NCBI GenBank assembly: GCA_965223265.1
Contig: OZ244999.1
Location: 384,001-448,000 of the forward strand
DNA from: Planctomycetota bacterium
Lineage (GTDB): Bacteria > Planctomycetota > UBA8108 > SXIK01
Direction of reading: 5' to 3'
DNA: 64,000 bases
The notes below the pieces were generated by a model. The model saw nothing but the letters and a program-made list of their open reading frames with translations, had not been told where the DNA came from and ran no database searches. Numbering within the stretch: the stretch's first letter is position 1; every line of letters starts with the position of its first letter. This document shows positions 1 to 64,000 of the stretch, piece by piece. Made by a program: the position numbers and the translations under genes.

Positions 1-1401
1 GCGCCTGCGGCAGTGTCCTCCGGAGTTCACAGCGCGTTGAGGGTGCTGCGCGAGCGTGGCGACTCACGTGCGGTTGATGCATTGAGCCATATCGCGTTTT
101 CGGAGAGCGACGACAAGGAAGCGCAGCGTCTTGCAATCGAAGCTCTGGGAGCGACACGGAGCCTCACTGCTGCGCCGGCTTTGATTCACGCGCTCGGAGC
201 ACCGGAACCGTCCGCCCGCGACGCGGCGGTCAATGCCCTCGCGCAGTTAGATGCCGACGAGGTCGGACCACAACTGCTCGACGCGGCGGCGAGCGCTGAG
301 AAACCGTCGGCTCGCGCTGCCGCTCTCCGCGCTCTCGGCCGCCTCGAGTTTGCGCCGGCGCTGTCGCTCATGCGCAAGGTGTATGGTGAGGCGACCACTG
401 AGACGGATCAGTCACGGCACGCGGCGCTCGAGGCGATCGCACGATTTGCGCATCCCGATGACCTTCCGCTCCTCTCTGAGGCGCTCGACTCCTCGTCCAC
501 CCAGGAGCGCCAAATCGCTGCGAAAGGGGCGCTGCGCCAGGCTGCACGACTTATCGGCGCTGCCGAACGTGACGCCGCGTCGGCGATTTACGTCGCTGTC
601 TTGACCGCCACCAAAGTCGAAGACGATCTGAGGCAGGCGCTGCGCGGCTTGTCGGAGGTTGGGCGACCAGGGGACCTCGCCAGCGTGATCCCGTTTTTCG
701 ATCGCAGCGCGCTGCAGCGGGATGCAGGGCGTGCAGCTTTGCGTCTTGCGGAGCGCCTCGCCCAGGACGACAGAGAGCGCGCCGTCGACGTACTTCGCAA
801 GATCACCGACCTCGACGTCGACGAGGCGACGGCGACACAAGCGGTACGTCGACTCGGCAGGTTGGGAGTCGAGATCAACCTGGCGCGTCAACGGGGCTGC
901 GTGACGCATTGGTGGATTTTGGGCCCGATTCCGGACTCAACCCAATCGCTTTGGGAGACGTCGCTGGCCGTTGAGCCGTCGGCACCAGAGGCGATAGCCG
1001 TTGAATCTCCCGTCGAGTACGACGGGGGCACTTACACATGGAAGCACTACCATACACCGAGTGTCTTCGGTCTCGTTGACATGCGGCGCGCGGGCTACTC
1101 GACAGCCCAGGCAGCGGCATACTTCTATGCTGAAGTGATCGTGCCGGCCGCGACGAAGGCCGTGCTGAGAATCGGCAGCGACGACCACGTCGCTTGTTGG
1201 CTCAACGGCGCTAAGATTCACTCGAACCGTGCCTTTCGACGACTGACGCCTGATCAGGACGACGTCGAAGCTCAGCTGCGCGCTGGGTCAAACTACGTCC
1301 TCCTCAAGGTGATCAACGTCGGGGGCGACTGGGGCGTCACGCTCCGATTCGCCGACCTTGATGGGAAACCTTTGGTATTCTCGGAAAAGACGACACCTTG
1401 A
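1..1401 (+). CDS. HEAT-repeat protein with a C-terminal beta-sandwich domain (probably 5' partial)
   Basis: Repeated helical motifs (AIEALG, AVNALAQL, ALRALGRL, ALEAIARF). C-terminal WWILGP...LRIGSDD...WLNG...N.VLLKV domain. The frame is open to the window edge. Confidence 0.75.
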   Translation, partial: APAAVSSGVHSALRVLRERGDSRAVDALSHIAFSESDDKEAQRLAIEALGATRSLTAAPALIHALGAPEPSARDAAVNALAQLDADEVGPQLLDAAASAEKPSARAAALRALGRLEFAPALSLMRKVYGEATTETDQSRHAALEAIARFAHPDDLPLLSEALDSSSTQERQIAAKGALRQAARLIGAAERDAASAIYVAVLTATKVEDDLRQALRGLSEVGRPGDLASVIPFFDRSALQRDAGRAALRLAERLAQDDRERAVDVLRKITDLDVDEATATQAVRRLGRLGVEINLARQRGCVTHWWILGPIPDSTQSLWETSLAVEPSAPEAIAVESPVEYDGGTYTWKHYHTPSVFGLVDMRRAGYSTAQAAAYFYAEVIVPAATKAVLRIGSDDHVACWLNGAKIHSNRAFRRLTPDQDDVEAQLRAGSNYVLLKVINVGGDWGVTLRFADLDGKPLVFSEKTTP

Positions 1402-1454
1402 CGCTGCAGCGCAGGGCTCGCAAGATTCGCGAGTGATCTTGTGTAGCGCTGCAG

Positions 1455-1552
1455 GATACGGCGACAGGTACGGAGTGACCGAAATGCTGACGCCCACGCC
1501 ACACGCACACCCACTCCCATACGCAATCGCAATCGCATTCGCGACGCCACGC
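1455..1552 (+). repeat. Degenerate bipartite hexamer repeat module (copy 1)
   Basis: GATACG GCGACA GGTACG GAG followed by decayed ACGCCC/ACTCCC/ACGCAA/ATCGCA units, in the same order as the cleaner modules. Confidence 0.6.
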
Positions 1553-1621
1553 GGAGCGTGCCCGCTACTTTTGGAGACGCTCACAAGCGCGCTCGGCGTC
1601 TCAGTGGCAACGCAAGGGACT

Positions 1622-1647
1622 GCGCCCGCCACGAACGCAGCGGGCGC
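1622..1647 (-). terminator. GC-rich hairpin 13 nt after the stop of the four-helix-bundle pseudogene
   Basis: GCGCCCGC...GCGGGCGC 8-bp inverted repeat with no clear U-tract. Same spacing as the hairpin after the intact paralog. Confidence 0.4.
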
Positions 1648-1660
1648 ACCGGCTGCACGC

Positions 1661-1985
1661 TCAGCGAGTCAGTCCGTAAAGAAGCGCCAAGGAGGCGATC
1701 GAGCGTCTCGAGAGGCGTCGTGGCTTTGCCCGGCTTCAGATCGCCCCCACGCCAGAGCCAGTCGAAGCGCCGTCTCCACCTCACGCGCGCTGCCGCGAGC
1801 GACGCGAAAGAGGTGCTGGCGTCTTTGCCACAGCGCTCGGCGCCTTGCGAGAGGTTGAGCGCGATCGAAGAAGCAGCACGCCGAAGCTGCCGATGGAGAT
1901 CGGGATCAAGCCTCCGAAGCCGCGCCAGAGGAGTCCGCAAATCGCCGATCAAACCGAGACTGACATCGAGAGCGATGAAACGCAT
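1661..1985 (-). pseudogene. Four-helix-bundle protein (23S rRNA IVP/TIGR02436, Avd-like), frameshifted
   Basis: QLRRAASSIALNLSQG motif and a GGAGG RBS. Correcting three 1-nt indels (about 1821, 1744-1748, about 1686) gives GKDRQHLFRVARGSAREVETALRLALAWGDL...LDRLLG.LLYGLTR*, 324 bp like the intact paralog at 20589. Confidence 0.8.
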
Positions 1986-2068
1986 GTGAAGCCTCCGAAG
2001 AAAAGGTGAGTCAAAGCCCGAGCACCGCGTACGCTCGACAAGACCGCCGCGGTACGGTGCCTCGTGTT

Positions 2069-2386
2069 ACAGAGACGGAGACAGAGACAGAGGCGGAGAC
2101 AGAGGCGGAGACAGAGACGGAGACAGAGACGGAGACAGAGACGGAGACAGAGACAGAGGCGGAGACAGAGACGGAGACAGAGACAGAGGCGGAGACAGAG
2201 ACGGAGACAGAGACGGAGACAGAGACGGAGACAGAGGCGGAGACAGAGGCGGAGACAGAGGCAGACACGGACCGCCGACGCAGACCCCACACGCCCACGC
2301 CCACGCAAACGCCCACGCAAACGCAAACGCAAACGCAAACGCAAACGCCCACGCCCACGCAAACGCAAACGCAAACGCAAACGCAA
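2069..2386 (+). repeat. Bipartite hexamer repeat module (copy 2)
   Basis: About 33 GAGACA/GAGACG/GAGGCG units (2072-2269), a short linker, then 16 ACGCCC/ACGCAA units (2291-2386). Confidence 0.97.
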
Positions 2387-2442
2387 ATCCGTCCGAAAAC
2401 AGCGGACGGTTCCCGGTCAGAACACGGACACGAGTCAGAGCG

Positions 2443-3468
2443 TCAAGACTGGTGGCTGCTACGACGCGGATCGAACGCCAACAGGCAAGCTGCCTGGTGT
2501 GAGCCGTCGGGAGGCCCGAGCGGTGGTGAGAGACTCCGGCAGTCGTCGAACACTTCCGGGCAACGCGGTGCGAATGGACAACCAACCGACGCCGAGAGGG
2601 CGGCCTCACCGCGCACTCGCTCGTGTGAGTGCCTGACGAGCTCAGGGTCGGGGATTGGAATTGCCTCGAGGAGTGCACGGGTGTACGGGTGGCGTGCGTC
2701 GCTGTAGATCTGATCAGCGGTGGCCAACTCGACGATGCGACCCAGGTACATGACGGCGACGCGGTGGCTCATCCGCTTGACGACGCTCAGATCGTGTGAA
2801 ATGAAGAGATAAGTGAGCCCGCGTCTTTGCTGCAGCTCGAGAAAGAGATTGAGCACTTGGCTACGAATCGATACGTCGAGCGCCGACACCGGTTCATCGC
2901 ATATGAGCAGGCGTGGGTCGAGCGCAAGTGCACGCGCGATTCCGATACGTTGTCGCTGTCCGCCGGAGAACTCATGCGGAAAGCGTTTAATCAACTTCGG
3001 ATCGAGCCCCACTTCTTCCATCAGCGTCTGGACACGTCGCTGGACTTCGCGTGGGTTACCCGACGTGTGGATTTCAAGCGGTTCGGCGATGATGCGGCCC
3101 ACCGTCATGCGTGGATTCAGCGACGCGTACGGATCTTGGAAAATCATCTGGACTGCAGATCGATAGCGTCGCCACCGTCGTCGCGACAGCCGCGTCAGTT
3201 CGACCCAGTCGGGCTCTTCTGAGTTTCCGGCATTGAACCACGCTTCCCCTGAACTCGTGGGGTACGCGCCGAGGACAACGCGCGACAGGGTCGACTTGCC
3301 GCAACCAGATTCTCCGACGAGGCCGAGCGTTTCTCCGCGCCGTAGTGCGAAACTGACGCCATCCACAGCCCGCACAGGTTCAGCGTTTGCGCGACCTCGA
3401 AACCGCTTCGACAAATCTCGAAGCACCAGAATATCGTCGTCGTGTTGTGGGGATTCAGGGATTGCCAT
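2443..3468 (-). CDS. oppF: Oligopeptide/dipeptide ABC transporter ATP-binding subunit
   Basis: GESGCGKS Walker A, FSGGQRQR signature, [14 protein letters not shown] and a C-terminal GCPFAPRCP. Confidence 0.93.
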
Positions 3469-4492
3469 CGCTATGCTCGAGTTCGACGAGGCAGGCCTTT
3501 TGATGCTCTACAGAAGCCGCGTCTTCGCTCCCCTTGGCATTCTCATCGTTTGCGCTCAGTGAGGCAGCCTCGAGCGCAGGGTGTTCGACGAGACAACGCG
3601 GTATAGCGTGCGAGCAGCGAGGCTGAAACGCGCAGCCGCTTGGTAACTCCGTGAGATCCGGAGGGCGACCGGGGATCGCTTGCAGTTGTCCATGAGTTGG
3701 GTCGTCGAGGCGCGGGAAGGATCCGAGAAGAGCTTCCGTATACGGGTGCGCCGTTCGCTTGAACACGTCGACGCTGCGGCCCGTCTCGACGACGCTGCCG
3801 GCATACATCACGAGAAGGCGTTCGCAGAATCCTGCGACGACGCCCAAGTCGTGCGTGATCATGATGATTGCGGTGCCATGCTTGTCGCGAATTCGGCGCA
3901 GGAGGTCCAGAATCTGTGCCTGGATCGTCACGTCGAGTGCGGTCGTCGGTTCATCGGCGATGAGGACGTCGGGATTGAGAGCAATCGCCATGGCGATCAT
4001 GACTCGCTGGCGCATACCGCCTGAGAATTCATGGGGGTATTGGTTCAGTCGCTGCGCGGGTGATGGAATGCCAACTTCGTCGAGTAGCCGAATTGCTTCC
4101 CTGTTCGCCTCACTTCGCGCCATGCCGCGATGGATCACCAGTGGTTCACTGACTTGGTCGCCGATCGTCAGGAAAGGGTTGAGTGACGTCATCGGGTCTT
4201 GGAAGATCATCGCGATGCGATCGCCGCGGACAGCCCGCATCTGGTGGGCGCGTAGTGTCAGAAGGTTTTGGTCGCCCAGCCACACCTCGCCCGCTTCGAT
4301 CACCGCCGGCGGTTGAGGTAGGAGACCTAGAATACTCAAGCTCAGAACCGTCTTGCCGGAGCCACTCTCGCCCACCACGCCGACGATTTCACCGCGATCG
4401 AGAGACAGGTCGACGCCGTTGACGGCGCACACGATTCCGTCCGGTGTATGGAAGCGTGTGGTGAGTCCTTGTACGCGAAGGAGATCCGTCAT
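3455..4492 (-). CDS. oppD: Oligopeptide/dipeptide ABC transporter ATP-binding subunit
   Basis: [48 protein letters not shown]. Confidence 0.94.
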
Positions 4493-4519
4493 GTTGCGTT
4501 CGTCATGAGTCGTTAAGCG

Positions 4520-5959
4520 TTACCGCCGTCCGCGAGGGTCGAGTGCATCCCGCAGACCGTCGCCGGCGAAGTTCAGAGAGAAGAGCGTCAGGGAAATCGC
4601 TACAGACGGATAGAGCAGGACCCACCAGTAGGGGCGAATGGAATTGATCGCCTTGATGCCATCGGAAGCGAGTGATCCCCAGCTGCAGTGCGGCTCCGAG
4701 ACCCCGAGGCCGAGGAAGCTGAGGAAAGCTTCCGCTAGCATCAGTGTTGGAATCGTGAGTGTCGAATAGACGATGACCGGGCCCAAAAGGTTTGGGACGA
4801 TATGGCGGCGAATAATGCGAGAAGTGCTTGCTCCGGTCAGGCGTGCCGCAAGCACGAATTCCTGATTCCGCAGCGAAAGAACTTGTCCGCGGACGATGCG
4901 CGCCATGGTCAGCCAGTGCACTAACCCCAAAGCGAAAAACATGATCACGATCGGCGAGACGTGATCGGAGATGAAGACGGCTGCCCGAACGCCAAACGTT
5001 ATTCCGTGTTCCGCGGCGTACGCTGATGCGCTATCGCTCTCCTGATGTTCCAAGAGTCTTGTGTGTTCCTCGATGAGCGGGCGAAACTGACCTGCCGTTT
5101 GATCGATGCCGCTCTCGAGGCTCATGATGAGAATCACGAGAAACATGAACGGAATGCCGTAGAGAATGTCGACGACGCGCATCATGTAGTGGTCGATCTT
5201 GCCGCCGTGGTATCCGGCGACGCTACCCCAGGAAATCCCGATGACGATGGATACGACCGTTCCAACAAGGGCGACCAGAAACGAAATGCTGCCGCCGTAG
5301 AGCGTGCGGGCGAAGACATCTCGTCCGAGTCCGTCAGTTCCGAACCAGTGACGTGCGTCGGGGGCGCCGAACGTATTGCTCTTGTCAACTGCAGTGTGAT
5401 CGATGTGAAATCGAAAGAAGTCACTGCTCCAATTCAGCTCGGTGCCGACGGCGAAGAGGATCCGCTGTGAGACGCAAAGAAGCACCAGTGCGAGCAAAAG
5501 ACCGCAGCAAAGCGTCGCCAATCGATTCCTCTGAAATCTCCTGAGCGCATCCTTGAGAAGGGATGTCCCTTCGACAAGCTCGGGAGGGGAGTTGTCCGAC
5601 ACCGCCGCCGACATCGGAGGAGACTGCTTGGCTGTAGCCTGCCGGTCCTGGTCTCCCTCGTCCGAAACGGCAGGCGCGGACGCTTGCGATTTTCGTGACG
5701 TCGAGTTCTCCCGGCGAGAAGGTATACGCCGCGGCGACTGGCGGAGCATCTGCTCGCGTTCGCGCTGTGAGCGTACGTGGACCGTCGCGAACAGGTTGAG
5801 CGCCGCCCAGAGCGCCGCAGCGACGAACGGCCACGTACGCAGGCCATGCATCGGAACGAGACACAGGGCATAGAGCAGATTGCATGTCCACGAGAGAGGG
5901 ATCAGGTGCCACAGCGCGCGTGTCACGAAACTGCGAGTTTTCAGTTTTTCGGTGTTCAC
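4520..5959 (-). CDS. oppC: Oligopeptide ABC permease (start uncertain: GTG 5959 or ATG 5614)
   Basis: HWFGTDGLGRD, ARIVRGQVLSLRNQEFVLAA, EAFLSFLGLG, GDGLRDALDPR. Confidence 0.9.
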   Translation of the reverse strand: MNTEKLKTRSFVTRALWHLIPLSWTCNLLYALCLVPMHGLRTWPFVAAALWAALNLFATVHVRSQREREQMLRQSPRRIPSRRENSTSRKSQASAPAVSDEGDQDRQATAKQSPPMSAAVSDNSPPELVEGTSLLKDALRRFQRNRLATLCCGLLLALVLLCVSQRILFAVGTELNWSSDFFRFHIDHTAVDKSNTFGAPDARHWFGTDGLGRDVFARTLYGGSISFLVALVGTVVSIVIGISWGSVAGYHGGKIDHYMMRVVDILYGIPFMFLVILIMSLESGIDQTAGQFRPLIEEHTRLLEHQESDSASAYAAEHGITFGVRAAVFISDHVSPIVIMFFALGLVHWLTMARIVRGQVLSLRNQEFVLAARLTGASTSRIIRRHIVPNLLGPVIVYSTLTIPTLMLAEAFLSFLGLGVSEPHCSWGSLASDGIKAINSIRPYWWVLLYPSVAISLTLFSLNFAGDGLRDALDPRGRR

Positions 5960-5970
5960 TACTTTGGCAC

Positions 5971-6906
5971 TCAATTCGCGCTCTTTGAATCGAGCCGCAC
6001 GCGTGGATCCAGAAGGGCGTAAGAAATGTCCACGAGAAAGTTGAACACGCACAAGATTGTGCTGAAGACAACGACAGTCCCAAGGACGACATGGTAGTCG
6101 CGGTTGATCGCTGCCTTGACAAAGATCTTTCCAAGTCCGGGAAGGAAGAAAATCTGCTCGATGACCAAGGAGCCAGTGATGATCAAGGCGCCAGCAGGTC
6201 CTAAAAACGAGATCACCGGCAGAATGGCGCCGCGAAGTGCGTGTTTGATCACAACCTGCGACTCCGTCAGACCCTTCGCATAGGCTGTACGGATATAGTC
6301 TTCATTGAGAACCTCGAGCATCCCTACACGGGCCAGGCGACTGATGCGGGCGGCGAACGGCAGCGACAGGGCGATCGCTGGAAGGATCACGTCCTGATAG
6401 CTGTTCCAACCGGCGAGCGGTAGCCACGCTAACCAAAACACGAAGACGACGACGAGCAGCGTCGCAATGACGAAGTTGGGAAGTGACATGCCGAGAATTG
6501 CGAGAGACATGAGTCCGTAGTCGACCGCCGTGTTCTGGCGCAGAGCGGCGACGATGCCCGTGCTAAGACCGATCACTAGCGCCAAGGCGAGGGCGATGGA
6601 GCCGAGTGCGAGAGAGGTCGGTAGGCTTTGTGTGATGATGTCAGCGACGGTCTTGCCGCGGTACTTCATCGACGGGCCAAGATCCCCACGCACTAGGTTC
6701 TTGAGCCACAGGCCGTATTGAACCGACAGTGGCTGGTCGAGGTGATACTCGCGCATGCGGTTGCGCCTCACCTCTTCGCTCAGTGATTTCACCTCGTTGA
6801 GAAACGGGTCCCCCGGGGCGGCATGCACTAGAAAGAAAGAAATCGAGGCAACGAGCCATACGGTTACGACGACCCAAATCAATCGGTAAGCGATGACGCG
6901 CAGCAT
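5971..6906 (-). CDS. oppB: Oligopeptide ABC permease
   Basis: APGDPF, GDLGPS, DYIRTAYAKGL, KHALRGA, YALLDPRV. Confidence 0.93.
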   Translation of the reverse strand: MLRVIAYRLIWVVVTVWLVASISFFLVHAAPGDPFLNEVKSLSEEVRRNRMREYHLDQPLSVQYGLWLKNLVRGDLGPSMKYRGKTVADIITQSLPTSLALGSIALALALVIGLSTGIVAALRQNTAVDYGLMSLAILGMSLPNFVIATLLVVVFVFWLAWLPLAGWNSYQDVILPAIALSLPFAARISRLARVGMLEVLNEDYIRTAYAKGLTESQVVIKHALRGAILPVISFLGPAGALIITGSLVIEQIFFLPGLGKIFVKAAINRDYHVVLGTVVVFSTILCVFNFLVDISYALLDPRVRLDSKSAN

Positions 6907-7335
6907 GTCCGTCGGAGTCTCTCTTTTTCCCGGAAAGTACTGATTGCTCGTAGAAAGCGCAACCTTCTGCAGACAAATAGCAGCCCAAGCACCAGGAAGT
7001 GGAGGCCAAAGCGCGACTCAGACGCGACCCCGTCGGCAGCGACCGTGGACGAGGGGCGACGCAGGCACCGGCGTTCTCACGCGTCCTCCGAGGGCCGCAG
7101 AACTTTTCGAAAATGCACGAGGTTTCTCGGGCGTAACCAAACGTCGAAAAGGCTTTGAAATCCCGGGTGAAGTCGTCGGGCAGGCCGGCACCAAATGCCA
7201 AGTTCGAGGTGAGCATGCGGCCCAGTCCGGCGTGCTCACCCGACTGCGAGCGAACACCCACGGCTTGTGGTGGGTTGACGCGAAGCGCCGTTTTTGCTCG
7301 CCACTTTCCGAGCGGTTGGCGCTAAGATACCGATT

Positions 7336-7749
7336 ATGATAAGAAGAGCTTTGATTTGGACTGCAGTGTCTTTCCTTCTCGTCTTCGTCTCGGGTCCGCT
7401 AGCGGGGCAATGCTCGATGTGCGCCGAGGCGGTGGACAACGCCTCTCATGCCGACGGCGGCAGTCTTGCGGCGGGTTTCTATTGGAGCATCCTGTTTCTT
7501 CTTACCGTCTTGTTCGGATTGACGGGCGGACTGGTTGGCTTCATTGTCTTTGTTGCCCGGCGTGAGTCCGCGGCGCGCGAATTTGCCGCCCAGGCGGAGA
7601 AACAAAGTGAGGCGAACAGCGGTACTGACCTAGCACTGCGCGCTGCCGTCGACGAGGAACGTTCGCCTCTTCCGATCGGTGCTGACGGTGCTTCTGCTGT
7701 TTCGTCGCGCGCTACGGTGGGCACCGAAGTCTCGGTGTCGCGGGAGTAG
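7336..7749 (+). CDS. Small exported/membrane protein with a QCxMC motif
   Basis: Signal-like N-terminus, AGQCSMC motif, one TM helix (AAGFYWSILFLL...). Confidence 0.6.
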   Translation: MIRRALIWTAVSFLLVFVSGPLAGQCSMCAEAVDNASHADGGSLAAGFYWSILFLLTVLFGLTGGLVGFIVFVARRESAAREFAAQAEKQSEANSGTDLALRAAVDEERSPLPIGADGASAVSSRATVGTEVSVSRE

Positions 7750-7779
7750 CTTCTGAACTTGAGCGGTCGGTAGGTCGCC

Positions 7780-10700
7780 TTGACATTCACGCCGGAACGA
7801 GCGTCTGAGGCAGCACTCCCTCGCAGCGGGCATAGCAGCCTGTTGAAAAAAGTCATTCGGCCGAGAAACTGGCCTCTTCACGCCCAGACGGGCCGCGCCA
7901 ATACTCGCCATCAGAATCAAAAGAAGCGGGCCCGAAGATTGCCTCCGTTCGCCGCCGCCGATCTGGACGCGAAGAGACCAGTTTTCGACTCGAAGCACCC
8001 TTTTCAACAGGCTGATAGACGACGTGGGTGGTTGGGCGGAGGCTGCCAGATTTGGTCGTGCATTTTAGCTGGCGTTCTTTTGGTCTCGCCCAGCCTCTAT
8101 GACACCAAGGACATCGCCGCTCAGTCGCTGGTGGAGGTCGGCGAGGTTCGCGATCGGTTTGGCGCTGCGTGGCGGTGGCGTCTCCACGGCCGCGACGAGA
8201 GGCTTCGTCTCGGGACTGCGACGGCGCTCTACCAAGACCAAAAGAATTTCGTCTACGCTGCGACACACTTGGGGATCTTTCGCTACGACCTATGGTTCTG
8301 GGAGCAGCTCGCGCCACAACTGGCTGACGAAGTCCTCACGTTCGCAGAGTCGAACTCCGTTGTATATGCGTGTAGTCGAAGCGTCTTGTGGAAACTGCGG
8401 GGCGACCGTCTCGAAGTCGCCCATCAGGGTGACGAGCTCCTGCTTGCGGTCGAGGCGGACCGCAATGTGTTTCTGATTGACGGCGAGTCGAGGAAACACT
8501 ACCAGATTCACGGCGAGGTGTTGGATCTCGTCGATGGAGGGACACTTCCCAGCGGCAACTTCTTCGGTTATGCAGTAGCGCCCGACGGGCGCCATTGGCT
8601 GATTGCCGGCGGGGATCTCTACTCGCGTGACTTACGCGAGCCCGCCTGGGTGCCGTTGGAGCCGAATCAAGTTGCAGACGCGCTCGTGAACGCCAGGTGC
8701 GAACGGCTGTATCGGGTCGCCGAATCGCAGGTTCCCCGCCGCCGACGCATTGATCGACCGCCGTCCACAAGGCCGGGGGTGGAGCTGTGGGGTCTGTTCA
8801 AAGATTCCTCCCAAGGTCGAACGGTTCTCGGCGCGCTCCGTGATGACGAGTGGGTGCCGCTAAAAAGTGGCGACGACGTCCCGCGGCTGAAATCTGTGAA
8901 GCTTCAGCACGGGGGACTCTACTACGCTATCACCGACGACGGGGAGGTCATCGCGAGCGCAGACGCCGTCGACTGGCAGCAGCTGCCGCTCTCCGCGGTG
9001 GGGGAGTCATCGGCGATCACATCGCTTGTCGATACGAGTGGCTTCTTCTGGTTTTCACTTGGCGGCGGCGGCGTCGCGACTTTCGATCCTGACAGCGATC
9101 GCTGGACGCAGTTGCCAGTGGGAGGCCGGCGCGTGCAGAGCTTGATCGAAGCCACGACGGGGGATGGATGGGAGGTGTGGGCCGGGACCGACCGCGGCGT
9201 GTGGCGTTACCGCGTCGGAGAGGAGACACAGTCGTGGCCAAGTGCCCAAGGCACTGAACTGCGAAGGGTCACCGGGCTCTGCTACGACGAGGAGCGTGAG
9301 CGCGTGTGGGTCACGTCGGAACAGTTTTCTGGGATGCTCTACTTCGACGGCACTAACTGGCAGCGCTTCAGAGCGCCAGCGATCGGCGACGATCGCTTCA
9401 TCAAGGTCGTGAACGATTTCACGGGCGAGCTGTGGTTTTTGCCGCGAAGTAGGAGTGGAGAAGGCCAGCCGCGCTTCTACCGGCTTCTAACACCACCGGT
9501 CGACGCAATTCAGGTTGTCCGCTCGAACGAAGCGTATGACATTGTCGATCTCATACGAACAAACACTGACGAACTGTTTCTGGCGACGAATCGCGGCTTG
9601 CTGAACGGGCGCGTCGTCAACAACGGCGCTGCCGATTCTCATTTCGAGGTGATGCGGGCGTACTCAGTTGAAGATGGATTGCTGGGGCCATCGTTGTGGT
9701 CGGTGACAAGAGCGCTCGACGGTGCTATCTGGGTGAGTTACCGCGGTGAGTCGTCCGAGGTCACCCGCATATCGCCGGACGGTTCGGTGACGTCTTTCTC
9801 TGGGGCTGGCGGGCCAGTTTGGTCGATCACACCGGTCGGCGCAGATCTTTACTTCGGCACCGACTATGGCTTGACTCGCTTTGACGGAGTCTGCTTTTAC
9901 CGCCAGCGCGTTGCTTCCGCTGGTCTATCCAGCGGCGTTTGGCCGGTCGTTGTGTCGCGAGAGATCCCGGACTCGCTGCTCGTGGGAACTCTGAGCCAAG
10001 GCATTTGGAGGTTTCGCAACGACGACGACTTTCGTCCGCGATTTTCACCTTCCGACCTTCCAGCCACCGTACTTCTCGGCGAGGACGGCACAGGCCGCGA
10101 GACTTTCGAGTGGGATGCGCGCGACTACCGAGCTCAGTCTGAGCCGCAGGATCTCCAATTTCGCACCCGTTTCGATGGAGACGACTGGACGCTGTTTTCC
10201 GGCGACAGAATGCGGATTCTGGCGGGAATGCCGCCCGGCGAGCACACCTTCGAGATCGAAGTGCGCGACCTGGACGGCAACCCCAGCCGCGGTCCGTATC
10301 TCCACGAGTTCTCGGTACGACCGCGAGGAGGTGACTCGGAGCTTCTCACGCGCCTGGCGCTGGGCGCCGTGGCGATCGCGCTCCTCGTTGGCGTCCTCTT
10401 CATGGTTTCACGCAGTGTCGCGCGTCGACGTCGCGTCGAGCGTTACGTCGAGATGTTTCGCACTTGTCCGTTCCCAGTGTTCATTCTGGACGACAAATTA
10501 CGAGTGGTCGACTACAACGGCGCGAGCCCGGAGTTGATCGAGCTCGATGAGGACTCGATCGCGGCGGTGATCGGGCGTCCTTTGCGTCTGTTGCCGGCTT
10601 TTTCACATGAGCAGCTGGGTGAACGGCTGAAACGGATGTTGAGCGGAGAGGGATTCTTCCTGCGCGAACACCAATGGCTTCGTGGCGGAGTCGTCGAGAG

Positions 10701-11481
10701 GCTTTTGGCTGTGCAAGGATTTCCATTCATCGACGAGGCGGGAATCGTGACAGGTGGTGTCGTGCTTGTCGAAGACAAGACGGACTCAGCGCGTGTCGAT
10801 ACGCTGCGGGAACGGGAGCGGCGACTTGCAAGTTTGCGCAGTATGGCCAAGGAATTGACGTCGGGTTTGCATGACCTCACGACGCAATTGAAGGATGGTG
10901 CCTCTGGTGCTGCAGTCAGGAACATTGAACGCTTGGAGTCGATGATCGCAAGCTTGTCCGTCTTTTCAGAAGACTCAGTCGGTTTTCGAGGCGGCTCCGA
11001 GCTGTCGCTGAATGAACTTCTGCAGGGATTACTTGAAAGCGAGAACGGTGTTACCGGCTTCGGTCAGAACGTTCGCGTTGATTTTCGCGCGCAGGCTGGT
11101 CTGTGGACGGTTCAGGCAGATGTCGATCGCATCAAGGAGGCGGTTCTTGAGATCCTCCGTAACGCCGCCGATGCGATGCCGGAAGAGGGACTCCTCAAGA
11201 TCCGTACCGCGAACGTACGACTGGAGTACGACGAACCCATACTCCAGGCTGGCACTTACGTTGAGCTCGCCATCGCTGATACGGGCATCGGAATGGCTTC
11301 GGGGCATCGCGAGCGAGCCGTCGAGCCGTTTTTCACGACGAAAGCACGTGAGGAGAGTCTCGGAGTCGGGTTGTCGTTGGCCTATGGGGTGGTCCGCAGC
11401 CACGGTGGCGATCTGCGCATCGACTCAAGCCCAGGTCAAGGCACGATCGTGCGGGTGCTGTTGCCGGCCGCGCATCGTTGA
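7780..11481 (+). CDS. Membrane sensor histidine kinase-like protein (periplasmic propeller, Y_Y_Y-like, TM, PAS, HATPase)
   Basis: Propeller repeats (VWAGTDRGV, LFLATNRGL, LYFGTDYGL), PPGEHTFEIEVRD, TM helix, PAS-like region, N/G1/F/G2 boxes (RNAADAM, DTGIGM, PFFTTK, GVGLS). H-box atypical. The N-terminus contains a MITE. Confidence 0.85.
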   Translation: MTFTPERASEAALPRSGHSSLLKKVIRPRNWPLHAQTGRANTRHQNQKKRARRLPPFAAADLDAKRPVFDSKHPFQQADRRRGWLGGGCQIWSCILAGVLLVSPSLYDTKDIAAQSLVEVGEVRDRFGAAWRWRLHGRDERLRLGTATALYQDQKNFVYAATHLGIFRYDLWFWEQLAPQLADEVLTFAESNSVVYACSRSVLWKLRGDRLEVAHQGDELLLAVEADRNVFLIDGESRKHYQIHGEVLDLVDGGTLPSGNFFGYAVAPDGRHWLIAGGDLYSRDLREPAWVPLEPNQVADALVNARCERLYRVAESQVPRRRRIDRPPSTRPGVELWGLFKDSSQGRTVLGALRDDEWVPLKSGDDVPRLKSVKLQHGGLYYAITDDGEVIASADAVDWQQLPLSAVGESSAITSLVDTSGFFWFSLGGGGVATFDPDSDRWTQLPVGGRRVQSLIEATTGDGWEVWAGTDRGVWRYRVGEETQSWPSAQGTELRRVTGLCYDEERERVWVTSEQFSGMLYFDGTNWQRFRAPAIGDDRFIKVVNDFTGELWFLPRSRSGEGQPRFYRLLTPPVDAIQVVRSNEAYDIVDLIRTNTDELFLATNRGLLNGRVVNNGAADSHFEVMRAYSVEDGLLGPSLWSVTRALDGAIWVSYRGESSEVTRISPDGSVTSFSGAGGPVWSITPVGADLYFGTDYGLTRFDGVCFYRQRVASAGLSSGVWPVVVSREIPDSLLVGTLSQGIWRFRNDDDFRPRFSPSDLPATVLLGEDGTGRETFEWDARDYRAQSEPQDLQFRTRFDGDDWTLFSGDRMRILAGMPPGEHTFEIEVRDLDGNPSRGPYLHEFSVRPRGGDSELLTRLALGAVAIALLVGVLFMVSRSVARRRRVERYVEMFRTCPFPVFILDDKLRVVDYNGASPELIELDEDSIAAVIGRPLRLLPAFSHEQLGERLKRMLSGEGFFLREHQWLRGGVVERLLAVQGFPFIDEAGIVTGGVVLVEDKTDSARVDTLRERERRLASLRSMAKELTSGLHDLTTQLKDGASGAAVRNIERLESMIASLSVFSEDSVGFRGGSELSLNELLQGLLESENGVTGFGQNVRVDFRAQAGLWTVQADVDRIKEAVLEILRNAADAMPEEGLLKIRTANVRLEYDEPILQAGTYVELAIADTGIGMASGHRERAVEPFFTTKAREESLGVGLSLAYGVVRSHGGDLRIDSSPGQGTIVRVLLPAAHR
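7836..8014. mobile_element. Palindromic MITE (179 bp) with ATAG target-site duplication
   Basis: TIR CAGCCTGTTGAAAA...TTTTCAACAGGCTG, ATAG on both sides, homologous to the copies at 30317, 56464 and 57365. Confidence 0.88.
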
Positions 11482-11678
11482 CCTCGGCGCTGCAGCAGCA
11501 CAGGTGGGCTGAGTGCAGAAGTTCGGGTGCCCGACACGCACGCCCTCGCTGAACGATTCGCAGCTGTCCTGTCTGAGGTTGGGACATTCGGTGAACACCG
11601 ATGCGGGCGTCGTCGAGACGGCTAAAGAAAAGGATAAAGACGTCGTGTGGAAAGTTTTCCGTCTTTTCTCAAGTGACT

Positions 11679-11694
11679 TGGCACGGGTGATGCA
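11679..11694 (+). promoter_or_regulatory. Candidate sigma54 -24/-12 promoter
   Basis: TGGCACG-GGTG-ATGCA, with GG and GC separated by the canonical 10 nt. Confidence 0.5.
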
Positions 11695-11722
11695 CGTTCC
11701 CATGTGGTGAAACATGGCAAGA

Positions 11723-11812
11723 CAGCCTGTTGAAAAGCGTTTCTACCTGAGACTCGTCGCCGCCAATGTGGCTGACGACGCCGCCCCGCCGAACGACTTT
11801 TTCAACCGGCTG
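11723..11812. mobile_element. Short (90 bp) element with the same MITE terminal inverted repeats
   Basis: CAGCCTGTTGAAAA...TTTTCAACCGGCTG, different interior, no clean TSD. Confidence 0.55.
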
Positions 11813-11851
11813 TTAACCCCCTCTCTCGTTCGGGGCCTCACTTGGCCTCCA

Positions 11852-11896
11852 GGGAGTCGACAGTCGCTCCCTCCGTCTGTCGACTCCCCTTTCTTC
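11852..11896 (+). terminator. Intrinsic terminator-like hairpin
   Basis: 12-bp perfect stem GGGAGTCGACAG/CTGTCGACTCCC followed by CTTTCTT. Confidence 0.6.
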
Positions 11897-11924
11897 GCCT
11901 TGCGCGTTCGCCGCCCACCTGATC

Positions 11925-12995
11925 TCATGTGAGCGGAAGAGCTGCGCCATCAACGGCGGCGGCGACACCCCGAATCGGGCGTTCCGCCAGATGAGAGGCG
12001 ACGTCATCCGATAGGTGCACGAGAACGATTTCCCCGACTTCGAGTTCGCTTCTGCGATCTCGAATCTCCTCTAACGCGATATGCGCGTAGCTGCTTGGTT
12101 CCACCGTCGTGCATTCGAGGATCAGGATCTCTGAGGCAGACGCGAGTGCTTCAAGCTGTGGGCACCAGCGCGTGTCGCCGCTCACTCCCAGAGCCTTTCC
12201 GCCGAGGCGGAAGACGTAGCCGATCGAGCTTTCGTGGTGTTCCATCGGGAACGTGTCGAACTCGACGTCGGCCAGGAGTCGAATGTTTTGCTGTCGCACG
12301 ACAGGGAGCTCGTGAAATCTGATCGGAAAGGCGGCGTCGCTCTGCGAGAAGATCTCGCCGTAACAAAGCCCGACGAGCGACTCGAGGTGGGCACGAATGC
12401 CGGTAGGGCCACACACGTGGAGCGGGCGGGTCCGCTGATCGATATAGAGGAAATGAAGCATGAGAAACGGCCAGCCAGCAATGTGGTCGCCATGCAGATG
12501 GGTGAAGAAGACGGCGTCAAGCTGGCGGGTGTCGACACCGAATCGTTGGATCGCAGCGAGCCCGGTGGGGCCGATGTCGACGAGAAACCGAGGGCCACTC
12601 GGGGCACGGATCATGAGACATTGAGAGAAACGCCCGTCCGTATTGAACGCGTTTCCCGTGCCCAGGAAACGCGCGTGTCCGTGAGCGAGAAGGGTGCTTT
12701 GAGGATTGCCCACGAGGTGGCTGTGAGCGTTGGCTCGTGCCTTGGGCCTGGAAGCGCTCGCGGTGCGCCGTTTGCCGCGCACCGCTTTTGACTTCCGTGG
12801 AGATTTTTTTTTAGTCGCCTGAGAGCTTGCTCGCCGGCGGACTTTCGTCTTTGAGCTCTTCTTTCCCGAGCTCTTCTTTTTGGAAGTTTTAGCCTTCGCC
12901 TTCTTTTTCCTATTTGCCTTCTTGCTGACAGTCTTCTTTCCTGCAGCTTTCTTCGAGGCTTTCTGTTTCGAAGGCTTTACGGCGGTCTTTTTCAC
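11925..12995 (-). CDS. MBL-fold metallohydrolase (RNase Z/BN-like) with a Lys-rich N-terminal tail
   Basis: FLGTGNAF, THLHGDH, SGDT, ILECT, LVHLS. About 90 aa of K/S/A-rich N-terminus. Confidence 0.85.
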   Translation of the reverse strand: MKKTAVKPSKQKASKKAAGKKTVSKKANRKKKAKAKTSKKKSSGKKSSKTKVRRRASSQATKKKSPRKSKAVRGKRRTASASRPKARANAHSHLVGNPQSTLLAHGHARFLGTGNAFNTDGRFSQCLMIRAPSGPRFLVDIGPTGLAAIQRFGVDTRQLDAVFFTHLHGDHIAGWPFLMLHFLYIDQRTRPLHVCGPTGIRAHLESLVGLCYGEIFSQSDAAFPIRFHELPVVRQQNIRLLADVEFDTFPMEHHESSIGYVFRLGGKALGVSGDTRWCPQLEALASASEILILECTTVEPSSYAHIALEEIRDRRSELEVGEIVLVHLSDDVASHLAERPIRGVAAAVDGAALPLT

Positions 12996-13096
12996 GCATC
13001 CTCAACGAGCAGTCAAGACAAGCTCCAACGGCCGCGAAAAGACGGCGACCCGGCGACGTTTCTTGCCGTCACTTCTTGCTGCTGTTGGAGTCAGGC

Positions 13097-14554
13097 TCAC
13101 CATGAGATCCACACACGCGTCTCTGGCGTCTGCCACGCTATTTCGTTCCGGTCGCGGTCTGAAGCCAGCAATTCTACATAGATACGCCAGTCACCAGGTG
13201 CGAGCAAATCCTGCGTGAAAACTGCAGAAAAGTCTTGAACGAACTCTCCGCGACCGCCGCTCACCAGCGCCCCAGGCGGAATCCGGAGAGGTTTGCGACG
13301 CTGGCCAACGGTTTTTCCGTTGGCCCCTACTCGATTGAGTACGAGCGTCGGGGGCGCAACCTCGTGTGCCGATGCGATTCGACGCACCACGGCCGTGCCA
13401 GCAACGCGTGAGCGGGTTGCCGAGGAAACGCGAATCAGAACATGCAGGGGTGGAGAGGCTGGCAGGCGTGATGCCGTCACGCGTGGGAACCGATCACTCA
13501 GGACGGGATGGAGGTGAAAACTGGCTTGAGGGGCCTTCGTCGCAAGTTCAAAGAGTTCGTCGAGGGTGTCAGCGTGAGGTCGCCTGGAAGTGCTCGTGAG
13601 AAGCTTCGCGAGCGCCTCATAGACCAACGGCTTCGTGACGGCATCGAACATGGAGGCGTCGGCTGTCAACGTCTGCGTCAAGTTTCGCTTGGTTTCCTCA
13701 GTCAGCAGAAACGCAGAGTCGATCACAAACTGGAGCGCCGATTTGATCACCTGGCGCTCGGCGCTCGGGTGCAGGCGTGATATCAAAAACTCCGTCGAGA
13801 CGATCTCCGCAAAGAGCACATCGACGTGTCGAGCTAGAGAACTCGCTCTCACTGCGCCTCGCATCTCCCAAAGCTCGCGTTCGCGACGTTCTCTCGCGAG
13901 GGCCTCTGCCATCCTTGCGACGTAAGTGCTGGTCGTAGCATTACGAAACGCACGCGAGATTTCATCGTCGAGTCTCTGCGTAAACTCCTTCATGTTCGTT
14001 TCGTCGACTCCGCGTGCGAGCAAGTGTTCCAGCTCGACGCTCCGATCGAGAGCTGCTCCCAAGTCAGATTGAAACGTCGCCAGCCGATAGCGCCGGTTGG
14101 TGTCGTCCGACTCCGATTTCGCGAGCGTCATGGCGAATCGATCTATACCGCGTGGTGTTAACGCGTAGACGTCGTCGGTGACAACGATTCGTGCCCCAGA
14201 GACTACAGTCTCCCAAACGCGAGAGCCCGGCATGCGCACGAGAAAAAAGATAGCGAGAACCGGGTCGTCGAGTTTGGCGTCGTCAACGTCTCGGAGTCCG
14301 CTGAAGTCGATGCCCCAGGGCACGATCTGGATTCTCGCACCGATTTCATGTTCGCCCTTGTAGATTTTCTTTACGGTCCCAGAGCCTGTTTGGTTGATGG
14401 CGCCCGGTCGAAAATCGCTCACGAGAACTACCAACTCGGAGGCGTGGCTCAGCGACGCAAGGTCGAGCGTCTCCACGGTGAAACCGACTAGAGTTTGAGA
14501 CGTGATCACGAGCGCAAGCGCGACGGGCGAGCCTCGCCGGAACTTGCGACTCAT
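13097..14554 (-). CDS. Hypothetical exported protein (start uncertain)
   Basis: Long ORF. MSRKFRRGSPVALALVITSQ looks like a signal peptide. No family recognised. Confidence 0.55.
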   Translation of the reverse strand: MSRKFRRGSPVALALVITSQTLVGFTVETLDLASLSHASELVVLVSDFRPGAINQTGSGTVKKIYKGEHEIGARIQIVPWGIDFSGLRDVDDAKLDDPVLAIFFLVRMPGSRVWETVVSGARIVVTDDVYALTPRGIDRFAMTLAKSESDDTNRRYRLATFQSDLGAALDRSVELEHLLARGVDETNMKEFTQRLDDEISRAFRNATTSTYVARMAEALARERRERELWEMRGAVRASSLARHVDVLFAEIVSTEFLISRLHPSAERQVIKSALQFVIDSAFLLTEETKRNLTQTLTADASMFDAVTKPLVYEALAKLLTSTSRRPHADTLDELFELATKAPQASFHLHPVLSDRFPRVTASRLPASPPLHVLIRVSSATRSRVAGTAVVRRIASAHEVAPPTLVLNRVGANGKTVGQRRKPLRIPPGALVSGGRGEFVQDFSAVFTQDLLAPGDWRIYVELLASDRDRNEIAWQTPETRVWISW

Positions 14555-14829
14555 CTGCGCACCTCGTCGCGTACAACTTGCGAACATTTCGGGGTAGAGC
14601 TCGCGCCGTGAAGTCATGGTGGTTCTCCGTCTGCATCTACATCTTTCGACTTCCTCCGTGGGGCGACTGCACGTTGAGAGTTGAATCTCTCCCTGGCTTC
14701 CGTTTCGACCGCATGAAACGAGCCAAATCTGCTTGCTGTCGCGGCGCAACGCGGCCGCTTGTTTTTGTGACATCGGTGATCCATGATGGACCGATAACCG
14801 CCTTTGGTCGTTTGCTGAGGAAGACAGAA

Positions 14830-16146
14830 TTGGCTGCTTACCCACCGCGACAACGTTCGCGACGCGAGTTTCTCGGGGCAACTGCTGTCGCAGTCGGAGC
14901 GAGTGGTCTACCGCTCGTCGGCGCGCAGAATGCATCGCTCCGGGCGAGTCCACCCTCGACTCGGCGGCGCAAGCGCATTGCGCTCATCGCGTCGGAGATT
15001 CGTCACTTTTCGCACGCGCAGCATTTTGCCGATCGTTTCCTCGAAGGTTTTGGCTGGCAGGGGCGGCATCACTATCCCGAAGTCGATTTGGTGTCCCTCT
15101 ACGTCGATCAGTTTCCTGGCAAGAGCGATTTGGCTCGCGACCGAGTGCGTCGACATCGTCTTCAGCTCTATCCGAGTGTTGCCGAAGCGATTACCCTCGG
15201 CAGTGAAAGGCTGGCGGTGGACGGTGTCGTCATCATCGGCGAGCACGGTTCTTATCCGCGGAATGACAAGGGGCAGGTGCGGTATCCACGGCATCGGTGG
15301 TTCAAAGAGATCGTCAGGGTTTTCGAGGACAGCGGACGCTCTGTGCCCGTGTTTCAAGATAAGCACCTGTCAACCGATTGGGATGAATGTGTCGAACAGG
15401 TGGAGGATTCTCGCCGCCTCAACTTTCCCTACCTCGCCGGGTCGTCGCTGCCGGTGACTTGGCGTCTGCCGGCACTTGAAGTGCCGTTGGATGCGGCGCT
15501 CGAGGAAAGCGTGTGTGTTTGCTATGGCGGTGTCGATTCGTACGATTTCCATGGCTACGAAACAGCGCAGTGTATGTCCGAGCGGCGCAGAGGCGGCGAA
15601 GTCGGTGTGCGTTCCGTGCATGCCCTCTCGGGGGAGCGTTTGTGGGACTATGTTGCAGCTCGCCCAGAATTGCAGGAGTTGCTGCTGGCGGCTTTGAAAC
15701 GTAGCCACACGCTGCTTGCTCCATCCGGCTACACCTTTGGCGTGCCGACATTCGATTGGGTGCGTGAGAGCGCGCCGAACGGCAAGGGGTTCATCGTCGA
15801 ACACAACGATGGCTTCAGGACAACGGTTTTTCTCTTACATGGACTGCTCGTCGACTTCAACTACGCGGGACGAATGGAGGACGGCCGGGTGGTATCGTGT
15901 CAGATGTATCTGCCAATGCCGCCGCGACACACGACGCTCGCTGACTTCTTCTGTCCGCTCGTGCGGCATATCGAGACGATGATCGTCACGGGAAAGGCTC
16001 CCTATCCCGTCGAGCGAACGCTCCTGACGTCCGGCATGACACTCTTCGGTATCGAATCGATCTACCGCGGCGAGGTCAAGTTGCGGACCCCCGAACTCGA
16101 CGTCGTGTATCAGCCTCCGGAAGAATCCCGGTTCTGGAGGACGTGA
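14830..16146 (+). CDS. Uncharacterised oxidoreductase-like protein with a Tat-like signal
   Basis: SRREFLG motif, VDGVVIIGEHG, VFQDKHLS, AGSSLP, YDFHGYE. The TTG start at 14830 follows GAGGA. Confidence 0.7.
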   Translation: MAAYPPRQRSRREFLGATAVAVGASGLPLVGAQNASLRASPPSTRRRKRIALIASEIRHFSHAQHFADRFLEGFGWQGRHHYPEVDLVSLYVDQFPGKSDLARDRVRRHRLQLYPSVAEAITLGSERLAVDGVVIIGEHGSYPRNDKGQVRYPRHRWFKEIVRVFEDSGRSVPVFQDKHLSTDWDECVEQVEDSRRLNFPYLAGSSLPVTWRLPALEVPLDAALEESVCVCYGGVDSYDFHGYETAQCMSERRRGGEVGVRSVHALSGERLWDYVAARPELQELLLAALKRSHTLLAPSGYTFGVPTFDWVRESAPNGKGFIVEHNDGFRTTVFLLHGLLVDFNYAGRMEDGRVVSCQMYLPMPPRHTTLADFFCPLVRHIETMIVTGKAPYPVERTLLTSGMTLFGIESIYRGEVKLRTPELDVVYQPPEESRFWRT

Positions 16147-17300
16147 TCGCCATGCGGCTTGCCTTGTTCGCGGAAGAGTTTTCGCTCTTTTCACCGGCCC
16201 AGCAGATTCTCGATCGGTTTCTTCGTGGGTACACGTGCGAAGGCGAACTGCGACCTGCGTACGACCAGGTCGTCCTCTCGCTGCGAGGTGATCTTCAACA
16301 ACCTGAAGTGAGAATGCGCGTCCGTGACCACCAGCTGATGGCCGTGGGCACTGACGCCGAAGCCGCTGCCTCGTCTGACGCGTTCGTGATCGTGCCGGCA
16401 AGAGTTGCGTCTGCGGCTTCGGATCGTTTCGTCGAAAAAACCCTTTCTGCGGTTCCGCGCAGTTCGAAGGTTTACGTCCACGGCACACTTGCGAGCACGT
16501 ACGAAGCGGCGCAGCGTCACCTCGGGATTGCACGCCAGCGGCAGGTTGATCTGTTTTCGGGCTCCTATCTCGCGACGACTGTCCGTCTACCCCCGATCGA
16601 CGTGCCGCGCGAAGCTGCAGTCGCAGCGGCGCTGGTTGTTGTCGTCGGCGACCATGAGGAGGTTCCGTTTCGTGCTGTCGACGCGCTATTGCCTTTCATC
16701 GAGCGGCGTCGAGGTGGAGAGGCGGGGATCGCAGCAGTGACGGCACTGGAGGGCGACGCCGTTTGGCGAGCGCAAAATGAAGGCCGCTGGAGTCGCGCCC
16801 TACTGTCAGCAGCGCTGTCGCGCTCGAGTACGCCGCAGGGCGATCCGCGTCGAGACGGGAGAACACAGAACCTCCTCGGACTCGGGAAAGTTCCTCATCT
16901 CGCCGCGGAGCCCCAGGCTTATCTCATCGAGCACACCGATGGGCTGCTGTCGACAGTGCTCGTGTTGAACGGAGTCATCGGCGAAGCGAATGTTGCGTTG
17001 AGGCTCCAGGGTGGAGGCGTCCTATCGACACAGCTTTTCGAACAGCCAGCGCCGCACCCCGCATGGGATGATGCCCCTTTGCCAACCGGTTATCAGTGGT
17101 CCACGCTCGTGGCGCGTCTCGATGAGGCTTTTCGAGGCGGCGGCGCGTGGCCGATCGAACGGGGTGTCGCGACCGCCTCACTCGTCGAACTCATGGCGCG
17201 GGCACGCGAGGGGCTCTATCGCCCAGTCGAGGGACCGGGGCGTGCATTGGCATACCGAAACGACCAGCCGTCGATGTTCGAGAATCGCCCAGCGTCCTAG
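16143..17300 (+). CDS. Diverged paralog of the upstream oxidoreductase-like protein
   Basis: GTGA overlap. Shares DRFL.G, RLP...VP, ERRRGGE.G...V.AL.G..VW and IEH.DG..TV..L.G with the upstream ORF. Confidence 0.7.
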   Translation: MIAMRLALFAEEFSLFSPAQQILDRFLRGYTCEGELRPAYDQVVLSLRGDLQQPEVRMRVRDHQLMAVGTDAEAAASSDAFVIVPARVASAASDRFVEKTLSAVPRSSKVYVHGTLASTYEAAQRHLGIARQRQVDLFSGSYLATTVRLPPIDVPREAAVAAALVVVVGDHEEVPFRAVDALLPFIERRRGGEAGIAAVTALEGDAVWRAQNEGRWSRALLSAALSRSSTPQGDPRRDGRTQNLLGLGKVPHLAAEPQAYLIEHTDGLLSTVLVLNGVIGEANVALRLQGGGVLSTQLFEQPAPHPAWDDAPLPTGYQWSTLVARLDEAFRGGGAWPIERGVATASLVELMARAREGLYRPVEGPGRALAYRNDQPSMFENRPAS

Positions 17301-17414
17301 CTCGATTTCGGCCGTTACGTGTCGAGTTTCGGAACGGCAGGAGCGAGAGCGCCGACCTCGAACCTATACAATGCGACCGCGCGGCTTGGGTGCGATCGTG
17401 CGGCGATCGCGAGA

Positions 17415-18020
17415 TCAGGCGTCTTTGGGCTTTTTTTCCGTCGTCGGCTGAGCGGCGTCCTTCTTGAGGATCCGACCGCTCATGCTGCCTCCATGCCCGG
17501 GGCCGAACCAGGTGCCGGTGTAGATGCCGCGGTAGACTAAGACGCGTGCGGTGTAAGTGCCAAGCCCCGGAACGTTCAGGTCGGTCACCGAAATCACCGG
17601 CGTATCTCCCGCCCAGAGCACTTTGACCGGAATCGGAAACGGGACGGTCACGTCTTTGCCACCGTACTTGACTCGCACGCCGTTGAAGAGCCACAGGTCT
17701 TTGCCAGCCTTCTTCACCGAGTCAATTTGATACAGCTCTTCGCGTTCCTCGCCGAGCTCGTCACCTTGACTAAGCCGCCAATGTCCGGACAGGGTCGCCT
17801 TACGGAAGGTCTTCTCGAACTCCTTTTCCAGTTCGGTCAGTTCCTGTGTCGCCCCGGGCTGTTGCTGAGGCTCCGCAGCCGGCGGTGCGTCCTGTGCTTT
17901 GGGGTCCTTCGCATCTCGGGCGGCGACGCGCACGTGGGCACCTGTAAGGCTGATCGCGATGATCGCAACGCCCACCTGAACGATTCGAGACAACAGAGTT
18001 CGCTGGCTGCTCATGGTCAC
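17415..18020 (-). CDS. Hypothetical exported protein
   Basis: Signal peptide followed by a compact domain (WAGDTPVISVTDL.VPGLGTYTARVL...GTW). Confidence 0.7.
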   Translation of the reverse strand: MTMSSQRTLLSRIVQVGVAIIAISLTGAHVRVAARDAKDPKAQDAPPAAEPQQQPGATQELTELEKEFEKTFRKATLSGHWRLSQGDELGEEREELYQIDSVKKAGKDLWLFNGVRVKYGGKDVTVPFPIPVKVLWAGDTPVISVTDLNVPGLGTYTARVLVYRGIYTGTWFGPGHGGSMSGRILKKDAAQPTTEKKPKDA

Positions 18021-18195
18021 TCCTGCGTTTTCGAAGGGGATTTGCAGTTCACCATGAGTCTACACCACAATGCGGCGGACACCAGAGGCGGAGACAGAGA
18101 CGGAGATGGGATGAGAAGGCCAGTCCCTCCACGCAGTATCCGAAGAAGGATCTGCAACATTAACCGGGCTTTGAACCCAGAAGGAGAGACTGACC

Positions 18196-19272
18196 ATGTC
18201 CCAAAGTAATCAAACACAGCGTATGTTGTCTATCGGCCTTGATCTCGGCGACCGCCTTAGCCACTTGGTGGCGATAACGCTCGATGGAGAGATCCTCGCC
18301 AACGAGCGCGTGGCGACGACACGCTCGGCGCTCGCTAGGCGCTTTGATGAGTTCCCGCGAGGCTCGCGCGTGGTCTGCGAGGCGGGCACGCACTCGCCGT
18401 GGGTCAGTGCGGTGCTCGAAGAGCTCGGCTTCGAGGTGATCGTTGCCAATCCTGTCTGCGCAGGGCGTGCTCTTGCCGCCAACGGTCGCAAGAACGACGA
18501 GCTCGACGCCGTCACCCTGGCGACGCTGGGCTGGGGCAGCCCGCGCCTGTTGCGACCGGTTCGTCACCGCCAGCTCTCAGCCCAAAACGACCTGGCAGTC
18601 ATCCGTGCCCGTGACGCAGTAGTGCGCACTCGCACGACACTGATCAACAGCGTGCGAGGTCTCGTCAAGTCGAGCGGGTATCGCCTCAAGAGCTGCTCAA
18701 GCGCCGCCTTCCACTACAAAGTCAGGGAGGATATTCCCGAGGAGCTCGAGGCGGCGGTGCTACCGATGCTCGAGCAGATCGGGCAGCTTAGCGCCACGGT
18801 GCGCAGCTACGACAGAGAGATCAAGGCGCTCTCAGAGAAGTACCCAGAGACCAAGAGCCTTCAAGAGATCAACGGCGTAGGGCCACTGACGGCGCTGGCG
18901 TTTGTCTTGAGCCTGGAGAATCGGGAGCGTTTCTCCAAGAGCCGCAAGGTCGGGGCCTATCTCGGACTCGTCCCGAAGCAGCACGACTCTTCGTCGAGGA
19001 CTCCACAGCTTCGTATTTCGAAGTACGGCAATAGCTACCTACGTCGACTGCTTGTCGGCAGCGCGCATTACATCTTGGGGCCGTTCGGGGAGGACTGCGA
19101 TCTGAGGCGTTTTGGTGAGCGGCTGGGGCAGCGCGGCGCCGCTCGCGGTAAGAAGCAAGCTACGGTCGCCGTGGCACGAAAGCTCGCCGTGCTGATGCAC
19201 CACCTCTGGGCCAGCGGCGAGCGCTACGATCCACTCTACAGCGCCTCGCGCTCGAAGCGTCGCTCGGCCTGA
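18196..19272 (+). CDS. IS110-family transposase/recombinase
   Basis: DEDD RuvC-like motifs IGLDLG, VCEAG, KNDELDA. C-terminal INGVGPLTA, AYLGLVP..HDSS, ISKYGN.YLRRLL, AVARKLA. RBS AGGAG. Confidence 0.96.
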   Translation: MSQSNQTQRMLSIGLDLGDRLSHLVAITLDGEILANERVATTRSALARRFDEFPRGSRVVCEAGTHSPWVSAVLEELGFEVIVANPVCAGRALAANGRKNDELDAVTLATLGWGSPRLLRPVRHRQLSAQNDLAVIRARDAVVRTRTTLINSVRGLVKSSGYRLKSCSSAAFHYKVREDIPEELEAAVLPMLEQIGQLSATVRSYDREIKALSEKYPETKSLQEINGVGPLTALAFVLSLENRERFSKSRKVGAYLGLVPKQHDSSSRTPQLRISKYGNSYLRRLLVGSAHYILGPFGEDCDLRRFGERLGQRGAARGKKQATVAVARKLAVLMHHLWASGERYDPLYSASRSKRRSA

Positions 19273-19341
19273 GCCGCCTGTGTCATTACGAGGCGACTGA
19301 AAAACCTCTGAAGGATCTACCCGCGTGAAAAGTCTCGTCTT

Positions 19342-19513
19342 GGTGACTGCGATCTCTGCACTGAACCGATCGAGGGCGTCCAAACTTCCTTCGATCATAC
19401 CAGGAGTTCGCGACGGAGTGTGCAGCACCACGACGGTTCGGACCCCAACTTGCACAGAGGACTCCAGGACAGACTCCTCACCCAAAGTGCGTATGGAAGG
19501 CTGGCTTCAACCG
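19342..19513 (+). ncRNA. Predicted bridge/seek RNA of the IS110 element
   Basis: Two stem/internal-loop/hairpin units. Loop 1 carries TCTCTGC and GACGGAG (target arms). Loop 2 carries ACCCCAACT and ATGGAAG (circle-junction arms). Folded by eye. Confidence 0.72.
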
Positions 19514-19571
19514 CGCCATAGACTCTTTCGAGAACTTCAGGAAACCTCAGCGCACCAAAACGCTCTTGGCC

Positions 19572-20165
19572 AGGCAGCAAGGGCATTTGCTGCCCAGCCG
19601 CCAAACGAGACGCTTCGCGTGCGGACTCGTTGCCGCTCGCGGGCCCCTCCCTGCCGCGCAGGCCTCCCACCCTACAACTGACCTTCGCTGGGCGCAGAGA
19701 ACGATTGACCTCGCTGCGCTCGGGCGGCGACCACGTTCGCCTCTCTTGACTTTTTGGCCTTCTCATGGAAGGCAGCAAGGGCATTTGCTGCCCAGCCGCC
19801 AAACGAGACGCTTCGCGTGCGGACTCGTTGCCGCTCGCGGGCCCCTCCCTGCCGCGCAGGCCTCCCACCCTACAACTGACCTTCGCTGGGCGCAGAGAAC
19901 GATTGACCTCGCTGCGCTCGGGCGGCGACCACGTTCGCCTCTCTTGACTTTTTGGCCTTCTCATGGAAGGCAGCAAGGGCATTTGCTGCCCAGCCGCCAA
20001 ACGAGACGCTTCGCGTGCGGACTCGTTGCCGCTCGCGGGCCCCTCCCTGCCGCGCAGGCCTCCCACCCTACAACTGACCTTCGCTGGGCGCAGAGAACGA
20101 TTGACCTCGCTGCGCTCGGGCGGCGACCACGTTCGCCTCTCTTGACTTTTTGGCCTTCTCATGGA
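19572..20165 (+). repeat. Three identical tandem 198-bp copies of the IS right end
   Basis: Units 19572-19769, 19770-19967 and 19968-20165, each ending TTGACTTTTTGGCCTTCTCATGGA. Confidence 0.97.
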
Positions 20166-20442
20166 AGGCGGAGACAGAGACGGAGGCGGAGACAACAGAC
20201 CGCCCACGCCCACGCCCACGCCCACGCCCACGCAAACGCCCACGCCCACGCCCACGCAAACGCAAACGCAAACGCAAACGCAAACGCAAACGCAAACGCA
20301 AACGCAAACGCAAACGCAAACGCAAACGCAAACGCAAACGCAAACGCAAACGGGCGCCGGGGTCGGCGGCGGCGATCGAGCCAACGGCAGAGAAGAACTC
20401 TGCTGCTGCGGGCGTTCGTGCGGCGGCGGTTTTGTCGATCGT

Positions 20443-20521
20443 AACGGAAGCCCAGCCGGCCTCAAGGGTGCCCTCGCTGCGCTCGGCGCTTTGCGCCCTT
20501 GACCCCGGCTGGGCTTCCGTT
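20443..20521. repeat. REP-like palindrome
   Basis: 17-bp perfect IR AACGGAAGCCCAGCCGG/CCGGCTGGGCTTCCGTT, inner stem TCAAGGGTGC/GCGCCCTTGA, central CCTCGCTGCGCTCGG. Confidence 0.75.
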
Positions 20522-20588
20522 GGTGGGGGTGAAACGCCGCCGCGTCGGGCGTCGGCGACAGATCACTGGGCCGTTACCGGAGTCACAC

Positions 20589-20912
20589 ATGGGCTTTCTT
20601 GCTCTGGATCACACTTTTGGCATCGTTCGACAGCTGCGTCCCCTCGTCGCGAGCATCCGTCGTCACGACTCGAAGCTTGCCGCTCAGCTGCGCGATGCCG
20701 GTTCGTCGGTGGCACTCAACCTTGGCGAGGGGAATCGGCGTCAGGGCCGTGACCGCGGGCATCTTTGGCGCATTGCTTCGGGCAGCGCCGAAGAGGTGCG
20801 CACGGCGCTCAAGGTTGCTGAGGCGTGGGGCTACCTCGATGCAGAACAGACCGACACGGTACTTGCGGACATCGATGCGCTACAAGCGATGCTCTGGAAA
20901 CTGACACGCTGA
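20589..20912 (+). CDS. Four-helix-bundle protein (23S rRNA IVP/TIGR02436, Avd-like), 107 aa
   Basis: LAAQLRDAGSSVALNLGEGNRR...IASGSAEEV...A.AWGYL motif. GGAG RBS before ATG 20589. Confidence 0.88.
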   Translation: MGFLALDHTFGIVRQLRPLVASIRRHDSKLAAQLRDAGSSVALNLGEGNRRQGRDRGHLWRIASGSAEEVRTALKVAEAWGYLDAEQTDTVLADIDALQAMLWKLTR

Positions 20913-20925
20913 CGCGGAGTCTCGG

Positions 20926-20954
20926 CCCGCCGCGCTATTTGGCGCGGCGGGTTT
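20926..20954 (+). terminator. Terminator-like hairpin after the four-helix-bundle gene
   Basis: 10-bp stem CCCGCCGCGC/GCGCGGCGGG followed by TTT. Confidence 0.55.
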
Positions 20955-21178
20955 GACGAGGAGGCAGATACAGATACTGAGTCAGAAGCAGAGTACCGGC
21001 ACGCCCACGCCCACCAAACGCCCACGCCCACGCCCACGCCCACGCCCACGCCCACGCAAACGCCCACGCCCACGCAAACGCCCACGCCCACGCAAACGCC
21101 CACGCCCACGCCCACGCCCACGCCCACGCAAACGCAAACGCAAACGCAAACGCAAACGCAAACGCAAACGCAAACGCC
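20955..21178 (+). repeat. Bipartite hexamer repeat module (copy 4)
   Basis: GAGGCA GATACA GATACT GAGTCA GAAGCA GAGTAC, a CGGC linker, then about 29 ACGCCC/ACGCAA units (21001-21178). Confidence 0.95.
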
Positions 21179-21339
21179 GAGCAGCGTCAAGAACGCCGAG
21201 GTACCTCTCAAAAGCTCCGTCACGGCGCTGTCCCGCTGCCCCAGTCTCTCTTCGCATCGTCGGAGTCGGTTCGCAGTCCGAGGCGAAGGCGCGCGTCACT
21301 TAGCGCGTGCGCACCGTGCGAACTCATGAGGCACGCGGC

Positions 21340-22920
21340 TCACTCCTCTGCGTCCGCGCCTTGGAGTACCCAACTGCGGATTAGATGCATGATGTCGTCG
21401 TCGAGATAGGGGGGACCGTCGAGTGGCATGCGTCCGCCTTCGCCGTCGACCTCGGGGAGTCCTTGCGTCCCGTCGAGCTTGTGAATCATGTAGCTGCGCT
21501 CAGGGAAGAACGGACGCACCAGAATCGGAGCGATCGACGTGATGCCGGGCTCAGCCGCGAAAATGTTGACGTAGTTGCGCCAAACCTCCTGCGGCGATTT
21601 CGCCGGGTCGACGAGCTCGAGGCCTTTGAAGGCGTTAGAGCCCTCGTGGCATCCAGAGCAGTTTTCGTTCCACACCGATTGGATGGACGCAGCGTAGGGC
21701 ACTTTGACCTCGAGTGGGAAGAGGCGTTCCGCGCCGCCGACCGAGATCGTCAAGACGGTGTTGCCGAGCGCTGGAAGGTCGGCCTCGGAGGTGAACGACG
21801 CGACGAACGTGTTCTGTTCGACGTCGGTGAAGAGATCGCTGAGATCGCTGCTTGTGCCGATCGGGACATCGGCCGTGACGACCAATTCGTCGATGGGGGG
21901 AGTCGCCTCAGGTTGCCTGCCGTTGGGGCACGCCTCAACGACAAGGAGGAACGATTCACCCGACGCGACGCGGGCGTTTCCCGTTCCTTCATTGTGGGCA
22001 CGGGGCGCGCGCTGCAATTCGCCTGCGGGTTCGATCCAAGCAAACAGATCAGGTGCTGTGGTCGAAGCGACATCTACCGTCAGAGTGACTGCGGCTGACA
22101 CGGCGCAGGTCGTGTCCGTGACGGTCGCGGTGAAGACATAGGTTCCGGATGCTGGTGCCAGTGGTCCATCCCCTGCGATGCGCAGTGCAGCGTGCGCGTC
22201 CAGATAGATCGGGTCCTCCCAAAGATCCAAGTCCGACAGGAAGTGAAGCGCTAAGTTCTCGCCCGCAGCAACACCTCCTGCGCTCGGATCACCAAGGTCT
22301 CGATCGCAGACGACGTGAAGTGTCGTTGAGTTCCCGACCGACGCGTCGCCGGCAGCTGCAAGTTCGACGGGAGCGCGGCTCAGTTCATTGGCGGCGGCTT
22401 GAACGAGAAGGCTCCAAGACTCGCCGGCGCCAATCTGAAAAGTATCGCCTAGTCGGGGGAGCGTCACACGGGTTCGTTCGCGCACGCCCGGGGCTGGCGC
22501 GTAGGTGGCGGTGAGCTCGAGGCGCGGTGGAAACGGGGGCGGCTCGAGCGACTGCATACAGTCCAGCGCATCGCTCGTTGGGTCCTCTCCACCGCAAGAG
22601 TCAGGCCCCGGTGACGGTGGGGGAGGCCCGGCACCGAAGAGGTGGATCAAGAGATAGATGGGGTCCGAGACGTCGAACGCGCCGTCGTCGTTGGTGTCGG
22701 CGGCATCGAGGCAGGGGGGCTGAGGTGTGTTGAGAAAGAGCGCGCCGAGGCCGAACGTGGCATCCGCGAGGTCGACGGCATCGTCGGCGTTGACGTCGCC
22801 GCGAACGAACAGTGGGCCCGCAGCCTCCAATTCGGGACCAGGTGCCACCGCAACGAGTAAGCACGCAGTCACAAAGGAATTGACATTCGGTGACAACAGA
22901 TTTGTTAAGCGCGTTTTCAT
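21340..22920 (-). CDS. Exported protein with an N-terminal dockerin-like module and a C-terminal c-type cytochrome domain
   Basis: FVRGDVNADDAVDLAD...CLDAADTNDDG..DVSDPI, CSGCH heme motif, distal RMP. The ATG at 22920 avoids overlap with the divergent gene. Confidence 0.75.
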   Translation of the reverse strand: MKTRLTNLLSPNVNSFVTACLLVAVAPGPELEAAGPLFVRGDVNADDAVDLADATFGLGALFLNTPQPPCLDAADTNDDGAFDVSDPIYLLIHLFGAGPPPPSPGPDSCGGEDPTSDALDCMQSLEPPPFPPRLELTATYAPAPGVRERTRVTLPRLGDTFQIGAGESWSLLVQAAANELSRAPVELAAAGDASVGNSTTLHVVCDRDLGDPSAGGVAAGENLALHFLSDLDLWEDPIYLDAHAALRIAGDGPLAPASGTYVFTATVTDTTCAVSAAVTLTVDVASTTAPDLFAWIEPAGELQRAPRAHNEGTGNARVASGESFLLVVEACPNGRQPEATPPIDELVVTADVPIGTSSDLSDLFTDVEQNTFVASFTSEADLPALGNTVLTISVGGAERLFPLEVKVPYAASIQSVWNENCSGCHEGSNAFKGLELVDPAKSPQEVWRNYVNIFAAEPGITSIAPILVRPFFPERSYMIHKLDGTQGLPEVDGEGGRMPLDGPPYLDDDIMHLIRSWVLQGADAEE

Positions 22921-23245
22921 CCCGGGGGCTCTGGCGCTCTCTGGCGTGAGCTGCGACAATGACACGTTGAATAGCGGATCTCCCGCTAATTTTAGCAAAT
23001 CCCCTGCCGCGGGCGCTGGCGAATCGGCGAGACACGGTTCTGTTGGGTGCGGCACGCCGACTTGCGGAACGCAGTTTGCTTGGGACATGTTGGCGTTCGG
23101 CGGTCCGACTGGCCGGCTCACACCCGGTCGGGTAGCATTTTGGTCGCCCAAAGGCGGCGAGTCGTTGTGGCCGTCGCGAGCGTTTTTCGATGCAGGGGGG
23201 GGATGAAGCCCGTCTCCCTGGTTTTCCGATCCCCACTTTGGGAGC

Positions 23246-25687
23246 ATGCCGATGAGAGTGATGTACAGGCCCGCAGGCCTCACAATCATCCTGTGCGTCG
23301 GGTTCTGGCTGGCAAGTTCGGCCGCGTTCGCCGACGATTTTTTTCGTCGCACGCAGTTTCGGCGTGCTGACTCCAACACCGACGGCGCGGTGGACATCTC
23401 GGACTCGCTATTCACTCTCAACTCGCTTTTCGTCACCGATGAGCCGGCGAGGTGTCTCGAGGCGATGGACGCCAACGATGACGACTTCGTTGACGTATCG
23501 GATCCCATTTTCACGCTCAACTATCTGTTTGTCGGTGGTTCAGCGACGCCGCCTGCACCCGGCCCGAATGAGTGCGGTGCGGCGAGTCAGGAGCTCGCGT
23601 TAGGATGCGACGAATATGAGCTTTGTCCTGACGACACGACGCTCATCTTTCATGTTCTTAGCCGCATCACGTTTGGGCCTACCGAAGAGTTGATGACGGA
23701 GATTCAGACGCGCGATGATCTGCTCGACTACATCGATGAACAGCTCAATCCTCCGGAGAACTACGATCCCACCGTCCATGAGCCGGAGTTGCAGGAGCGT
23801 ATCGATGCGCTGGAGATCGGTTTCGTCGAAGGTGATACGGCACGGGCTCCGGTACAGCGACTCAAGAGCATGCTTATCGAGAACGCGGTGCATAGTCGCT
23901 GGCAGCTCTTGCACGTTGTCTCTCAGTTTTGGAACAATCATTTTCATACGAACGTGGGTTCGCTGAGCGATATGTTCTTTCGGCGCAACGGCCGCGGTGG
24001 GGCGGCCTCACGCGGCAACGCGGAGTTCTTCGCCGTAGCCGATAGTGACGTTTCGGGGTTTATCGATGAGGCGGAGTGGATCGCATTTCGTGCCGAGCAC
24101 CCAAGCTTGATCGAGTTCGCCGCGTTCGGGCGCCGCGTCTCCGACGACAATCTGCTCAGCTTCGACGAATTCAACAACACCGCCATCGCTTTCTGGAAGT
24201 ACGGGCGCGGCTTCGAGGGATTGGCGGTCGCGTCGGATATGGAGAAACGTGAGTACGACCTCTATCGACGTCTCTCGTTTGGAAGCTTTGGAGATCTGTT
24301 GGAGGCGTGCATGAAGAGCGTCGCCATGCTGATCTACCTGAACGGTTTTGAGAACACCGCGGCCGAGCCGAACGAGAATCTCAGCCGCGAGTTCTTCGAG
24401 CTCCACGGCGCGGGCGTCGATCACATTTACACGCAGCGAGATATCGAAGAGCTTTCGCGCGTGTTGACCGCATGGACCGCGGATTGGGTCGAACGGGCTC
24501 AGTTCGATCCCAATGACTTGAACTTCCAGGGTCATCCCACAGCGGAGCGTTTCCGCATCAATTTTCGCGCTCCGCGTCCCTTCAATTTTCCAACGCAGGA
24601 GAACTGGGACGACACTGTTTACACGTGGGCGTTCGTGTTTGGCAACGGCGGCGCGTTCGGCAATCAGGCTGACTTTGGTCACGACTGGAACCGCAAAGAT
24701 CTCTTCTTACAGCGCTACGGCGGAGTGGACTCCCTCGGCAATCCGCCCGACCCGTCGCTCGCCTTGACGATTCCGGCGAACCTCTCGGACCACACGGCCG
24801 AGGCCGCATTGGCGGAGTTTGACCTCGTGCTCGGGCGCGTCGTGAGCTTTCGCGACACGGCCAAGTTCATCTCGACGAAGTTGATTCAGCTCTTCGTGAC
24901 GGACGATCTCGCCGAACTCAAGAAAACTTACCCGATGCCCGCAGACTTGCAGGTGGCCTTCGACTCGGTCGACAGCGACGGCGACGGTGCGATTGAGCTT
25001 TCGGAGTGGGAGGAGCCGATACCTCTGGTGCTACCGAATGGGCGGCCACGCGAGATCTTTGATCGCATCGATGAAAACGGCAATCAGCGCATCTCTCCGC
25101 TCGAGTACCAGGAGCCGGACTTGCTGCTCGACGCGATCGATACCTGGCGCGCGACCGGCGGTGACATGCGCGAAGTGATTCGCGGTATTCTCCTCTCCGA
25201 AGAGTTCTTCAGCCTCGACTTCTACCGTGCCAAGGTGAAGACGCCGTTCGAGTCTGTTGTCAGTAGCGCCCGCGCACTCGAAGGAGAGTTTCCGGTGGAT
25301 CGGCTGATCGTGACCGTCGAGGATCTTACCATTGCCGGTATGGAACTGTTCGACTTTGGCGATCCCACGGGCGAATCGGAACTCGGGTTTGACCTTATGC
25401 ACACGATTGGGCTCTTGGAGCGTCTCAAGTTCCTCAATCGCGCCGCCAATCCGGCAACGAATAACGAGTCACGTTTTTCGTGGAACCCGCTGGAGCCAGT
25501 CTTCGAGTGGCAGCTCGGATCCGCCGAGTCGATCGTCGACTTCTTCGCTCTATTGCTTCACGGCGCCGACATACTCGATGCGCATCGCGAGCTGACTATT
25601 CAAGCGATGACAACAGCCGGCAGTGGAACCGCAATCCAGCGTGGCATCGCGTTTCTTCTCAGTCTGCCGCAGTTCCATAAGCAATGA
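23246..25687 (+). CDS. DUF1800-family protein with a dockerin-like N-terminus and EF-hand insertions
   Basis: FRRADSNTDG..DISD dockerin-like module. SRITFGPT, FWNNHF, AMLIYLN, PNENLSRE..EL, KVKTPFE, LPQFHKQ. EF-hand loops DSDGDGAIELSEW and DENGNQRISPLEY. Confidence 0.8.
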   Translation: MPMRVMYRPAGLTIILCVGFWLASSAAFADDFFRRTQFRRADSNTDGAVDISDSLFTLNSLFVTDEPARCLEAMDANDDDFVDVSDPIFTLNYLFVGGSATPPAPGPNECGAASQELALGCDEYELCPDDTTLIFHVLSRITFGPTEELMTEIQTRDDLLDYIDEQLNPPENYDPTVHEPELQERIDALEIGFVEGDTARAPVQRLKSMLIENAVHSRWQLLHVVSQFWNNHFHTNVGSLSDMFFRRNGRGGAASRGNAEFFAVADSDVSGFIDEAEWIAFRAEHPSLIEFAAFGRRVSDDNLLSFDEFNNTAIAFWKYGRGFEGLAVASDMEKREYDLYRRLSFGSFGDLLEACMKSVAMLIYLNGFENTAAEPNENLSREFFELHGAGVDHIYTQRDIEELSRVLTAWTADWVERAQFDPNDLNFQGHPTAERFRINFRAPRPFNFPTQENWDDTVYTWAFVFGNGGAFGNQADFGHDWNRKDLFLQRYGGVDSLGNPPDPSLALTIPANLSDHTAEAALAEFDLVLGRVVSFRDTAKFISTKLIQLFVTDDLAELKKTYPMPADLQVAFDSVDSDGDGAIELSEWEEPIPLVLPNGRPREIFDRIDENGNQRISPLEYQEPDLLLDAIDTWRATGGDMREVIRGILLSEEFFSLDFYRAKVKTPFESVVSSARALEGEFPVDRLIVTVEDLTIAGMELFDFGDPTGESELGFDLMHTIGLLERLKFLNRAANPATNNESRFSWNPLEPVFEWQLGSAESIVDFFALLLHGADILDAHRELTIQAMTTAGSGTAIQRGIAFLLSLPQFHKQ

Positions 25688-25759
25688 GCTGTGGAGGAAT
25701 CATCGTGCAGCACCTACGTGCGTGTGAACAGTACAGAACCTTGAGCATCGGACGGAACC

Positions 25760-27205
25760 ATGAAATCTCGTAACCGTCGACGTGACTTCCTCAAGTGGAG
25801 CGCTGCTTCTCTTGCTGCCGCGGGTGGATTGGGGATGCCTGCGTTCCTGCGCAGACTGTCGGCAGCACCAAGCCTCAACGGCAAGAAGGTGCTCTGCATC
25901 TTTTGTCGCGGCGGCATGGACGGCGTGCAGGCCGTGATCCCGTATGGCGACCAGGGCATTCCGGGGGCCGCTTTGACGTACGAAGAGGCGCGACCAGACC
26001 TGCGCCCTGATCGTACCGCGACCCATGATTTGAACGGGTTCTGTAGTCTTTTCCCCACGATGCAAGGACCCGGTGCGGCGGACCCCAAACTCGCGGATAT
26101 CTTCCGCGGCACCTTCGACGAGCGCGGGCCGCAGCTCGCCGTGCTGCACCGTATCGGCTACGAGGATCAAAATAGGTCACACTTTTCGAGTCAGCAATTT
26201 TACGAGAACGCATCGCCTGGAAACCTTCAGCTGGAGGAGGGGTTCTTCAATCGCTATCTGACCCGTTATCCAGACGCAGACGCGCCAATCCAAGCTGCGA
26301 CGCTGAACACCAGCCAAATGGTTCTGCTCAAAGGGCAGACTCTCGTCCCTGTTCTGCGCTCGATCGATGACTTCGCTCTGCCGGGAAACGTCGGCCTGGG
26401 CACGGCGCCGACGCCGGAAGACCCACTCGGAGTCGGTCTCAAGGGCGCGTACGGCCAAGCTGGGTTCGATCCCGCGATCTCTTACGAATCCCTGACCTAC
26501 TCCACCGGCAGCACGTTACTCGAGAACCTGCAGTTCTTCGAAGAAAACGTGCGGCAAGCGCCCTACGAGCCTGAGCCAGGCGCGCAGGAGCTCTACGACT
26601 CGATCGCCGACAGGAATTTTCGCAGTTTCATTCGCGACTGTGCACAGCTGCTCAAACAGGTCGACGGAGTGCGTGTCGTCGGGTGCAATCAAAACGGGTA
26701 TGACACGCACGGCAACGAAAACGTCGCATTCCCGGCTTTGGTTGGCGATCTGGCGAAGGCGCTGACGGCTCTCTATATCGACCTGAAACCGATTTGGGAA
26801 GACATCCTCGTAATGACTCTAACGGAGTTTGGCCGCACGTCGCTGCAAAACGCGAATCGTGGGACCGACCATGCGGAAGCCTGCTGCAGCTTCGCTATGG
26901 GAGGAGGCGTGGTAGGAAACGTGTACAACTGTGATTCTAGCACGTGGGCCAATGGCGACCTCTTCTCGACTTCGAACGGCCGCTACGTCGCCCATCGGAC
27001 GGACTTTCGCGCGATCTACCACGAGGTCTTGACTCGCCATCTGAGCGATCCCGACGGCGCCATCGATGAGATCATTCCGGGGTACTCGGGTCTCGTCAGT
27101 GCAGACACAAGCGGCTACTTCACGCCGCTAAATTTTCTGAGCAACAGCGCCCCGCCGCCGGTTGACCGGCCGATCGAGGGTGAGCTCAGGCCGCGGCAGC
27201 TCTGA
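25760..27205 (+). CDS. DUF1501-family Tat-exported protein
   Basis: RRRDFLK, IFCRGGMDG, NRSHF, GYDTH, TEFGRT...N...GTDH, TDFRAIY. Confidence 0.85.
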   Translation: MKSRNRRRDFLKWSAASLAAAGGLGMPAFLRRLSAAPSLNGKKVLCIFCRGGMDGVQAVIPYGDQGIPGAALTYEEARPDLRPDRTATHDLNGFCSLFPTMQGPGAADPKLADIFRGTFDERGPQLAVLHRIGYEDQNRSHFSSQQFYENASPGNLQLEEGFFNRYLTRYPDADAPIQAATLNTSQMVLLKGQTLVPVLRSIDDFALPGNVGLGTAPTPEDPLGVGLKGAYGQAGFDPAISYESLTYSTGSTLLENLQFFEENVRQAPYEPEPGAQELYDSIADRNFRSFIRDCAQLLKQVDGVRVVGCNQNGYDTHGNENVAFPALVGDLAKALTALYIDLKPIWEDILVMTLTEFGRTSLQNANRGTDHAEACCSFAMGGGVVGNVYNCDSSTWANGDLFSTSNGRYVAHRTDFRAIYHEVLTRHLSDPDGAIDEIIPGYSGLVSADTSGYFTPLNFLSNSAPPPVDRPIEGELRPRQL

Positions 27206-27404
27206 CCGTCGCGAGCGGCAGGATCATCTACTGTTGCGCGAATTGGATCAATGCTCGCGCTGAGGGCGCCGGCTCGCTACAGTTAGGGACCTTTCAGCGC
27301 CGAAGACGATGTCCGGCTCGGCGTTGATTTAACCTGCTGTTCCGATAAGCCGCTACGTTGGTGTAGTGCTTATCGTCCAGGCATAACTGTGTGAGCGCGA
27401 GTAG

Positions 27405-28751
27405 ATGCGAATTGTCATCGCTGGTGACGACGAAATCGCGTTTCGGCTGGCTGAGCAGCTCATGGACGACCACGCGATTTCTCTGGTGACCTCTGAGGAT
27501 GCCGGTCCGCGCGTGGAGCGTCTCGACGTCGACGTGTTGGTCGGCGCGATTACGGCGATCGATACGCACCGACGCGTCGAAGTCGATCGCTCCGATCTCT
27601 TCATCGCGTGTTCTGAGCACGACGAACACAACATTGTCGCTTGCGCGATCGCGAAACGCCTTGGCGCGAAGCAGGCCATTTGTTTCGTCGTACGGTCCGA
27701 TATCTACAGCGCCTCCGTTGGTTCCGAGTCACTTTCGGAATCGTTGGGAATCGACAGCGTCATTCGTCCCGCAGAGCAGTTGGCGCGGGAAATTCTTCGC
27801 ATCGTCGCAGTGCCGGGAGCGCTTGATGTCGAGGCTTTCGTCGGTGGCAAGGTGCGGCTCTTTCGCCATGTCGTCGAGGAGGGCGCTCCCATCACGAACA
27901 GTCTCCTGATGCATGTGGGGATTCCGTCCGAAGTCGTTCTCGTGATGGCCCGTCGCGGTGACGACATCTTCATCCCGAAGGGGAACACACAGTTTCGCCC
28001 TGGCGACAAAGTCACCGCTATGGGTGAGCCAGCTGCCATGAACCTCCTCCTCTTCAAGTACTTGAAGGCGGAGTCGGCAGCTAAGGAAGTCCATCGTGCG
28101 ACTGTCGTCGGTGGCGGCGAAGTCGGGCTCGGTGTCGCTCTGGGTTTGGAAGATGCCGGCTGGCAGGTCAAGGTGATCGAGAGCGACCGCCGTCGCTGCG
28201 AAGAGATCTCTCGAGTGTTGAATTCCCTGGTTCTTTTTGGCGACGGGAGCGATCTTCATCTGCTTGAGGAGGAAGATATCGGCGATAGTTCCGTATTGAT
28301 CTCGGTGACTTCGAACGACGAGAAGAATCTTCTCGTGTCGCTCCTGGCGAAGCAGCTTGGGGTGAGACGCATCGTCACGCGAGCGAGTCGTCAGTCGTAC
28401 GAGAGATTGTTCGAGCGAGTCGGTATTGATGTCATCCGTTCAGCGAGTGGAGCAGCGGTTCGAACGATCGTAAAGAGCATCGTCGAGAGTCACGCGGAGC
28501 TTCTCGCGGAGCTCGAACATGGCGACGCTATGGTGCTGGAAGTGGAGCTGCCGGAGACGTTCGAAGAACGTCCGATCTCAGATCTTTCGGTTCCCGAGTT
28601 CGTGATCATTGGCGCAATCTTGCGAGAAGAGGACGTCATAATTCCCAAAGGAAGCGATGTCATTCAGGCTAGTGACCGCCTTCTGGTGTTCTGCACGCGG
28701 GAATTTGAAGACGAAGCTAGAAACTTCTTCGTGCAACACGGGAGTCGCTGA
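27405..28751 (+). CDS. trkA: Trk potassium uptake NAD-binding subunit
   Basis: Two RCK_N/RCK_C repeats, VVGGGEVG, VTSNDEKNLL, adjacent to trkH. Confidence 0.92.
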   Translation: MRIVIAGDDEIAFRLAEQLMDDHAISLVTSEDAGPRVERLDVDVLVGAITAIDTHRRVEVDRSDLFIACSEHDEHNIVACAIAKRLGAKQAICFVVRSDIYSASVGSESLSESLGIDSVIRPAEQLAREILRIVAVPGALDVEAFVGGKVRLFRHVVEEGAPITNSLLMHVGIPSEVVLVMARRGDDIFIPKGNTQFRPGDKVTAMGEPAAMNLLLFKYLKAESAAKEVHRATVVGGGEVGLGVALGLEDAGWQVKVIESDRRRCEEISRVLNSLVLFGDGSDLHLLEEEDIGDSSVLISVTSNDEKNLLVSLLAKQLGVRRIVTRASRQSYERLFERVGIDVIRSASGAAVRTIVKSIVESHAELLAELEHGDAMVLEVELPETFEERPISDLSVPEFVIIGAILREEDVIIPKGSDVIQASDRLLVFCTREFEDEARNFFVQHGSR

Positions 28752-28753
28752 CG

Positions 28754-30235
28754 GTGCGCGTTTTCCTCGTCCTCGGTGTCATCGGGCATCTCCTGCGATT
28801 CTTCAGTTTTGCCTTTGTCGCACCGATCCTGCTGGCTCTGTTTGACGGGGATCACAAAGCGGTGTGGCATTTCGGCGTCGGCATGCTTCTCGCGATCGGC
28901 GGAAGCATGGCGCTGCGGCTGGGCTATCGCGACGTCCGGATTTTTCGCCGCAGCGAGGCGATGGGTGTAGTCGCCGGAACATGGCTGGTGGTGGCCCATT
29001 TCGCTGCCGTTCCATACTTTCTGGTCGGCATTTCCCCGGTCGATGCACTCTTTGAATCGATGTCTGGTTTTACGACCACCGGGGCGACGATTTTGGCTCA
29101 CTTCGAGTACACGCGCGCTTTCTTTCTCTGGCGCGCTATGACCCAATGGTTCGGTGGTTTGGGCGTGATTGCGTTGTTCGTTGTCGTTCTTCCGCGCCTC
29201 GGCATCGCGGGACGTCAGCTTTTTTTCGCCGAAGCATCGGATGCAGCTGGAGAGAACATCAGTCCACAGATCCGGGAATCGGCGCAGCGCCTTTGGATCC
29301 TGTATTCAACACTCACGCTCATCCAGCTGCTTCTTCTGATGGCGACAGGCCTGCCGCCGTACGAGTCACTCGTGCACAGCTTAACAACGATGAGTGCTGG
29401 TGGGTTCTCGCCGAACGGTGAGTCGTTCGGTGGTTATGCGAATCATGCCGCCGAGTGGGTGACCGTGATCTTCATGTTGCTTGCCGGAACGAGTTTTACC
29501 TTGCTGTGGAAGTTTTTCACTTCCAAACCGCTCGCGGCGGTGCGTGACGGCGAATTCCTTCTCTATCTCGGCGTCGCCGCGTTTGGGTCGTTGGCGATAG
29601 CGTTCGTACTTGCCTACGAGCAGAACGGTTTCCTTCCTGGATTTGACGAGTTGCGTCTCGCGACGTTCCAAGTTGCGAGCCTGATCTCGAGTACGGGGTT
29701 CGCTAGTACTGACTACAATGAGTGGAGCGACGTTGCCAAGGCTTTGCTCATCGGAATCATGGTCGTAGGAGGCTGCGCCGGGTCTGCCGCAGGTGGCCCG
29801 AAGGTGATCCGCTTGCTGCTCGTACTTAAACTTCTCAAGACCGAAATCACGAAGGTGTTACATCCTCGCGCCGTGCTTCCGATCCGGCACGGAACGCGCG
29901 TCATCCCTCCTGCCATTCTCCGCGCGGTGTTTTCTCTCTGGGTGATGTTCTTCGTTGGATATCTTGCGGTCGGACTTGTCCTCGTGCTCTTGGGTGGCGA
30001 ATTTGTCCCCAGCTTCACGGCGGCTCTGGCGTGTCTCGGGAACATCGGGCCGGGGTTTGGTGAGGTCGGCCCGATGGGGAATTTCTCAGGACTGCCGATT
30101 CTCGCGAAGCTCATTTTGACGTTTGCGATGTGGATCGGGAGACTGGAAATCGTCACGGTCTTGGCTCTTCTTCATCCACACGTGTGGAGAAATCTTCAAC
30201 TGAAAGAGCATGCGAGACCTCGCGTCTCGACATAG
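28754..30235 (+). CDS. trkH: Trk potassium uptake membrane subunit
   Basis: FESMSGFTTTGA, SAGGFS, SSTGF, GGCAGS.AGG.K, LGNIGPG, GRLEI. Confidence 0.95.
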   Translation: MRVFLVLGVIGHLLRFFSFAFVAPILLALFDGDHKAVWHFGVGMLLAIGGSMALRLGYRDVRIFRRSEAMGVVAGTWLVVAHFAAVPYFLVGISPVDALFESMSGFTTTGATILAHFEYTRAFFLWRAMTQWFGGLGVIALFVVVLPRLGIAGRQLFFAEASDAAGENISPQIRESAQRLWILYSTLTLIQLLLLMATGLPPYESLVHSLTTMSAGGFSPNGESFGGYANHAAEWVTVIFMLLAGTSFTLLWKFFTSKPLAAVRDGEFLLYLGVAAFGSLAIAFVLAYEQNGFLPGFDELRLATFQVASLISSTGFASTDYNEWSDVAKALLIGIMVVGGCAGSAAGGPKVIRLLLVLKLLKTEITKVLHPRAVLPIRHGTRVIPPAILRAVFSLWVMFFVGYLAVGLVLVLLGGEFVPSFTAALACLGNIGPGFGEVGPMGNFSGLPILAKLILTFAMWIGRLEIVTVLALLHPHVWRNLQLKEHARPRVST

Positions 30236-30316
30236 GGGAGCGAGTGTGTTTTCTGCCATCAGTCCCGCAGTGTTCGGGTAGACTTGTGGAAGTCCATCGC
30301 CGCGAACGGGGCTTAC

Positions 30317-30496
30317 CAGCCCGCCTGAAAAAGTTATTCGGCCGAAGAAACTGGCCTCTTCACGCCCAGACGGGTCACGTCAATAGTCGCCATCAGAATC
30401 GAAAAAAGAGGGCCCGAAGATTGCCTGCGTCTGCCGCGGCCGATCTGGACGCGAAGAGACCAGTTTTCGTCTCAAAGCACTTTTACAGGCAGGCTG
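30317..30496. mobile_element. Palindromic MITE (180 bp), diverged copy
   Basis: Interior nearly colinear with 7836-8014. Ends CAGCCCGCCTGAAAAA/TTTTACAGGCAGGCTG. Flanks TTAC/TTAG. Confidence 0.82.
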
Positions 30497-30660
30497 TTAG
30501 ATCAGATTTTGTCCCGTGCGTTCGTTCCCCAGCCGGCCCTCGATCGAGCGATCTTCGTGCAAATGTTCCTTGATGGCGGTAAAGTCGGCGGTCGCCTACC
30601 AAAGAAGCGTGACGCGTTCCGACTCGGAATGCCAGGAGATAGAGGAGCTGCCTTACTCGA

Positions 30661-32358
30661 ATGACTTCCGAACTGCCTGAGGGCGAATCCCTGCAGAATT
30701 CGGATCACGATTCGAACGGAAACTCGTCCGCGCCGAACGAAGAGCCATCGTCTCGTCGGGGCTTCGAGTTCGGTGCGGCATCGAGCATGGCATCCGACCG
30801 ATCCAACGCCGCTCCCGATCGTAGGAGACGCCGTCCGATCGCCACGTTGCTCTTGATCGCAGCGAATGTCGCGGTTCACGTTGGCGTCATAGGGAACCAC
30901 GGGCTTGAACAACATCAGCTCAGCGTCTGGGAGGGTGAGTACTACAGAATCTTCACGGCGACGTTCGTGCACGCGCATTGGGGACACCTGTTCGTCAACT
31001 GCTTCGGTCTCTATATCATCGGCAGCGTCGTCGAGCGGGTCTATGGCGCAAGACGATTCCTGCTGATCTACTTCGTCTCTGGTCTGGTAGGTGGACTCGC
31101 TTTCCAGGGTTTCTCCAAAGGGGTGATCGGTATTGGGGCATCCGGGGCGGTCTACGGGGTTTTCGGCGCGTTTTTGCCTCTGCGTTACGGGAAGCTCGAC
31201 GGCGACCGCGTCCGCCTGCGAATCGCTTTTTTCGTCGCGCTCATCTTGATACCGTGTGCCGATTGGCTCTTCGCACGCTGGATCGAGAGCGCCTGGCACC
31301 TGAAGGTGGCGCTTTCAGCTCACGCGGGAGGGTTCTTTTGCGGGGTCCTTCTCGGGTACGGGTTTTTGGTCCGCCGCGATGCAGCGCTGCGGACTCGATC
31401 GACACGAGTGTTGATCGCAACTTCCGTCGTGATCGTCGGTCTCGGCATCTACTCGTGCTTCTGGCCCGCTTGGAACCCGCTCTGGGCTAAGTGGCGCGCC
31501 ACCAAATCCGAGACCTTTGATGCGACGACGTTCGCTGGAGCCGTGCAAGGCGAAGACGGATCGCTTGAGCTCCTCATGTACGCGCTCCGTTTGCAGATTG
31601 CCGTCGCCATCAATGCTGACGACATGAACGCTGCCGGAGGAGCCGAGGAGTCTGCACCGAGCGTCGAGGAGATCGATGCTCGTTTTGAGCAGGTCGTGCG
31701 CACATGGGGAGAGTCGGGGCAGTACTATGGAGCAGATCACTACCGCGAGTTCGGCTATCTCTTGTACGACGAACTCATGGCTCGAGGGCGTGACGAGCTT
31801 GCAGCGACCTTGTTGGCTGACCTGATTGTCGCGGCGCGGACAAATCTTCGTGCTTCCCAGAGGGAATCTGCGGGCGACAGGACTCGGCTTCAGTACGCGC
31901 ATCACCTCAACGAGCTGGCGTGGTGCTTGGCTCTCAAACATGAGTCGCTTCAGGAGGCGCTGCAGCTGGCGACGACGGCGGTCGCGGCTGTGACGGCTGA
32001 AGAGACGGGATTCATGAACCGTCTTTTGGGTGGAGGCCGCGCTGCGAGTCCTCTGGAAGCCTCGATGTTCGTCAACACACTCGGATGGGTCGAATTTTTG
32101 ATCGCGGTCGACCCCCAAAGTGGACTCTCCGGCTCGGAGAGTGCGAAACTCCGCGAGGATGGCTTACGGCATCTACGCGAGGCGACGCACCTCTTTGAAA
32201 CGGGAGCCAACTTCCTGTACTTAGGGCTCGCTCACGCGATGCTCGGCGAAGCTGACGCTGCGATGCCTGCGCTCTCCGAAGCCGAGAGTCGGCGGGAGCA
32301 GCTGTCGCCCTATGAGCGGCGTTTGCTCGAAGATGCGCGGCACGGGATGGTGCCATAA
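30661..32358 (+). CDS. Rhomboid-family intramembrane serine protease with a C-terminal TPR-like region
   Basis: YYRIFTATFVHAHWGHLFVN, GASGAVYG catalytic Ser, AHAGG catalytic His, helical LNELAW/NTLGWV repeats. Confidence 0.88.
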   Translation: MTSELPEGESLQNSDHDSNGNSSAPNEEPSSRRGFEFGAASSMASDRSNAAPDRRRRRPIATLLLIAANVAVHVGVIGNHGLEQHQLSVWEGEYYRIFTATFVHAHWGHLFVNCFGLYIIGSVVERVYGARRFLLIYFVSGLVGGLAFQGFSKGVIGIGASGAVYGVFGAFLPLRYGKLDGDRVRLRIAFFVALILIPCADWLFARWIESAWHLKVALSAHAGGFFCGVLLGYGFLVRRDAALRTRSTRVLIATSVVIVGLGIYSCFWPAWNPLWAKWRATKSETFDATTFAGAVQGEDGSLELLMYALRLQIAVAINADDMNAAGGAEESAPSVEEIDARFEQVVRTWGESGQYYGADHYREFGYLLYDELMARGRDELAATLLADLIVAARTNLRASQRESAGDRTRLQYAHHLNELAWCLALKHESLQEALQLATTAVAAVTAEETGFMNRLLGGGRAASPLEASMFVNTLGWVEFLIAVDPQSGLSGSESAKLREDGLRHLREATHLFETGANFLYLGLAHAMLGEADAAMPALSEAESRREQLSPYERRLLEDARHGMVP

Positions 32359-32474
32359 ACGCGGCGGTCGAGTCTGCCGTCTCGCCGTCCTCGCGCGCGG
32401 GTGCCTGCTCTCGCGGGTACGTGGATCGAACGAGGGAGCGGATAGTCGAGGACCGCCACCCGCCCAACGCGGAC

Positions 32475-33302
32475 TCAAGTCGCGATCGCTTTGAACCGTT
32501 GGGTTTGCTCGGTGATCGCCACCTCAGTGGCGAGTCGTTCGATCGACGAAGCGCCGAAGAAGCCATCGACGTTGGTCGTGTTTTTGAGTACGTACTCCGC
32601 GTCCTCGGGTTCGCTGATCGGACCGCCGTGACACAGCACGATCACGTCGTCGCGTATCTCTTTTGCTGCGTCTGCCATCGCTTGGATCACGGCGGGACAC
32701 TGCTCAAGTGTCAGGGCGGTGGTCGCACCGATCGATCCCTTCGTCGTCAGTCCCATGTGAGGCACAAGGATGTCAGCGCCAGCTTCGGTCATCGCCGCCG
32801 CGTCCTCGGGTGAGAACACGTACGGAGCGGTGAGGAGATCCAGGGCGCGCGCCTTGCGAACCACTTCGACCTCAAGATTGTAGCCCATCCCCGTCTCTTC
32901 GAGGTTCTGCCGGAAGACACCGTCGAAGAGCCCGACCGTCGGAAAATTTTGGATGCCGGAAAAGCCGATGCGTTTCAGCTCAGGCAAAAAGATGTCCATG
33001 AGGCGGAACGGATCGGTCCCACAGACTCCAGCGAGGACTGGCGTATCTTTGACAACAGGGAGCACTTCTCGTGCCATGTCGACCACGATGGCGTTGGCAT
33101 CGCCGTAGGGCAAGAGCCCGGCCAACGAACCGCGACCGGCCATGCGGTAACGCCCCGAGTTGTAGATGATGATCAGGTCGACGCCACCCTTTTCGGCGAA
33201 TTTGGCTGTGATCCCTGTCCCGGCTCCAGCACCAAGGATCGCCTTTCCGGATGCGATCTGTTCCCGCAAGCGCCGCAGCACTTCTGATCGTGAGATAGCC
33301 AT
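32475..33302 (-). CDS. TIM-barrel protein (PEP hydrolase-like, homolog of the Tm-1 C-terminal domain)
   Basis: [51 protein letters not shown]. Confidence 0.9.
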
Positions 33303-33428
33303 GACTTCCGTCTCCTGACGTCTCCAGGTTGGTCTGTATCATTTTGATGGATCGCGCGGGAAGCCTTGGCGGTCGCTGGCGGAGAGGTTCCCGGCGAGAA
33401 GTGACCGCTCAGTTGGTCGCACTACGTT

Positions 33429-34655
33429 CTATGTCGGTCCGCGATCCTTCATCAGCTTCATGAGGAGATCTGCGCTCACGCGCGCGAACTCCTCGTCGTT
33501 GATCTCAGCGTCGATGGCTTCGAGGCGAATTCCTTCACGAAGGTTCTGTCGAATCGCATCGAAGCAAGCGTTGTCGGCGTCGTGATCACAAAAGACTCCC
33601 TCATCGCCCGAGATCGCACTGACGCCGCGCAGCGGCAGAACGACTGCCGCAGGTCCCGTCGACGCGTTGAGGCGTGTCGCAATGCGCTCGCCGATCGCAG
33701 CATTCTCCGCCGGCGTCGTGCGCATCAGCGTCACCGTCGGATTGTGTTTGTAGAACTTTCGAGTCGCGAATCGCTCGGGAACTGTGTCACTCGGCCCGAA
33801 GTTCACCATGTCGACGGCGCCCGTCGAGACGACCTGCGGTATGCCGTGCGTCGCCGCCACCGTGAGGCGCTCCGAGCCTGCGCTGAGGACGCCGCCAACA
33901 AGCTCGTCTGCAAGTTCCGTTGTCGTGACGTCCAGAACTCCCGCAATGTAGCCATCTTTGATGAGGCCCTCCATGGCGCGCCCGCCGGTGCCGGTCGCAT
34001 GAAAAACGATGACCTCGTACCCAGCATCTTCGAGCCGCGCCTTTGCTGACGTCACACAGGGGGTAGTGACGCCGAACATGGTTGCTGCCACGATCGGTTT
34101 GCCGCTGGTGGACGCCGGCGTCTTCGTCGTTGCCATGGCCGTGATGGCGACGGCTGCATTGGTCAAGATCCGTTCGGAGATGCGATTGATGCCGGCGATA
34201 TCAACCACCGAATACATCATCGTGATGTCGCGCGTATCGACGTAGGGCGCGGTGTTGCCAGACGCCAGGGTCGAAACCATGAGCTTCGGGAACCCGACCG
34301 GTAGCGCGCGCATCGCCTGAGTCGCCACCGTGGTGTTGGCTGACCCACCCGCCGCAAGGACGCCATCGATTTCGCCGCGGGCGCAAAGACCGGCCACGAT
34401 CGACTCTGCGCCCTGCGCCATGGTTTCGATGGCGGCACCGCGGTCGCCCTGTCGGCGAAGGGTGTCGAGCTCGGCGCCCCCCGCCTGGGCGACCTGTTTG
34501 CGGTCGGTGTCCGGTAAGAACGCCGGTTCGCCGAGAACACCGACGTCGACGATATGGGTCGATGCACCAAGACGCTCGACCAACGTTTTGAGGAATCCAA
34601 CCTCCTCGCCCTTTGTGTCCAGGCATCCCAGGATTGCGATGCAGCTTGCCATCAC
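33429..34655 (-). CDS. UPF0261/Tm-1-like ATP-binding domain protein
   Basis: LDTKGEE, LPVGFPKLMVST, TMFGVTTPCV, FHATGTGG, DMVNFG, HNPTVTLMRT. Confidence 0.9.
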   Translation of the reverse strand: MMASCIAILGCLDTKGEEVGFLKTLVERLGASTHIVDVGVLGEPAFLPDTDRKQVAQAGGAELDTLRRQGDRGAAIETMAQGAESIVAGLCARGEIDGVLAAGGSANTTVATQAMRALPVGFPKLMVSTLASGNTAPYVDTRDITMMYSVVDIAGINRISERILTNAAVAITAMATTKTPASTSGKPIVAATMFGVTTPCVTSAKARLEDAGYEVIVFHATGTGGRAMEGLIKDGYIAGVLDVTTTELADELVGGVLSAGSERLTVAATHGIPQVVSTGAVDMVNFGPSDTVPERFATRKFYKHNPTVTLMRTTPAENAAIGERIATRLNASTGPAAVVLPLRGVSAISGDEGVFCDHDADNACFDAIRQNLREGIRLEAIDAEINDEEFARVSADLLMKLMKDRGPT

Positions 34656-34970
34656 TTCGCCTCGACCATTCGACTCGCAGCTAAGGGGCTATTCAGCGCA
34701 CTCGTTTCCGCGCCACCCCGCGTTAACGAGGTGCTGCAACGCTTCTTCGCGCCGCCGATTAATCGCCAGCCGAGCACGTTCAAGTGACCAGAATACCAGA
34801 AGTGACGACGTCGCAAAACGGCGCTTCTTGGACGTCCAGGTGCGGTGCGTGGTTGGGCCGGCCACGAAAACTTGTGTGCTGGTGCGTCTTTGGGTACGCT
34901 CGTGCGCTCTGGTGACTCTCGCCGAGAGTCTGAGCCGCTATCTTCCACGTCGAGGCAACACGTCGAGTCC

Positions 34971-36065
34971 ATGGACCACCTGATTCCGCAAGCGTGGTTT
35001 GACGATATGAACCTGCCGCAGTTGATCGGCGTGGCCGTCGTCTCGATCATCGTTTTGGTCAAAGGTGCGGACTGGCTTGTCGAAGGCGCGGCGGGGCTGG
35101 CATACAGCTTCGGTGTGCCGAAGGTGATCGTTGGCGCGACGATCGTCTCTCTCGGGACGACGTGCCCGGAGGCCGCCGTCTCGGTTATGGGGGCGTTCGC
35201 GGGTAACTCCGGACTGGCGCTTGGCAATGCGGTGGGGTCAGTCATCGCCGACACCGGATTGATTTTCGGTGTCGGATGTCTTCTCACCAAGCTGCCGGCC
35301 GACCGCTTCGTGTTGCTGCGCCAGGGACGCGTGCAGTTTTTTTCTGGTCTGGTTCTGGCGGCGATCGCCTACGCGCTCTTTTGGCGTTTTGGGGATGAGG
35401 CCGCCATCTCGCGCCCTTTCGGCTTTTTGTTCCTCATCGCCCTTGTGGTCTATCTCTACCAAAGCATCAAGTGGGGGCGTGCACACGCTGCGGGGGAACC
35501 GTTTCAGGCGCCCGAAGAGTTCGAAGAGACCCTTCTTGGCCTGGAGGAGCGTGAGGCGAAGCCGGTTCAGCGTAACGTACTGCGGCTGATCACGAGCATC
35601 GTCGTTGGGCTGCTGATCGTACTGATTTCAGCGCGTACGGCTGTCTGCTCGGCAACGGTGTTGGCGGAGAAGGCGGGGATCCCGGACGCCGTGCTTTCGG
35701 CGACGCTGATTGCTTTTGGGACTTCGCTGCCTGAGCTGGTCGTCGCCGTCTCGTCGGTGCGAAAGGGGCATCCGGAGCTCTTGGTTGGCAACGTCATCGG
35801 CGCGGATATTCTGAACGTCTTGTTCGTCATCGGAGCAGCAGCTGTAGCGGCCCCACTGCCGATCGTCAGTCCGGAGTCGTCCTCGCCGTACGTTTTTCTG
35901 GTGTTTCAGTTGCCGACGATGCTTGCCGTCCTCGTCCTGTTTCGCATTTTCATTGCGAGGGCGATTCGCCGTGGCAGCTTCGAGCGCTGGTACGGGTGGC
36001 CGCCGGTGGCGATCTATGTCGCGTTCGTCGTCTTGCAGTACGCATTGGCGCGAGAAACGGCTTGA
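34971..36065 (+). CDS. Calcium/sodium antiporter (CaCA, YrbG-like)
   Basis: Two alpha repeats, GTTCPEA...GNAVGS and GTSLPEL...GNVIGA. Confidence 0.9.
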   Translation: MDHLIPQAWFDDMNLPQLIGVAVVSIIVLVKGADWLVEGAAGLAYSFGVPKVIVGATIVSLGTTCPEAAVSVMGAFAGNSGLALGNAVGSVIADTGLIFGVGCLLTKLPADRFVLLRQGRVQFFSGLVLAAIAYALFWRFGDEAAISRPFGFLFLIALVVYLYQSIKWGRAHAAGEPFQAPEEFEETLLGLEEREAKPVQRNVLRLITSIVVGLLIVLISARTAVCSATVLAEKAGIPDAVLSATLIAFGTSLPELVVAVSSVRKGHPELLVGNVIGADILNVLFVIGAAAVAAPLPIVSPESSSPYVFLVFQLPTMLAVLVLFRIFIARAIRRGSFERWYGWPPVAIYVAFVVLQYALARETA

Positions 36066-36251
36066 GTTCATGATGCCAACACCCGCACGAGTCGGCGCTC
36101 GGAATTCGACTTGCTCGAGCGGGGGAGTGCGAACTGAGAATCTCCAGCTGCGACGGCAGGCACATTGCGTGCTCGACTGCGCTACGCGTTTAGGTGAGTT
36201 CTCGGGCTTTGCGCACCAGGATCCGCTTGTCGCGCTTGCGGCGGGGAAGGG

Positions 36252-37901
36252 ATGAGCTCGTCTCCGTCTCCGCTCCTCGAGCTCGAGTGTCTCTGCAAGA
36301 GCTTTGCCGGAACCACCGCGCTCGACGACGTGACGCTGCATGTGGGTGCCGCAGAGGCACTCGGGATCGTCGGCGAAAACGGTGCTGGTAAGTCGACGCT
36401 GATCAAAATCCTGAGTGGCGTCCTCACGCCGGATCGTGGCGTCGTGAAGTGGCGCGGTGATCCGATTGTTGTTCGCAATCCGGCGGCCGCCAAGTCGCTT
36501 GGTATCGCCACCATTCATCAGGAACTGGCCTACTTTTCTAGACTCTCCGTCGCCGAGAATCTTCTCCTCGGCGAACCGTGGCCTCGGTACTGGTGGCGTG
36601 GAGTGAACTGGCGGCGGCTGCGCCAGCAGGGCGAAGACGTGTGCAGGAAGTTCGGGCTTGAGTTGGACGTGCGTCGACGGTTCGCCGATCTGAGCTCTGC
36701 TGCAAAGCAGGAGATCGCCATCGTGCGAGCGCTTTCGCGCCAAGCGCGACTTTTGATCTTGGATGAACCCACAGCGAGCCTGAGCGATGCGGAGGTGGAG
36801 CGGTTGGTCGAGCAACTTCAGGGTGCGCAGTCGCGCGGGGTTGCGCTCATCTATATCTCGCATCGACTCGAAGAGGTGAAACGTTTGAGCGATCGAATCG
36901 CCGTTCTTCGTGACGGCTCTCTCGTCGCGATGCACCGGAAAGCAGAGGTTACGACGGAGCGCTTGGTGCTTGATATGCTCGGTCGTTCGCGTTCGACTGA
37001 AGCTCGAAGCGAGCGTGGCGAAGCAGGCAGCGGGATGGAAGCGGGCGGCGAAGGTAGCGGCGATCGTCGCATGCGTGGTGCGGGGCGCCCATCTGGAGGG
37101 CTATGCGGCAGAGACGGAGGCGACAGCCTCGACGCGACGGGCGCCGGCGAGCGCTCGGCGGACGAGGCGCTACGCGTTGAGGGGTTGACCTGCGAGCCGT
37201 TCTTTCGGGGTGTTTCGTTTGACCTTCGCGCTGGCGAGATCCTCTCTCTCGCCGGACTCGTTGGCGCGGGTCGCTCCGAAGTGGCGCGGACGATCTTGGG
37301 GCTTTATCAAGCACAGTCGGGTCGCATGTGGCTGTTGAGACGTGCGTGGCGTCCACGAGATTGTGCCGACAGCCGCGCCCACGGTCTTGTGTATCTGCCT
37401 GAGGAGAGAAAACGTCAAGCGCTCGGGCTCGATCTGAGTCTGATGCACAATCTTTCGATAGGATATCTCGACCAGCTGAGTCGCTGCGGCTATTTGCCTC
37501 GGCGCACCGAGGAGCGCCTCGCGGACGCGGCGATCGCGCGTCACTCGATCCGCTGTCGAGACAGGAACCAAGTCGCCGGGACGTTGAGCGGTGGCAATCA
37601 ACAGAAGGCCGTGATCGCACGCTGTCTTGGAAGGGATCCGGGTGTCCTGCTTCTTGACGAGCCGACGCGTGGCGTTGATGTGGCCGCGAAGGCGGAAATC
37701 CATTCGACGGTGAGAGCGTTGGCGGCTGCCGGTAAGGCGGTGCTGCTGATCTCGAGCGATCTTCCTGAGGTCATCGCTCTCAGTGATCGCATCCTTGTCC
37801 TGCGCGAGGGCAACGTCGTCAAAGAGCTGCCTCCAAACGAACGTAGCGAGGAGAATCTATTGAAGGCCGCGTCGGGCCTGTCAGACAGTCGACACATCTA
37901 A
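36252..37901 (+). CDS. Sugar ABC transporter ATP-binding protein (CUT2, RbsA-like)
   Basis: GENGAGKS, ILDEPTASL, GLVGAGRSE, LSGGNQQK, DEPTRGVDV. Confidence 0.93.
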   Translation: MSSSPSPLLELECLCKSFAGTTALDDVTLHVGAAEALGIVGENGAGKSTLIKILSGVLTPDRGVVKWRGDPIVVRNPAAAKSLGIATIHQELAYFSRLSVAENLLLGEPWPRYWWRGVNWRRLRQQGEDVCRKFGLELDVRRRFADLSSAAKQEIAIVRALSRQARLLILDEPTASLSDAEVERLVEQLQGAQSRGVALIYISHRLEEVKRLSDRIAVLRDGSLVAMHRKAEVTTERLVLDMLGRSRSTEARSERGEAGSGMEAGGEGSGDRRMRGAGRPSGGLCGRDGGDSLDATGAGERSADEALRVEGLTCEPFFRGVSFDLRAGEILSLAGLVGAGRSEVARTILGLYQAQSGRMWLLRRAWRPRDCADSRAHGLVYLPEERKRQALGLDLSLMHNLSIGYLDQLSRCGYLPRRTEERLADAAIARHSIRCRDRNQVAGTLSGGNQQKAVIARCLGRDPGVLLLDEPTRGVDVAAKAEIHSTVRALAAAGKAVLLISSDLPEVIALSDRILVLREGNVVKELPPNERSEENLLKAASGLSDSRHI

Positions 37902-37985
37902 CCGGTTCGAGGAACCGCATCGATCGCACTCTTCTACACGGGGACAGAGAACGAAGCGTGACCGGTTCCGGCGCTTGTTGATCTT

Positions 37986-38954
37986 ATGCGTGGACTACCA
38001 AGAACACTCGTCTACCGCCTTGTCTTTCTATTGCTAGGCATCGCGCTGCTGCTCTTGCTGATCAACAGCCTCCTGCGTGAGGGCGCGACGTTTTCACAAG
38101 TCTTGAGACAAGCGCTCCGGGACTGCGCGCCCGTGATCCTCTGCGGAATTGGCATGACGGGGATCATTCTCGCAGGCGCGATCGATCTCTCCATTGGCGG
38201 CGTCGTCGCGCTCTCTGGAACTGTCTTCGGCGTATGTGTTTTTTGGGGCCTCAGCCCGCTCTCATGCTTCGCCGCCTGCACCGCGACAGCGTGGTTTCTG
38301 TGTGTCGTGAACGGCGCGCTTGTCAGGGTTCTCGGTATCCCGTCGATCATCGTCACGCTTGCCGGCTTGACGATCTATCGTGGGGTGGCGTTGATCGTCG
38401 CAGATCTCTCGATCGAAGATTTTAGCGGTAACATCTCGATTCATGCACCGTCGTTTCACCTGCCAGGTCGGGACTGCGCCGCGTGGATTCTGATTCCGAT
38501 CGTGGGGCTCGGACTCGTTTGGGAGGCGTTTTCTGAGACTTCTAGGCGATGGCTCGCTCTCGGAAACTCGGAGGAAGCTTGTCGTCTTCAGGGCCTCTTT
38601 CCTGGGCGCGTGCTGCAGAGCGCGTTTTTGGTCGGAGGGTTTTTCATCGGCTTCGGCTGTTTGATCGATGTCACCCAAGTGCAAGCGGTCGAGCCTGCAC
38701 GCATGGCGCTGGGGTTCGAGCTGCAGGTGATTGCCGCCGTCGTGCTTGGCGGCACGAATATCTTCGGCGGCGAGGGATGCTACGCGGGGACGGTCCTCGG
38801 TGCGGTCTTTCTCTACTTCACCGAGCAAGCAATGATCTACGCCGGAGTCAGCCCGTACCTTCAAGACGTGGTCATGGGCGGGGCGATTCTCTTGATCATT
38901 GGACTCGACTGTTTTCTTCACAAACGAGGCAAGCTGCTCGAAGAGCTGCGATAG
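37986..38954 (+). CDS. Sugar ABC transporter permease (RbsC-like)
   Basis: IDLSIG, IPSIIVTL, ELQVIAAVVLGGT..FGG.G. Confidence 0.9.
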   Translation: MRGLPRTLVYRLVFLLLGIALLLLLINSLLREGATFSQVLRQALRDCAPVILCGIGMTGIILAGAIDLSIGGVVALSGTVFGVCVFWGLSPLSCFAACTATAWFLCVVNGALVRVLGIPSIIVTLAGLTIYRGVALIVADLSIEDFSGNISIHAPSFHLPGRDCAAWILIPIVGLGLVWEAFSETSRRWLALGNSEEACRLQGLFPGRVLQSAFLVGGFFIGFGCLIDVTQVQAVEPARMALGFELQVIAAVVLGGTNIFGGEGCYAGTVLGAVFLYFTEQAMIYAGVSPYLQDVVMGGAILLIIGLDCFLHKRGKLLEELR

Positions 38955-38994
38955 CCATTCGATCGATGGTCGCACCGATCATCGCGTCAAGATC

Positions 38995-39954
38995 ATGCGC
39001 AAACATCATTTGGTTCTGGTCGCGATTCTTGTCGCTGAGACGATCTTTTTCGCTGCGATCAGCGGACCAAGTTTCGACTCAGTCGCCGAGGCAGTGAACT
39101 ACACGTCGAGCTACTTTGCTGACCTTGTCGCGCAGGCGGCTCCTGAGTTCTTTCTTGCCTTCGGGATGACGCTCGTACTCATGACGGCGGGCATCGATCT
39201 GTCCGTCGGTTCCCTCGTGGCGCTTGTCGCCAGTACGATGGCTCTTTTTTCTGGCGGCTCGGATTTCTGGTGGAGCGCACTGCCGCTTGGGCTTGTTGTG
39301 GCTGTTTCTCTTGGTGGGGCGAACGGCGTCCTCGTCTCGGTGTTCGACATCCCACCGATTATCGCAACGCTCGGTACCATGATTTTTTTTCGTGGCTGGT
39401 GTTTTTTTATTCTTGGCGACCTTGAACGCGCGCCGTTCGTGGACGTCCCAGGCTACGGCGTGCTGGGAGAGTTCAATTGTGTGCTGCCGATGCTTGCGGT
39501 CCTCTATGGCGTCGGCGGGGTCTGGTTCTATCGCTCGCGTTGGCGCCGAGAGATTGTCTTCGTCGGCGGGCACCGCGTCGCGGCGCATTACGCGGGGGTG
39601 CGGGTCGGGCGAATTCTCGTCTCGGTCTATCTGCTTATGGGGGTGTTGGCGTTCCTTGCAGCCGTGACATTTACGGCACGTAACGGCTCAGTGAGTGGTA
39701 GTGCGTTGACTGGTCTCGAGTTGAAGGTCATCGTTGCGGTCGTTCTCGGAGGCACACGCGTGCAGGGGGGCCATGGCTCCCTGTTCGGATCCTTCCTTGG
39801 TGTTCTCGTGATCGCTGTGCTGGAAGAAGGGCTGCGCAGCTCCGCGGCGTGGGGCGAAAGTCATTTACCGTTCAAGTTGAGCCACCTCGAGTATATTCTG
39901 CTCGGGCTTCTCTTGATTGTTGGCGTGCGCTGGAGCATGCGGCGACGCGATTGA
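38995..39954 (+). CDS. Sugar ABC transporter permease (RbsC-like)
   Basis: GIDLSVGS, IPPIIATLG, ELKVIVAVVLGGT..GG.GS. Confidence 0.9.
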   Translation: MRKHHLVLVAILVAETIFFAAISGPSFDSVAEAVNYTSSYFADLVAQAAPEFFLAFGMTLVLMTAGIDLSVGSLVALVASTMALFSGGSDFWWSALPLGLVVAVSLGGANGVLVSVFDIPPIIATLGTMIFFRGWCFFILGDLERAPFVDVPGYGVLGEFNCVLPMLAVLYGVGGVWFYRSRWRREIVFVGGHRVAAHYAGVRVGRILVSVYLLMGVLAFLAAVTFTARNGSVSGSALTGLELKVIVAVVLGGTRVQGGHGSLFGSFLGVLVIAVLEEGLRSSAAWGESHLPFKLSHLEYILLGLLLIVGVRWSMRRRD

Positions 39955-40050
39955 TGGCGCCGAAAAGCGTCAACCTTCTCACCTTCGATTGCAAGCGCTT
40001 GACAGCGGTATGCGATCGCCGATGATCAGGAAACTTGGAGGAACCGACTG

Positions 40051-41124
40051 ATGACCATGATGATGAAATCACTGATTCTCCGATTCTCTTGCGGCATGCG
40101 TGGGTGCCTCGAATTGATCTTGGCGGTCTGCGTCGCGTTGACCCTCGGCTGCGGTGGCGGAGATCATCAGCCTGCCGACGGAAGCAGTGGGGGAGACGTC
40201 GACAAGGATTCGGTCGTCATCGCCATGCTGCCGAAGCTGGTGAATATCGACTATTTCGATGCGTGCGAGCGCGGTGCCCGGCGCGCTGCCGAGGAGGCTG
40301 GAGTGCAGCTCATCTTTGATGGGCCGGCGACCGCGAGCGCGTCTGAGCAGACGAAGTACGTGGACACGTGGATTCGGCAGCGTGTCGATGCCATTTGTGT
40401 CGCGCCGAACCAGCCCAAGTCGATGGCCAAGTACATCAAGAAAGCCCAAGATGCCGGCATCAAGGTGCTCACCTGGGATACCGATGCTCCAGAGAGTACA
40501 CGCGACCTGATGGTGAACCAGATCGACGACGAAGTCCTGGGGTATGCTCTCATGGACGATCTGGCGCGACAAATGAACGAAGAGGGGACGTGGGCCGTAA
40601 TCATCGGTAGCCTCGACGCCGCGAACCTGAATACTTGGCGGCGCTTCGCGCAGGCGCGTGCCAAGGAGAAGTATCCGCGGTTGACACTCGTGCAGACGGT
40701 CGTGACCGGCGAGGACGAGAATCAAGCGCGCCAGAAGGTCGAGACGCTGTTGAACGCGAATCCGGATCTTGGCGGCATGATCGCGTTCGATTCCAACTCT
40801 GTACCCGGTGCTGCTGCGGCGCTGGAGCAGTCGGGGAAGGGAGGAGCGGTGGTGCTGGTTGGCAACTCCACTCCAAACAAGATGCGTCCCTTTATCGAGA
40901 GAGGAGTCCTCGAGAGTTTCTACCTTTGGGATCCCGCCGCTCTCGGGGCTTTAACGGTGCACCTTGCGAATTCCCTGGTGCGCGGCGTGACGATCGGGCC
41001 GGGAACGGAGCTCTCTAGTTTCGGCCCGCTTCGTTTCAGCACGAAGGACCCCAAAATGGTGATCCTTTCCGATCCGATCCGCTTCACCAAAGAGAACATC
41101 GACGATTACGATTTCGGCATTTGA
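40051..41124 (+). CDS. Sugar ABC substrate-binding lipoprotein (LsrB/RhaS-like)
   Basis: Lipobox LTLGC, PKLVNIDYF, VLTWDTD, LWDPAALG, FTKENIDDYDF. Confidence 0.87.
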   Translation: MTMMMKSLILRFSCGMRGCLELILAVCVALTLGCGGGDHQPADGSSGGDVDKDSVVIAMLPKLVNIDYFDACERGARRAAEEAGVQLIFDGPATASASEQTKYVDTWIRQRVDAICVAPNQPKSMAKYIKKAQDAGIKVLTWDTDAPESTRDLMVNQIDDEVLGYALMDDLARQMNEEGTWAVIIGSLDAANLNTWRRFAQARAKEKYPRLTLVQTVVTGEDENQARQKVETLLNANPDLGGMIAFDSNSVPGAAAALEQSGKGGAVVLVGNSTPNKMRPFIERGVLESFYLWDPAALGALTVHLANSLVRGVTIGPGTELSSFGPLRFSTKDPKMVILSDPIRFTKENIDDYDFGI

Positions 41125-41387
41125 GCCGGTACCAACTGTGCGATGAGGGAGGTCACGCGCTGCAGGAGCTTCTGACAGTTTCCGGGTGTCCTCCCAACGT
41201 CTGTTGCTCCTTTCACCGCCGGTGCGATTCCCGATCTGGGCACACAGGGCCGACGACGGGACCGAAAACATCCGTTGTGTTGTCTTCGTGCAGAGACTAA
41301 GCTCTTTGTTCACGCCATGTTGCACGAGATGTTTGGGCAGGCTGTGAAAAACGCGGCGATTCTTCGACGAGCGAGCCATCTGCAATC

Positions 41388-41978
41388 ATGAGACGCGCGG
41401 AAGACTGGAGAGAGATCGAAGCGTGTGCCGAGGCGGATGCCATCGCGGAGGTCCTCAGCGGCTCCACCGACGCGTTCCGGCCGCTCGTGGCGAAGTATGA
41501 GCGCCCGGTGTTCGGGCTTTGCCGTCGCCTGATGCGCGGTAGCGACGATGAGGCCGAAGATCTCACTCAGGAGACATTCGTGCGTGCTTACCGCTTTCTC
41601 AACGCGCTGAAAGACCCGCATCGCTTCGGGCCGTGGCTGTTTCGCATCGCTCGGTCTCTGTGTCGCGACCGCCTGCGGCGTTTGGAGACGGAGCGGCGAG
41701 CGCTCAAGGGGCATGCGGTGACTCTTGAACATCGGCTCCGCGGGGCGTCCTCTGCGCACGACGCGCTAGGAGGCGCGGAGTGCACGAGCGCGCTGAATGA
41801 GCTCCCGGAAGTGCAGCGCCGTGCGCTCGAGCTGCGCTACTTCGACGGACTCTCGTACAACGAGCTTGCCGAGCGTCTATCGCTGACCTTTGCGCAGGCT
41901 GACCATCTGATTCGCAAGGCGCGTGCGCACCTCGAGAGACGGCTGAAAGTGAGAATACAGAATGAGCGGAGTGTGTGA
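41388..41978 (+). CDS. ECF sigma-70 factor
   Basis: AEDLTQETFVRAY, FGPWLFRIAR, region 4 LRYFDGLSYNELAERL. Confidence 0.9.
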   Translation: MRRAEDWREIEACAEADAIAEVLSGSTDAFRPLVAKYERPVFGLCRRLMRGSDDEAEDLTQETFVRAYRFLNALKDPHRFGPWLFRIARSLCRDRLRRLETERRALKGHAVTLEHRLRGASSAHDALGGAECTSALNELPEVQRRALELRYFDGLSYNELAERLSLTFAQADHLIRKARAHLERRLKVRIQNERSV

Positions 41979-43107
41979 CGAGCTGCTCCCTATTCTCGGT
42001 CTCTACGCCGAAGGGGAGCTTCCCGACGCGTCGACCGTCGAGATCGTACGACGACACGTGCGCAGGTGTAGTCGGTGCTCCGTTCGTCTTTCACGTTGGG
42101 ATGCGTTGACTCGGCTCATGCTCGCCGAGGAGGCGGCTGGGCCGCTCGACGACGTGTTGGGTGACATGGTCGCCAGCGAGCGCCGGGTCGACGCTGTCAT
42201 GGAGCGACTCTGCGGACTCTCGGGGGTGTCGACCGCGTCGGCACCGGAGGTGTCGGTGGCTTTCCGCCAGCACCCGCCTGCGCAGGCTGAGCCTAGCTTT
42301 GCGCTGCTGGGCACCGAGGGCGACGTCTCCAGTATCGCCGCGCGAGTTGACGTCGAGTCTCAGCTCCGTCGTGCGCTCGACGAGCTCGAAAGAAATCCTG
42401 ACGATGGTGCCAGGGCTCGGGCGCGGGGCGTGCCGGTGGTTTCGCCTTGGCGTCGCCGGATCCTTTCGGTCATGGCCGCTGCTGCCGCTGCAGCTGCTTT
42501 GTTCCTTCTGCCGCTTGATGGTGGTCGGCGTTCTGCGCCGCTGAATGAGCCCGTCGGTCAGGCGGTGGTGGTGCCTGGAGGCTCACTCGCTGTTGCATCG
42601 CCGGTTGTTGATACCGGCGGCGAGCATCGCTGGATTCTGGTCGGCCCTCCACTCAACGACTCAGATCCACGGCCGCCAGCGGCTACACCGGTGAGCCGTC
42701 GCTTCTCGCCGGTCGGCCTCGCCGGCCATGAGTGGGTTGTCGAAATCTCTTTCGGCGTGACGGATCATTCGGGGCGGACGACGTTCGCGCTCGTACCGTT
42801 CGGCCACGCGACGACGTCGACTGCGCTGCAGCCGTTTCGTGCCTTGCGAGCGTTTCGGCGTACATCGACAATGGCGGTTCTGCAGGCGAGAGGAAGCCCG
42901 GGTGGCGAATCCCCGGGCTACCGCGTCGTCGTCTTCGAACGGAAACCTGTTGTCTCGGGTTATGCGCTGGATCCAGCGGCGTCGCAGCGTTCGGCTGCGG
43001 CCCCGCTCCTATTCCACGACTTCTGGCAGTCGGCGCCCAAACATCGCCGCCACGCTGCCGTGTCACCGACGCCGGTTACGTTCCCGGTCGTCGGCGACCT
43101 CCGCTAG
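41962..43107 (+). CDS. Putative zinc-finger anti-sigma factor
   Basis: Overlaps the ECF gene. YAEGEL...HVRRCSRC (HxxxCxxC), and a TM segment after PWRR. Confidence 0.75.
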   Translation: MSGVCDELLPILGLYAEGELPDASTVEIVRRHVRRCSRCSVRLSRWDALTRLMLAEEAAGPLDDVLGDMVASERRVDAVMERLCGLSGVSTASAPEVSVAFRQHPPAQAEPSFALLGTEGDVSSIAARVDVESQLRRALDELERNPDDGARARARGVPVVSPWRRRILSVMAAAAAAAALFLLPLDGGRRSAPLNEPVGQAVVVPGGSLAVASPVVDTGGEHRWILVGPPLNDSDPRPPAATPVSRRFSPVGLAGHEWVVEISFGVTDHSGRTTFALVPFGHATTSTALQPFRALRAFRRTSTMAVLQARGSPGGESPGYRVVVFERKPVVSGYALDPAASQRSAAAPLLFHDFWQSAPKHRRHAAVSPTPVTFPVVGDLR

Positions 43108-43273
43108 TTGGCCACACTTTGCGCAGTCCTCCCCCGCAAGGCCTTGCAATCCGCCCGCAGTTTTTGAACAATAGGTGTTCGTCCTGGGGTCCTACAGACA
43201 GTCGATACGAACGACTCGGTCAATGAAGCCGAGATGTGCGAACTCTTGCTCTGTTTGAGAGGATCCAACGAGG

Positions 43274-45880
43274 GTGGGCGACGCGGTATCTGAAACTGAG
43301 GGGCTCAAGACGCGCATCGCGGCTGTGAGGTCTGGGGGGCGGAGGCTTCATCGCGACCAGTCGAACGCGCTCGACGTCGTCGAAGGCTACACAGCCTCCA
43401 TGGACGACGTCGTGGTCTCTGTGGCGAAGGACCACCTCGATGACGGGTGCGCCGTCGTTGCCGTCGGTGGGTACGGCCGTCGTGAACTCTGTCCCTTCTC
43501 CGATACCGATCTCCTCTTCTTGAGACCGTCCCACCGCGACACCCCGGGAATCGAGCGTCTCATCCGGCTGCTGTGGGACGCCGGACTAGAGCCTGGTCAC
43601 TCGCTGCGGACTCCTGCCGAGTGCTACGGGTCCATGCTCGATGATCCAGCCACCGCGACATGTCTTCTCGAGGCGCGGTTCGTCTGCGGCGATGCCGACC
43701 TCTATCAAACATTTACCGAAGTCGCCGTCGAGCGCTTCCGTCGCCGTCGTCGTCGCCCCTTTGTCCTGGAGCAGCTACGGGAGATCCGAGCTTCGCTGGA
43801 CGACCCGGCGCGAACGATTTACGCTGTCGAGCCGAACGTCAAGGACGGAGCCTGTGGACTCCGCGATATTCAACGTGTGCGCTGGATTGAGAACTTATGC
43901 TCCGGCGTCTCGTCGCTCGATGCGCTTTTGGTCCATGGAGATTTCTCACGAGACAGCCTTGAGGCCCTTCGCAGCGCGTACACGTTCTTGTTGCGGGTGC
44001 GCTTTGAATTGCATTTGGTGAACGGCGTCCGCGTGGACGTGCTCGAGCGTGACGTTCAGCCTTTGGTGGCGCAACATCTTGGTTATGGCGCCGACCACGA
44101 CGACGTCCGAGGCGCAGTGGAAGGTCTCATGGGAGACTACTACCGACACTCGCGCGCGGTCTTGCGGTTTCTTCGTTACTACTCGGAGACCGAAACACGT
44201 GGCCGGCGTTTCTTCAGCGGGTACGCCCGCAAGTTTCTTGCGACTCGAGTCAATCCGTACTTGGCCGAGTTCCGCGGACGGCTCTATCTGACAGCGCTGC
44301 CGCCAAAGGGCGGTTCAGCGGACGAGATCCTCGAAGTTTTTTCGCACGCCCAGAGTCGCGGCGCGCGTCTAAGCGAGGCGCTCTGCGAGACGATGCGTGG
44401 CTGGGTGGCGGCGGACCAATCGTCATGGACCCATTCGGGATCTGTCGTGCATGCCTTCGTGGCCATTTTGCGGCGCGGCGACCACGTCGGACGGCTGCTC
44501 AAAACGATGCACGAGACGCGTGTGCTTGAACGCATCATTCCGGAGTTCAAGCCTCTCGACTGCCTCGTCAGCTTCGATGGACATCATCACTTCACCGTTG
44601 ACGAGCACACATTAAAGACGCTCAGAGAGCTCGATCGCATTGCTTCCGACCATGACTATCCGTTCCCCGAGTTTAAGCGTGTGTACGACGAAATCGCGTC
44701 GCCTCTCGCGCTGCGGTTGGCCTTGCTGCTTCATGACATCGGAAAGGCTTACGAAGGCAACCACTCGGTCACCGGTGTCGAGATGGCGCTCGGCATTTGC
44801 GATCGACTAGGGTTTCGGCAGCAATTGCGTGCCGACGTTGAGTTCTTGGTCTATCAGCATCTCGAGCTGTTCAAGGTCTCTGAGCGGCGAGACGTTAACG
44901 AGCCAGGCGTGCTGGAGGGACTCGCGAATCTCGTACAGAGTGAGGAGAGGCTCAAGATGCTCTACCTCCTTACATATATAGATATCGTTTCCGTTGGTCC
45001 AGGAACCTGGACGCGCTGGAAAGGGGCACAGCTGCAAGAACTTTACGAGAAGACGCGTCTACATTTTCAGAGCGGTGACGCTTCCAACGAAACCGTTCGT
45101 GGCCTGCTCGTCGGCTCGCACCTTTCGGCGGAGGAACAGGAGCTTCTGCTCGATCACTGCACGCGTATGAACACTCCGACGTACCACATGGAAACGCCCC
45201 CGGAGCGCATGCTGGCTCACGTGCAGCGAGCTGAGGACGTCAAGAAAGATGGTCGACTGCAGGTGGCTCTCGAGAGTTACGGGGATTACCACGAAGTGTT
45301 TTTTTGCGGCGAAGATCGCGCCAATCTCTTTGTCGATCTGGCAGGCCTACTTTTCTCCGAAGGCTTTGACGTTTTGAGTGCACGCATTCACTCGCGTGAC
45401 GACGGCATCGCGATCGATCAGTTCTACGTTGAAATCGCCGACGGAGTGCGCATTTCGGCCGCGGATCGACTTGAGCGACTTCAAGCGAAGATCGACCGGC
45501 TCTCGACGCGGCGTGCGACGATGGCTGACCTGGTGCGACAGCGGGCGCGCGACTACAAGGTCTCTCTTCGCTCCAAGCCGCTCTTCGGAGCTCGCGTCGT
45601 GGTCCGAAACGATGTGTCGGAGCTCTTGAGCGTGATCGAAGTGAGTGCTGCGGATCGACCTGGCCTCCTCTTCGACCTGGCTTCGACGCTTCATCATTTG
45701 AACCTCGACGTCCGGATGGCTAAGGTGTCGACCGCGGGCGAACGCGTGCGCGACTCTTTTTACGTTGTGGAAGTGGACGGGTCGAAGATCGAGAATCCGG
45801 CCCGCCGTCAGGAGATCGAACAGTCCATGAAACAGTGTGCCCAGACTCCCCCGGAGATGCTGACGGCGCACACACCATGA
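43274..45880 (+). CDS. glnD: [Protein-PII] uridylyltransferase/uridylyl-removing enzyme
   Basis: AVGGYGRRELCPFSDTDL, EPNVKDGACGLRD, HHFTVDEH, LLHDIGK, two ACT domains (DRANLF, DRPGLL). Confidence 0.95.
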   Translation: MGDAVSETEGLKTRIAAVRSGGRRLHRDQSNALDVVEGYTASMDDVVVSVAKDHLDDGCAVVAVGGYGRRELCPFSDTDLLFLRPSHRDTPGIERLIRLLWDAGLEPGHSLRTPAECYGSMLDDPATATCLLEARFVCGDADLYQTFTEVAVERFRRRRRRPFVLEQLREIRASLDDPARTIYAVEPNVKDGACGLRDIQRVRWIENLCSGVSSLDALLVHGDFSRDSLEALRSAYTFLLRVRFELHLVNGVRVDVLERDVQPLVAQHLGYGADHDDVRGAVEGLMGDYYRHSRAVLRFLRYYSETETRGRRFFSGYARKFLATRVNPYLAEFRGRLYLTALPPKGGSADEILEVFSHAQSRGARLSEALCETMRGWVAADQSSWTHSGSVVHAFVAILRRGDHVGRLLKTMHETRVLERIIPEFKPLDCLVSFDGHHHFTVDEHTLKTLRELDRIASDHDYPFPEFKRVYDEIASPLALRLALLLHDIGKAYEGNHSVTGVEMALGICDRLGFRQQLRADVEFLVYQHLELFKVSERRDVNEPGVLEGLANLVQSEERLKMLYLLTYIDIVSVGPGTWTRWKGAQLQELYEKTRLHFQSGDASNETVRGLLVGSHLSAEEQELLLDHCTRMNTPTYHMETPPERMLAHVQRAEDVKKDGRLQVALESYGDYHEVFFCGEDRANLFVDLAGLLFSEGFDVLSARIHSRDDGIAIDQFYVEIADGVRISAADRLERLQAKIDRLSTRRATMADLVRQRARDYKVSLRSKPLFGARVVVRNDVSELLSVIEVSAADRPGLLFDLASTLHHLNLDVRMAKVSTAGERVRDSFYVVEVDGSKIENPARRQEIEQSMKQCAQTPPEMLTAHTP

Positions 45881-45938
45881 TCGGTTTCGGAGGATTGCGC
45901 GTGAGCGCATCCGTAAAACGTTTCAGAGGGAGACTTCA

Positions 45939-46286
45939 ATGAAGTACATCATCGCAATCGTCCAGCCGTCTCGGTTGGAGGCTGTGAAGGAGGCACTGAG
46001 CAAGGTCGAAGTGTTTCGCTTGACGGTCAGCGACGCCCAAGGGATCGGGCGGCAGAAAGGGCACACCGAGATTTACCGCGGGCACGAGTATCAGGTCAAT
46101 TTGGTCTCGAAGGTGAAGCTTGAGATCGCCGTCAACGACGAGTTCGTCGAGCCGACGATTGAAGCGATCATCCGTGGAGGCCGGACCGGCGAAGAAGGCA
46201 AGATCGGCGACGGCAAGGTTTTTGTCTTGCCGCTCGAGGACTGTGTCCGCATCCGCACTGGTGAGCGCGGCGGCGAGGGTATATGA
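45939..46286 (+). CDS. glnK: P-II nitrogen regulatory protein (amtB-linked)
   Basis: G.GRQKGHTEIYRG.EY T-loop, TG..GKIGDGKVFV, RIRTGE. Confidence 0.93.
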   Translation: MKYIIAIVQPSRLEAVKEALSKVEVFRLTVSDAQGIGRQKGHTEIYRGHEYQVNLVSKVKLEIAVNDEFVEPTIEAIIRGGRTGEEGKIGDGKVFVLPLEDCVRIRTGERGGEGI

Positions 46287-46444
46287 CACGACGCCGTAGT
46301 TCGCCGCGCCAGCGTCACGAAAAGGCGCGCGTGCGGCGGGCACGATAGCTTCCGAAGGAACTCTGACGATTCCTCTCCGTCATTGGGTCGAGCGTGGTGG
46401 GTCCCAAGTCTCGACCATACGAAAACGTGAGAGGTAGGTCATTC

Positions 46445-47773
46445 ATGCGAGGTTTGTCACGGCTGAAAGGGCCGCGGGTTGTGGGTTGCGCTCTGGTTTT
46501 GAGTCTGTTGACTCCTGCGCTTTGGGCGCAGGATGACGGCGCGATCGACCCTGCGTCGACCGCGTGGATCCTTGCTTGCTGCGCCTTGGTGCTGTTCATG
46601 ACGCCGGGCCTGGCGCTCTTCTACGCCGGCATGGTGCGCTCGAAGAACGTTCTCGGCACCATGATGCACAGTCTCTTCTGCATGGGACTGGTGTCGATTC
46701 AGTGGGTTGTGATTGGATACTCGCTGAGTTTTAGCGAGGGTAACGCGTTCATCGGTGGGTTTGATTTCGTGCTCTTGAAGGGCGTGTCCTTTACCGAGCC
46801 ACGGGAAGGCGACGTGATCCCACACATGCTCTTCATGACCTTTCAGATGATGTTCGCCATCATCACGCCGGCGCTCATCTCCGGCGGCTTTGCTGAGCGC
46901 GTCAAGTTTCGCGCTTTCGCCATCTTCACCTTGCTTTGGGCGACGCTGGTCTACGACCCGATTTGCCATTGGGTCTGGGGCGGGGGCATTCTTGCCGAGG
47001 CTGAAGGGAGCTGGCTTAAGAACTTGTGCGGTGTCGGAGCCTTGGACTTCGCCGGCGGCACCGTGGTCCACATCTCGTCCGGTGTCTCGGCGCTCGTGCT
47101 GGCCATCCTCATCGGCCGCCGCCGCGGCTACCCTGCCATGAAGATGGCACCGAACAGCCTCGGATTGACCGTACTCGGCGCTGGAATCCTCTGGTTCGGC
47201 TGGTTCGGTTTCAACGGTGGCAGCGGCCTCGCCGCCGACGGCACCGCCGTCCTGGCGTTCACCGTCACACACATCTGCGCCGCTTCGGCTGCTGTCGCCT
47301 GGGCGATCATCGAGCGCTTCCATCACGGCAAGGCGACGGTCCTCGGCGTCGCCACTGGGCTCGTCGCCGGGCTTGTTTGCATCACGCCCGCGGCGGGTTC
47401 CGTCGGGCCCGGAAGCGCGCTGATCATGGGCGTGATCGTCTCAGCCGTCTGTTACCTCTTCGTCACGGTCCTCAAGGTCCGGCTCGGCTACGACGACTCA
47501 CTCGACGCCTTCGGTGTGCACGGCGTCGGCGGAACGGTTGGTGCGATTCTGACCGGCATATTTTTCATGCGTGATGAGACCACGTCGATCGGCCCGCAGC
47601 TCAGGGCGCAGATCGTCGCGACGCTGGTCACTGCGGTCTACGCCGCGGGCGTCACGTTCATCCTGTTCTTCGTTGTTGAGAATGTCTGTGGCGGATTCCG
47701 CTTGAGCGAGGAGGACGAAGGCACAGGTCTTGACCTCTCGCAGCACGGCGAAGTCGGCTACGACCTTCGTTAA
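46445..47773 (+). CDS. amtB: Ammonium transporter
   Basis: LFMTPGLALFYAG, FQMMFAIITPAL, DFAGGTVVH, WFGWFGFNGGS, DDSLDAFGVHG. Confidence 0.96.
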   Translation: MRGLSRLKGPRVVGCALVLSLLTPALWAQDDGAIDPASTAWILACCALVLFMTPGLALFYAGMVRSKNVLGTMMHSLFCMGLVSIQWVVIGYSLSFSEGNAFIGGFDFVLLKGVSFTEPREGDVIPHMLFMTFQMMFAIITPALISGGFAERVKFRAFAIFTLLWATLVYDPICHWVWGGGILAEAEGSWLKNLCGVGALDFAGGTVVHISSGVSALVLAILIGRRRGYPAMKMAPNSLGLTVLGAGILWFGWFGFNGGSGLAADGTAVLAFTVTHICAASAAVAWAIIERFHHGKATVLGVATGLVAGLVCITPAAGSVGPGSALIMGVIVSAVCYLFVTVLKVRLGYDDSLDAFGVHGVGGTVGAILTGIFFMRDETTSIGPQLRAQIVATLVTAVYAAGVTFILFFVVENVCGGFRLSEEDEGTGLDLSQHGEVGYDLR

Positions 47774-47899
47774 ATCTCTCAACGCGCTGCGGCGTGAAAG
47801 AGGAGGCTTGCTGGCTTTGGCGGTGCGGCTGAAGCATAGCCGGCTCTTCCGTTCACGCCGCAGCGCGCGTTCGTGTTTCCCCACTCCGCGCGGGCGCGG

Positions 47900-49954
47900 T
47901 TATTTTTTCGCCGCGGTTTTCCGCGCGCAGAGCTCTTCCTTGAGCATCTCGTCGAGCTCGCTGCCTTGAATCACTTCGCGCTCCAGCAAGCGCTGCGTGA
48001 TGTTTTCGAGGCAATCGCGTCGTTCGGCCAAAATCGTCTTCGCAGCTTCGTTGGCGTTCTCGATGATGGCTCGCACTTCGTGGTCGATTTCCTTGGCGCT
48101 CGTTTCGCTGTAGTTACGTTCCTCTTGCTGAATATCGCGACCTAGGAACACTGGCTGGTGGTCGACACCGAACGTCACCGGGCCGAGCTTCTCGCTCATG
48201 CCGAAGCGGCAAATCATGCTGCGAGCGAGCTGCGTGGCTCTCTTGAGGTCGTCCGCAGCTCCCGTTGACAGCTCCGAGAAAATCAGCTCTTCTGCGGCGC
48301 GGCCGGCGAGGAGTCCCTTGAGGCGATCGACGAGTGCGCTTCGGGTGATCAGGTACCGATCGTCCGTCGGGGACTGCATTGTATAGCCCAGCGCAGCGTG
48401 TCCGCGTGGAACGATGGAGATCTTCCTTACTGGGTCGGCGTGCTCGGAGAGTGCCGCAACGAGCGCGTGTCCGGCTTCGTGATAGGCGACGCGGCGGCGC
48501 TCCTCCTCGCTGAGGCGTCGGCTCTTGCGTTCTGGACCAGCGATCGCGCGTTCGACCGCTTCGTCGAGTTCTGGTTTACCAACCGTGTCAAGATTGCGAC
48601 GCGCTGCGAGCAGCGCCGCCTCGTTGAGTACGTTGGCGAGGTCGGCGCCTGTGAACCCTGGGGTGTTCGCCGCCAGAATCTCGAAGTCGATGTCGTCGGC
48701 GAAAGGTTTGTTCTTGGCGTGGACTTCCAAAATCGCACGCCGTCCCTTCGCGTCCGGCGCATCGATGACGACCTGGCGATCGAATCGTCCGGGGCGCAAC
48801 AGCGCCGGATCGAGCACATCGGGTCGGTTCGTCGCAGCGAGCAAAATCACCCCTTTGGTCGTGTCGAATCCGTCCATCTCAACGAGCAGTTGATTCAGTG
48901 TCTGCTCCCGCTCGTCGTGGCCGCCGCCGAGACCGGCGCCGCGCTGGCGGCCGACGGCGTCCAGTTCATCGATGAAGATGATTGACGGTGCCCGCTTCTT
49001 CCCTTGCTCGAAGAGATCGCGCACTCGAGCCGCACCGACTCCGACAAACATCTCGACGAAGTCAGAACCACTGAGCGAAAAGAATGGCGTCTTCGCTTCA
49101 CCTGCGACGGCTCTGGCGAGCAGGGTCTTGCCGGTGCCCGGTGGACCGACGAGCAGCACACCCTTCGGAATCCTCGCGCCGAGCTCTTGGTATTTCTTCG
49201 GATTCTTGAGGAAGTCGACGACTTCGTTGAGCTCTTCCTTGGCCTCGTCGCAGCCCGCGACGTCATCGAACGTCACGCTCTTGACTCTTTCCGCATAGAG
49301 TTTGGCGCGGCTCTTGCCGAATGAAAGCGCCGCTTTTCCCATCTGGCCAGACTGGCGCATGATGAAAAACCAGAACAAGACCAGCAGAAGGAGCGGCATC
49401 ACCCAAATCAGCATCAAGGACGTGAAGTTGCTCGGCGGCCGGTTTTGATACTTCGTGCCATGTTCCTTGTGGACGCGGCGCAGAATTTCCTGCAGCTCCT
49501 TGTCGTCACGTGCTGCGACGACGCGAAATTTGAAGCGGCCAGGTTTCGTCGGCAGACGACCACCAACCCTCAGAGCCACCGGGGACGACGCTTCTGCCCC
49601 CGAGTCAGACTCGGGGGTGACGTCAGAGGAGTCTTCGGGCGTGGTTTCATCCGTTGCGCCGTCGGATGTCGGAATGTTCGCCACACCGAGGTGTTCTTCT
49701 TCGCCGAGGACGAGCTCTTCAACATAGCCTCTTTCCAGCAGCTCGATCATCTCGTCGTAGCTTGCCACGATCGCACCGCCGCCTCGGACAGCTTCGACTA
49801 TGGCGAGGATGAGAAACAGTCCGATGAGGACGTACAGCAGTCCTAAGCGTGGCCGGCGCCCGCTGGCTTCATCACTGGGCCGGTCCGTGGATCCATGCGA
49901 TCCGCCGGATCGATCCGAAGAATCGTCTTGGGGATTTGGGGTTGAATCACTCAA
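47900..49954 (-). CDS. ftsH: ATP-dependent zinc metalloprotease FtsH (start uncertain)
   Basis: Two TMs, [42 protein letters not shown]. Confidence 0.96.
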
Positions 49955-50154
49955 GGGATGATTGTGACCGATACTGCTGGGTGCGGAACGAGGCGAACGT
50001 AAGTGGGCTGCCAGTTGGCGCTGCTCGGCGTCGTCCCCGCCTCGACGGCTGCGGCCGTTTCGGGCGACGACTCGCGGGATACGGCGGCGTGGAAATCGGG
50101 CCTTGTCACGCCGCGCTCGTCGGAACCTCTCCAACCTCCACGAAACTCGCGGGC

Positions 50155-50200
50155 ACGATGACTTACGATGACTTACGTGGACTTACGATGACTTACGTGG
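50155..50200. repeat. 10-bp tandem repeat in the ftsH-lipB divergent region
   Basis: ACTTACGATG/ACTTACGTGG alternating, four full units plus a partial unit. Confidence 0.85.
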
Positions 50201-50258
50201 AACTCTACGTTTCCAATCATGTTTTCAATCACACTGCCCTTTGATATCATACCTTCCG

Positions 50259-50984
50259 ATGTCGAGAAGCGCGACTGACTCAATCCGCACCCCTATACCT
50301 TATCGGCATGCATACGAGCTGCAGCAGCAGCTCGTTGAGCGCAGGTCGCACGGCGACGTGGGCGACGTGCTGTGGCTGCTCGAGCACCCACCGACCGTTA
50401 CGCTTGGCTGTCGTGGCGGCGAATCGAACCTGCTCCTGCCGCTGGGCGAATACGACGCCAGGGGCATCGCAGTGTGCGAGACCGATCGCGGCGGCGATGT
50501 GACCTACCATGAACCGGGGCAGATGGTTGGCTACCCCATCGTCCAGCTCCGCGACGGCGAGGAGCGTGACCTGCATCGTTATCTCTCTCAAGTCGAGACC
50601 GCGATCATGGATGCTCTGCGTCAGCTGGGCCTCGAATCGCTGCGCGTGCGAGGACGCACGGGCGTTTGGTTGGCCGAGCCGGCACGCAAGCTTGTCGCCA
50701 TCGGTGTGCGAGCTAAACGCTGGGTGACCTCCCACGGCTTTGCAATGAACGTCGATAATGCACTCAGTGGTTTTCAGACGATCGTTCCGTGCGGGATCAA
50801 GAACGCGAGCGTCACCAATCTCGCACGGGAGCTACGAGACGGTGGGCTCCCGACATGGCAGGAGTTGTGTTCCCTCGTTCACGTCAGTTTCGAGAACGTC
50901 CTTGATCGTCCGCTGCGGCTCTTACTCGGTCGCAACGCTTTCGACCTGTGTTCGACAGCCGACGCGGGTGGTGGAGCCGGCTAA
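50259..50984 (+). CDS. lipB: Lipoyl(octanoyl) transferase
   Basis: LWLLEHPPTVTLG, DRGGDVTYH.PGQ.VGYP, KLVAIG, HGFAMN, IVPCGI. Confidence 0.94.
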   Translation: MSRSATDSIRTPIPYRHAYELQQQLVERRSHGDVGDVLWLLEHPPTVTLGCRGGESNLLLPLGEYDARGIAVCETDRGGDVTYHEPGQMVGYPIVQLRDGEERDLHRYLSQVETAIMDALRQLGLESLRVRGRTGVWLAEPARKLVAIGVRAKRWVTSHGFAMNVDNALSGFQTIVPCGIKNASVTNLARELRDGGLPTWQELCSLVHVSFENVLDRPLRLLLGRNAFDLCSTADAGGGAG

Positions 50985-52345
50985 CTGTCGAGCTGCGCTG
51001 GATTCTCGAGCAGGTGACGGAGTCGCTGGAGAAATCGCGCCGCCAGAATGCCGTCGATAGCACGATGGTCGCAGGAGACGGTGACGCTCATGCGAGCCCG
51101 TGGAACACAGCCGCCGTTCAGAGGGACGAGTTCGGCGCGTGCCGTGCCCACGGCTAAAATGGCCCCCTCCGGCGGATTGATGATCGCGCTGAACGATTCG
51201 ACTCCGAACATGCCAAGGTTCGAAATCGTGAACGTTCCTTTGCCGCTACCGATGAGCTTGCCGTCGCGCGCTGAGCTGATCACTTCGCGTGTTGCGTCGA
51301 TCAACTCGAACCACCCAATACTCGCCGCGCCGCAGACGACGGGCACGACGAGTCCCGCATCCGTGCCTACCGCGATACCGATGTTGACCTCGCCAGGGTA
51401 CTCGATGTGATCAGGGAAGACGCGGCAGTTCATGCCTGGTTCGTCGCGCAGTGCGCAGGCACACGCGCGCACGACGACGTCGTTGAGTGACATCTTGATG
51501 CCCCGCGCTTCAAAGTCTGAAATCGCCGTCAGAGCATCCGTGACGTCCGCGGTGATCGTCTCGTAGAAGTGGGGAATGGTCTGTTTCGAGTGTTCGAGCG
51601 CCTTGGCTATGGCTCGCCGCATGCCCTCCACGGCGACGCGCGCGGGAAGCGGCGGCGAAGGTGGCGGGTACGAGACGACGCGCTGGAGCGCGCTCCAATC
51701 GATTCCGCCGGTGCCGCCGACGCCTGCAGGGCGTGTCGGGGCGTTTTCAACGTCGCGGCGGAGGATGCGCCCTCCGGGGCCGGTGCCGTGCAAGCCGGCG
51801 AGGTCGACGTGACGTTCTCGAGCCACGCGCCGTGCAAGGGGTGAAGCCGCGACTCCGCGGCGGCCGGGAACCGGAGCGGCGCGCGGCGCCGGCGACGCTG
51901 ACGAAGAGCCGCCGTTACGAGCACCGCGCGGGCTGACAGCCGCACTCGAGGGGACGGCCTCGCCGCGCGGCGCGCGCTGCGTCGCGGACGGACTCGGCCG
52001 CGAAGCGGCGCTCGGGGGTGGCGGGTCAGACCTTTCTGTGGGCGGCGCGGCTTCCGCCGCTGCCTGCGCAGCACTTGACTTCAGCGCCTCGATGTCGACC
52101 TCTTCGTCGGGTTCGCCGATGACACCGATCACCGTGAGCACGGGGCACATATCGCCTTCCGCAGCGAGGGTTTTCAGCAGAGTCCCCGACGCGAGCGCCT
52201 CGACTTCCAGATTCGCTTTGTCGGTTTCGATTTCGACGAGAGGATCACCACGCTCGACACGGTCGCCTTCGCTCACCAGCCAAGAAACAACGCGGCCCTC
52301 CTCCATGCTTTGTCCCGCCTTAGGCATAAGGATCGGGTGTGCCAT
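50981..52345 (-). CDS. Dihydrolipoamide acyltransferase (E2 of a 2-oxoacid dehydrogenase)
   Basis: Lipoyl domain ETDKA, E3-binding ASPLARR...GTGPGGRI, TFTISNLG, DHRAIDG. Confidence 0.93.
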   Translation of the reverse strand: MAHPILMPKAGQSMEEGRVVSWLVSEGDRVERGDPLVEIETDKANLEVEALASGTLLKTLAAEGDMCPVLTVIGVIGEPDEEVDIEALKSSAAQAAAEAAPPTERSDPPPPSAASRPSPSATQRAPRGEAVPSSAAVSPRGARNGGSSSASPAPRAAPVPGRRGVAASPLARRVARERHVDLAGLHGTGPGGRILRRDVENAPTRPAGVGGTGGIDWSALQRVVSYPPPSPPLPARVAVEGMRRAIAKALEHSKQTIPHFYETITADVTDALTAISDFEARGIKMSLNDVVVRACACALRDEPGMNCRVFPDHIEYPGEVNIGIAVGTDAGLVVPVVCGAASIGWFELIDATREVISSARDGKLIGSGKGTFTISNLGMFGVESFSAIINPPEGAILAVGTARAELVPLNGGCVPRARMSVTVSCDHRAIDGILAARFLQRLRHLLENPAQLDS

Positions 52346-52520
52346 TCGCTAGGTCCTCTCCCGTGTCGTCGTCAGTTGCCGCCGCAGCCGGCTCTTGGCT
52401 TCAATACATTCCACTCCTACCGCCGACGTTCCACCGACTGCCAAGACGCCACTGCCACACCACAGACGATAGTGAAGCGGCACCGGATTGCCTACGAAAA
52501 TCGCCCCCGGCGACGATCTC

Positions 52521-53832
52521 TCAGGAATCCGGGTCTGCGTCGAGCACCCGATCCTTCACCCAACGTGAGAACGCAGGTCGCGCCGCAGTTACGAGCTCGA
52601 TCACAGCGGCGGCTTCACCGGCATCGCGCTCTGCCTCGTCTCCTCTCCAAATCTTCGTCAGCGCTGACGACACGCTGGAGTGCGACTCCAAGGCGCATGG
52701 ATCGACGGAGTGCAGGGCCGCGGCGACGCCGAGGGCGAATCGTCTCGGGCGCGTGCCAGCACCCAGTGCATGCCGCATGACACCGACGAGTCGGTCGTTC
52801 CAGCCGAGCTTTCTCTCAGGGTCGCGGGTGAGGCGTGAGACCAGGTCTCGCAGGTGCGGGTTCAGCATGCGAGCTAGCAGGTCGTCGACATAGCGGGCGA
52901 ATCCCGTTTCCGTGAAGAGATCGGCGCTGCCGCGCCAGCGCCCTTTCAGCATTGATCCCGACTCGTCGATGAAGGCGTCGCGGAGAAACTGCGTGCTGCC
53001 GGGAATGCCCGCGAGCTCGGCGACGTGCACACAGCCAAGCGCTGCCGCCAGATATCCTGCGAGCGCGTGGGTGGCGTTGTGGCCGTAGAGCTTTGCTTCC
53101 TCGAACGGAATGAGCGAGGGGCGCTCGTCCAGGAAATCGAGGCCGCGGTGGAAGCTCGCCTCGACGGCGAAGCGAATCGGTGAGGTGAGAATGTGGCGAA
53201 AAGACTCGACGAGAAACGCCCGCGGGAATCCCGGCGTCATCGGTCTTATGGACTCCGTGCGCATCTCTTCCGGATCAGTGATGACGACGCTCATTTTTCC
53301 GATCACCGTGTCGACGATCGCCGTCAGTTTGGGCCACGCGCCGCTTCTTTCTCCGCTTGCGGCGGCGAGCAGCGTGCGCCTCAGCTCAGCAGCGGCGGCG
53401 ATGTGGTTCTCCGCGGTGTAGATGACCACCGGATGCTCGCGTCGCGCCAGCCCCGCCGCTAGGATGCGGTGTAGACTTCCCTCGCCGTCCGTAGCGTAGA
53501 GCTTGACGCTCGGAACGGCGGTGGCGATTTCATTCGCCTCGCTAACCGCGGCGACGAGCTGCTCGCGATCACCGGCGTTTGTTGGGTTGTAGATTTCGAT
53601 CGGGCCGACGTCGATTGTCTCGACGGCATCAAGGTGGGCGACGTTGACGCTGTAGTATCCACCGTTGTTGCGTACCGCCTCGATCACCTCCGGCAGAACC
53701 TCAGCGATGACTAGGCGGCGGAAGTTTCCCGAGCGATGCGCTTCGAGCGCGAAGAGCCCAGCTTGAATGGCTCCGAAGCCAAAGCCAACGAACGTTCAGA
53801 GTCGCGTTCAGAGTCGCGTTCAGATCTGTCAT
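52521..53832 (-). pseudogene. Mannitol-1-phosphate/polyol dehydrogenase-like gene with a +1 frameshift near the 5' end
   Basis: In-frame FVGFGFGAIQAG Rossmann motif upstream of the called ORF, AENH, KLYGHNATHA, R.P.RKL...DRL. The ATG at 53832 is 1 nt out of frame and an in-frame TGA precedes the motif. Confidence 0.65.
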
Positions 53833-54115
53833 GGCACCTTGATGAAACGAGTGCGCTGTGCTCTTAAGCAGGTCAAGCGATCGGCAGAGTTTTGGTGAGA
53901 TTTACGAGCGGCTGGAGCGCCGGTCGCCGCAGCGTAGCACAGGCGCGGATGATCAGAAAGCCGGTGATTTCATCTTCGCGGCCGATTCGAGCCTGCTAAA
54001 ATACCGAGCTTTGACCGCATTGTCTCCCGACGTCCGTTTGATCGCGCTCGTTTGCCCGTCGCTGTCGGACGCAGGGTGAACTGCGATCGATCGAGTTGAT
54101 CCGGTGAGGTGAGTC

Positions 54116-55561
54116 GTGTTAGATCCCCGGGACCATGAAGACCAGAGGCGTGGACTCCCGTGTTCGTACCGCGCCAACGCCCTCACTCTCTGCATCGCTT
54201 CGGTTTCGCTGTTCGGTGTGACAAGTCTCGCCGGCGCGGACTGGCCGATTTGGCTGGGGCCAAACCAGGACGGGACGTTCCATGAGCCGGGATGGCTCAA
54301 AGAGTGGCCAGATGGAGGCCCGCCTCGCGTCTTCACCAAGCCGATCGGAGAAGGCTACAGCTCCGTCTCCGTCGCCGAGGGAATCCTCGTTCTGTTTCAC
54401 CGCATCGGTGATCAGCTGCACATCGACGCGCTCGATCCGCTCGACGGAGAGCGCAAGTGGCGCTACAGCTATCCGACGGACTACCGCGACCGCTACCAGT
54501 ACAGCGGCGGACCACGGTGTTGTCCTTTGATCGACGTGCACGTGCAGCCGCGCCGCGTGTACACGCTGGGGTCGAAGGGGGTCATGACCTGTCTGGAGCT
54601 TGATTCGGGCCGAAAAATTTGGCAGCGAGATCTTCAGGCTGAGTATGAGATTCAACCGAATTTCTTCGGCGTCGGTGCCGCGCCGACGCTTTACAAGGAG
54701 AGCATCATCGTCAACCTCGGTGGCACGGATCCTGGCACGGGGATGACGCTCGCCCTCGACAAAACATCCGGCGCGGAAAAGTGGAAGAGTCCAACCGGTG
54801 GCGGCGGTTACGCTGCGGCGCGCGTCGCGGCGATCTACGGTCTCGACCACTTGTTGATTTTTCATCGCACTGGAATGACGAGCTTCGATCCCGCCGATGG
54901 AGCGCCGCGATGGGAGTTTCCGTGGTACTCGCGTGATTACGAATCTGTCAACGCTGCGACTCCGGTCGTCGTCGGTGACCACGTTTTTTTTTCCGCCACC
55001 TATGGTACCGGCGGGGTCTTACTGCGTGTGAAATCGGGTGGCGACGGTAGCGAGTACGAGACGGTGTGGAAGGATGATCTCAGGTCGCGAGAGAAGATTC
55101 TCGATACCCACTGGTCGACGGCGATCCATGTCGACGGGTATCTCTACGGCTTTGCCGGACGCCATGAAGGCAGTGCCACGCTCCGCTGCGTCGAGCTCAA
55201 GAGCGGGCAGGTAAAGTGGAGTTGGCGCAGCTATCTTGGTCGCGGGGTCCTTCTCCACTCCGAGGGACATTTCATCGCGCTCGGGGAACGCGGAGATCTC
55301 TCTCTCTTCAAGTTGACGCCGATGGGATATGAAGAGATGCGCCGGATCCCTCGTGTCCTGAAGTGGCCTGCCTGGAGCGTGCCGACCGTCGCCCAAGGTC
55401 TACTCTACCTGCGCGACGAAGAGAAACTCGTTTGCCTGGACCTGCGATCGCCGACCCGAGCTGGTTCGCCGGAGAAGGGGCGCGATACTCAGCCATCGAA
55501 GGAGCGGGCTGAGCAGCCGGCGGCCCCTACCGCGCCGAACGCGACCCCCGCAGATTCGTGA
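54116..55561 (+). CDS. PQQ-like beta-propeller repeat protein
   Basis: ADWPIWLGPNQDG N-terminus, repeated LD..SG..KW blades, LYLRD...LVCLDL end. Confidence 0.85.
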   Translation: MLDPRDHEDQRRGLPCSYRANALTLCIASVSLFGVTSLAGADWPIWLGPNQDGTFHEPGWLKEWPDGGPPRVFTKPIGEGYSSVSVAEGILVLFHRIGDQLHIDALDPLDGERKWRYSYPTDYRDRYQYSGGPRCCPLIDVHVQPRRVYTLGSKGVMTCLELDSGRKIWQRDLQAEYEIQPNFFGVGAAPTLYKESIIVNLGGTDPGTGMTLALDKTSGAEKWKSPTGGGGYAAARVAAIYGLDHLLIFHRTGMTSFDPADGAPRWEFPWYSRDYESVNAATPVVVGDHVFFSATYGTGGVLLRVKSGGDGSEYETVWKDDLRSREKILDTHWSTAIHVDGYLYGFAGRHEGSATLRCVELKSGQVKWSWRSYLGRGVLLHSEGHFIALGERGDLSLFKLTPMGYEEMRRIPRVLKWPAWSVPTVAQGLLYLRDEEKLVCLDLRSPTRAGSPEKGRDTQPSKERAEQPAAPTAPNATPADS

Positions 55562-55581
55562 GCTCATCGAGGAGAGCGCCG

Positions 55582-56463
55582 ATGACCGCTCACAACGTCC
55601 TTGCCGTCGGTGAGGTGCTTTGGGACTCTCTCCCTGAGGGGCTCTTTCTCGGCGGCGCCACGTTCAACGTCTGTTGTCACTTGAGATCGCTGGGTCACAC
55701 TGGAGTCTTACTCTCTAGCGTTGGTGACGACGTGCTCGGAGAGGAAGTGAAGCGTCGCATGCAGATGGTCGATATGCCGAGCTTCGCGCTTGGTGTTGTG
55801 CCCGACCAGCCGACCGGACGTGTGATCGTCGAGCTCGACTCCAGCGGTGTGCCGACGTACGACATCCTCGCTCCGGCGGCGTGGGACTTCATCGAATTCG
55901 GCGGTGAGGCGGCACGGTTTCTCCAAGAGGCAGAAGTTGTCGTTTTCGGTTCACTGGCACAGCGTAGCGAGAAGAGTCGAGCCGCGATCCGTTCAGCATG
56001 GAAGGCCTCGGCGCTGAAGTGTTTCGATGTGAATCTGCGCCCGCCCTACGACGATCGAGAGGTGGTGCTCGAGTCGCTCGCCGCCGCCGATTTCGTCAAA
56101 GCAAACGACGACGAGCTCCGCCAGCTCTCGGATTGGATCGGACTGACAGCGACGACGGCGCCTGAGATGCTCGACGGACTCTGCGGCCAGTTCAATATCG
56201 CGACGTTTTGCGTCACCCGCGGCGGCCGCGGCGCGCTGCTGCGAAACGGCGGCGAGATTTTCGAGCATCCCGGCTACGACGTCGTGGTGGCCGACACCGT
56301 TGGCGCTGGAGACGCGTTCCTTGCCGGCTTTCTCGATGCATATTTTCGCGGTGAGCCGCCGCCTGAGTGGCTGGCGTGGGGAAATCGCTGCGGTGCCTAT
56401 GTCGCTACGGCGCGCGGCGCGACTCCGCCACTTGAGCGTGCACGCGTCGCTGAGATCGCTTAG
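55582..56463 (+). CDS. PfkB-family carbohydrate kinase (fructokinase-like)
   Basis: GEVLWD, GGATFNV, FDVNLRPP, DTVGAGDAF. RBS GAGGAG. Confidence 0.92.
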   Translation: MTAHNVLAVGEVLWDSLPEGLFLGGATFNVCCHLRSLGHTGVLLSSVGDDVLGEEVKRRMQMVDMPSFALGVVPDQPTGRVIVELDSSGVPTYDILAPAAWDFIEFGGEAARFLQEAEVVVFGSLAQRSEKSRAAIRSAWKASALKCFDVNLRPPYDDREVVLESLAAADFVKANDDELRQLSDWIGLTATTAPEMLDGLCGQFNIATFCVTRGGRGALLRNGGEIFEHPGYDVVVADTVGAGDAFLAGFLDAYFRGEPPPEWLAWGNRCGAYVATARGATPPLERARVAEIA

Positions 56464-56623
56464 CAGCCTGTTGAAAAAGTGCTTCGAGCCGAAAACTGGT
56501 CTCTTCGCGTCCAGATCGGCCGCGGCAAACGCAGGCAATCTTCGGGATTATCGAGTATTGACGCGGTCGATCTGGGCGTGAAGAGGCCAGTTTCCTCGGC
56601 CGAATGACTTTTTCAACGGGCTG
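56464..56623. mobile_element. Palindromic MITE (160 bp) with TTAG target-site duplication
   Basis: TIRs CAGCCTGTTGAAAA/TTTTCAACGGGCTG. TTAG on both sides; the left copy includes the kinase stop codon. Confidence 0.9.
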
Positions 56624-57204
56624 TTAGCGGCCGGCGAAGGCGAGGCAGACACGGCGGTTTCTTCTTGCGATCGGCTGAGAAGCGCATCGCTCGCAAGTTG
56701 TGCGCGCAGCAGCGGCAGGATGTCGAGAGTGCTTTCTTCGTGAAACGTGATGCGCGTCGCCAGCGCTTCACCCTTGTACCGCGGAAGCGGCGCCGCCCAG
56801 GGGTTCCACGTCGCAAACACGAGACCGCAGGAATGCCGTATGCGACTCCAAACCACTAACTCGACGCTGCTGGGATCGTTCGCATCTCCGACGACAGTCA
56901 CTTCTTTGCTAATGTGGGTGCGCAGCGGGTCTCGTCTGTCCGGATCGATCGCGGCGAGAAGAACGGTGCGTCCGTCCGCCAGCTCAACCGTCACGTCGCT
57001 TGCGTTTTGCGCCACGTCGACGACGGTCGTGCGGCCGGTTGGTCGGTTGTCGTAGGAACCGCGACTGAAGGGACCCTCTGTCACTACAACGAGGCCAAGG
57101 ACGCAGAGGAGCGGCACGATGATCGCAATCTGAAGGATCTGAATGATGGGGAAGCGTCGATAGGGGACTTCGAGATGGCAGGAATCAGGATTCGTCATGG
57201 TCAT
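56548..57204 (-). CDS. Hypothetical membrane-anchored protein whose C-terminus is read from the MITE
   Basis: N-terminal TM helix. The last ~25 aa lie inside the MITE. Confidence 0.5.
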   Translation of the reverse strand: MTMTNPDSCHLEVPYRRFPIIQILQIAIIVPLLCVLGLVVVTEGPFSRGSYDNRPTGRTTVVDVAQNASDVTVELADGRTVLLAAIDPDRRDPLRTHISKEVTVVGDANDPSSVELVVWSRIRHSCGLVFATWNPWAAPLPRYKGEALATRITFHEESTLDILPLLRAQLASDALLSRSQEETAVSASPSPAANSPLKKSFGRGNWPLHAQIDRVNTR

Positions 57205-57364
57205 CGTCCATGCTCAAACACAGCTCCAGCTGCAGGATCTCGGACTTCGCGTTCTGGTAACGCCTGCGACTACCGCTAAGTCGAGCTGCGAAGTGTCCCT
57301 GTTGCATTTAGATTGCGACATGCGGGGAATGCCACCTGCCCGTCCGAACGCGCATCTAGCCTAG

Positions 57365-57524
57365 CAGCCCGTTGAAAAAGTGCTTCGAGCCGAAAACTGG
57401 TCTCTTCGCGTCCAGATCGGCCGCGGCAAACGCAGGCAATCTTCGGGATTTTCGAGTATTGACGCGGTCGAGCTGGGCGTGAAGAGACCAGTTTCCTCGG
57501 CCGAATGACTTTTTCAACGGGCTG
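57365..57524. mobile_element. Palindromic MITE (160 bp) with CTAG target-site duplication
   Basis: Near-identical to 56464-56623, CTAG on both sides. Confidence 0.9.
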
Positions 57525-57555
57525 CTAGCCCAGCAGCCGCTGTGTCGTCGCTTCC

Positions 57556-59097
57556 CTACGGCAGCTCCCGCACCATGACATTGCGGTACTGAACGACACT
57601 GCCATCGTGGTGCTGCTGGAAGGCGAAGTGGCCTTGTTTGAGCTCGAGGTACTCGCTGATCTGGTCACGCTGCCGGGTTAGCTTGGTCCGTTCTTCATCC
57701 GACTGTGCCGCTGCCAGGCTCGCCTTCACGCGCTCTAACTTTTGCTGCATGTCGACGTCAACGACCGGTGCGTCATCGATTCTGATGACGATCCTGTCGC
57801 CAGTGCAAATGATGTGCTGCGTGAACCACGTATCGTTTTTCGTGTAGGCCTCGAACACCTTCTCGAAGTGGTAGAGACTCCCCGATCGAACGGGGTCGCC
57901 GTGCGACGCGTTCACTTGCGCCTCGTAGCCAAATGGCCATGACTCGCTGAGCTCGGCACGAAAGTACATGCCGCTGTTGCTGTCGGCGCTGACTTTGACG
58001 TCCGCCTTGAACTCGAAGTTCTTGTAATCGCCGCGTGGGCTGAAGATATGCCCCTTCTTACCCGTTCCCGTCAGCACTCTGCCGTCGAACTTCCAGTTGG
58101 CGCCTTCTTTTCGGATCCACTTCGGGAACGTCTCCGCATCGAGAATCGTCTGCCATTCGCCAGCGTTTCCCGGGGCTCGATAGAGCGATGGTAGAACTCC
58201 GGGCTCAGGCTGCCCGGCGGGCGACTTGCGCCGCGGTGCGACGAGCCACGCAGGGTCGAAGTCGACGCTGGCGCCTGCCGACGGGATGTCCGCCTTCGCG
58301 GTCCACAAAATGCCGTTGACGAGGAGGCGGCGGAAGTTCACGGCCTCGAAACTCTTATGAAAGTGCGCCCCGGTGTAGCCAAAGGAGCGGCCACCGTCTG
58401 GTCGTTCGTAGGCCCACGCGACGCGGCGATCGAAGTCGCCGTCTTTGTCAGGGATGCGCCCGACGACGATCGGCTGGGTGTACGGCATGAAGCGCAGGTT
58501 GAAGTAGATCTCGTCGTGCTGCGTCCACGGGGTGAGTCCGGTCGAAACAGGATGCGCGACGTTGGCGAGGCGTAGGGTGACAGTGTTGTGTGGGTTGCGG
58601 GAGTATCCCGTGTCGTAGAAAGCGCCAAGGCATTCCATGTAAACGTCGCCCAGGCCCTTCTTCTCCAGTTCCGGACGAATGTCACAGGCGAAGTGGAGCG
58701 TGGAGTATCCCATGCCACGGCGGATTTGTTCGAGAAAGAGCGAGCGCCTGTCGGCATCAGCGAGGACGAAATCGCCTCCCCACGAACAGAAGAGATGCAT
58801 GGCGTCGGCTCCGCGTACTTGCTCGGCCGTCGGAAACCCATTGATGGCGACGGCTTCCACATCAGGGTGTTGGTTCAAGCAAGCCGCCAGAACGCGGTTG
58901 CCGTGCAGATATTCATGCTCGCCGTAGCGGTGACTGGGATGAGTTCCGACGAGGAGAATCTTCTTTGGTGCCGCCGAAGCTATCGCGTTTGAGACGAAGA
59001 CGAGACCGAGTACGAGCAGGGCGCGGCGCCACCATGGGACGCCGGCGGGAGATGTGTTGTCGTTCGCGCGCGATGTTTCTGGAACTTGCGTCAGCAT
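57556..59097 (-). CDS. Exported ThuA-like plus DUF1080 (3-keto-disaccharide hydrolase-like) protein
   Basis: SHRYGEHEY, DEIYFNLRF, AWAYERPDGGRSFGYTGAH (ThuA-like). NSGMYFR, GYEAQV, GHFAFQQH, YRNVMVREL (DUF1080). Confidence 0.82.
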   Translation of the reverse strand: MLTQVPETSRANDNTSPAGVPWWRRALLVLGLVFVSNAIASAAPKKILLVGTHPSHRYGEHEYLHGNRVLAACLNQHPDVEAVAINGFPTAEQVRGADAMHLFCSWGGDFVLADADRRSLFLEQIRRGMGYSTLHFACDIRPELEKKGLGDVYMECLGAFYDTGYSRNPHNTVTLRLANVAHPVSTGLTPWTQHDEIYFNLRFMPYTQPIVVGRIPDKDGDFDRRVAWAYERPDGGRSFGYTGAHFHKSFEAVNFRRLLVNGILWTAKADIPSAGASVDFDPAWLVAPRRKSPAGQPEPGVLPSLYRAPGNAGEWQTILDAETFPKWIRKEGANWKFDGRVLTGTGKKGHIFSPRGDYKNFEFKADVKVSADSNSGMYFRAELSESWPFGYEAQVNASHGDPVRSGSLYHFEKVFEAYTKNDTWFTQHIICTGDRIVIRIDDAPVVDVDMQQKLERVKASLAAAQSDEERTKLTRQRDQISEYLELKQGHFAFQQHHDGSVVQYRNVMVRELP

Positions 59098-59298
59098 GAG
59101 CGGAGCATCCTTCTCAGACGGTCGTTGTATGATCACTAGAAGATTGTGAACAGGCTGGTCGAGCTGGCCGTGGTGGGCGGAGAGATCCCTCGCCGAGTCA
59201 TCTGTACCCGGTCCACCGGTTGACTTCAAACGTTTCACCTGGCGTTGGCGACGCGCCGCGGTAGGATTCGGTAGAGCGTCGACTCACAAAGGAGCCAC

Positions 59299-60477
59299 AT
59301 GGGACAGCGACCCAATCCGCGCCACGGCGACCCGCCTTCCGCATCGATTTGCTCCACTTGCCTGTCGAGATTCCTCCTGCCGGTCGTTTGGACGGCCCTC
59401 TTCGCTGCGCCGGATCTCACTGCGGCTGAGGACCTGCCGCCGGCGGAGCGGAGCCGCAAGAATGCGCGTCCATGGGCGCGGTTGCCGGTTCTCGGCCTCG
59501 GCGTGGAGCGAGCCGAGGATGGAGTGACGTATCGCCTCGTAGAGTCAGGTTCCGATGCTGAGTCGAACACTCTCTTTGTTGGGCGGCTTGACGAATGCGA
59601 CATCAAGCTCGTATCTGAGCTCGAGCGGCGACACGGCACCGGCCGTACGAACTGGCCGCTCTGGACCGCCGGTGGTCGCCAGTTTTGGGCCGACGAGTTT
59701 GTGTCGTGTGGTTGGCGCATCCAGCGTCACGTTGGCACGGGTCACCACCGACTTCTCGATCCAGGCAACGTGAGGCGAGCATGGGGAGATTATGCGGGTT
59801 GTCGTGTGGTTTACGAGAAGGAACGCGTGGCGCGGCGCTTGACGCCTCGGAGCCGTCGACTGGTTGTCTTGGCGCACGGTCTTCTACGATCCCGTGCGTC
59901 ATTTCGTCCTCTTCGTGAGGAGCTCGCTCTGTCGGGCTTCGAGGTCATCGATTTTGGCTACCCAAGCACACGTGCGAGCATCGAAGAGCATGCCGCGCAG
60001 CTCGGTCGCGTTCTGGACCGGACGAGTGGTGTCGACTCGGTCTCGTTCGTAACCCACAGCCTCGGCGGCTTGGTCGTTCGTCACTTGCTCGCACGACCTG
60101 ACTCCTGGCGTGAACGCCTGAAGGTTGACCGCTTTGTGATGATCGCGCCGCCGAATCGAGGCAGTCGGTTGGCGGAGCGTCTCGAGCACAGTTTCCTCTT
60201 CAATCTCGTCACCGGCCGCGCCGGAGGTCAGTTGACACGCGCCGCCGTCGCGAAGATCCCGCTGCCAAGCTGTTCGTTCGGTGTCATTGCTGGAAGTGGT
60301 GGGCTGAATCCGCTGCTTCCCGGCGACGATGATTGGGTCGTCACCGTTGACACGACGCGCCTCGCCGGCAGCGACGATTTTCTCCAGGTGCGCCACGGCC
60401 ACACGAAGATCTTACAGCGCCGCGCCGTCATACGAGCGACGCTCAGTTTCTTGCGTTTCGGGCGTTTTCTGCCGTAG
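59299..60477 (+). CDS. Alpha/beta hydrolase (lipase/esterase-like)
   Basis: LAHGL, THSLGG nucleophile elbow, APPNRGS, DDWVV, HGHT. Confidence 0.85.
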   Translation: MGQRPNPRHGDPPSASICSTCLSRFLLPVVWTALFAAPDLTAAEDLPPAERSRKNARPWARLPVLGLGVERAEDGVTYRLVESGSDAESNTLFVGRLDECDIKLVSELERRHGTGRTNWPLWTAGGRQFWADEFVSCGWRIQRHVGTGHHRLLDPGNVRRAWGDYAGCRVVYEKERVARRLTPRSRRLVVLAHGLLRSRASFRPLREELALSGFEVIDFGYPSTRASIEEHAAQLGRVLDRTSGVDSVSFVTHSLGGLVVRHLLARPDSWRERLKVDRFVMIAPPNRGSRLAERLEHSFLFNLVTGRAGGQLTRAAVAKIPLPSCSFGVIAGSGGLNPLLPGDDDWVVTVDTTRLAGSDDFLQVRHGHTKILQRRAVIRATLSFLRFGRFLP

Positions 60478-60548
60478 CCCGTCGACAGTGCGGTCGACAT
60501 TCGACTCAGGACCCGACCCGACCGCGAGGTCTGCCTTTGTTCGTGCGC

Positions 60549-61391
60549 CTATTCGGCCGCACCCGCAGAGGGGCAATGACGCGCCAGAGTGCAGTCGTCG
60601 CAGAGCGGTTTCTTGGCCTTGCAAACGGCGCGGCCGTGAAGGATCACAGCGTGGGAGAAGTACGTCCAGTGCTTGCGCGGCAATACTTCGGTGAGGTCAG
60701 CCTCGATCTTCACCGCGTCCTTGGTGTCTTTGCTGGACCACGTCAAATCGAGCCGCCACGCGATGCGGCCCACGTGGGTGTCGACGACAACGCCGTCATT
60801 TTGTCCGAACCAGGTCCCAAGGATCACGTTCGCCGTCTTGCGAGCGACGCCGGGGAGCGTGATCAGTTCGTCCATTGTGGAGGGCACTTCGCCGCCGAAA
60901 GTCTCGACGATCTGCTGACACGCCGCTCTGATGTTCTTAGCCTTCTGGCGAAAGAACCCCGTTGAGTGAATCAACGTCTCGAGCTCGTCGAGGTCGGCTG
61001 CGGCAAACTCGGTGGCGTTTTGGTAGCGTTCGAAGAGCGCCGGAGTGACGCGATTGACGTTCGCGTCGGTCGACTGTGCTGAGAGGATCGTCGCCACCAA
61101 GAGTTCAAGAGCGTTCGTGTGGTGAAGCGCACAGTTTGCCTCGCGGTAGCGGCGTTTTAGCGCCCGCAAGATTTTTAGCGCCCGATCTTTGCGCTCTTCC
61201 GCCCGTCGAGTGTCCGGCGCTGATTTCGCTCTCTTTTTTTGTTTCGCTTGGCGCGCAGCAGGTCTCTTCTTCTTCGGCGCAGCTTTTTTTGTCGTGCGCT
61301 TTCTTGTCGAAGTTTCGCCTCCAGTTGCGCGGCTCGTCTTTTGGCGCTTTTTCTTCGAGGTGGTGCGTTTCTTTTTTGTCGATGAAGGCAT
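60549..61391 (-). CDS. nth: Endonuclease III with a Lys/Arg-rich N-terminal tail
   Basis: LVATILSAQSTD, HhH LPGVARKTANV, VDTHV, 4Fe-4S motif C-X6-C-X2-C-X5-C. Confidence 0.95.
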   Translation of the reverse strand: MPSSTKKKRTTSKKKRQKTSRATGGETSTRKRTTKKAAPKKKRPAARQAKQKKRAKSAPDTRRAEERKDRALKILRALKRRYREANCALHHTNALELLVATILSAQSTDANVNRVTPALFERYQNATEFAAADLDELETLIHSTGFFRQKAKNIRAACQQIVETFGGEVPSTMDELITLPGVARKTANVILGTWFGQNDGVVVDTHVGRIAWRLDLTWSSKDTKDAVKIEADLTEVLPRKHWTYFSHAVILHGRAVCKAKKPLCDDCTLARHCPSAGAAE

Positions 61392-61504
61392 GCGCGCCTC
61401 AGGGAGTGCCGTGTTCGTGCTTCGATGTCCCGAAATCCTGACTCAGGCGCGGCGCGAATTCAAGTCAGGCGGTGGAATTGGCGAGTCGCTGGTCGTCGAC
61501 TTCA

Positions 61505-61699
61505 CGGAGTCAGACGCAGAGTCAGATACAGATACGGAGCCAGACGCAGAGTCAGATACAGATACGGAGCCAGACGCAGAGTCAGATACAGATACGGAGC
61601 CAGACGCAGAGTCAGATACAGATACAGATACAGGTGGCCGGCACGCCCACGCCCACTCCCACGCCCACGCCCACTCCCACGCCCACTCCCACGCCCACG
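61505..61699 (+). repeat. Bipartite hexamer repeat module (copy 5), no associated gene
   Basis: 30-bp higher-order unit CAGACGCAGAGTCAGATACAGATACGGAGC x ~3.8, a CCGGC linker, then ACGCCC/ACTCCC units (61643-61699). Confidence 0.93.
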
Positions 61700-61742
61700 G
61701 CGCTTGATGCGCTTCTCTTTCGCAACAACGGGAGACGACGTC

Positions 61743-62468
61743 TCACGCCGGCGAAGCGCTCACCTGTCCCGGTCGCACGAGAATTCGCGTCGCGGCGCGA
61801 AAGCCGAGCCCGACTTCTTTTCGCTTCTTACCTGGCCGTAGGACGACTGCTTCAGCTTCCTGCGACCTGGAGATGACCGTCAATTCGTTGCCGGGAACGA
61901 GTTGGCTATCCTCGAGGAGGCGCAAGAACTCGCGGCGTTGGTCGAGGATGCGTACCACGCGGACGGGTTGGCCGACAGGGCACGTGAGAAGAGTCGGATA
62001 GACGGTCTCGTCGATGGTGCCTGCGGCGCTCGGGATCGGATCTCCATGTGGATCGACAGCGGGGGAGCCGAGCATCTCGTACATTCGATCGATGACGCGA
62101 TCGGACACCGCGTGCTCGAGGCGATCGGCGTCGGTGTGGACCTCGCTCCAGTCCATCGCCATGAACTCAACGAGGAAGAGCTCGACAATGCGGTGACGCC
62201 GCAGCACGTGGCAAGCGAGTTTGCGTCCAGCGTCCGTCAGCTCGACCCCGCAGTAACGCTCGTACGACAGCAGACCTGAACCAGCCATGGCTTTGACCAT
62301 CGTCGTCACTGTCCCGGGGGCCACCTGAAGCGCCGCGGCGATTTCGCCCGTTGGAACTCGTCCGGGCTTTCGCCGCGACAGTTCCTTTCCGTAGATGCAT
62401 TTCAGATAATCCTCGATCGCGCTACTGGGGCGCGCGCTCTGCGTTTCGTCGTGCTGCGATGATGCCAT
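61743..62468 (-). CDS. mntR: DtxR/MntR-family metal-dependent regulator with a FeoA-like domain
   Basis: IEDYLKCIY, RRHRIVELFL, DADRLEHAVS, DPHGDPIP. Confidence 0.9.
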   Translation of the reverse strand: MASSQHDETQSARPSSAIEDYLKCIYGKELSRRKPGRVPTGEIAAALQVAPGTVTTMVKAMAGSGLLSYERYCGVELTDAGRKLACHVLRRHRIVELFLVEFMAMDWSEVHTDADRLEHAVSDRVIDRMYEMLGSPAVDPHGDPIPSAAGTIDETVYPTLLTCPVGQPVRVVRILDQRREFLRLLEDSQLVPGNELTVISRSQEAEAVVLRPGKKRKEVGLGFRAATRILVRPGQVSASPA

Positions 62469-62598
62469 CGGTGGTGCCAGTGGTAGCGGTCCGGCGGTGA
62501 GTATGCTTCCGATTCTGCTCAGCTGTGCGCTTCGTTCCGTCGTGTGCGGGGGGCGCGCCACGCCGATTACCTTGACTTTTGAGGTTAATGTAACTATT

Positions 62599-62618
62599 TT
62601 TTTTGACAAGTCAAAAAA
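62599..62618. promoter_or_regulatory. Palindromic operator candidate overlapping a TTGACA -35 box
   Basis: TTTTTTGAC-AA-GTCAAAAAA in an AT-rich patch between the divergent regulator and metal ABC operon. Confidence 0.65.
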
Positions 62619-62657
62619 CGATCATCGCCCTCCATTCTGCCGAGTGAGTACGTTCTC

Positions 62658-63581
62658 ATGAGAGCACATTTCGTTCTCATCGCGCTTTGTTTGACCGCGG
62701 CCTCGTTGCCGCTGGCCTGCGACGACGCGCCAGCGACCGCGCCCGACCGACCTGTCGTTTTGGCGACAACCGGAATGATCGCCGACGCGGTGCGCGCGCT
62801 GGCCGGTGAGGCGGTTGAGGTCGAGGCGCTGATGCGTCCGGGAGTCGACCCGCATCTCTTCAAGGCCAGCGAAGGCGACGTGCGCCGGCTTTCGCGCGCA
62901 GACCTGATTCTCTACAACGGGCTTCTGCTCGAGGGCAAGCTGGCCGGAGTGCTCGGTAAGCTCGAGCGGCGGCGCCGAGTTGTCGCTGTCGCCGAGGCCA
63001 TTCCCGCCGAGGAGCTGATCGCCTCGGACATCTCGGGCGGCCACTACGACCCGCACGTCTGGTTCGACGTCTCACTGTGGAGAACTGTGTGCGCGAAGGT
63101 TGCCGCAGAGCTCGAGGGGCTCGTCCCGGCGCACGCGAGCGCCATTCGTTCTCGGCTCGCCAGTTACGACACTGAGCTCGAAGAGTTGCATCAATGGGTC
63201 AAGACGGAAATCGCTACCATCCCTGCTCCCAGTCGCGTCATTGTCACCGCACACGACGCGTTCGGATACTTCGGACGTCGCTACCAGATGGAAGTCGTCG
63301 GGATCCAGGGACTCAGTACGGCTACGAAAGCTGGTTTGACCGACGTGCAGCGAGTTGTGACTCTTCTCGTCGATCGCCAGATTCCGGCGGTCTTCATCGA
63401 ATCCAGCGTTTCGCAGCAGAGTGTCAACGCGGTGCGTGAAGCCTGCCGTGCGCGCGGCCATGATGTCGTCCTTGGCGGTACGCTCTATTCGGACTCCCTG
63501 GGACCGGAGGGGTCAGGAGCCGACACCTACGTGACGATGATCCGCAACAACGTACGAACGATCGTGGAGGCGCTCCGATGA
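62658..63581 (+). CDS. Mn/Zn/Fe ABC substrate-binding lipoprotein (TroA/MntA-like)
   Basis: Lipobox LPLAC, GVDPHLF, YDPHVW, TAHDAFGYF, LYSDS. Confidence 0.92.
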   Translation: MRAHFVLIALCLTAASLPLACDDAPATAPDRPVVLATTGMIADAVRALAGEAVEVEALMRPGVDPHLFKASEGDVRRLSRADLILYNGLLLEGKLAGVLGKLERRRRVVAVAEAIPAEELIASDISGGHYDPHVWFDVSLWRTVCAKVAAELEGLVPAHASAIRSRLASYDTELEELHQWVKTEIATIPAPSRVIVTAHDAFGYFGRRYQMEVVGIQGLSTATKAGLTDVQRVVTLLVDRQIPAVFIESSVSQQSVNAVREACRARGHDVVLGGTLYSDSLGPEGSGADTYVTMIRNNVRTIVEALR

Positions 63582-64000
63582 CATCCGGACGTCCACGAGC
63601 TGACACCGCCGATGTCAACGCCGATGAAGGGAGCACCGCCGCCCCACCGGCGATCGAAGTCCACGACCTCACGGTCGCCTATGGGACGCTTCCAGTTCTT
63701 TGGGATGTAGATCTTGCCCTGCCGCAGAAGAGGCTGACGGCCATCGTCGGACCGAACGGCGCCGGCAAGAGCACGCTACTCAAAGCTGTACTAAACCTGG
63801 TGAAGCCACTGACGGGCTGGGTCCAGGTGTTTGGCGCCTCCTACCTTGATCGCCGTTCGTGGGTCGCCTACGTGCCGCAGCGCGAGTCCGTCGACTGGGA
63901 CTTTCCGACGACCGCGCTGGACGTTGTCACCATGGGGCTTTATGGGGAACTGAGCTGGTTTCGGCGGCCGTCAAAGCGCCATCGCGACCGCGCCCGACAC
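63578..64000 (+). CDS. Metal ABC transporter ATP-binding protein (TroB/MntB-like), 3' partial
   Basis: ATGA overlap. Manual translation gives IEVHDLTVAY...VLWDVD...GPNGAGKSTL...AYVPQRESVDWDFP. Missing from the ORF track because it is truncated. Confidence 0.92.
   Translation, partial: MTSGRPRADTADVNADEGSTAAPPAIEVHDLTVAYGTLPVLWDVDLALPQKRLTAIVGPNGAGKSTLLKAVLNLVKPLTGWVQVFGASYLDRRSWVAYVPQRESVDWDFPTTALDVVTMGLYGELSWFRRPSKRHRDRARH

What the first reader, a model, noticed from the sequence alone, without database searches (positions are those of the whole stretch)
18104..20167. IS110/IS1111 bridge recombinase apparently programmed against the hexamer repeat
Seen: deleting the element leaves GAGACGG-AG-GCGGAGACA, an exact continuation of the repeat. 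The element has 7 nt (including the AG core) outside the left IR and 3 nt between the right IR and the second AG. In the right non-coding end, GACGGAG (19412-19418) equals the left target arm plus core. TCTCTGC (19353-19359) is complementary to the right arm GCGGAGA with one G-U pair. ATGGAAG (19493-19499) equals the right end plus core. ACCCCAACT (19442-19450) matches the reverse complement of the left end at 7 of 9 positions. Each pair sits in a stem-enclosed internal loop. Known: IS110 recombinases use bridge/seek RNAs, and some target REP repeats. Inference: this element uses the simple-sequence cassette as a multi-copy safe harbour, and it may also recombine or reshuffle those arrays.
Basis: partly seen in the sequence, partly recalled or inferred. 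Interest (0 to 1): 0.8.

Follow-up and report, generated by a model that had tools for sequence, protein, structure and literature searches.

The report
RNA-guided insertion sequence targeting a microsatellite
This is a mobile element of the known IS110/IS1111 kind whose own small guide RNA is written to match a six-base DNA repeat, so it lands again and again in those repeat tracts; it is a well-supported natural example of a known mechanism, not a new one.

Summary
Window 18104-20167 holds an IS1111-group element: a 358-aa DEDD recombinase, 12-bp subterminal inverted repeats, an AG core at both junctions, and a 3' non-coding region with a structured RNA at 19329-19512.

In 23 distinct relatives with different insertion sites, the two target guides match each element's own flanks (0 of 20,000 permutations reach the observed match). 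The donor guides co-vary with the element ends.

All four recombinase-bearing copies in this genome sit in GGAG-type hexamer arrays at GACRG-AG|GCRGAGA. One sister copy carries a G-to-A change in the left-target guide (19415) that matches its own flank, GACAGAG. Thirty-eight free 19-nt sites remain.

Each unit ends in the right end plus core, a pattern recently described for IS110 loci.

Reshuffling of the arrays is untested. This is a new member of a known kind, with moderate interest.

The parts
18086..18105 (+). Left half of the target: end of a GGAG-type hexamer array, ending in left arm GACGG and core AG (18104-18105)
18106..18195 (+). Left end: 5-nt extension ATGGG, left subterminal IR ATGAGAAGGCCA (18111-18122), 5' leader with a GGAG ribosome-binding site
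   Evidence: the same end sequence is found in 15 of 28 relatives' loci
18196..19272 (+). IS110-family DEDD recombinase gene, 358 aa, intact in all four copies
   Evidence: PF01548 and PF02371, each E 7e-18; NF033542 195 bits against cutoff 140; D16/E62/D101/D104 and S265 conserved with relatives; no stops in the four copies
19329..19512 (+). Bridge/seek RNA gene (extent of the covariance-model match)
   Evidence: R1 102.5 bits, full model; consensus fold 97.1% paired, 13 of 24 pairs with compensatory change
19353..19359 (+). Right-target guide TCTCTGC, complementary to the top strand of the right arm GCRGAGA
19412..19418 (+). Left-target guide GACGGAG, identical to left arm plus core; position 19415 is A in copy C, whose flank is GACAGAG
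19442..19450 (+). Right-donor guide ACCCCAACT, complementary at 7 of 9 to core plus left-end start
   Evidence: compensatory changes in L015, L027, L034
19493..19499 (+). Left-donor guide ATGGAAG, identical to the last 5 nt of the right end plus core
   Evidence: co-varies with the right end in L015, L025, L027, L030, L034
19574..19771 (+). First 198-bp right-end unit, present once in copies B and C; holds a -35-like TTGACT (19746-19751), right IR (19755-19766), GGA and core AG
19772..20167 (+). Second and third identical 198-bp units, found only in the window copy; each starts GCAGCAA and ends with right IR + GGA + AG
   Evidence: 100% identity, 3.0 copies
20168..20352 (+). Right half of the target (GCGGAGACAGAG...) followed by CGCCCA and CGCAAA hexamer arrays

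Best explanation
This is an IS1111-group member of the IS110 family of RNA-guided insertion sequences.

Proposed mechanism. The recombinase gene is followed by a gene for a structured bridge/seek RNA of about 180 nt. One internal loop of that RNA carries two target guides. The 5' one (UCUCUGC) pairs with the top strand of the right arm, GCRGAGA. The 3' one (GACGGAG) pairs with the bottom strand of the left arm plus core, GACGG-AG. A second loop carries two donor guides. ACCCCAACU pairs with the core plus the start of the left end. AUGGAAG pairs with the end of the right end plus the core. The recombinase excises the element as a circle in which right end, AG core and left end are joined. It then exchanges strands at AG with a GACRG-AG-GCRGAGA site.

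Because that site is a junction between two units of a GGAG-type hexamer microsatellite, dozens of equivalent intergenic landing sites exist.

What is shown: the anatomy, the conserved fold, the guide/target and guide/donor co-variation, and the array-specific insertion.

What is inferred: transcription and processing of the RNA, circle formation, and a junction promoter built from TTGACT in the right end and a -10-like hexamer completed by the left end.
For: Recombinase:
- PF01548 + PF02371 and NF033542 'IS110 family RNA-guided transposase', 195 bits.
- Catalytic D/E/D/D and Ser are conserved.

Element architecture:
- 12-bp subterminal IRs.
- 90-nt 5' versus 499-nt 3' non-coding region.
- AG at both junctions, and no other duplication.

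RNA:
- A 13-sequence alignment gives a fold with 97.1% of cells paired.
- 13 of 24 pairs show compensatory change, against 3.4 +/- 1.2 in shuffles (0 of 500 reach the observed value). Slid controls give 0-6.
- The model built from the alignment gave 50 matches in 52 sources, 49 of them full-length. Copies B and D are each counted twice because loci L002 and L004 overlap. It gave 5 matches in the own genome.

Guides across the family (23 distinct elements with different targets):
- The left-target guide matches the element's own flank at a mean of 6.39 of 7, against 3.70 for other elements' flanks. It is 7 of 7 in 18 of 23 elements.
- The right-target guide matches at 6.61 of 9, against 4.48.
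- 0 of 20,000 permutations reach either observed sum.

Donor guides:
- The left-donor guide follows the right end: ATAGAAG in L015, L027, L030 and L034, and ATAGAAC with core AC in L025.
- The right-donor guide shows compensatory changes in L015, L027 and L034.

Within this genome:
- 4 of 4 recombinase-bearing copies lie in hexamer arrays at the same junction type, with different surrounding sequence.
- Copy C has guide GACAGAG and flank GACAGAG. Copies A and D have guide GACGGAG and flank GACGGAG.
- With about 40 substitutions in 1,672 nt between A and C, the chance of that exact co-change is about 0.01-0.02 (my arithmetic).

Guide order agrees with IS1111-type seekRNAs (PMC11187229, abstract and section 9) and with bridge RNAs placed in the right end of IS1111 elements (PMC11208160, passages).

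TTGAC lies 15-22 nt from the element end in 29 of 32 distinct right ends.
Against: - There are no expression data. No listed sequencing run is on record as RNA.
- No circle-junction or empty-site joint appeared among the assembled contigs that were laid. Contigs are poorly suited to show one.
- Rfam holds no matching family.

This element departs from its relatives at three guide-adjacent points:
- After the right-target guide it has AC where most relatives have the core complement CT. A CU follows one nt later.
- After the left-target guide plus core it has UG where most relatives repeat the first two nt of the left end (AT).
- One pair of the donor-loop stem is A.A.

Other points:
- Copy B's left arm (GTCGG) has one uncompensated mismatch to its guide. 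Copy A's right arm needs a U.G pair.
- The 19353 T/C difference between copy lineages does not track the flanks.
- The serine motif reads SS rather than the usual SG.
Confidence: 0.9

Rival explanations
1. The guide-like matches are chance. The element finds the arrays through protein-DNA recognition or a structural feature of simple repeats, not through RNA pairing.
For: The right-target guide motif alone is common in shuffles (18%). The hexamer target is low-complexity, and its two arms are related (GGAG...GGAG). The two target guides can therefore also pair with each other in a single-sequence fold.
Against: The exact 7-mers occur together in only 0.085% of shuffles. Homologous columns of the RNA track each relative's own, unrelated target (0 of 20,000 permutations). 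A guide/flank co-change exists between sister copies.
Confidence: 0.04
2. The four copies are not independent insertions. They were copied together with their repeat cassette by segmental duplication, so the shared context says nothing about targeting.
For: Copies B and D lie 56 bp apart in one array. The arrays belong to a recurring composite cassette.
Against: The sequence outside the arrays differs between A, B/D and C. The immediate arms also differ: GACGG/GCGGAGA, GTCGG/GCAGAGA and GACAG/GCAGAGA. Solo right ends sit next to three further arrays or array-flanked sites.
Confidence: 0.03
3. For the 3 x 198-bp right end only: the multiplication is ordinary replication slippage or unequal crossing-over at the 4-6-nt microhomology AGGC(R)G in a slippage-prone region. 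The recombinase is not involved.
For: Microhomology is present at the unit boundary. The units are 100% identical, which points to a recent event. Copy D's right-end deletion has only a GC microhomology and no AG core, which shows illegitimate events do occur here.
Against: The homology starts exactly at the AG core and extends only into a right-arm look-alike (GCAGCAA against GCAGAGA, 5 of 7). A 47%-identical relative (L029) has the same architecture: 3.0 x 323 bp at 100% identity, with the boundary at AG followed by a 9-nt copy of its own right arm. L015 repeats its last 46 bp 2.2 times. A 2026 preprint reports tandem non-coding units beside IS110 recombinase genes (n = 468) whose boundaries keep almost only left-donor matches (10.64898/2026.08.14.744561, passages read).
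Confidence: 0.45

Closest known systems
IS1111-family elements with seekRNA (ISEc11, ISPa11, ISKpn4, ISPst6; Siddiquee et al. 2024, PMC11187229; abstract and sections 6, 9 and 13 read)
   Same: DEDD recombinase, subterminal inverted repeats and a long non-coding region downstream of the gene. That region encodes an RNA whose top-strand-complementary match lies 5' of its bottom-strand match. Insertion is site-specific into a repeated sequence.
   Different: No sequence of those elements was on hand, so relatedness of protein or RNA was not measured. The target here is a hexamer microsatellite junction. The recombinase is 358 aa (330-350 reported) and its serine motif reads SS instead of SG/TG. 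In those elements the two target matches overlap at the core; here they do not overlap in register.
IS621 bridge RNA system (Durrant et al. 2024, PMC11208160, passages; Hiraizumi et al. 2024, PMC11208158, passages)
   Same: Two-loop logic: a target loop and a donor loop, each with one guide per strand, and a dinucleotide core. The C-terminal domain is detectably related (8wt6 E 3.2e-10 over residues 197-345).
   Different: IS621 belongs to the IS110 group. Its RNA is in the left end, its guide order is reversed, its subterminal repeats are only 2-3 bp, and its core is CT. The N-terminal domains are not matched by phmmer at E<=0.001.
ISPpu9 / ISPpu10 of Pseudomonas putida (Pares-Guillen et al. 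2025, PMC12288879; abstract and first part of the discussion read)
   Same: AG core, insertion into an abundant intergenic repeat (REP/BIME), extra modules bounded by end-like boxes downstream of the recombinase gene, and tandem duplication of such modules.
   Different: The repeated unit here keeps only a right end and has no left-end box, so it is not a MITE-like module. The target is a tandem simple repeat, not a palindromic REP.
Tandem expansion of IS110 loci (bioRxiv 10.64898/2026.08.14.744561; passages on tandem repeats read)
   Same: Non-coding repeat units accumulate next to the recombinase gene, and their boundaries keep left-donor matches only.
   Different: That survey is statistical. 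Here the boundary can be read base by base: core AG plus a 5-of-7 mimic of the right target arm. I could not see its figures or supplements.

Membership tests
IS110 family RNA-guided (DEDD) transposases | N-terminal RuvC-like DEDD domain plus C-terminal Transposase_20 domain | tested here: met
   PF01548 residues 13-158 and PF02371 residues 221-290, each E 7e-18. NF033542 scores 195 bits against cutoff 140, over the full length.
IS110 family RNA-guided (DEDD) transposases | Catalytic D, E, D, D and the serine of the C-terminal motif are present | tested here: met
   D16, E62, D101, D104 and S265 align with invariant columns of about 50 relatives. Equivalence to IS621 D11/E60/D102/D105/S241 (PMC11208158 passage) is by position and was not aligned here.
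IS110 family RNA-guided (DEDD) transposases | No target-site duplication other than a shared core dinucleotide at both junctions | tested here: met
   AG is present at 18104-18105 and 20166-20167. The flanks continue the array exactly.
IS1111 group | Subterminal inverted repeats of 7-17 bp with short terminal extensions | tested here: met
   12-bp IR at 18111-18122 and 20151-20162, with 5-nt and 3-nt extensions. The length range comes from the PMC11208160 passage.
IS1111 group | The longer non-coding region lies downstream of the recombinase gene and encodes the guide RNA | tested here: met
   90 nt upstream against 499 nt downstream. The RNA model match is at 19329-19512. No guide-like match lies in the left end apart from the end itself.
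IS1111 group | The top-strand-complementary target match lies 5' of the bottom-strand match | tested here: met
   19353-19359 precedes 19412-19418. The same order holds in all aligned relatives.
IS1111 group | Recombinase related over its full length to that of IS1111, with a GL-P----S(t)G motif | tested here: inconclusive
   The motif here is GLVPKQHDSS, which is SS. Relatives have SG, TG, SA or SS. No IS1111 protein was available for comparison.
Bridge / seek RNA | Guide segments co-vary with target and donor across related elements | tested here: met
   Permutation test gives 0 of 20,000 for both target guides. Donor-guide co-variation is shown. A co-change between sister copies occurs at 19415.
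Bridge / seek RNA | The RNA is made, binds the recombinase and is required for recombination | not testable with these tools
   No run on record as RNA. This needs small-RNA sequencing and a recombination assay.
Bridge / seek RNA | Match to a curated RNA family | tested here: not met
   No Rfam 15 family matched at E<=1 in 17900-20400. Whether Rfam 15 holds any bridge RNA family was not established.

The most novel reading that the evidence does not exclude
The element evolves its address in place, and its enzyme also acts on half-sites. A single G-to-A change in the left-target guide of one sister lineage retargeted it to the commoner ACAGAG variant of the microsatellite: 27 of the 38 free 19-nt sites carry GACAGAG and 11 carry GACGGAG. 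The same recombinase, pairing only the right end plus core with an internal look-alike of the right target arm, produced the perfect threefold right-end multiplications. These are seen here and, independently, in a 47%-identical relative that also sits between simple-sequence arrays.
Probability: 0.35. Interest if true: 0.6.

Novelty: new member of a known kind. Interest (0 to 1): 0.45.

Why it matters
The mechanism, RNA-guided recombination by IS110/IS1111 elements, has been established since 2024, so this is not a new kind of system. It offers four things.

1. A clean natural case in which two sister copies in one genome differ by one guide base and by the matching target base. That is reprogramming as it happens in nature.
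2. A target class I did not find described for this family: the unit junction of a hexamer microsatellite. Three literature searches turned up no such case. They were narrow, so this is a weak negative.
3. A covariance model for a widespread clade of IS1111-type guide RNAs. The clade spans several phyla according to the record titles. Its donor ends are nearly invariant and its targets are diverse.
4. Base-level examples of right-end-only tandem expansion, bearing on a mechanism that a 2026 preprint calls unresolved.

For engineering, the clade's conserved donor with its variable target loop is a ready-made natural specificity series.

Tried and rejected
Rfam scan of 17900-20400 at E<=1: no match.

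A single-sequence fold of 19273-19580 pairs the two target guides with each other. This follows from the target being a direct repeat. I set that fold aside in favour of the comparative fold.

Anchor-by-regex extraction of guides failed for 9 of 25 elements and mis-anchored several more. I replaced it with the covariance-model alignment.

Closer relatives were sought three ways:
- 401 genomes of the phylum
- species-representative genomes
- plasmids

Nothing above 53% protein identity was found outside this genome, and plasmid hits were all 34% or lower. No named ISfinder relative can therefore be given.

Sequencing runs: no RNA holder is listed. Contigs of four runs were laid on 17900-19790. 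They bridge the left junction and show right-junction loose ends that continue ...AGACAGAG..., some of which I traced to copy B and to the solo right ends. They show no circle junction, no empty site and no joint at the unit boundary. Contigs cannot show these reliably.

The copy number of the unit is therefore not independently checked.

Supplementary Table 5 of PMC11208160 and the supplementary figures of PMC11187229 may already hold RNA models or targets for this clade.

Copy D's deletion was considered as a recombinase product and rejected. Its junction has a GC microhomology and no AG core.

L065's 99-bp repeat was first suspected to be another right-end multiplication. It is a host tandem repeat in which every unit carries an intact target.
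Full report
WHAT IS THERE

The window lies in a 9.18-Mb single-contig genome. Between 18104 and 20167 sits a mobile element inserted in a GGAG-type hexamer array.

Reading from the left:
- Array sequence ends ...GAGACGG-AG.
- The left end follows: ATGGG plus a 12-bp inverted repeat, ATGAGAAGGCCA (18111-18122).
- Next is a 358-aa ORF (18196-19272).
- Then comes a 3' non-coding region.
- The right end is TGGCCTTCTCAT-GGA-AG.
- The array resumes as GCGGAGACAGAG..., in phase.

The ORF is an IS110-family DEDD recombinase:
- PF01548 and PF02371, each E 7e-18.
- NF033542 'IS110 family RNA-guided transposase', 195 bits against a cutoff of 140.
- The C-terminal half matches the solved ISCro4 and IS621 transposases (E 6e-11 and 3e-10).
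- The catalytic D/E/D/D and the serine are conserved with about 50 relatives. The motif reads SS rather than SG.

COPIES AND THEIR SITES

The genome holds four recombinase-bearing copies.
- A is the window copy.
- B (5606517-5608188, minus strand) is 100% identical, with one right-end unit.
- C (5870047-5871723, minus strand) is 97% identical.
- D (5604924-5606460, minus strand) is 97% identical. It lies 56 bp downstream of B in the same array and has lost its right end.

All four lie in hexamer arrays at the same kind of unit junction:
- A: GACGG-AG | GCGGAGA
- B: GTCGG-AG | GCAGAGA
- C: GACAG-AG | GCAGAGA
- D: GACGG-AG | (deleted)

The arms and the sequence beyond the arrays differ, so these are separate insertions and not a duplicated segment.

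Three solo right-end remnants sit at 9028002-9028092, 5652435-5652528 and 1962301-1962342. Each is followed by AG|GCAG, and two of them continue directly into arrays.

Thirty-eight free sites matching GACRGAGGCRGAGACAGAG remain in the genome: 27 with GACAGAG and 11 with GACGGAG. The reversed-pattern control is also frequent (72 hits). This shows that the arrays, not the exact word, drive the count. A looser 14-nt pattern occurs 74 times, and 129 arrays of four or more units exist. Two of 20 other genomes of the same order carry such sites, so the arrays are not a product of this element.

THE GUIDE RNA

Apart from the end itself, the only 7-mers the 499-nt 3' region shares with target or donor are GACGGAG (19412-19418, left arm plus core) and ATGGAAG (19493-19499, right end plus core). 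Both are in the same register. In 20,000 dinucleotide shuffles both occur together in 0.085%.

The stronger evidence is comparative. Relatives of the recombinase at 36-53% identity come from genomes of this phylum. They also come from MAGs titled Acidobacteriota, Planctomycetota, Desulfobacteraceae, Gemmatimonadetes, Trueperaceae and others. Fifteen of the 28 loci examined share almost the same ends (AG|ATGGG-ATGAGAAGGCC ... GGCCTTCTCAT-GGA|AG) but have unrelated flanks.

Their 3' regions align to a common scaffold. RNAalifold gives five helices, and 97.1% of cells are paired. Thirteen of 24 pairs carry compensatory changes, against 3.4 +/- 1.2 in column shuffles (0 of 500 reach the observed value) and 0-6 when partners are slid by 1-3 columns. 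This element contributes its own compensatory pair: U-A where 12 others have G-C.

A covariance model of the scaffold gave 50 matches in 52 sources, 49 of them full-length and essentially all just downstream of the recombinase gene. B and D are each counted twice because loci L002 and L004 overlap. The model gave five matches in the own genome.

GUIDE/TARGET AND GUIDE/DONOR CO-VARIATION

I took guide columns from the model alignment. I took element ends from the donor side only: the next downstream copy of the left-donor guide, and the inverted repeat. Ends could be assigned, and guides were non-redundant, for 23 distinct elements. I dropped rows without assignable ends, duplicates, and this genome's other three copies.

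Results of the permutation test:
- The left-target guide equals the element's own left arm plus core at a mean of 6.39 of 7, against 3.70 for other elements' arms. It is 7 of 7 in 18 of 23 elements.
- The right-target guide complements the element's own core plus right arm at a mean of 6.61 of 9, against 4.48.
- No permutation of 20,000 reached either observed sum.
- The scoring allowed a one-base register slip for the left guide and the best offset in a 13-nt window for the right guide.

In the first set, whose ends were defined by inverted repeat alone, the right guide is a perfect 9 of 9 in L013, L017, L025, L026 and L034.

The donor guides behave the same way:
- The left-donor guide is ATAGAAG where the right end is ...CATAGAAG (L015, L027, L030, L034), and ATAGAAC where the core is AC (L025).
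- The right-donor guide changes C to T, C to T and C to A opposite left-end changes G to A, G to A and G to T in L015, L027 and L034.

Within this genome, the RNA interval 19329-19512 differs among the four copies at only three positions: 19353, 19385 and 19415. The change at 19415 (G in A, B and D; A in C) turns the guide into GACAGAG, which is exactly copy C's flank. A and C differ by about 40 substitutions in 1,672 nt. The chance of that base at that position is therefore about 0.01-0.02 (my arithmetic).

The guide order is right-target, left-target, right-donor, left-donor. It agrees with the statement that in IS1111-type seekRNAs the top-strand match is 5' of the bottom-strand match, the reverse of the IS110 type (PMC11187229, abstract and section 9). 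It also agrees with the placement of bridge RNAs in the right end of IS1111 elements (PMC11208160, passages).

WHERE THIS ELEMENT DEPARTS FROM ITS RELATIVES
- Most relatives follow the right-target guide directly with the core complement (CT). Here the two bases are AC, and CU comes one base later.
- Most relatives follow left guide plus core with the first two bases of the left end. This is usually AT, but AA in L016 and in this genome's paralogue, and TT in L050, each matching its own left end. Here the bases are UG. By analogy with the 'handshake' bases of IS621 (PMC11208158 passages) these may help strand exchange. That is an inference.
- After left-donor guide plus core this element has GC, the first two bases of its right target arm. 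L033 has TT, and its own arm starts TT.
- Copy B tolerates one arm mismatch, and copy A needs one U.G pair.
- The four copies are 97-100% identical with intact genes, so the element has been active recently despite these departures.

THE TRIPLED RIGHT END

In the window copy, 19572-20169 is a perfect 3.0 x 198-bp repeat. B and C have one unit. Each unit starts GCAGCAA and ends with the inverted repeat, GGA and AG. The unit boundary is therefore right end, core, then a 5-of-7 look-alike of the right target arm. The first unit is preceded by ...GGCC-AG.

The same design appears independently in L029, a 47%-identical element. It has 3.0 x 323 bp at 100% identity, each unit containing a whole guide-RNA gene. 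The boundary is at AG followed by TCCGGGTGAC, against its true right arm TCCGGGTAAC. L015 repeats its last 46 bp 2.2 times up to the contig end.

A 2026 preprint reports tandem non-coding units beside IS110 recombinase genes (n = 468). Their boundaries keep almost only left-donor matches, and the authors call the cause unresolved (10.64898/2026.08.14.744561, passages). A 2025 preprint saw tandem cargo repeats as rare by-products of excision (10.1101/2025.10.25.684509, passages).

I judge enzyme-made and slippage-made origins about equally likely. Copy D's deletion has no AG at its junction and looks illegitimate. The copy number rests on the assembly alone.

OTHER INFERENCE

A TTGAC hexamer lies 15-22 nt, mostly 21, before the element end in 29 of 32 distinct right ends. 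In a circle, a -10-like hexamer would be completed by the first two bases of the left end. This fits the junction promoters known for this family (PMC12288879, discussion). It is not tested here.

VERDICT

The system is a new member of a known kind. Its interest lies in three things: the microsatellite target, the natural single-base retargeting between sister copies, and the readable right-end expansions.

Noticed in passing
window 2069-2387, 18086-20352 (split by the element), 21000-21177, 61504-61699: Composite simple-sequence tracts recur: a GAGACR/GAGGCR or GATACR hexamer array directly followed by CGCCCA/CGCAAA hexamer arrays. The 21000-21177 tract has only the second kind. They lie between genes. 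There are 129 arrays of four or more GGAG-type units genome-wide. Their function is unknown.
   Followed up: partly
window 20589-20912 (+): A 107-aa gene of family PF05635 (23S rRNA-intervening-sequence / four-helix-bundle protein, E 2.6e-15) is flanked on both sides by hexamer arrays. The arrays are followed by a conserved stretch (GCGGCGATCGAGCC...CTCTGCTGCT) that is also seen beside copy D's array.
   Followed up: no
G000:C1:2059860-2061530 (minus strand), locus L077: A second IS1111-type element sits in the same genome. Its recombinase is 43% identical and it has its own guide RNA (model R1, 93 bits). Its left guide is CACGAAG and its flank is AACGAAG. Its right end looks damaged (CTTCT-ACGAAG instead of CTTCTCATGGAAG). 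It too lies between simple-sequence arrays.
   Followed up: partly
L029 (G167:C7), 396-448, 444-1421, 2668-2730: A 47%-identical relative in another family of the phylum sits between a (TCCACG)x10 array and a GGGTAAC-type heptamer array. It carries three perfect 323-bp units, each with a complete guide-RNA gene and a right end.
   Followed up: partly
L065 3741-4052: A 40%-identical relative is inserted in the first unit of a 99-bp host tandem repeat. Every unit of that repeat carries an intact copy of its target, GGGAGCCAG|GCACCTCC.
   Followed up: partly
G000:C1:9028002-9028092, 5652435-5652528, 1962301-1962342, 1447514-1447629: Three solo right-end remnants (42-94 bp) are each followed by AG|GCAG. 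There is also one internal fragment of the 198-bp unit without an end. These are decayed older insertions.
   Followed up: partly
L055 1236-1306; L034 2646-2677: Two relatives have short tandem duplications at the left junction (37 bp x 2 and 13 bp x 2.5). In both, the left target arm resembles the start of the left end.
   Followed up: no
window 19573-19594: Each 198-bp unit opens with an 8-bp-stem hairpin, GGCAGCAA-GGGCAT-TTGCTGCC. It may be a terminator or a processing site for the guide RNA. It was not tested.
   Followed up: no
coded runs X2 and X4 laid on window 17900-19790: Right-junction loose ends continue with array sequences that do not exactly match any copy in this assembly (agreement 0.85-0.9). 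This hints at further or variant insertion sites in related cells of those samples.
   Followed up: no
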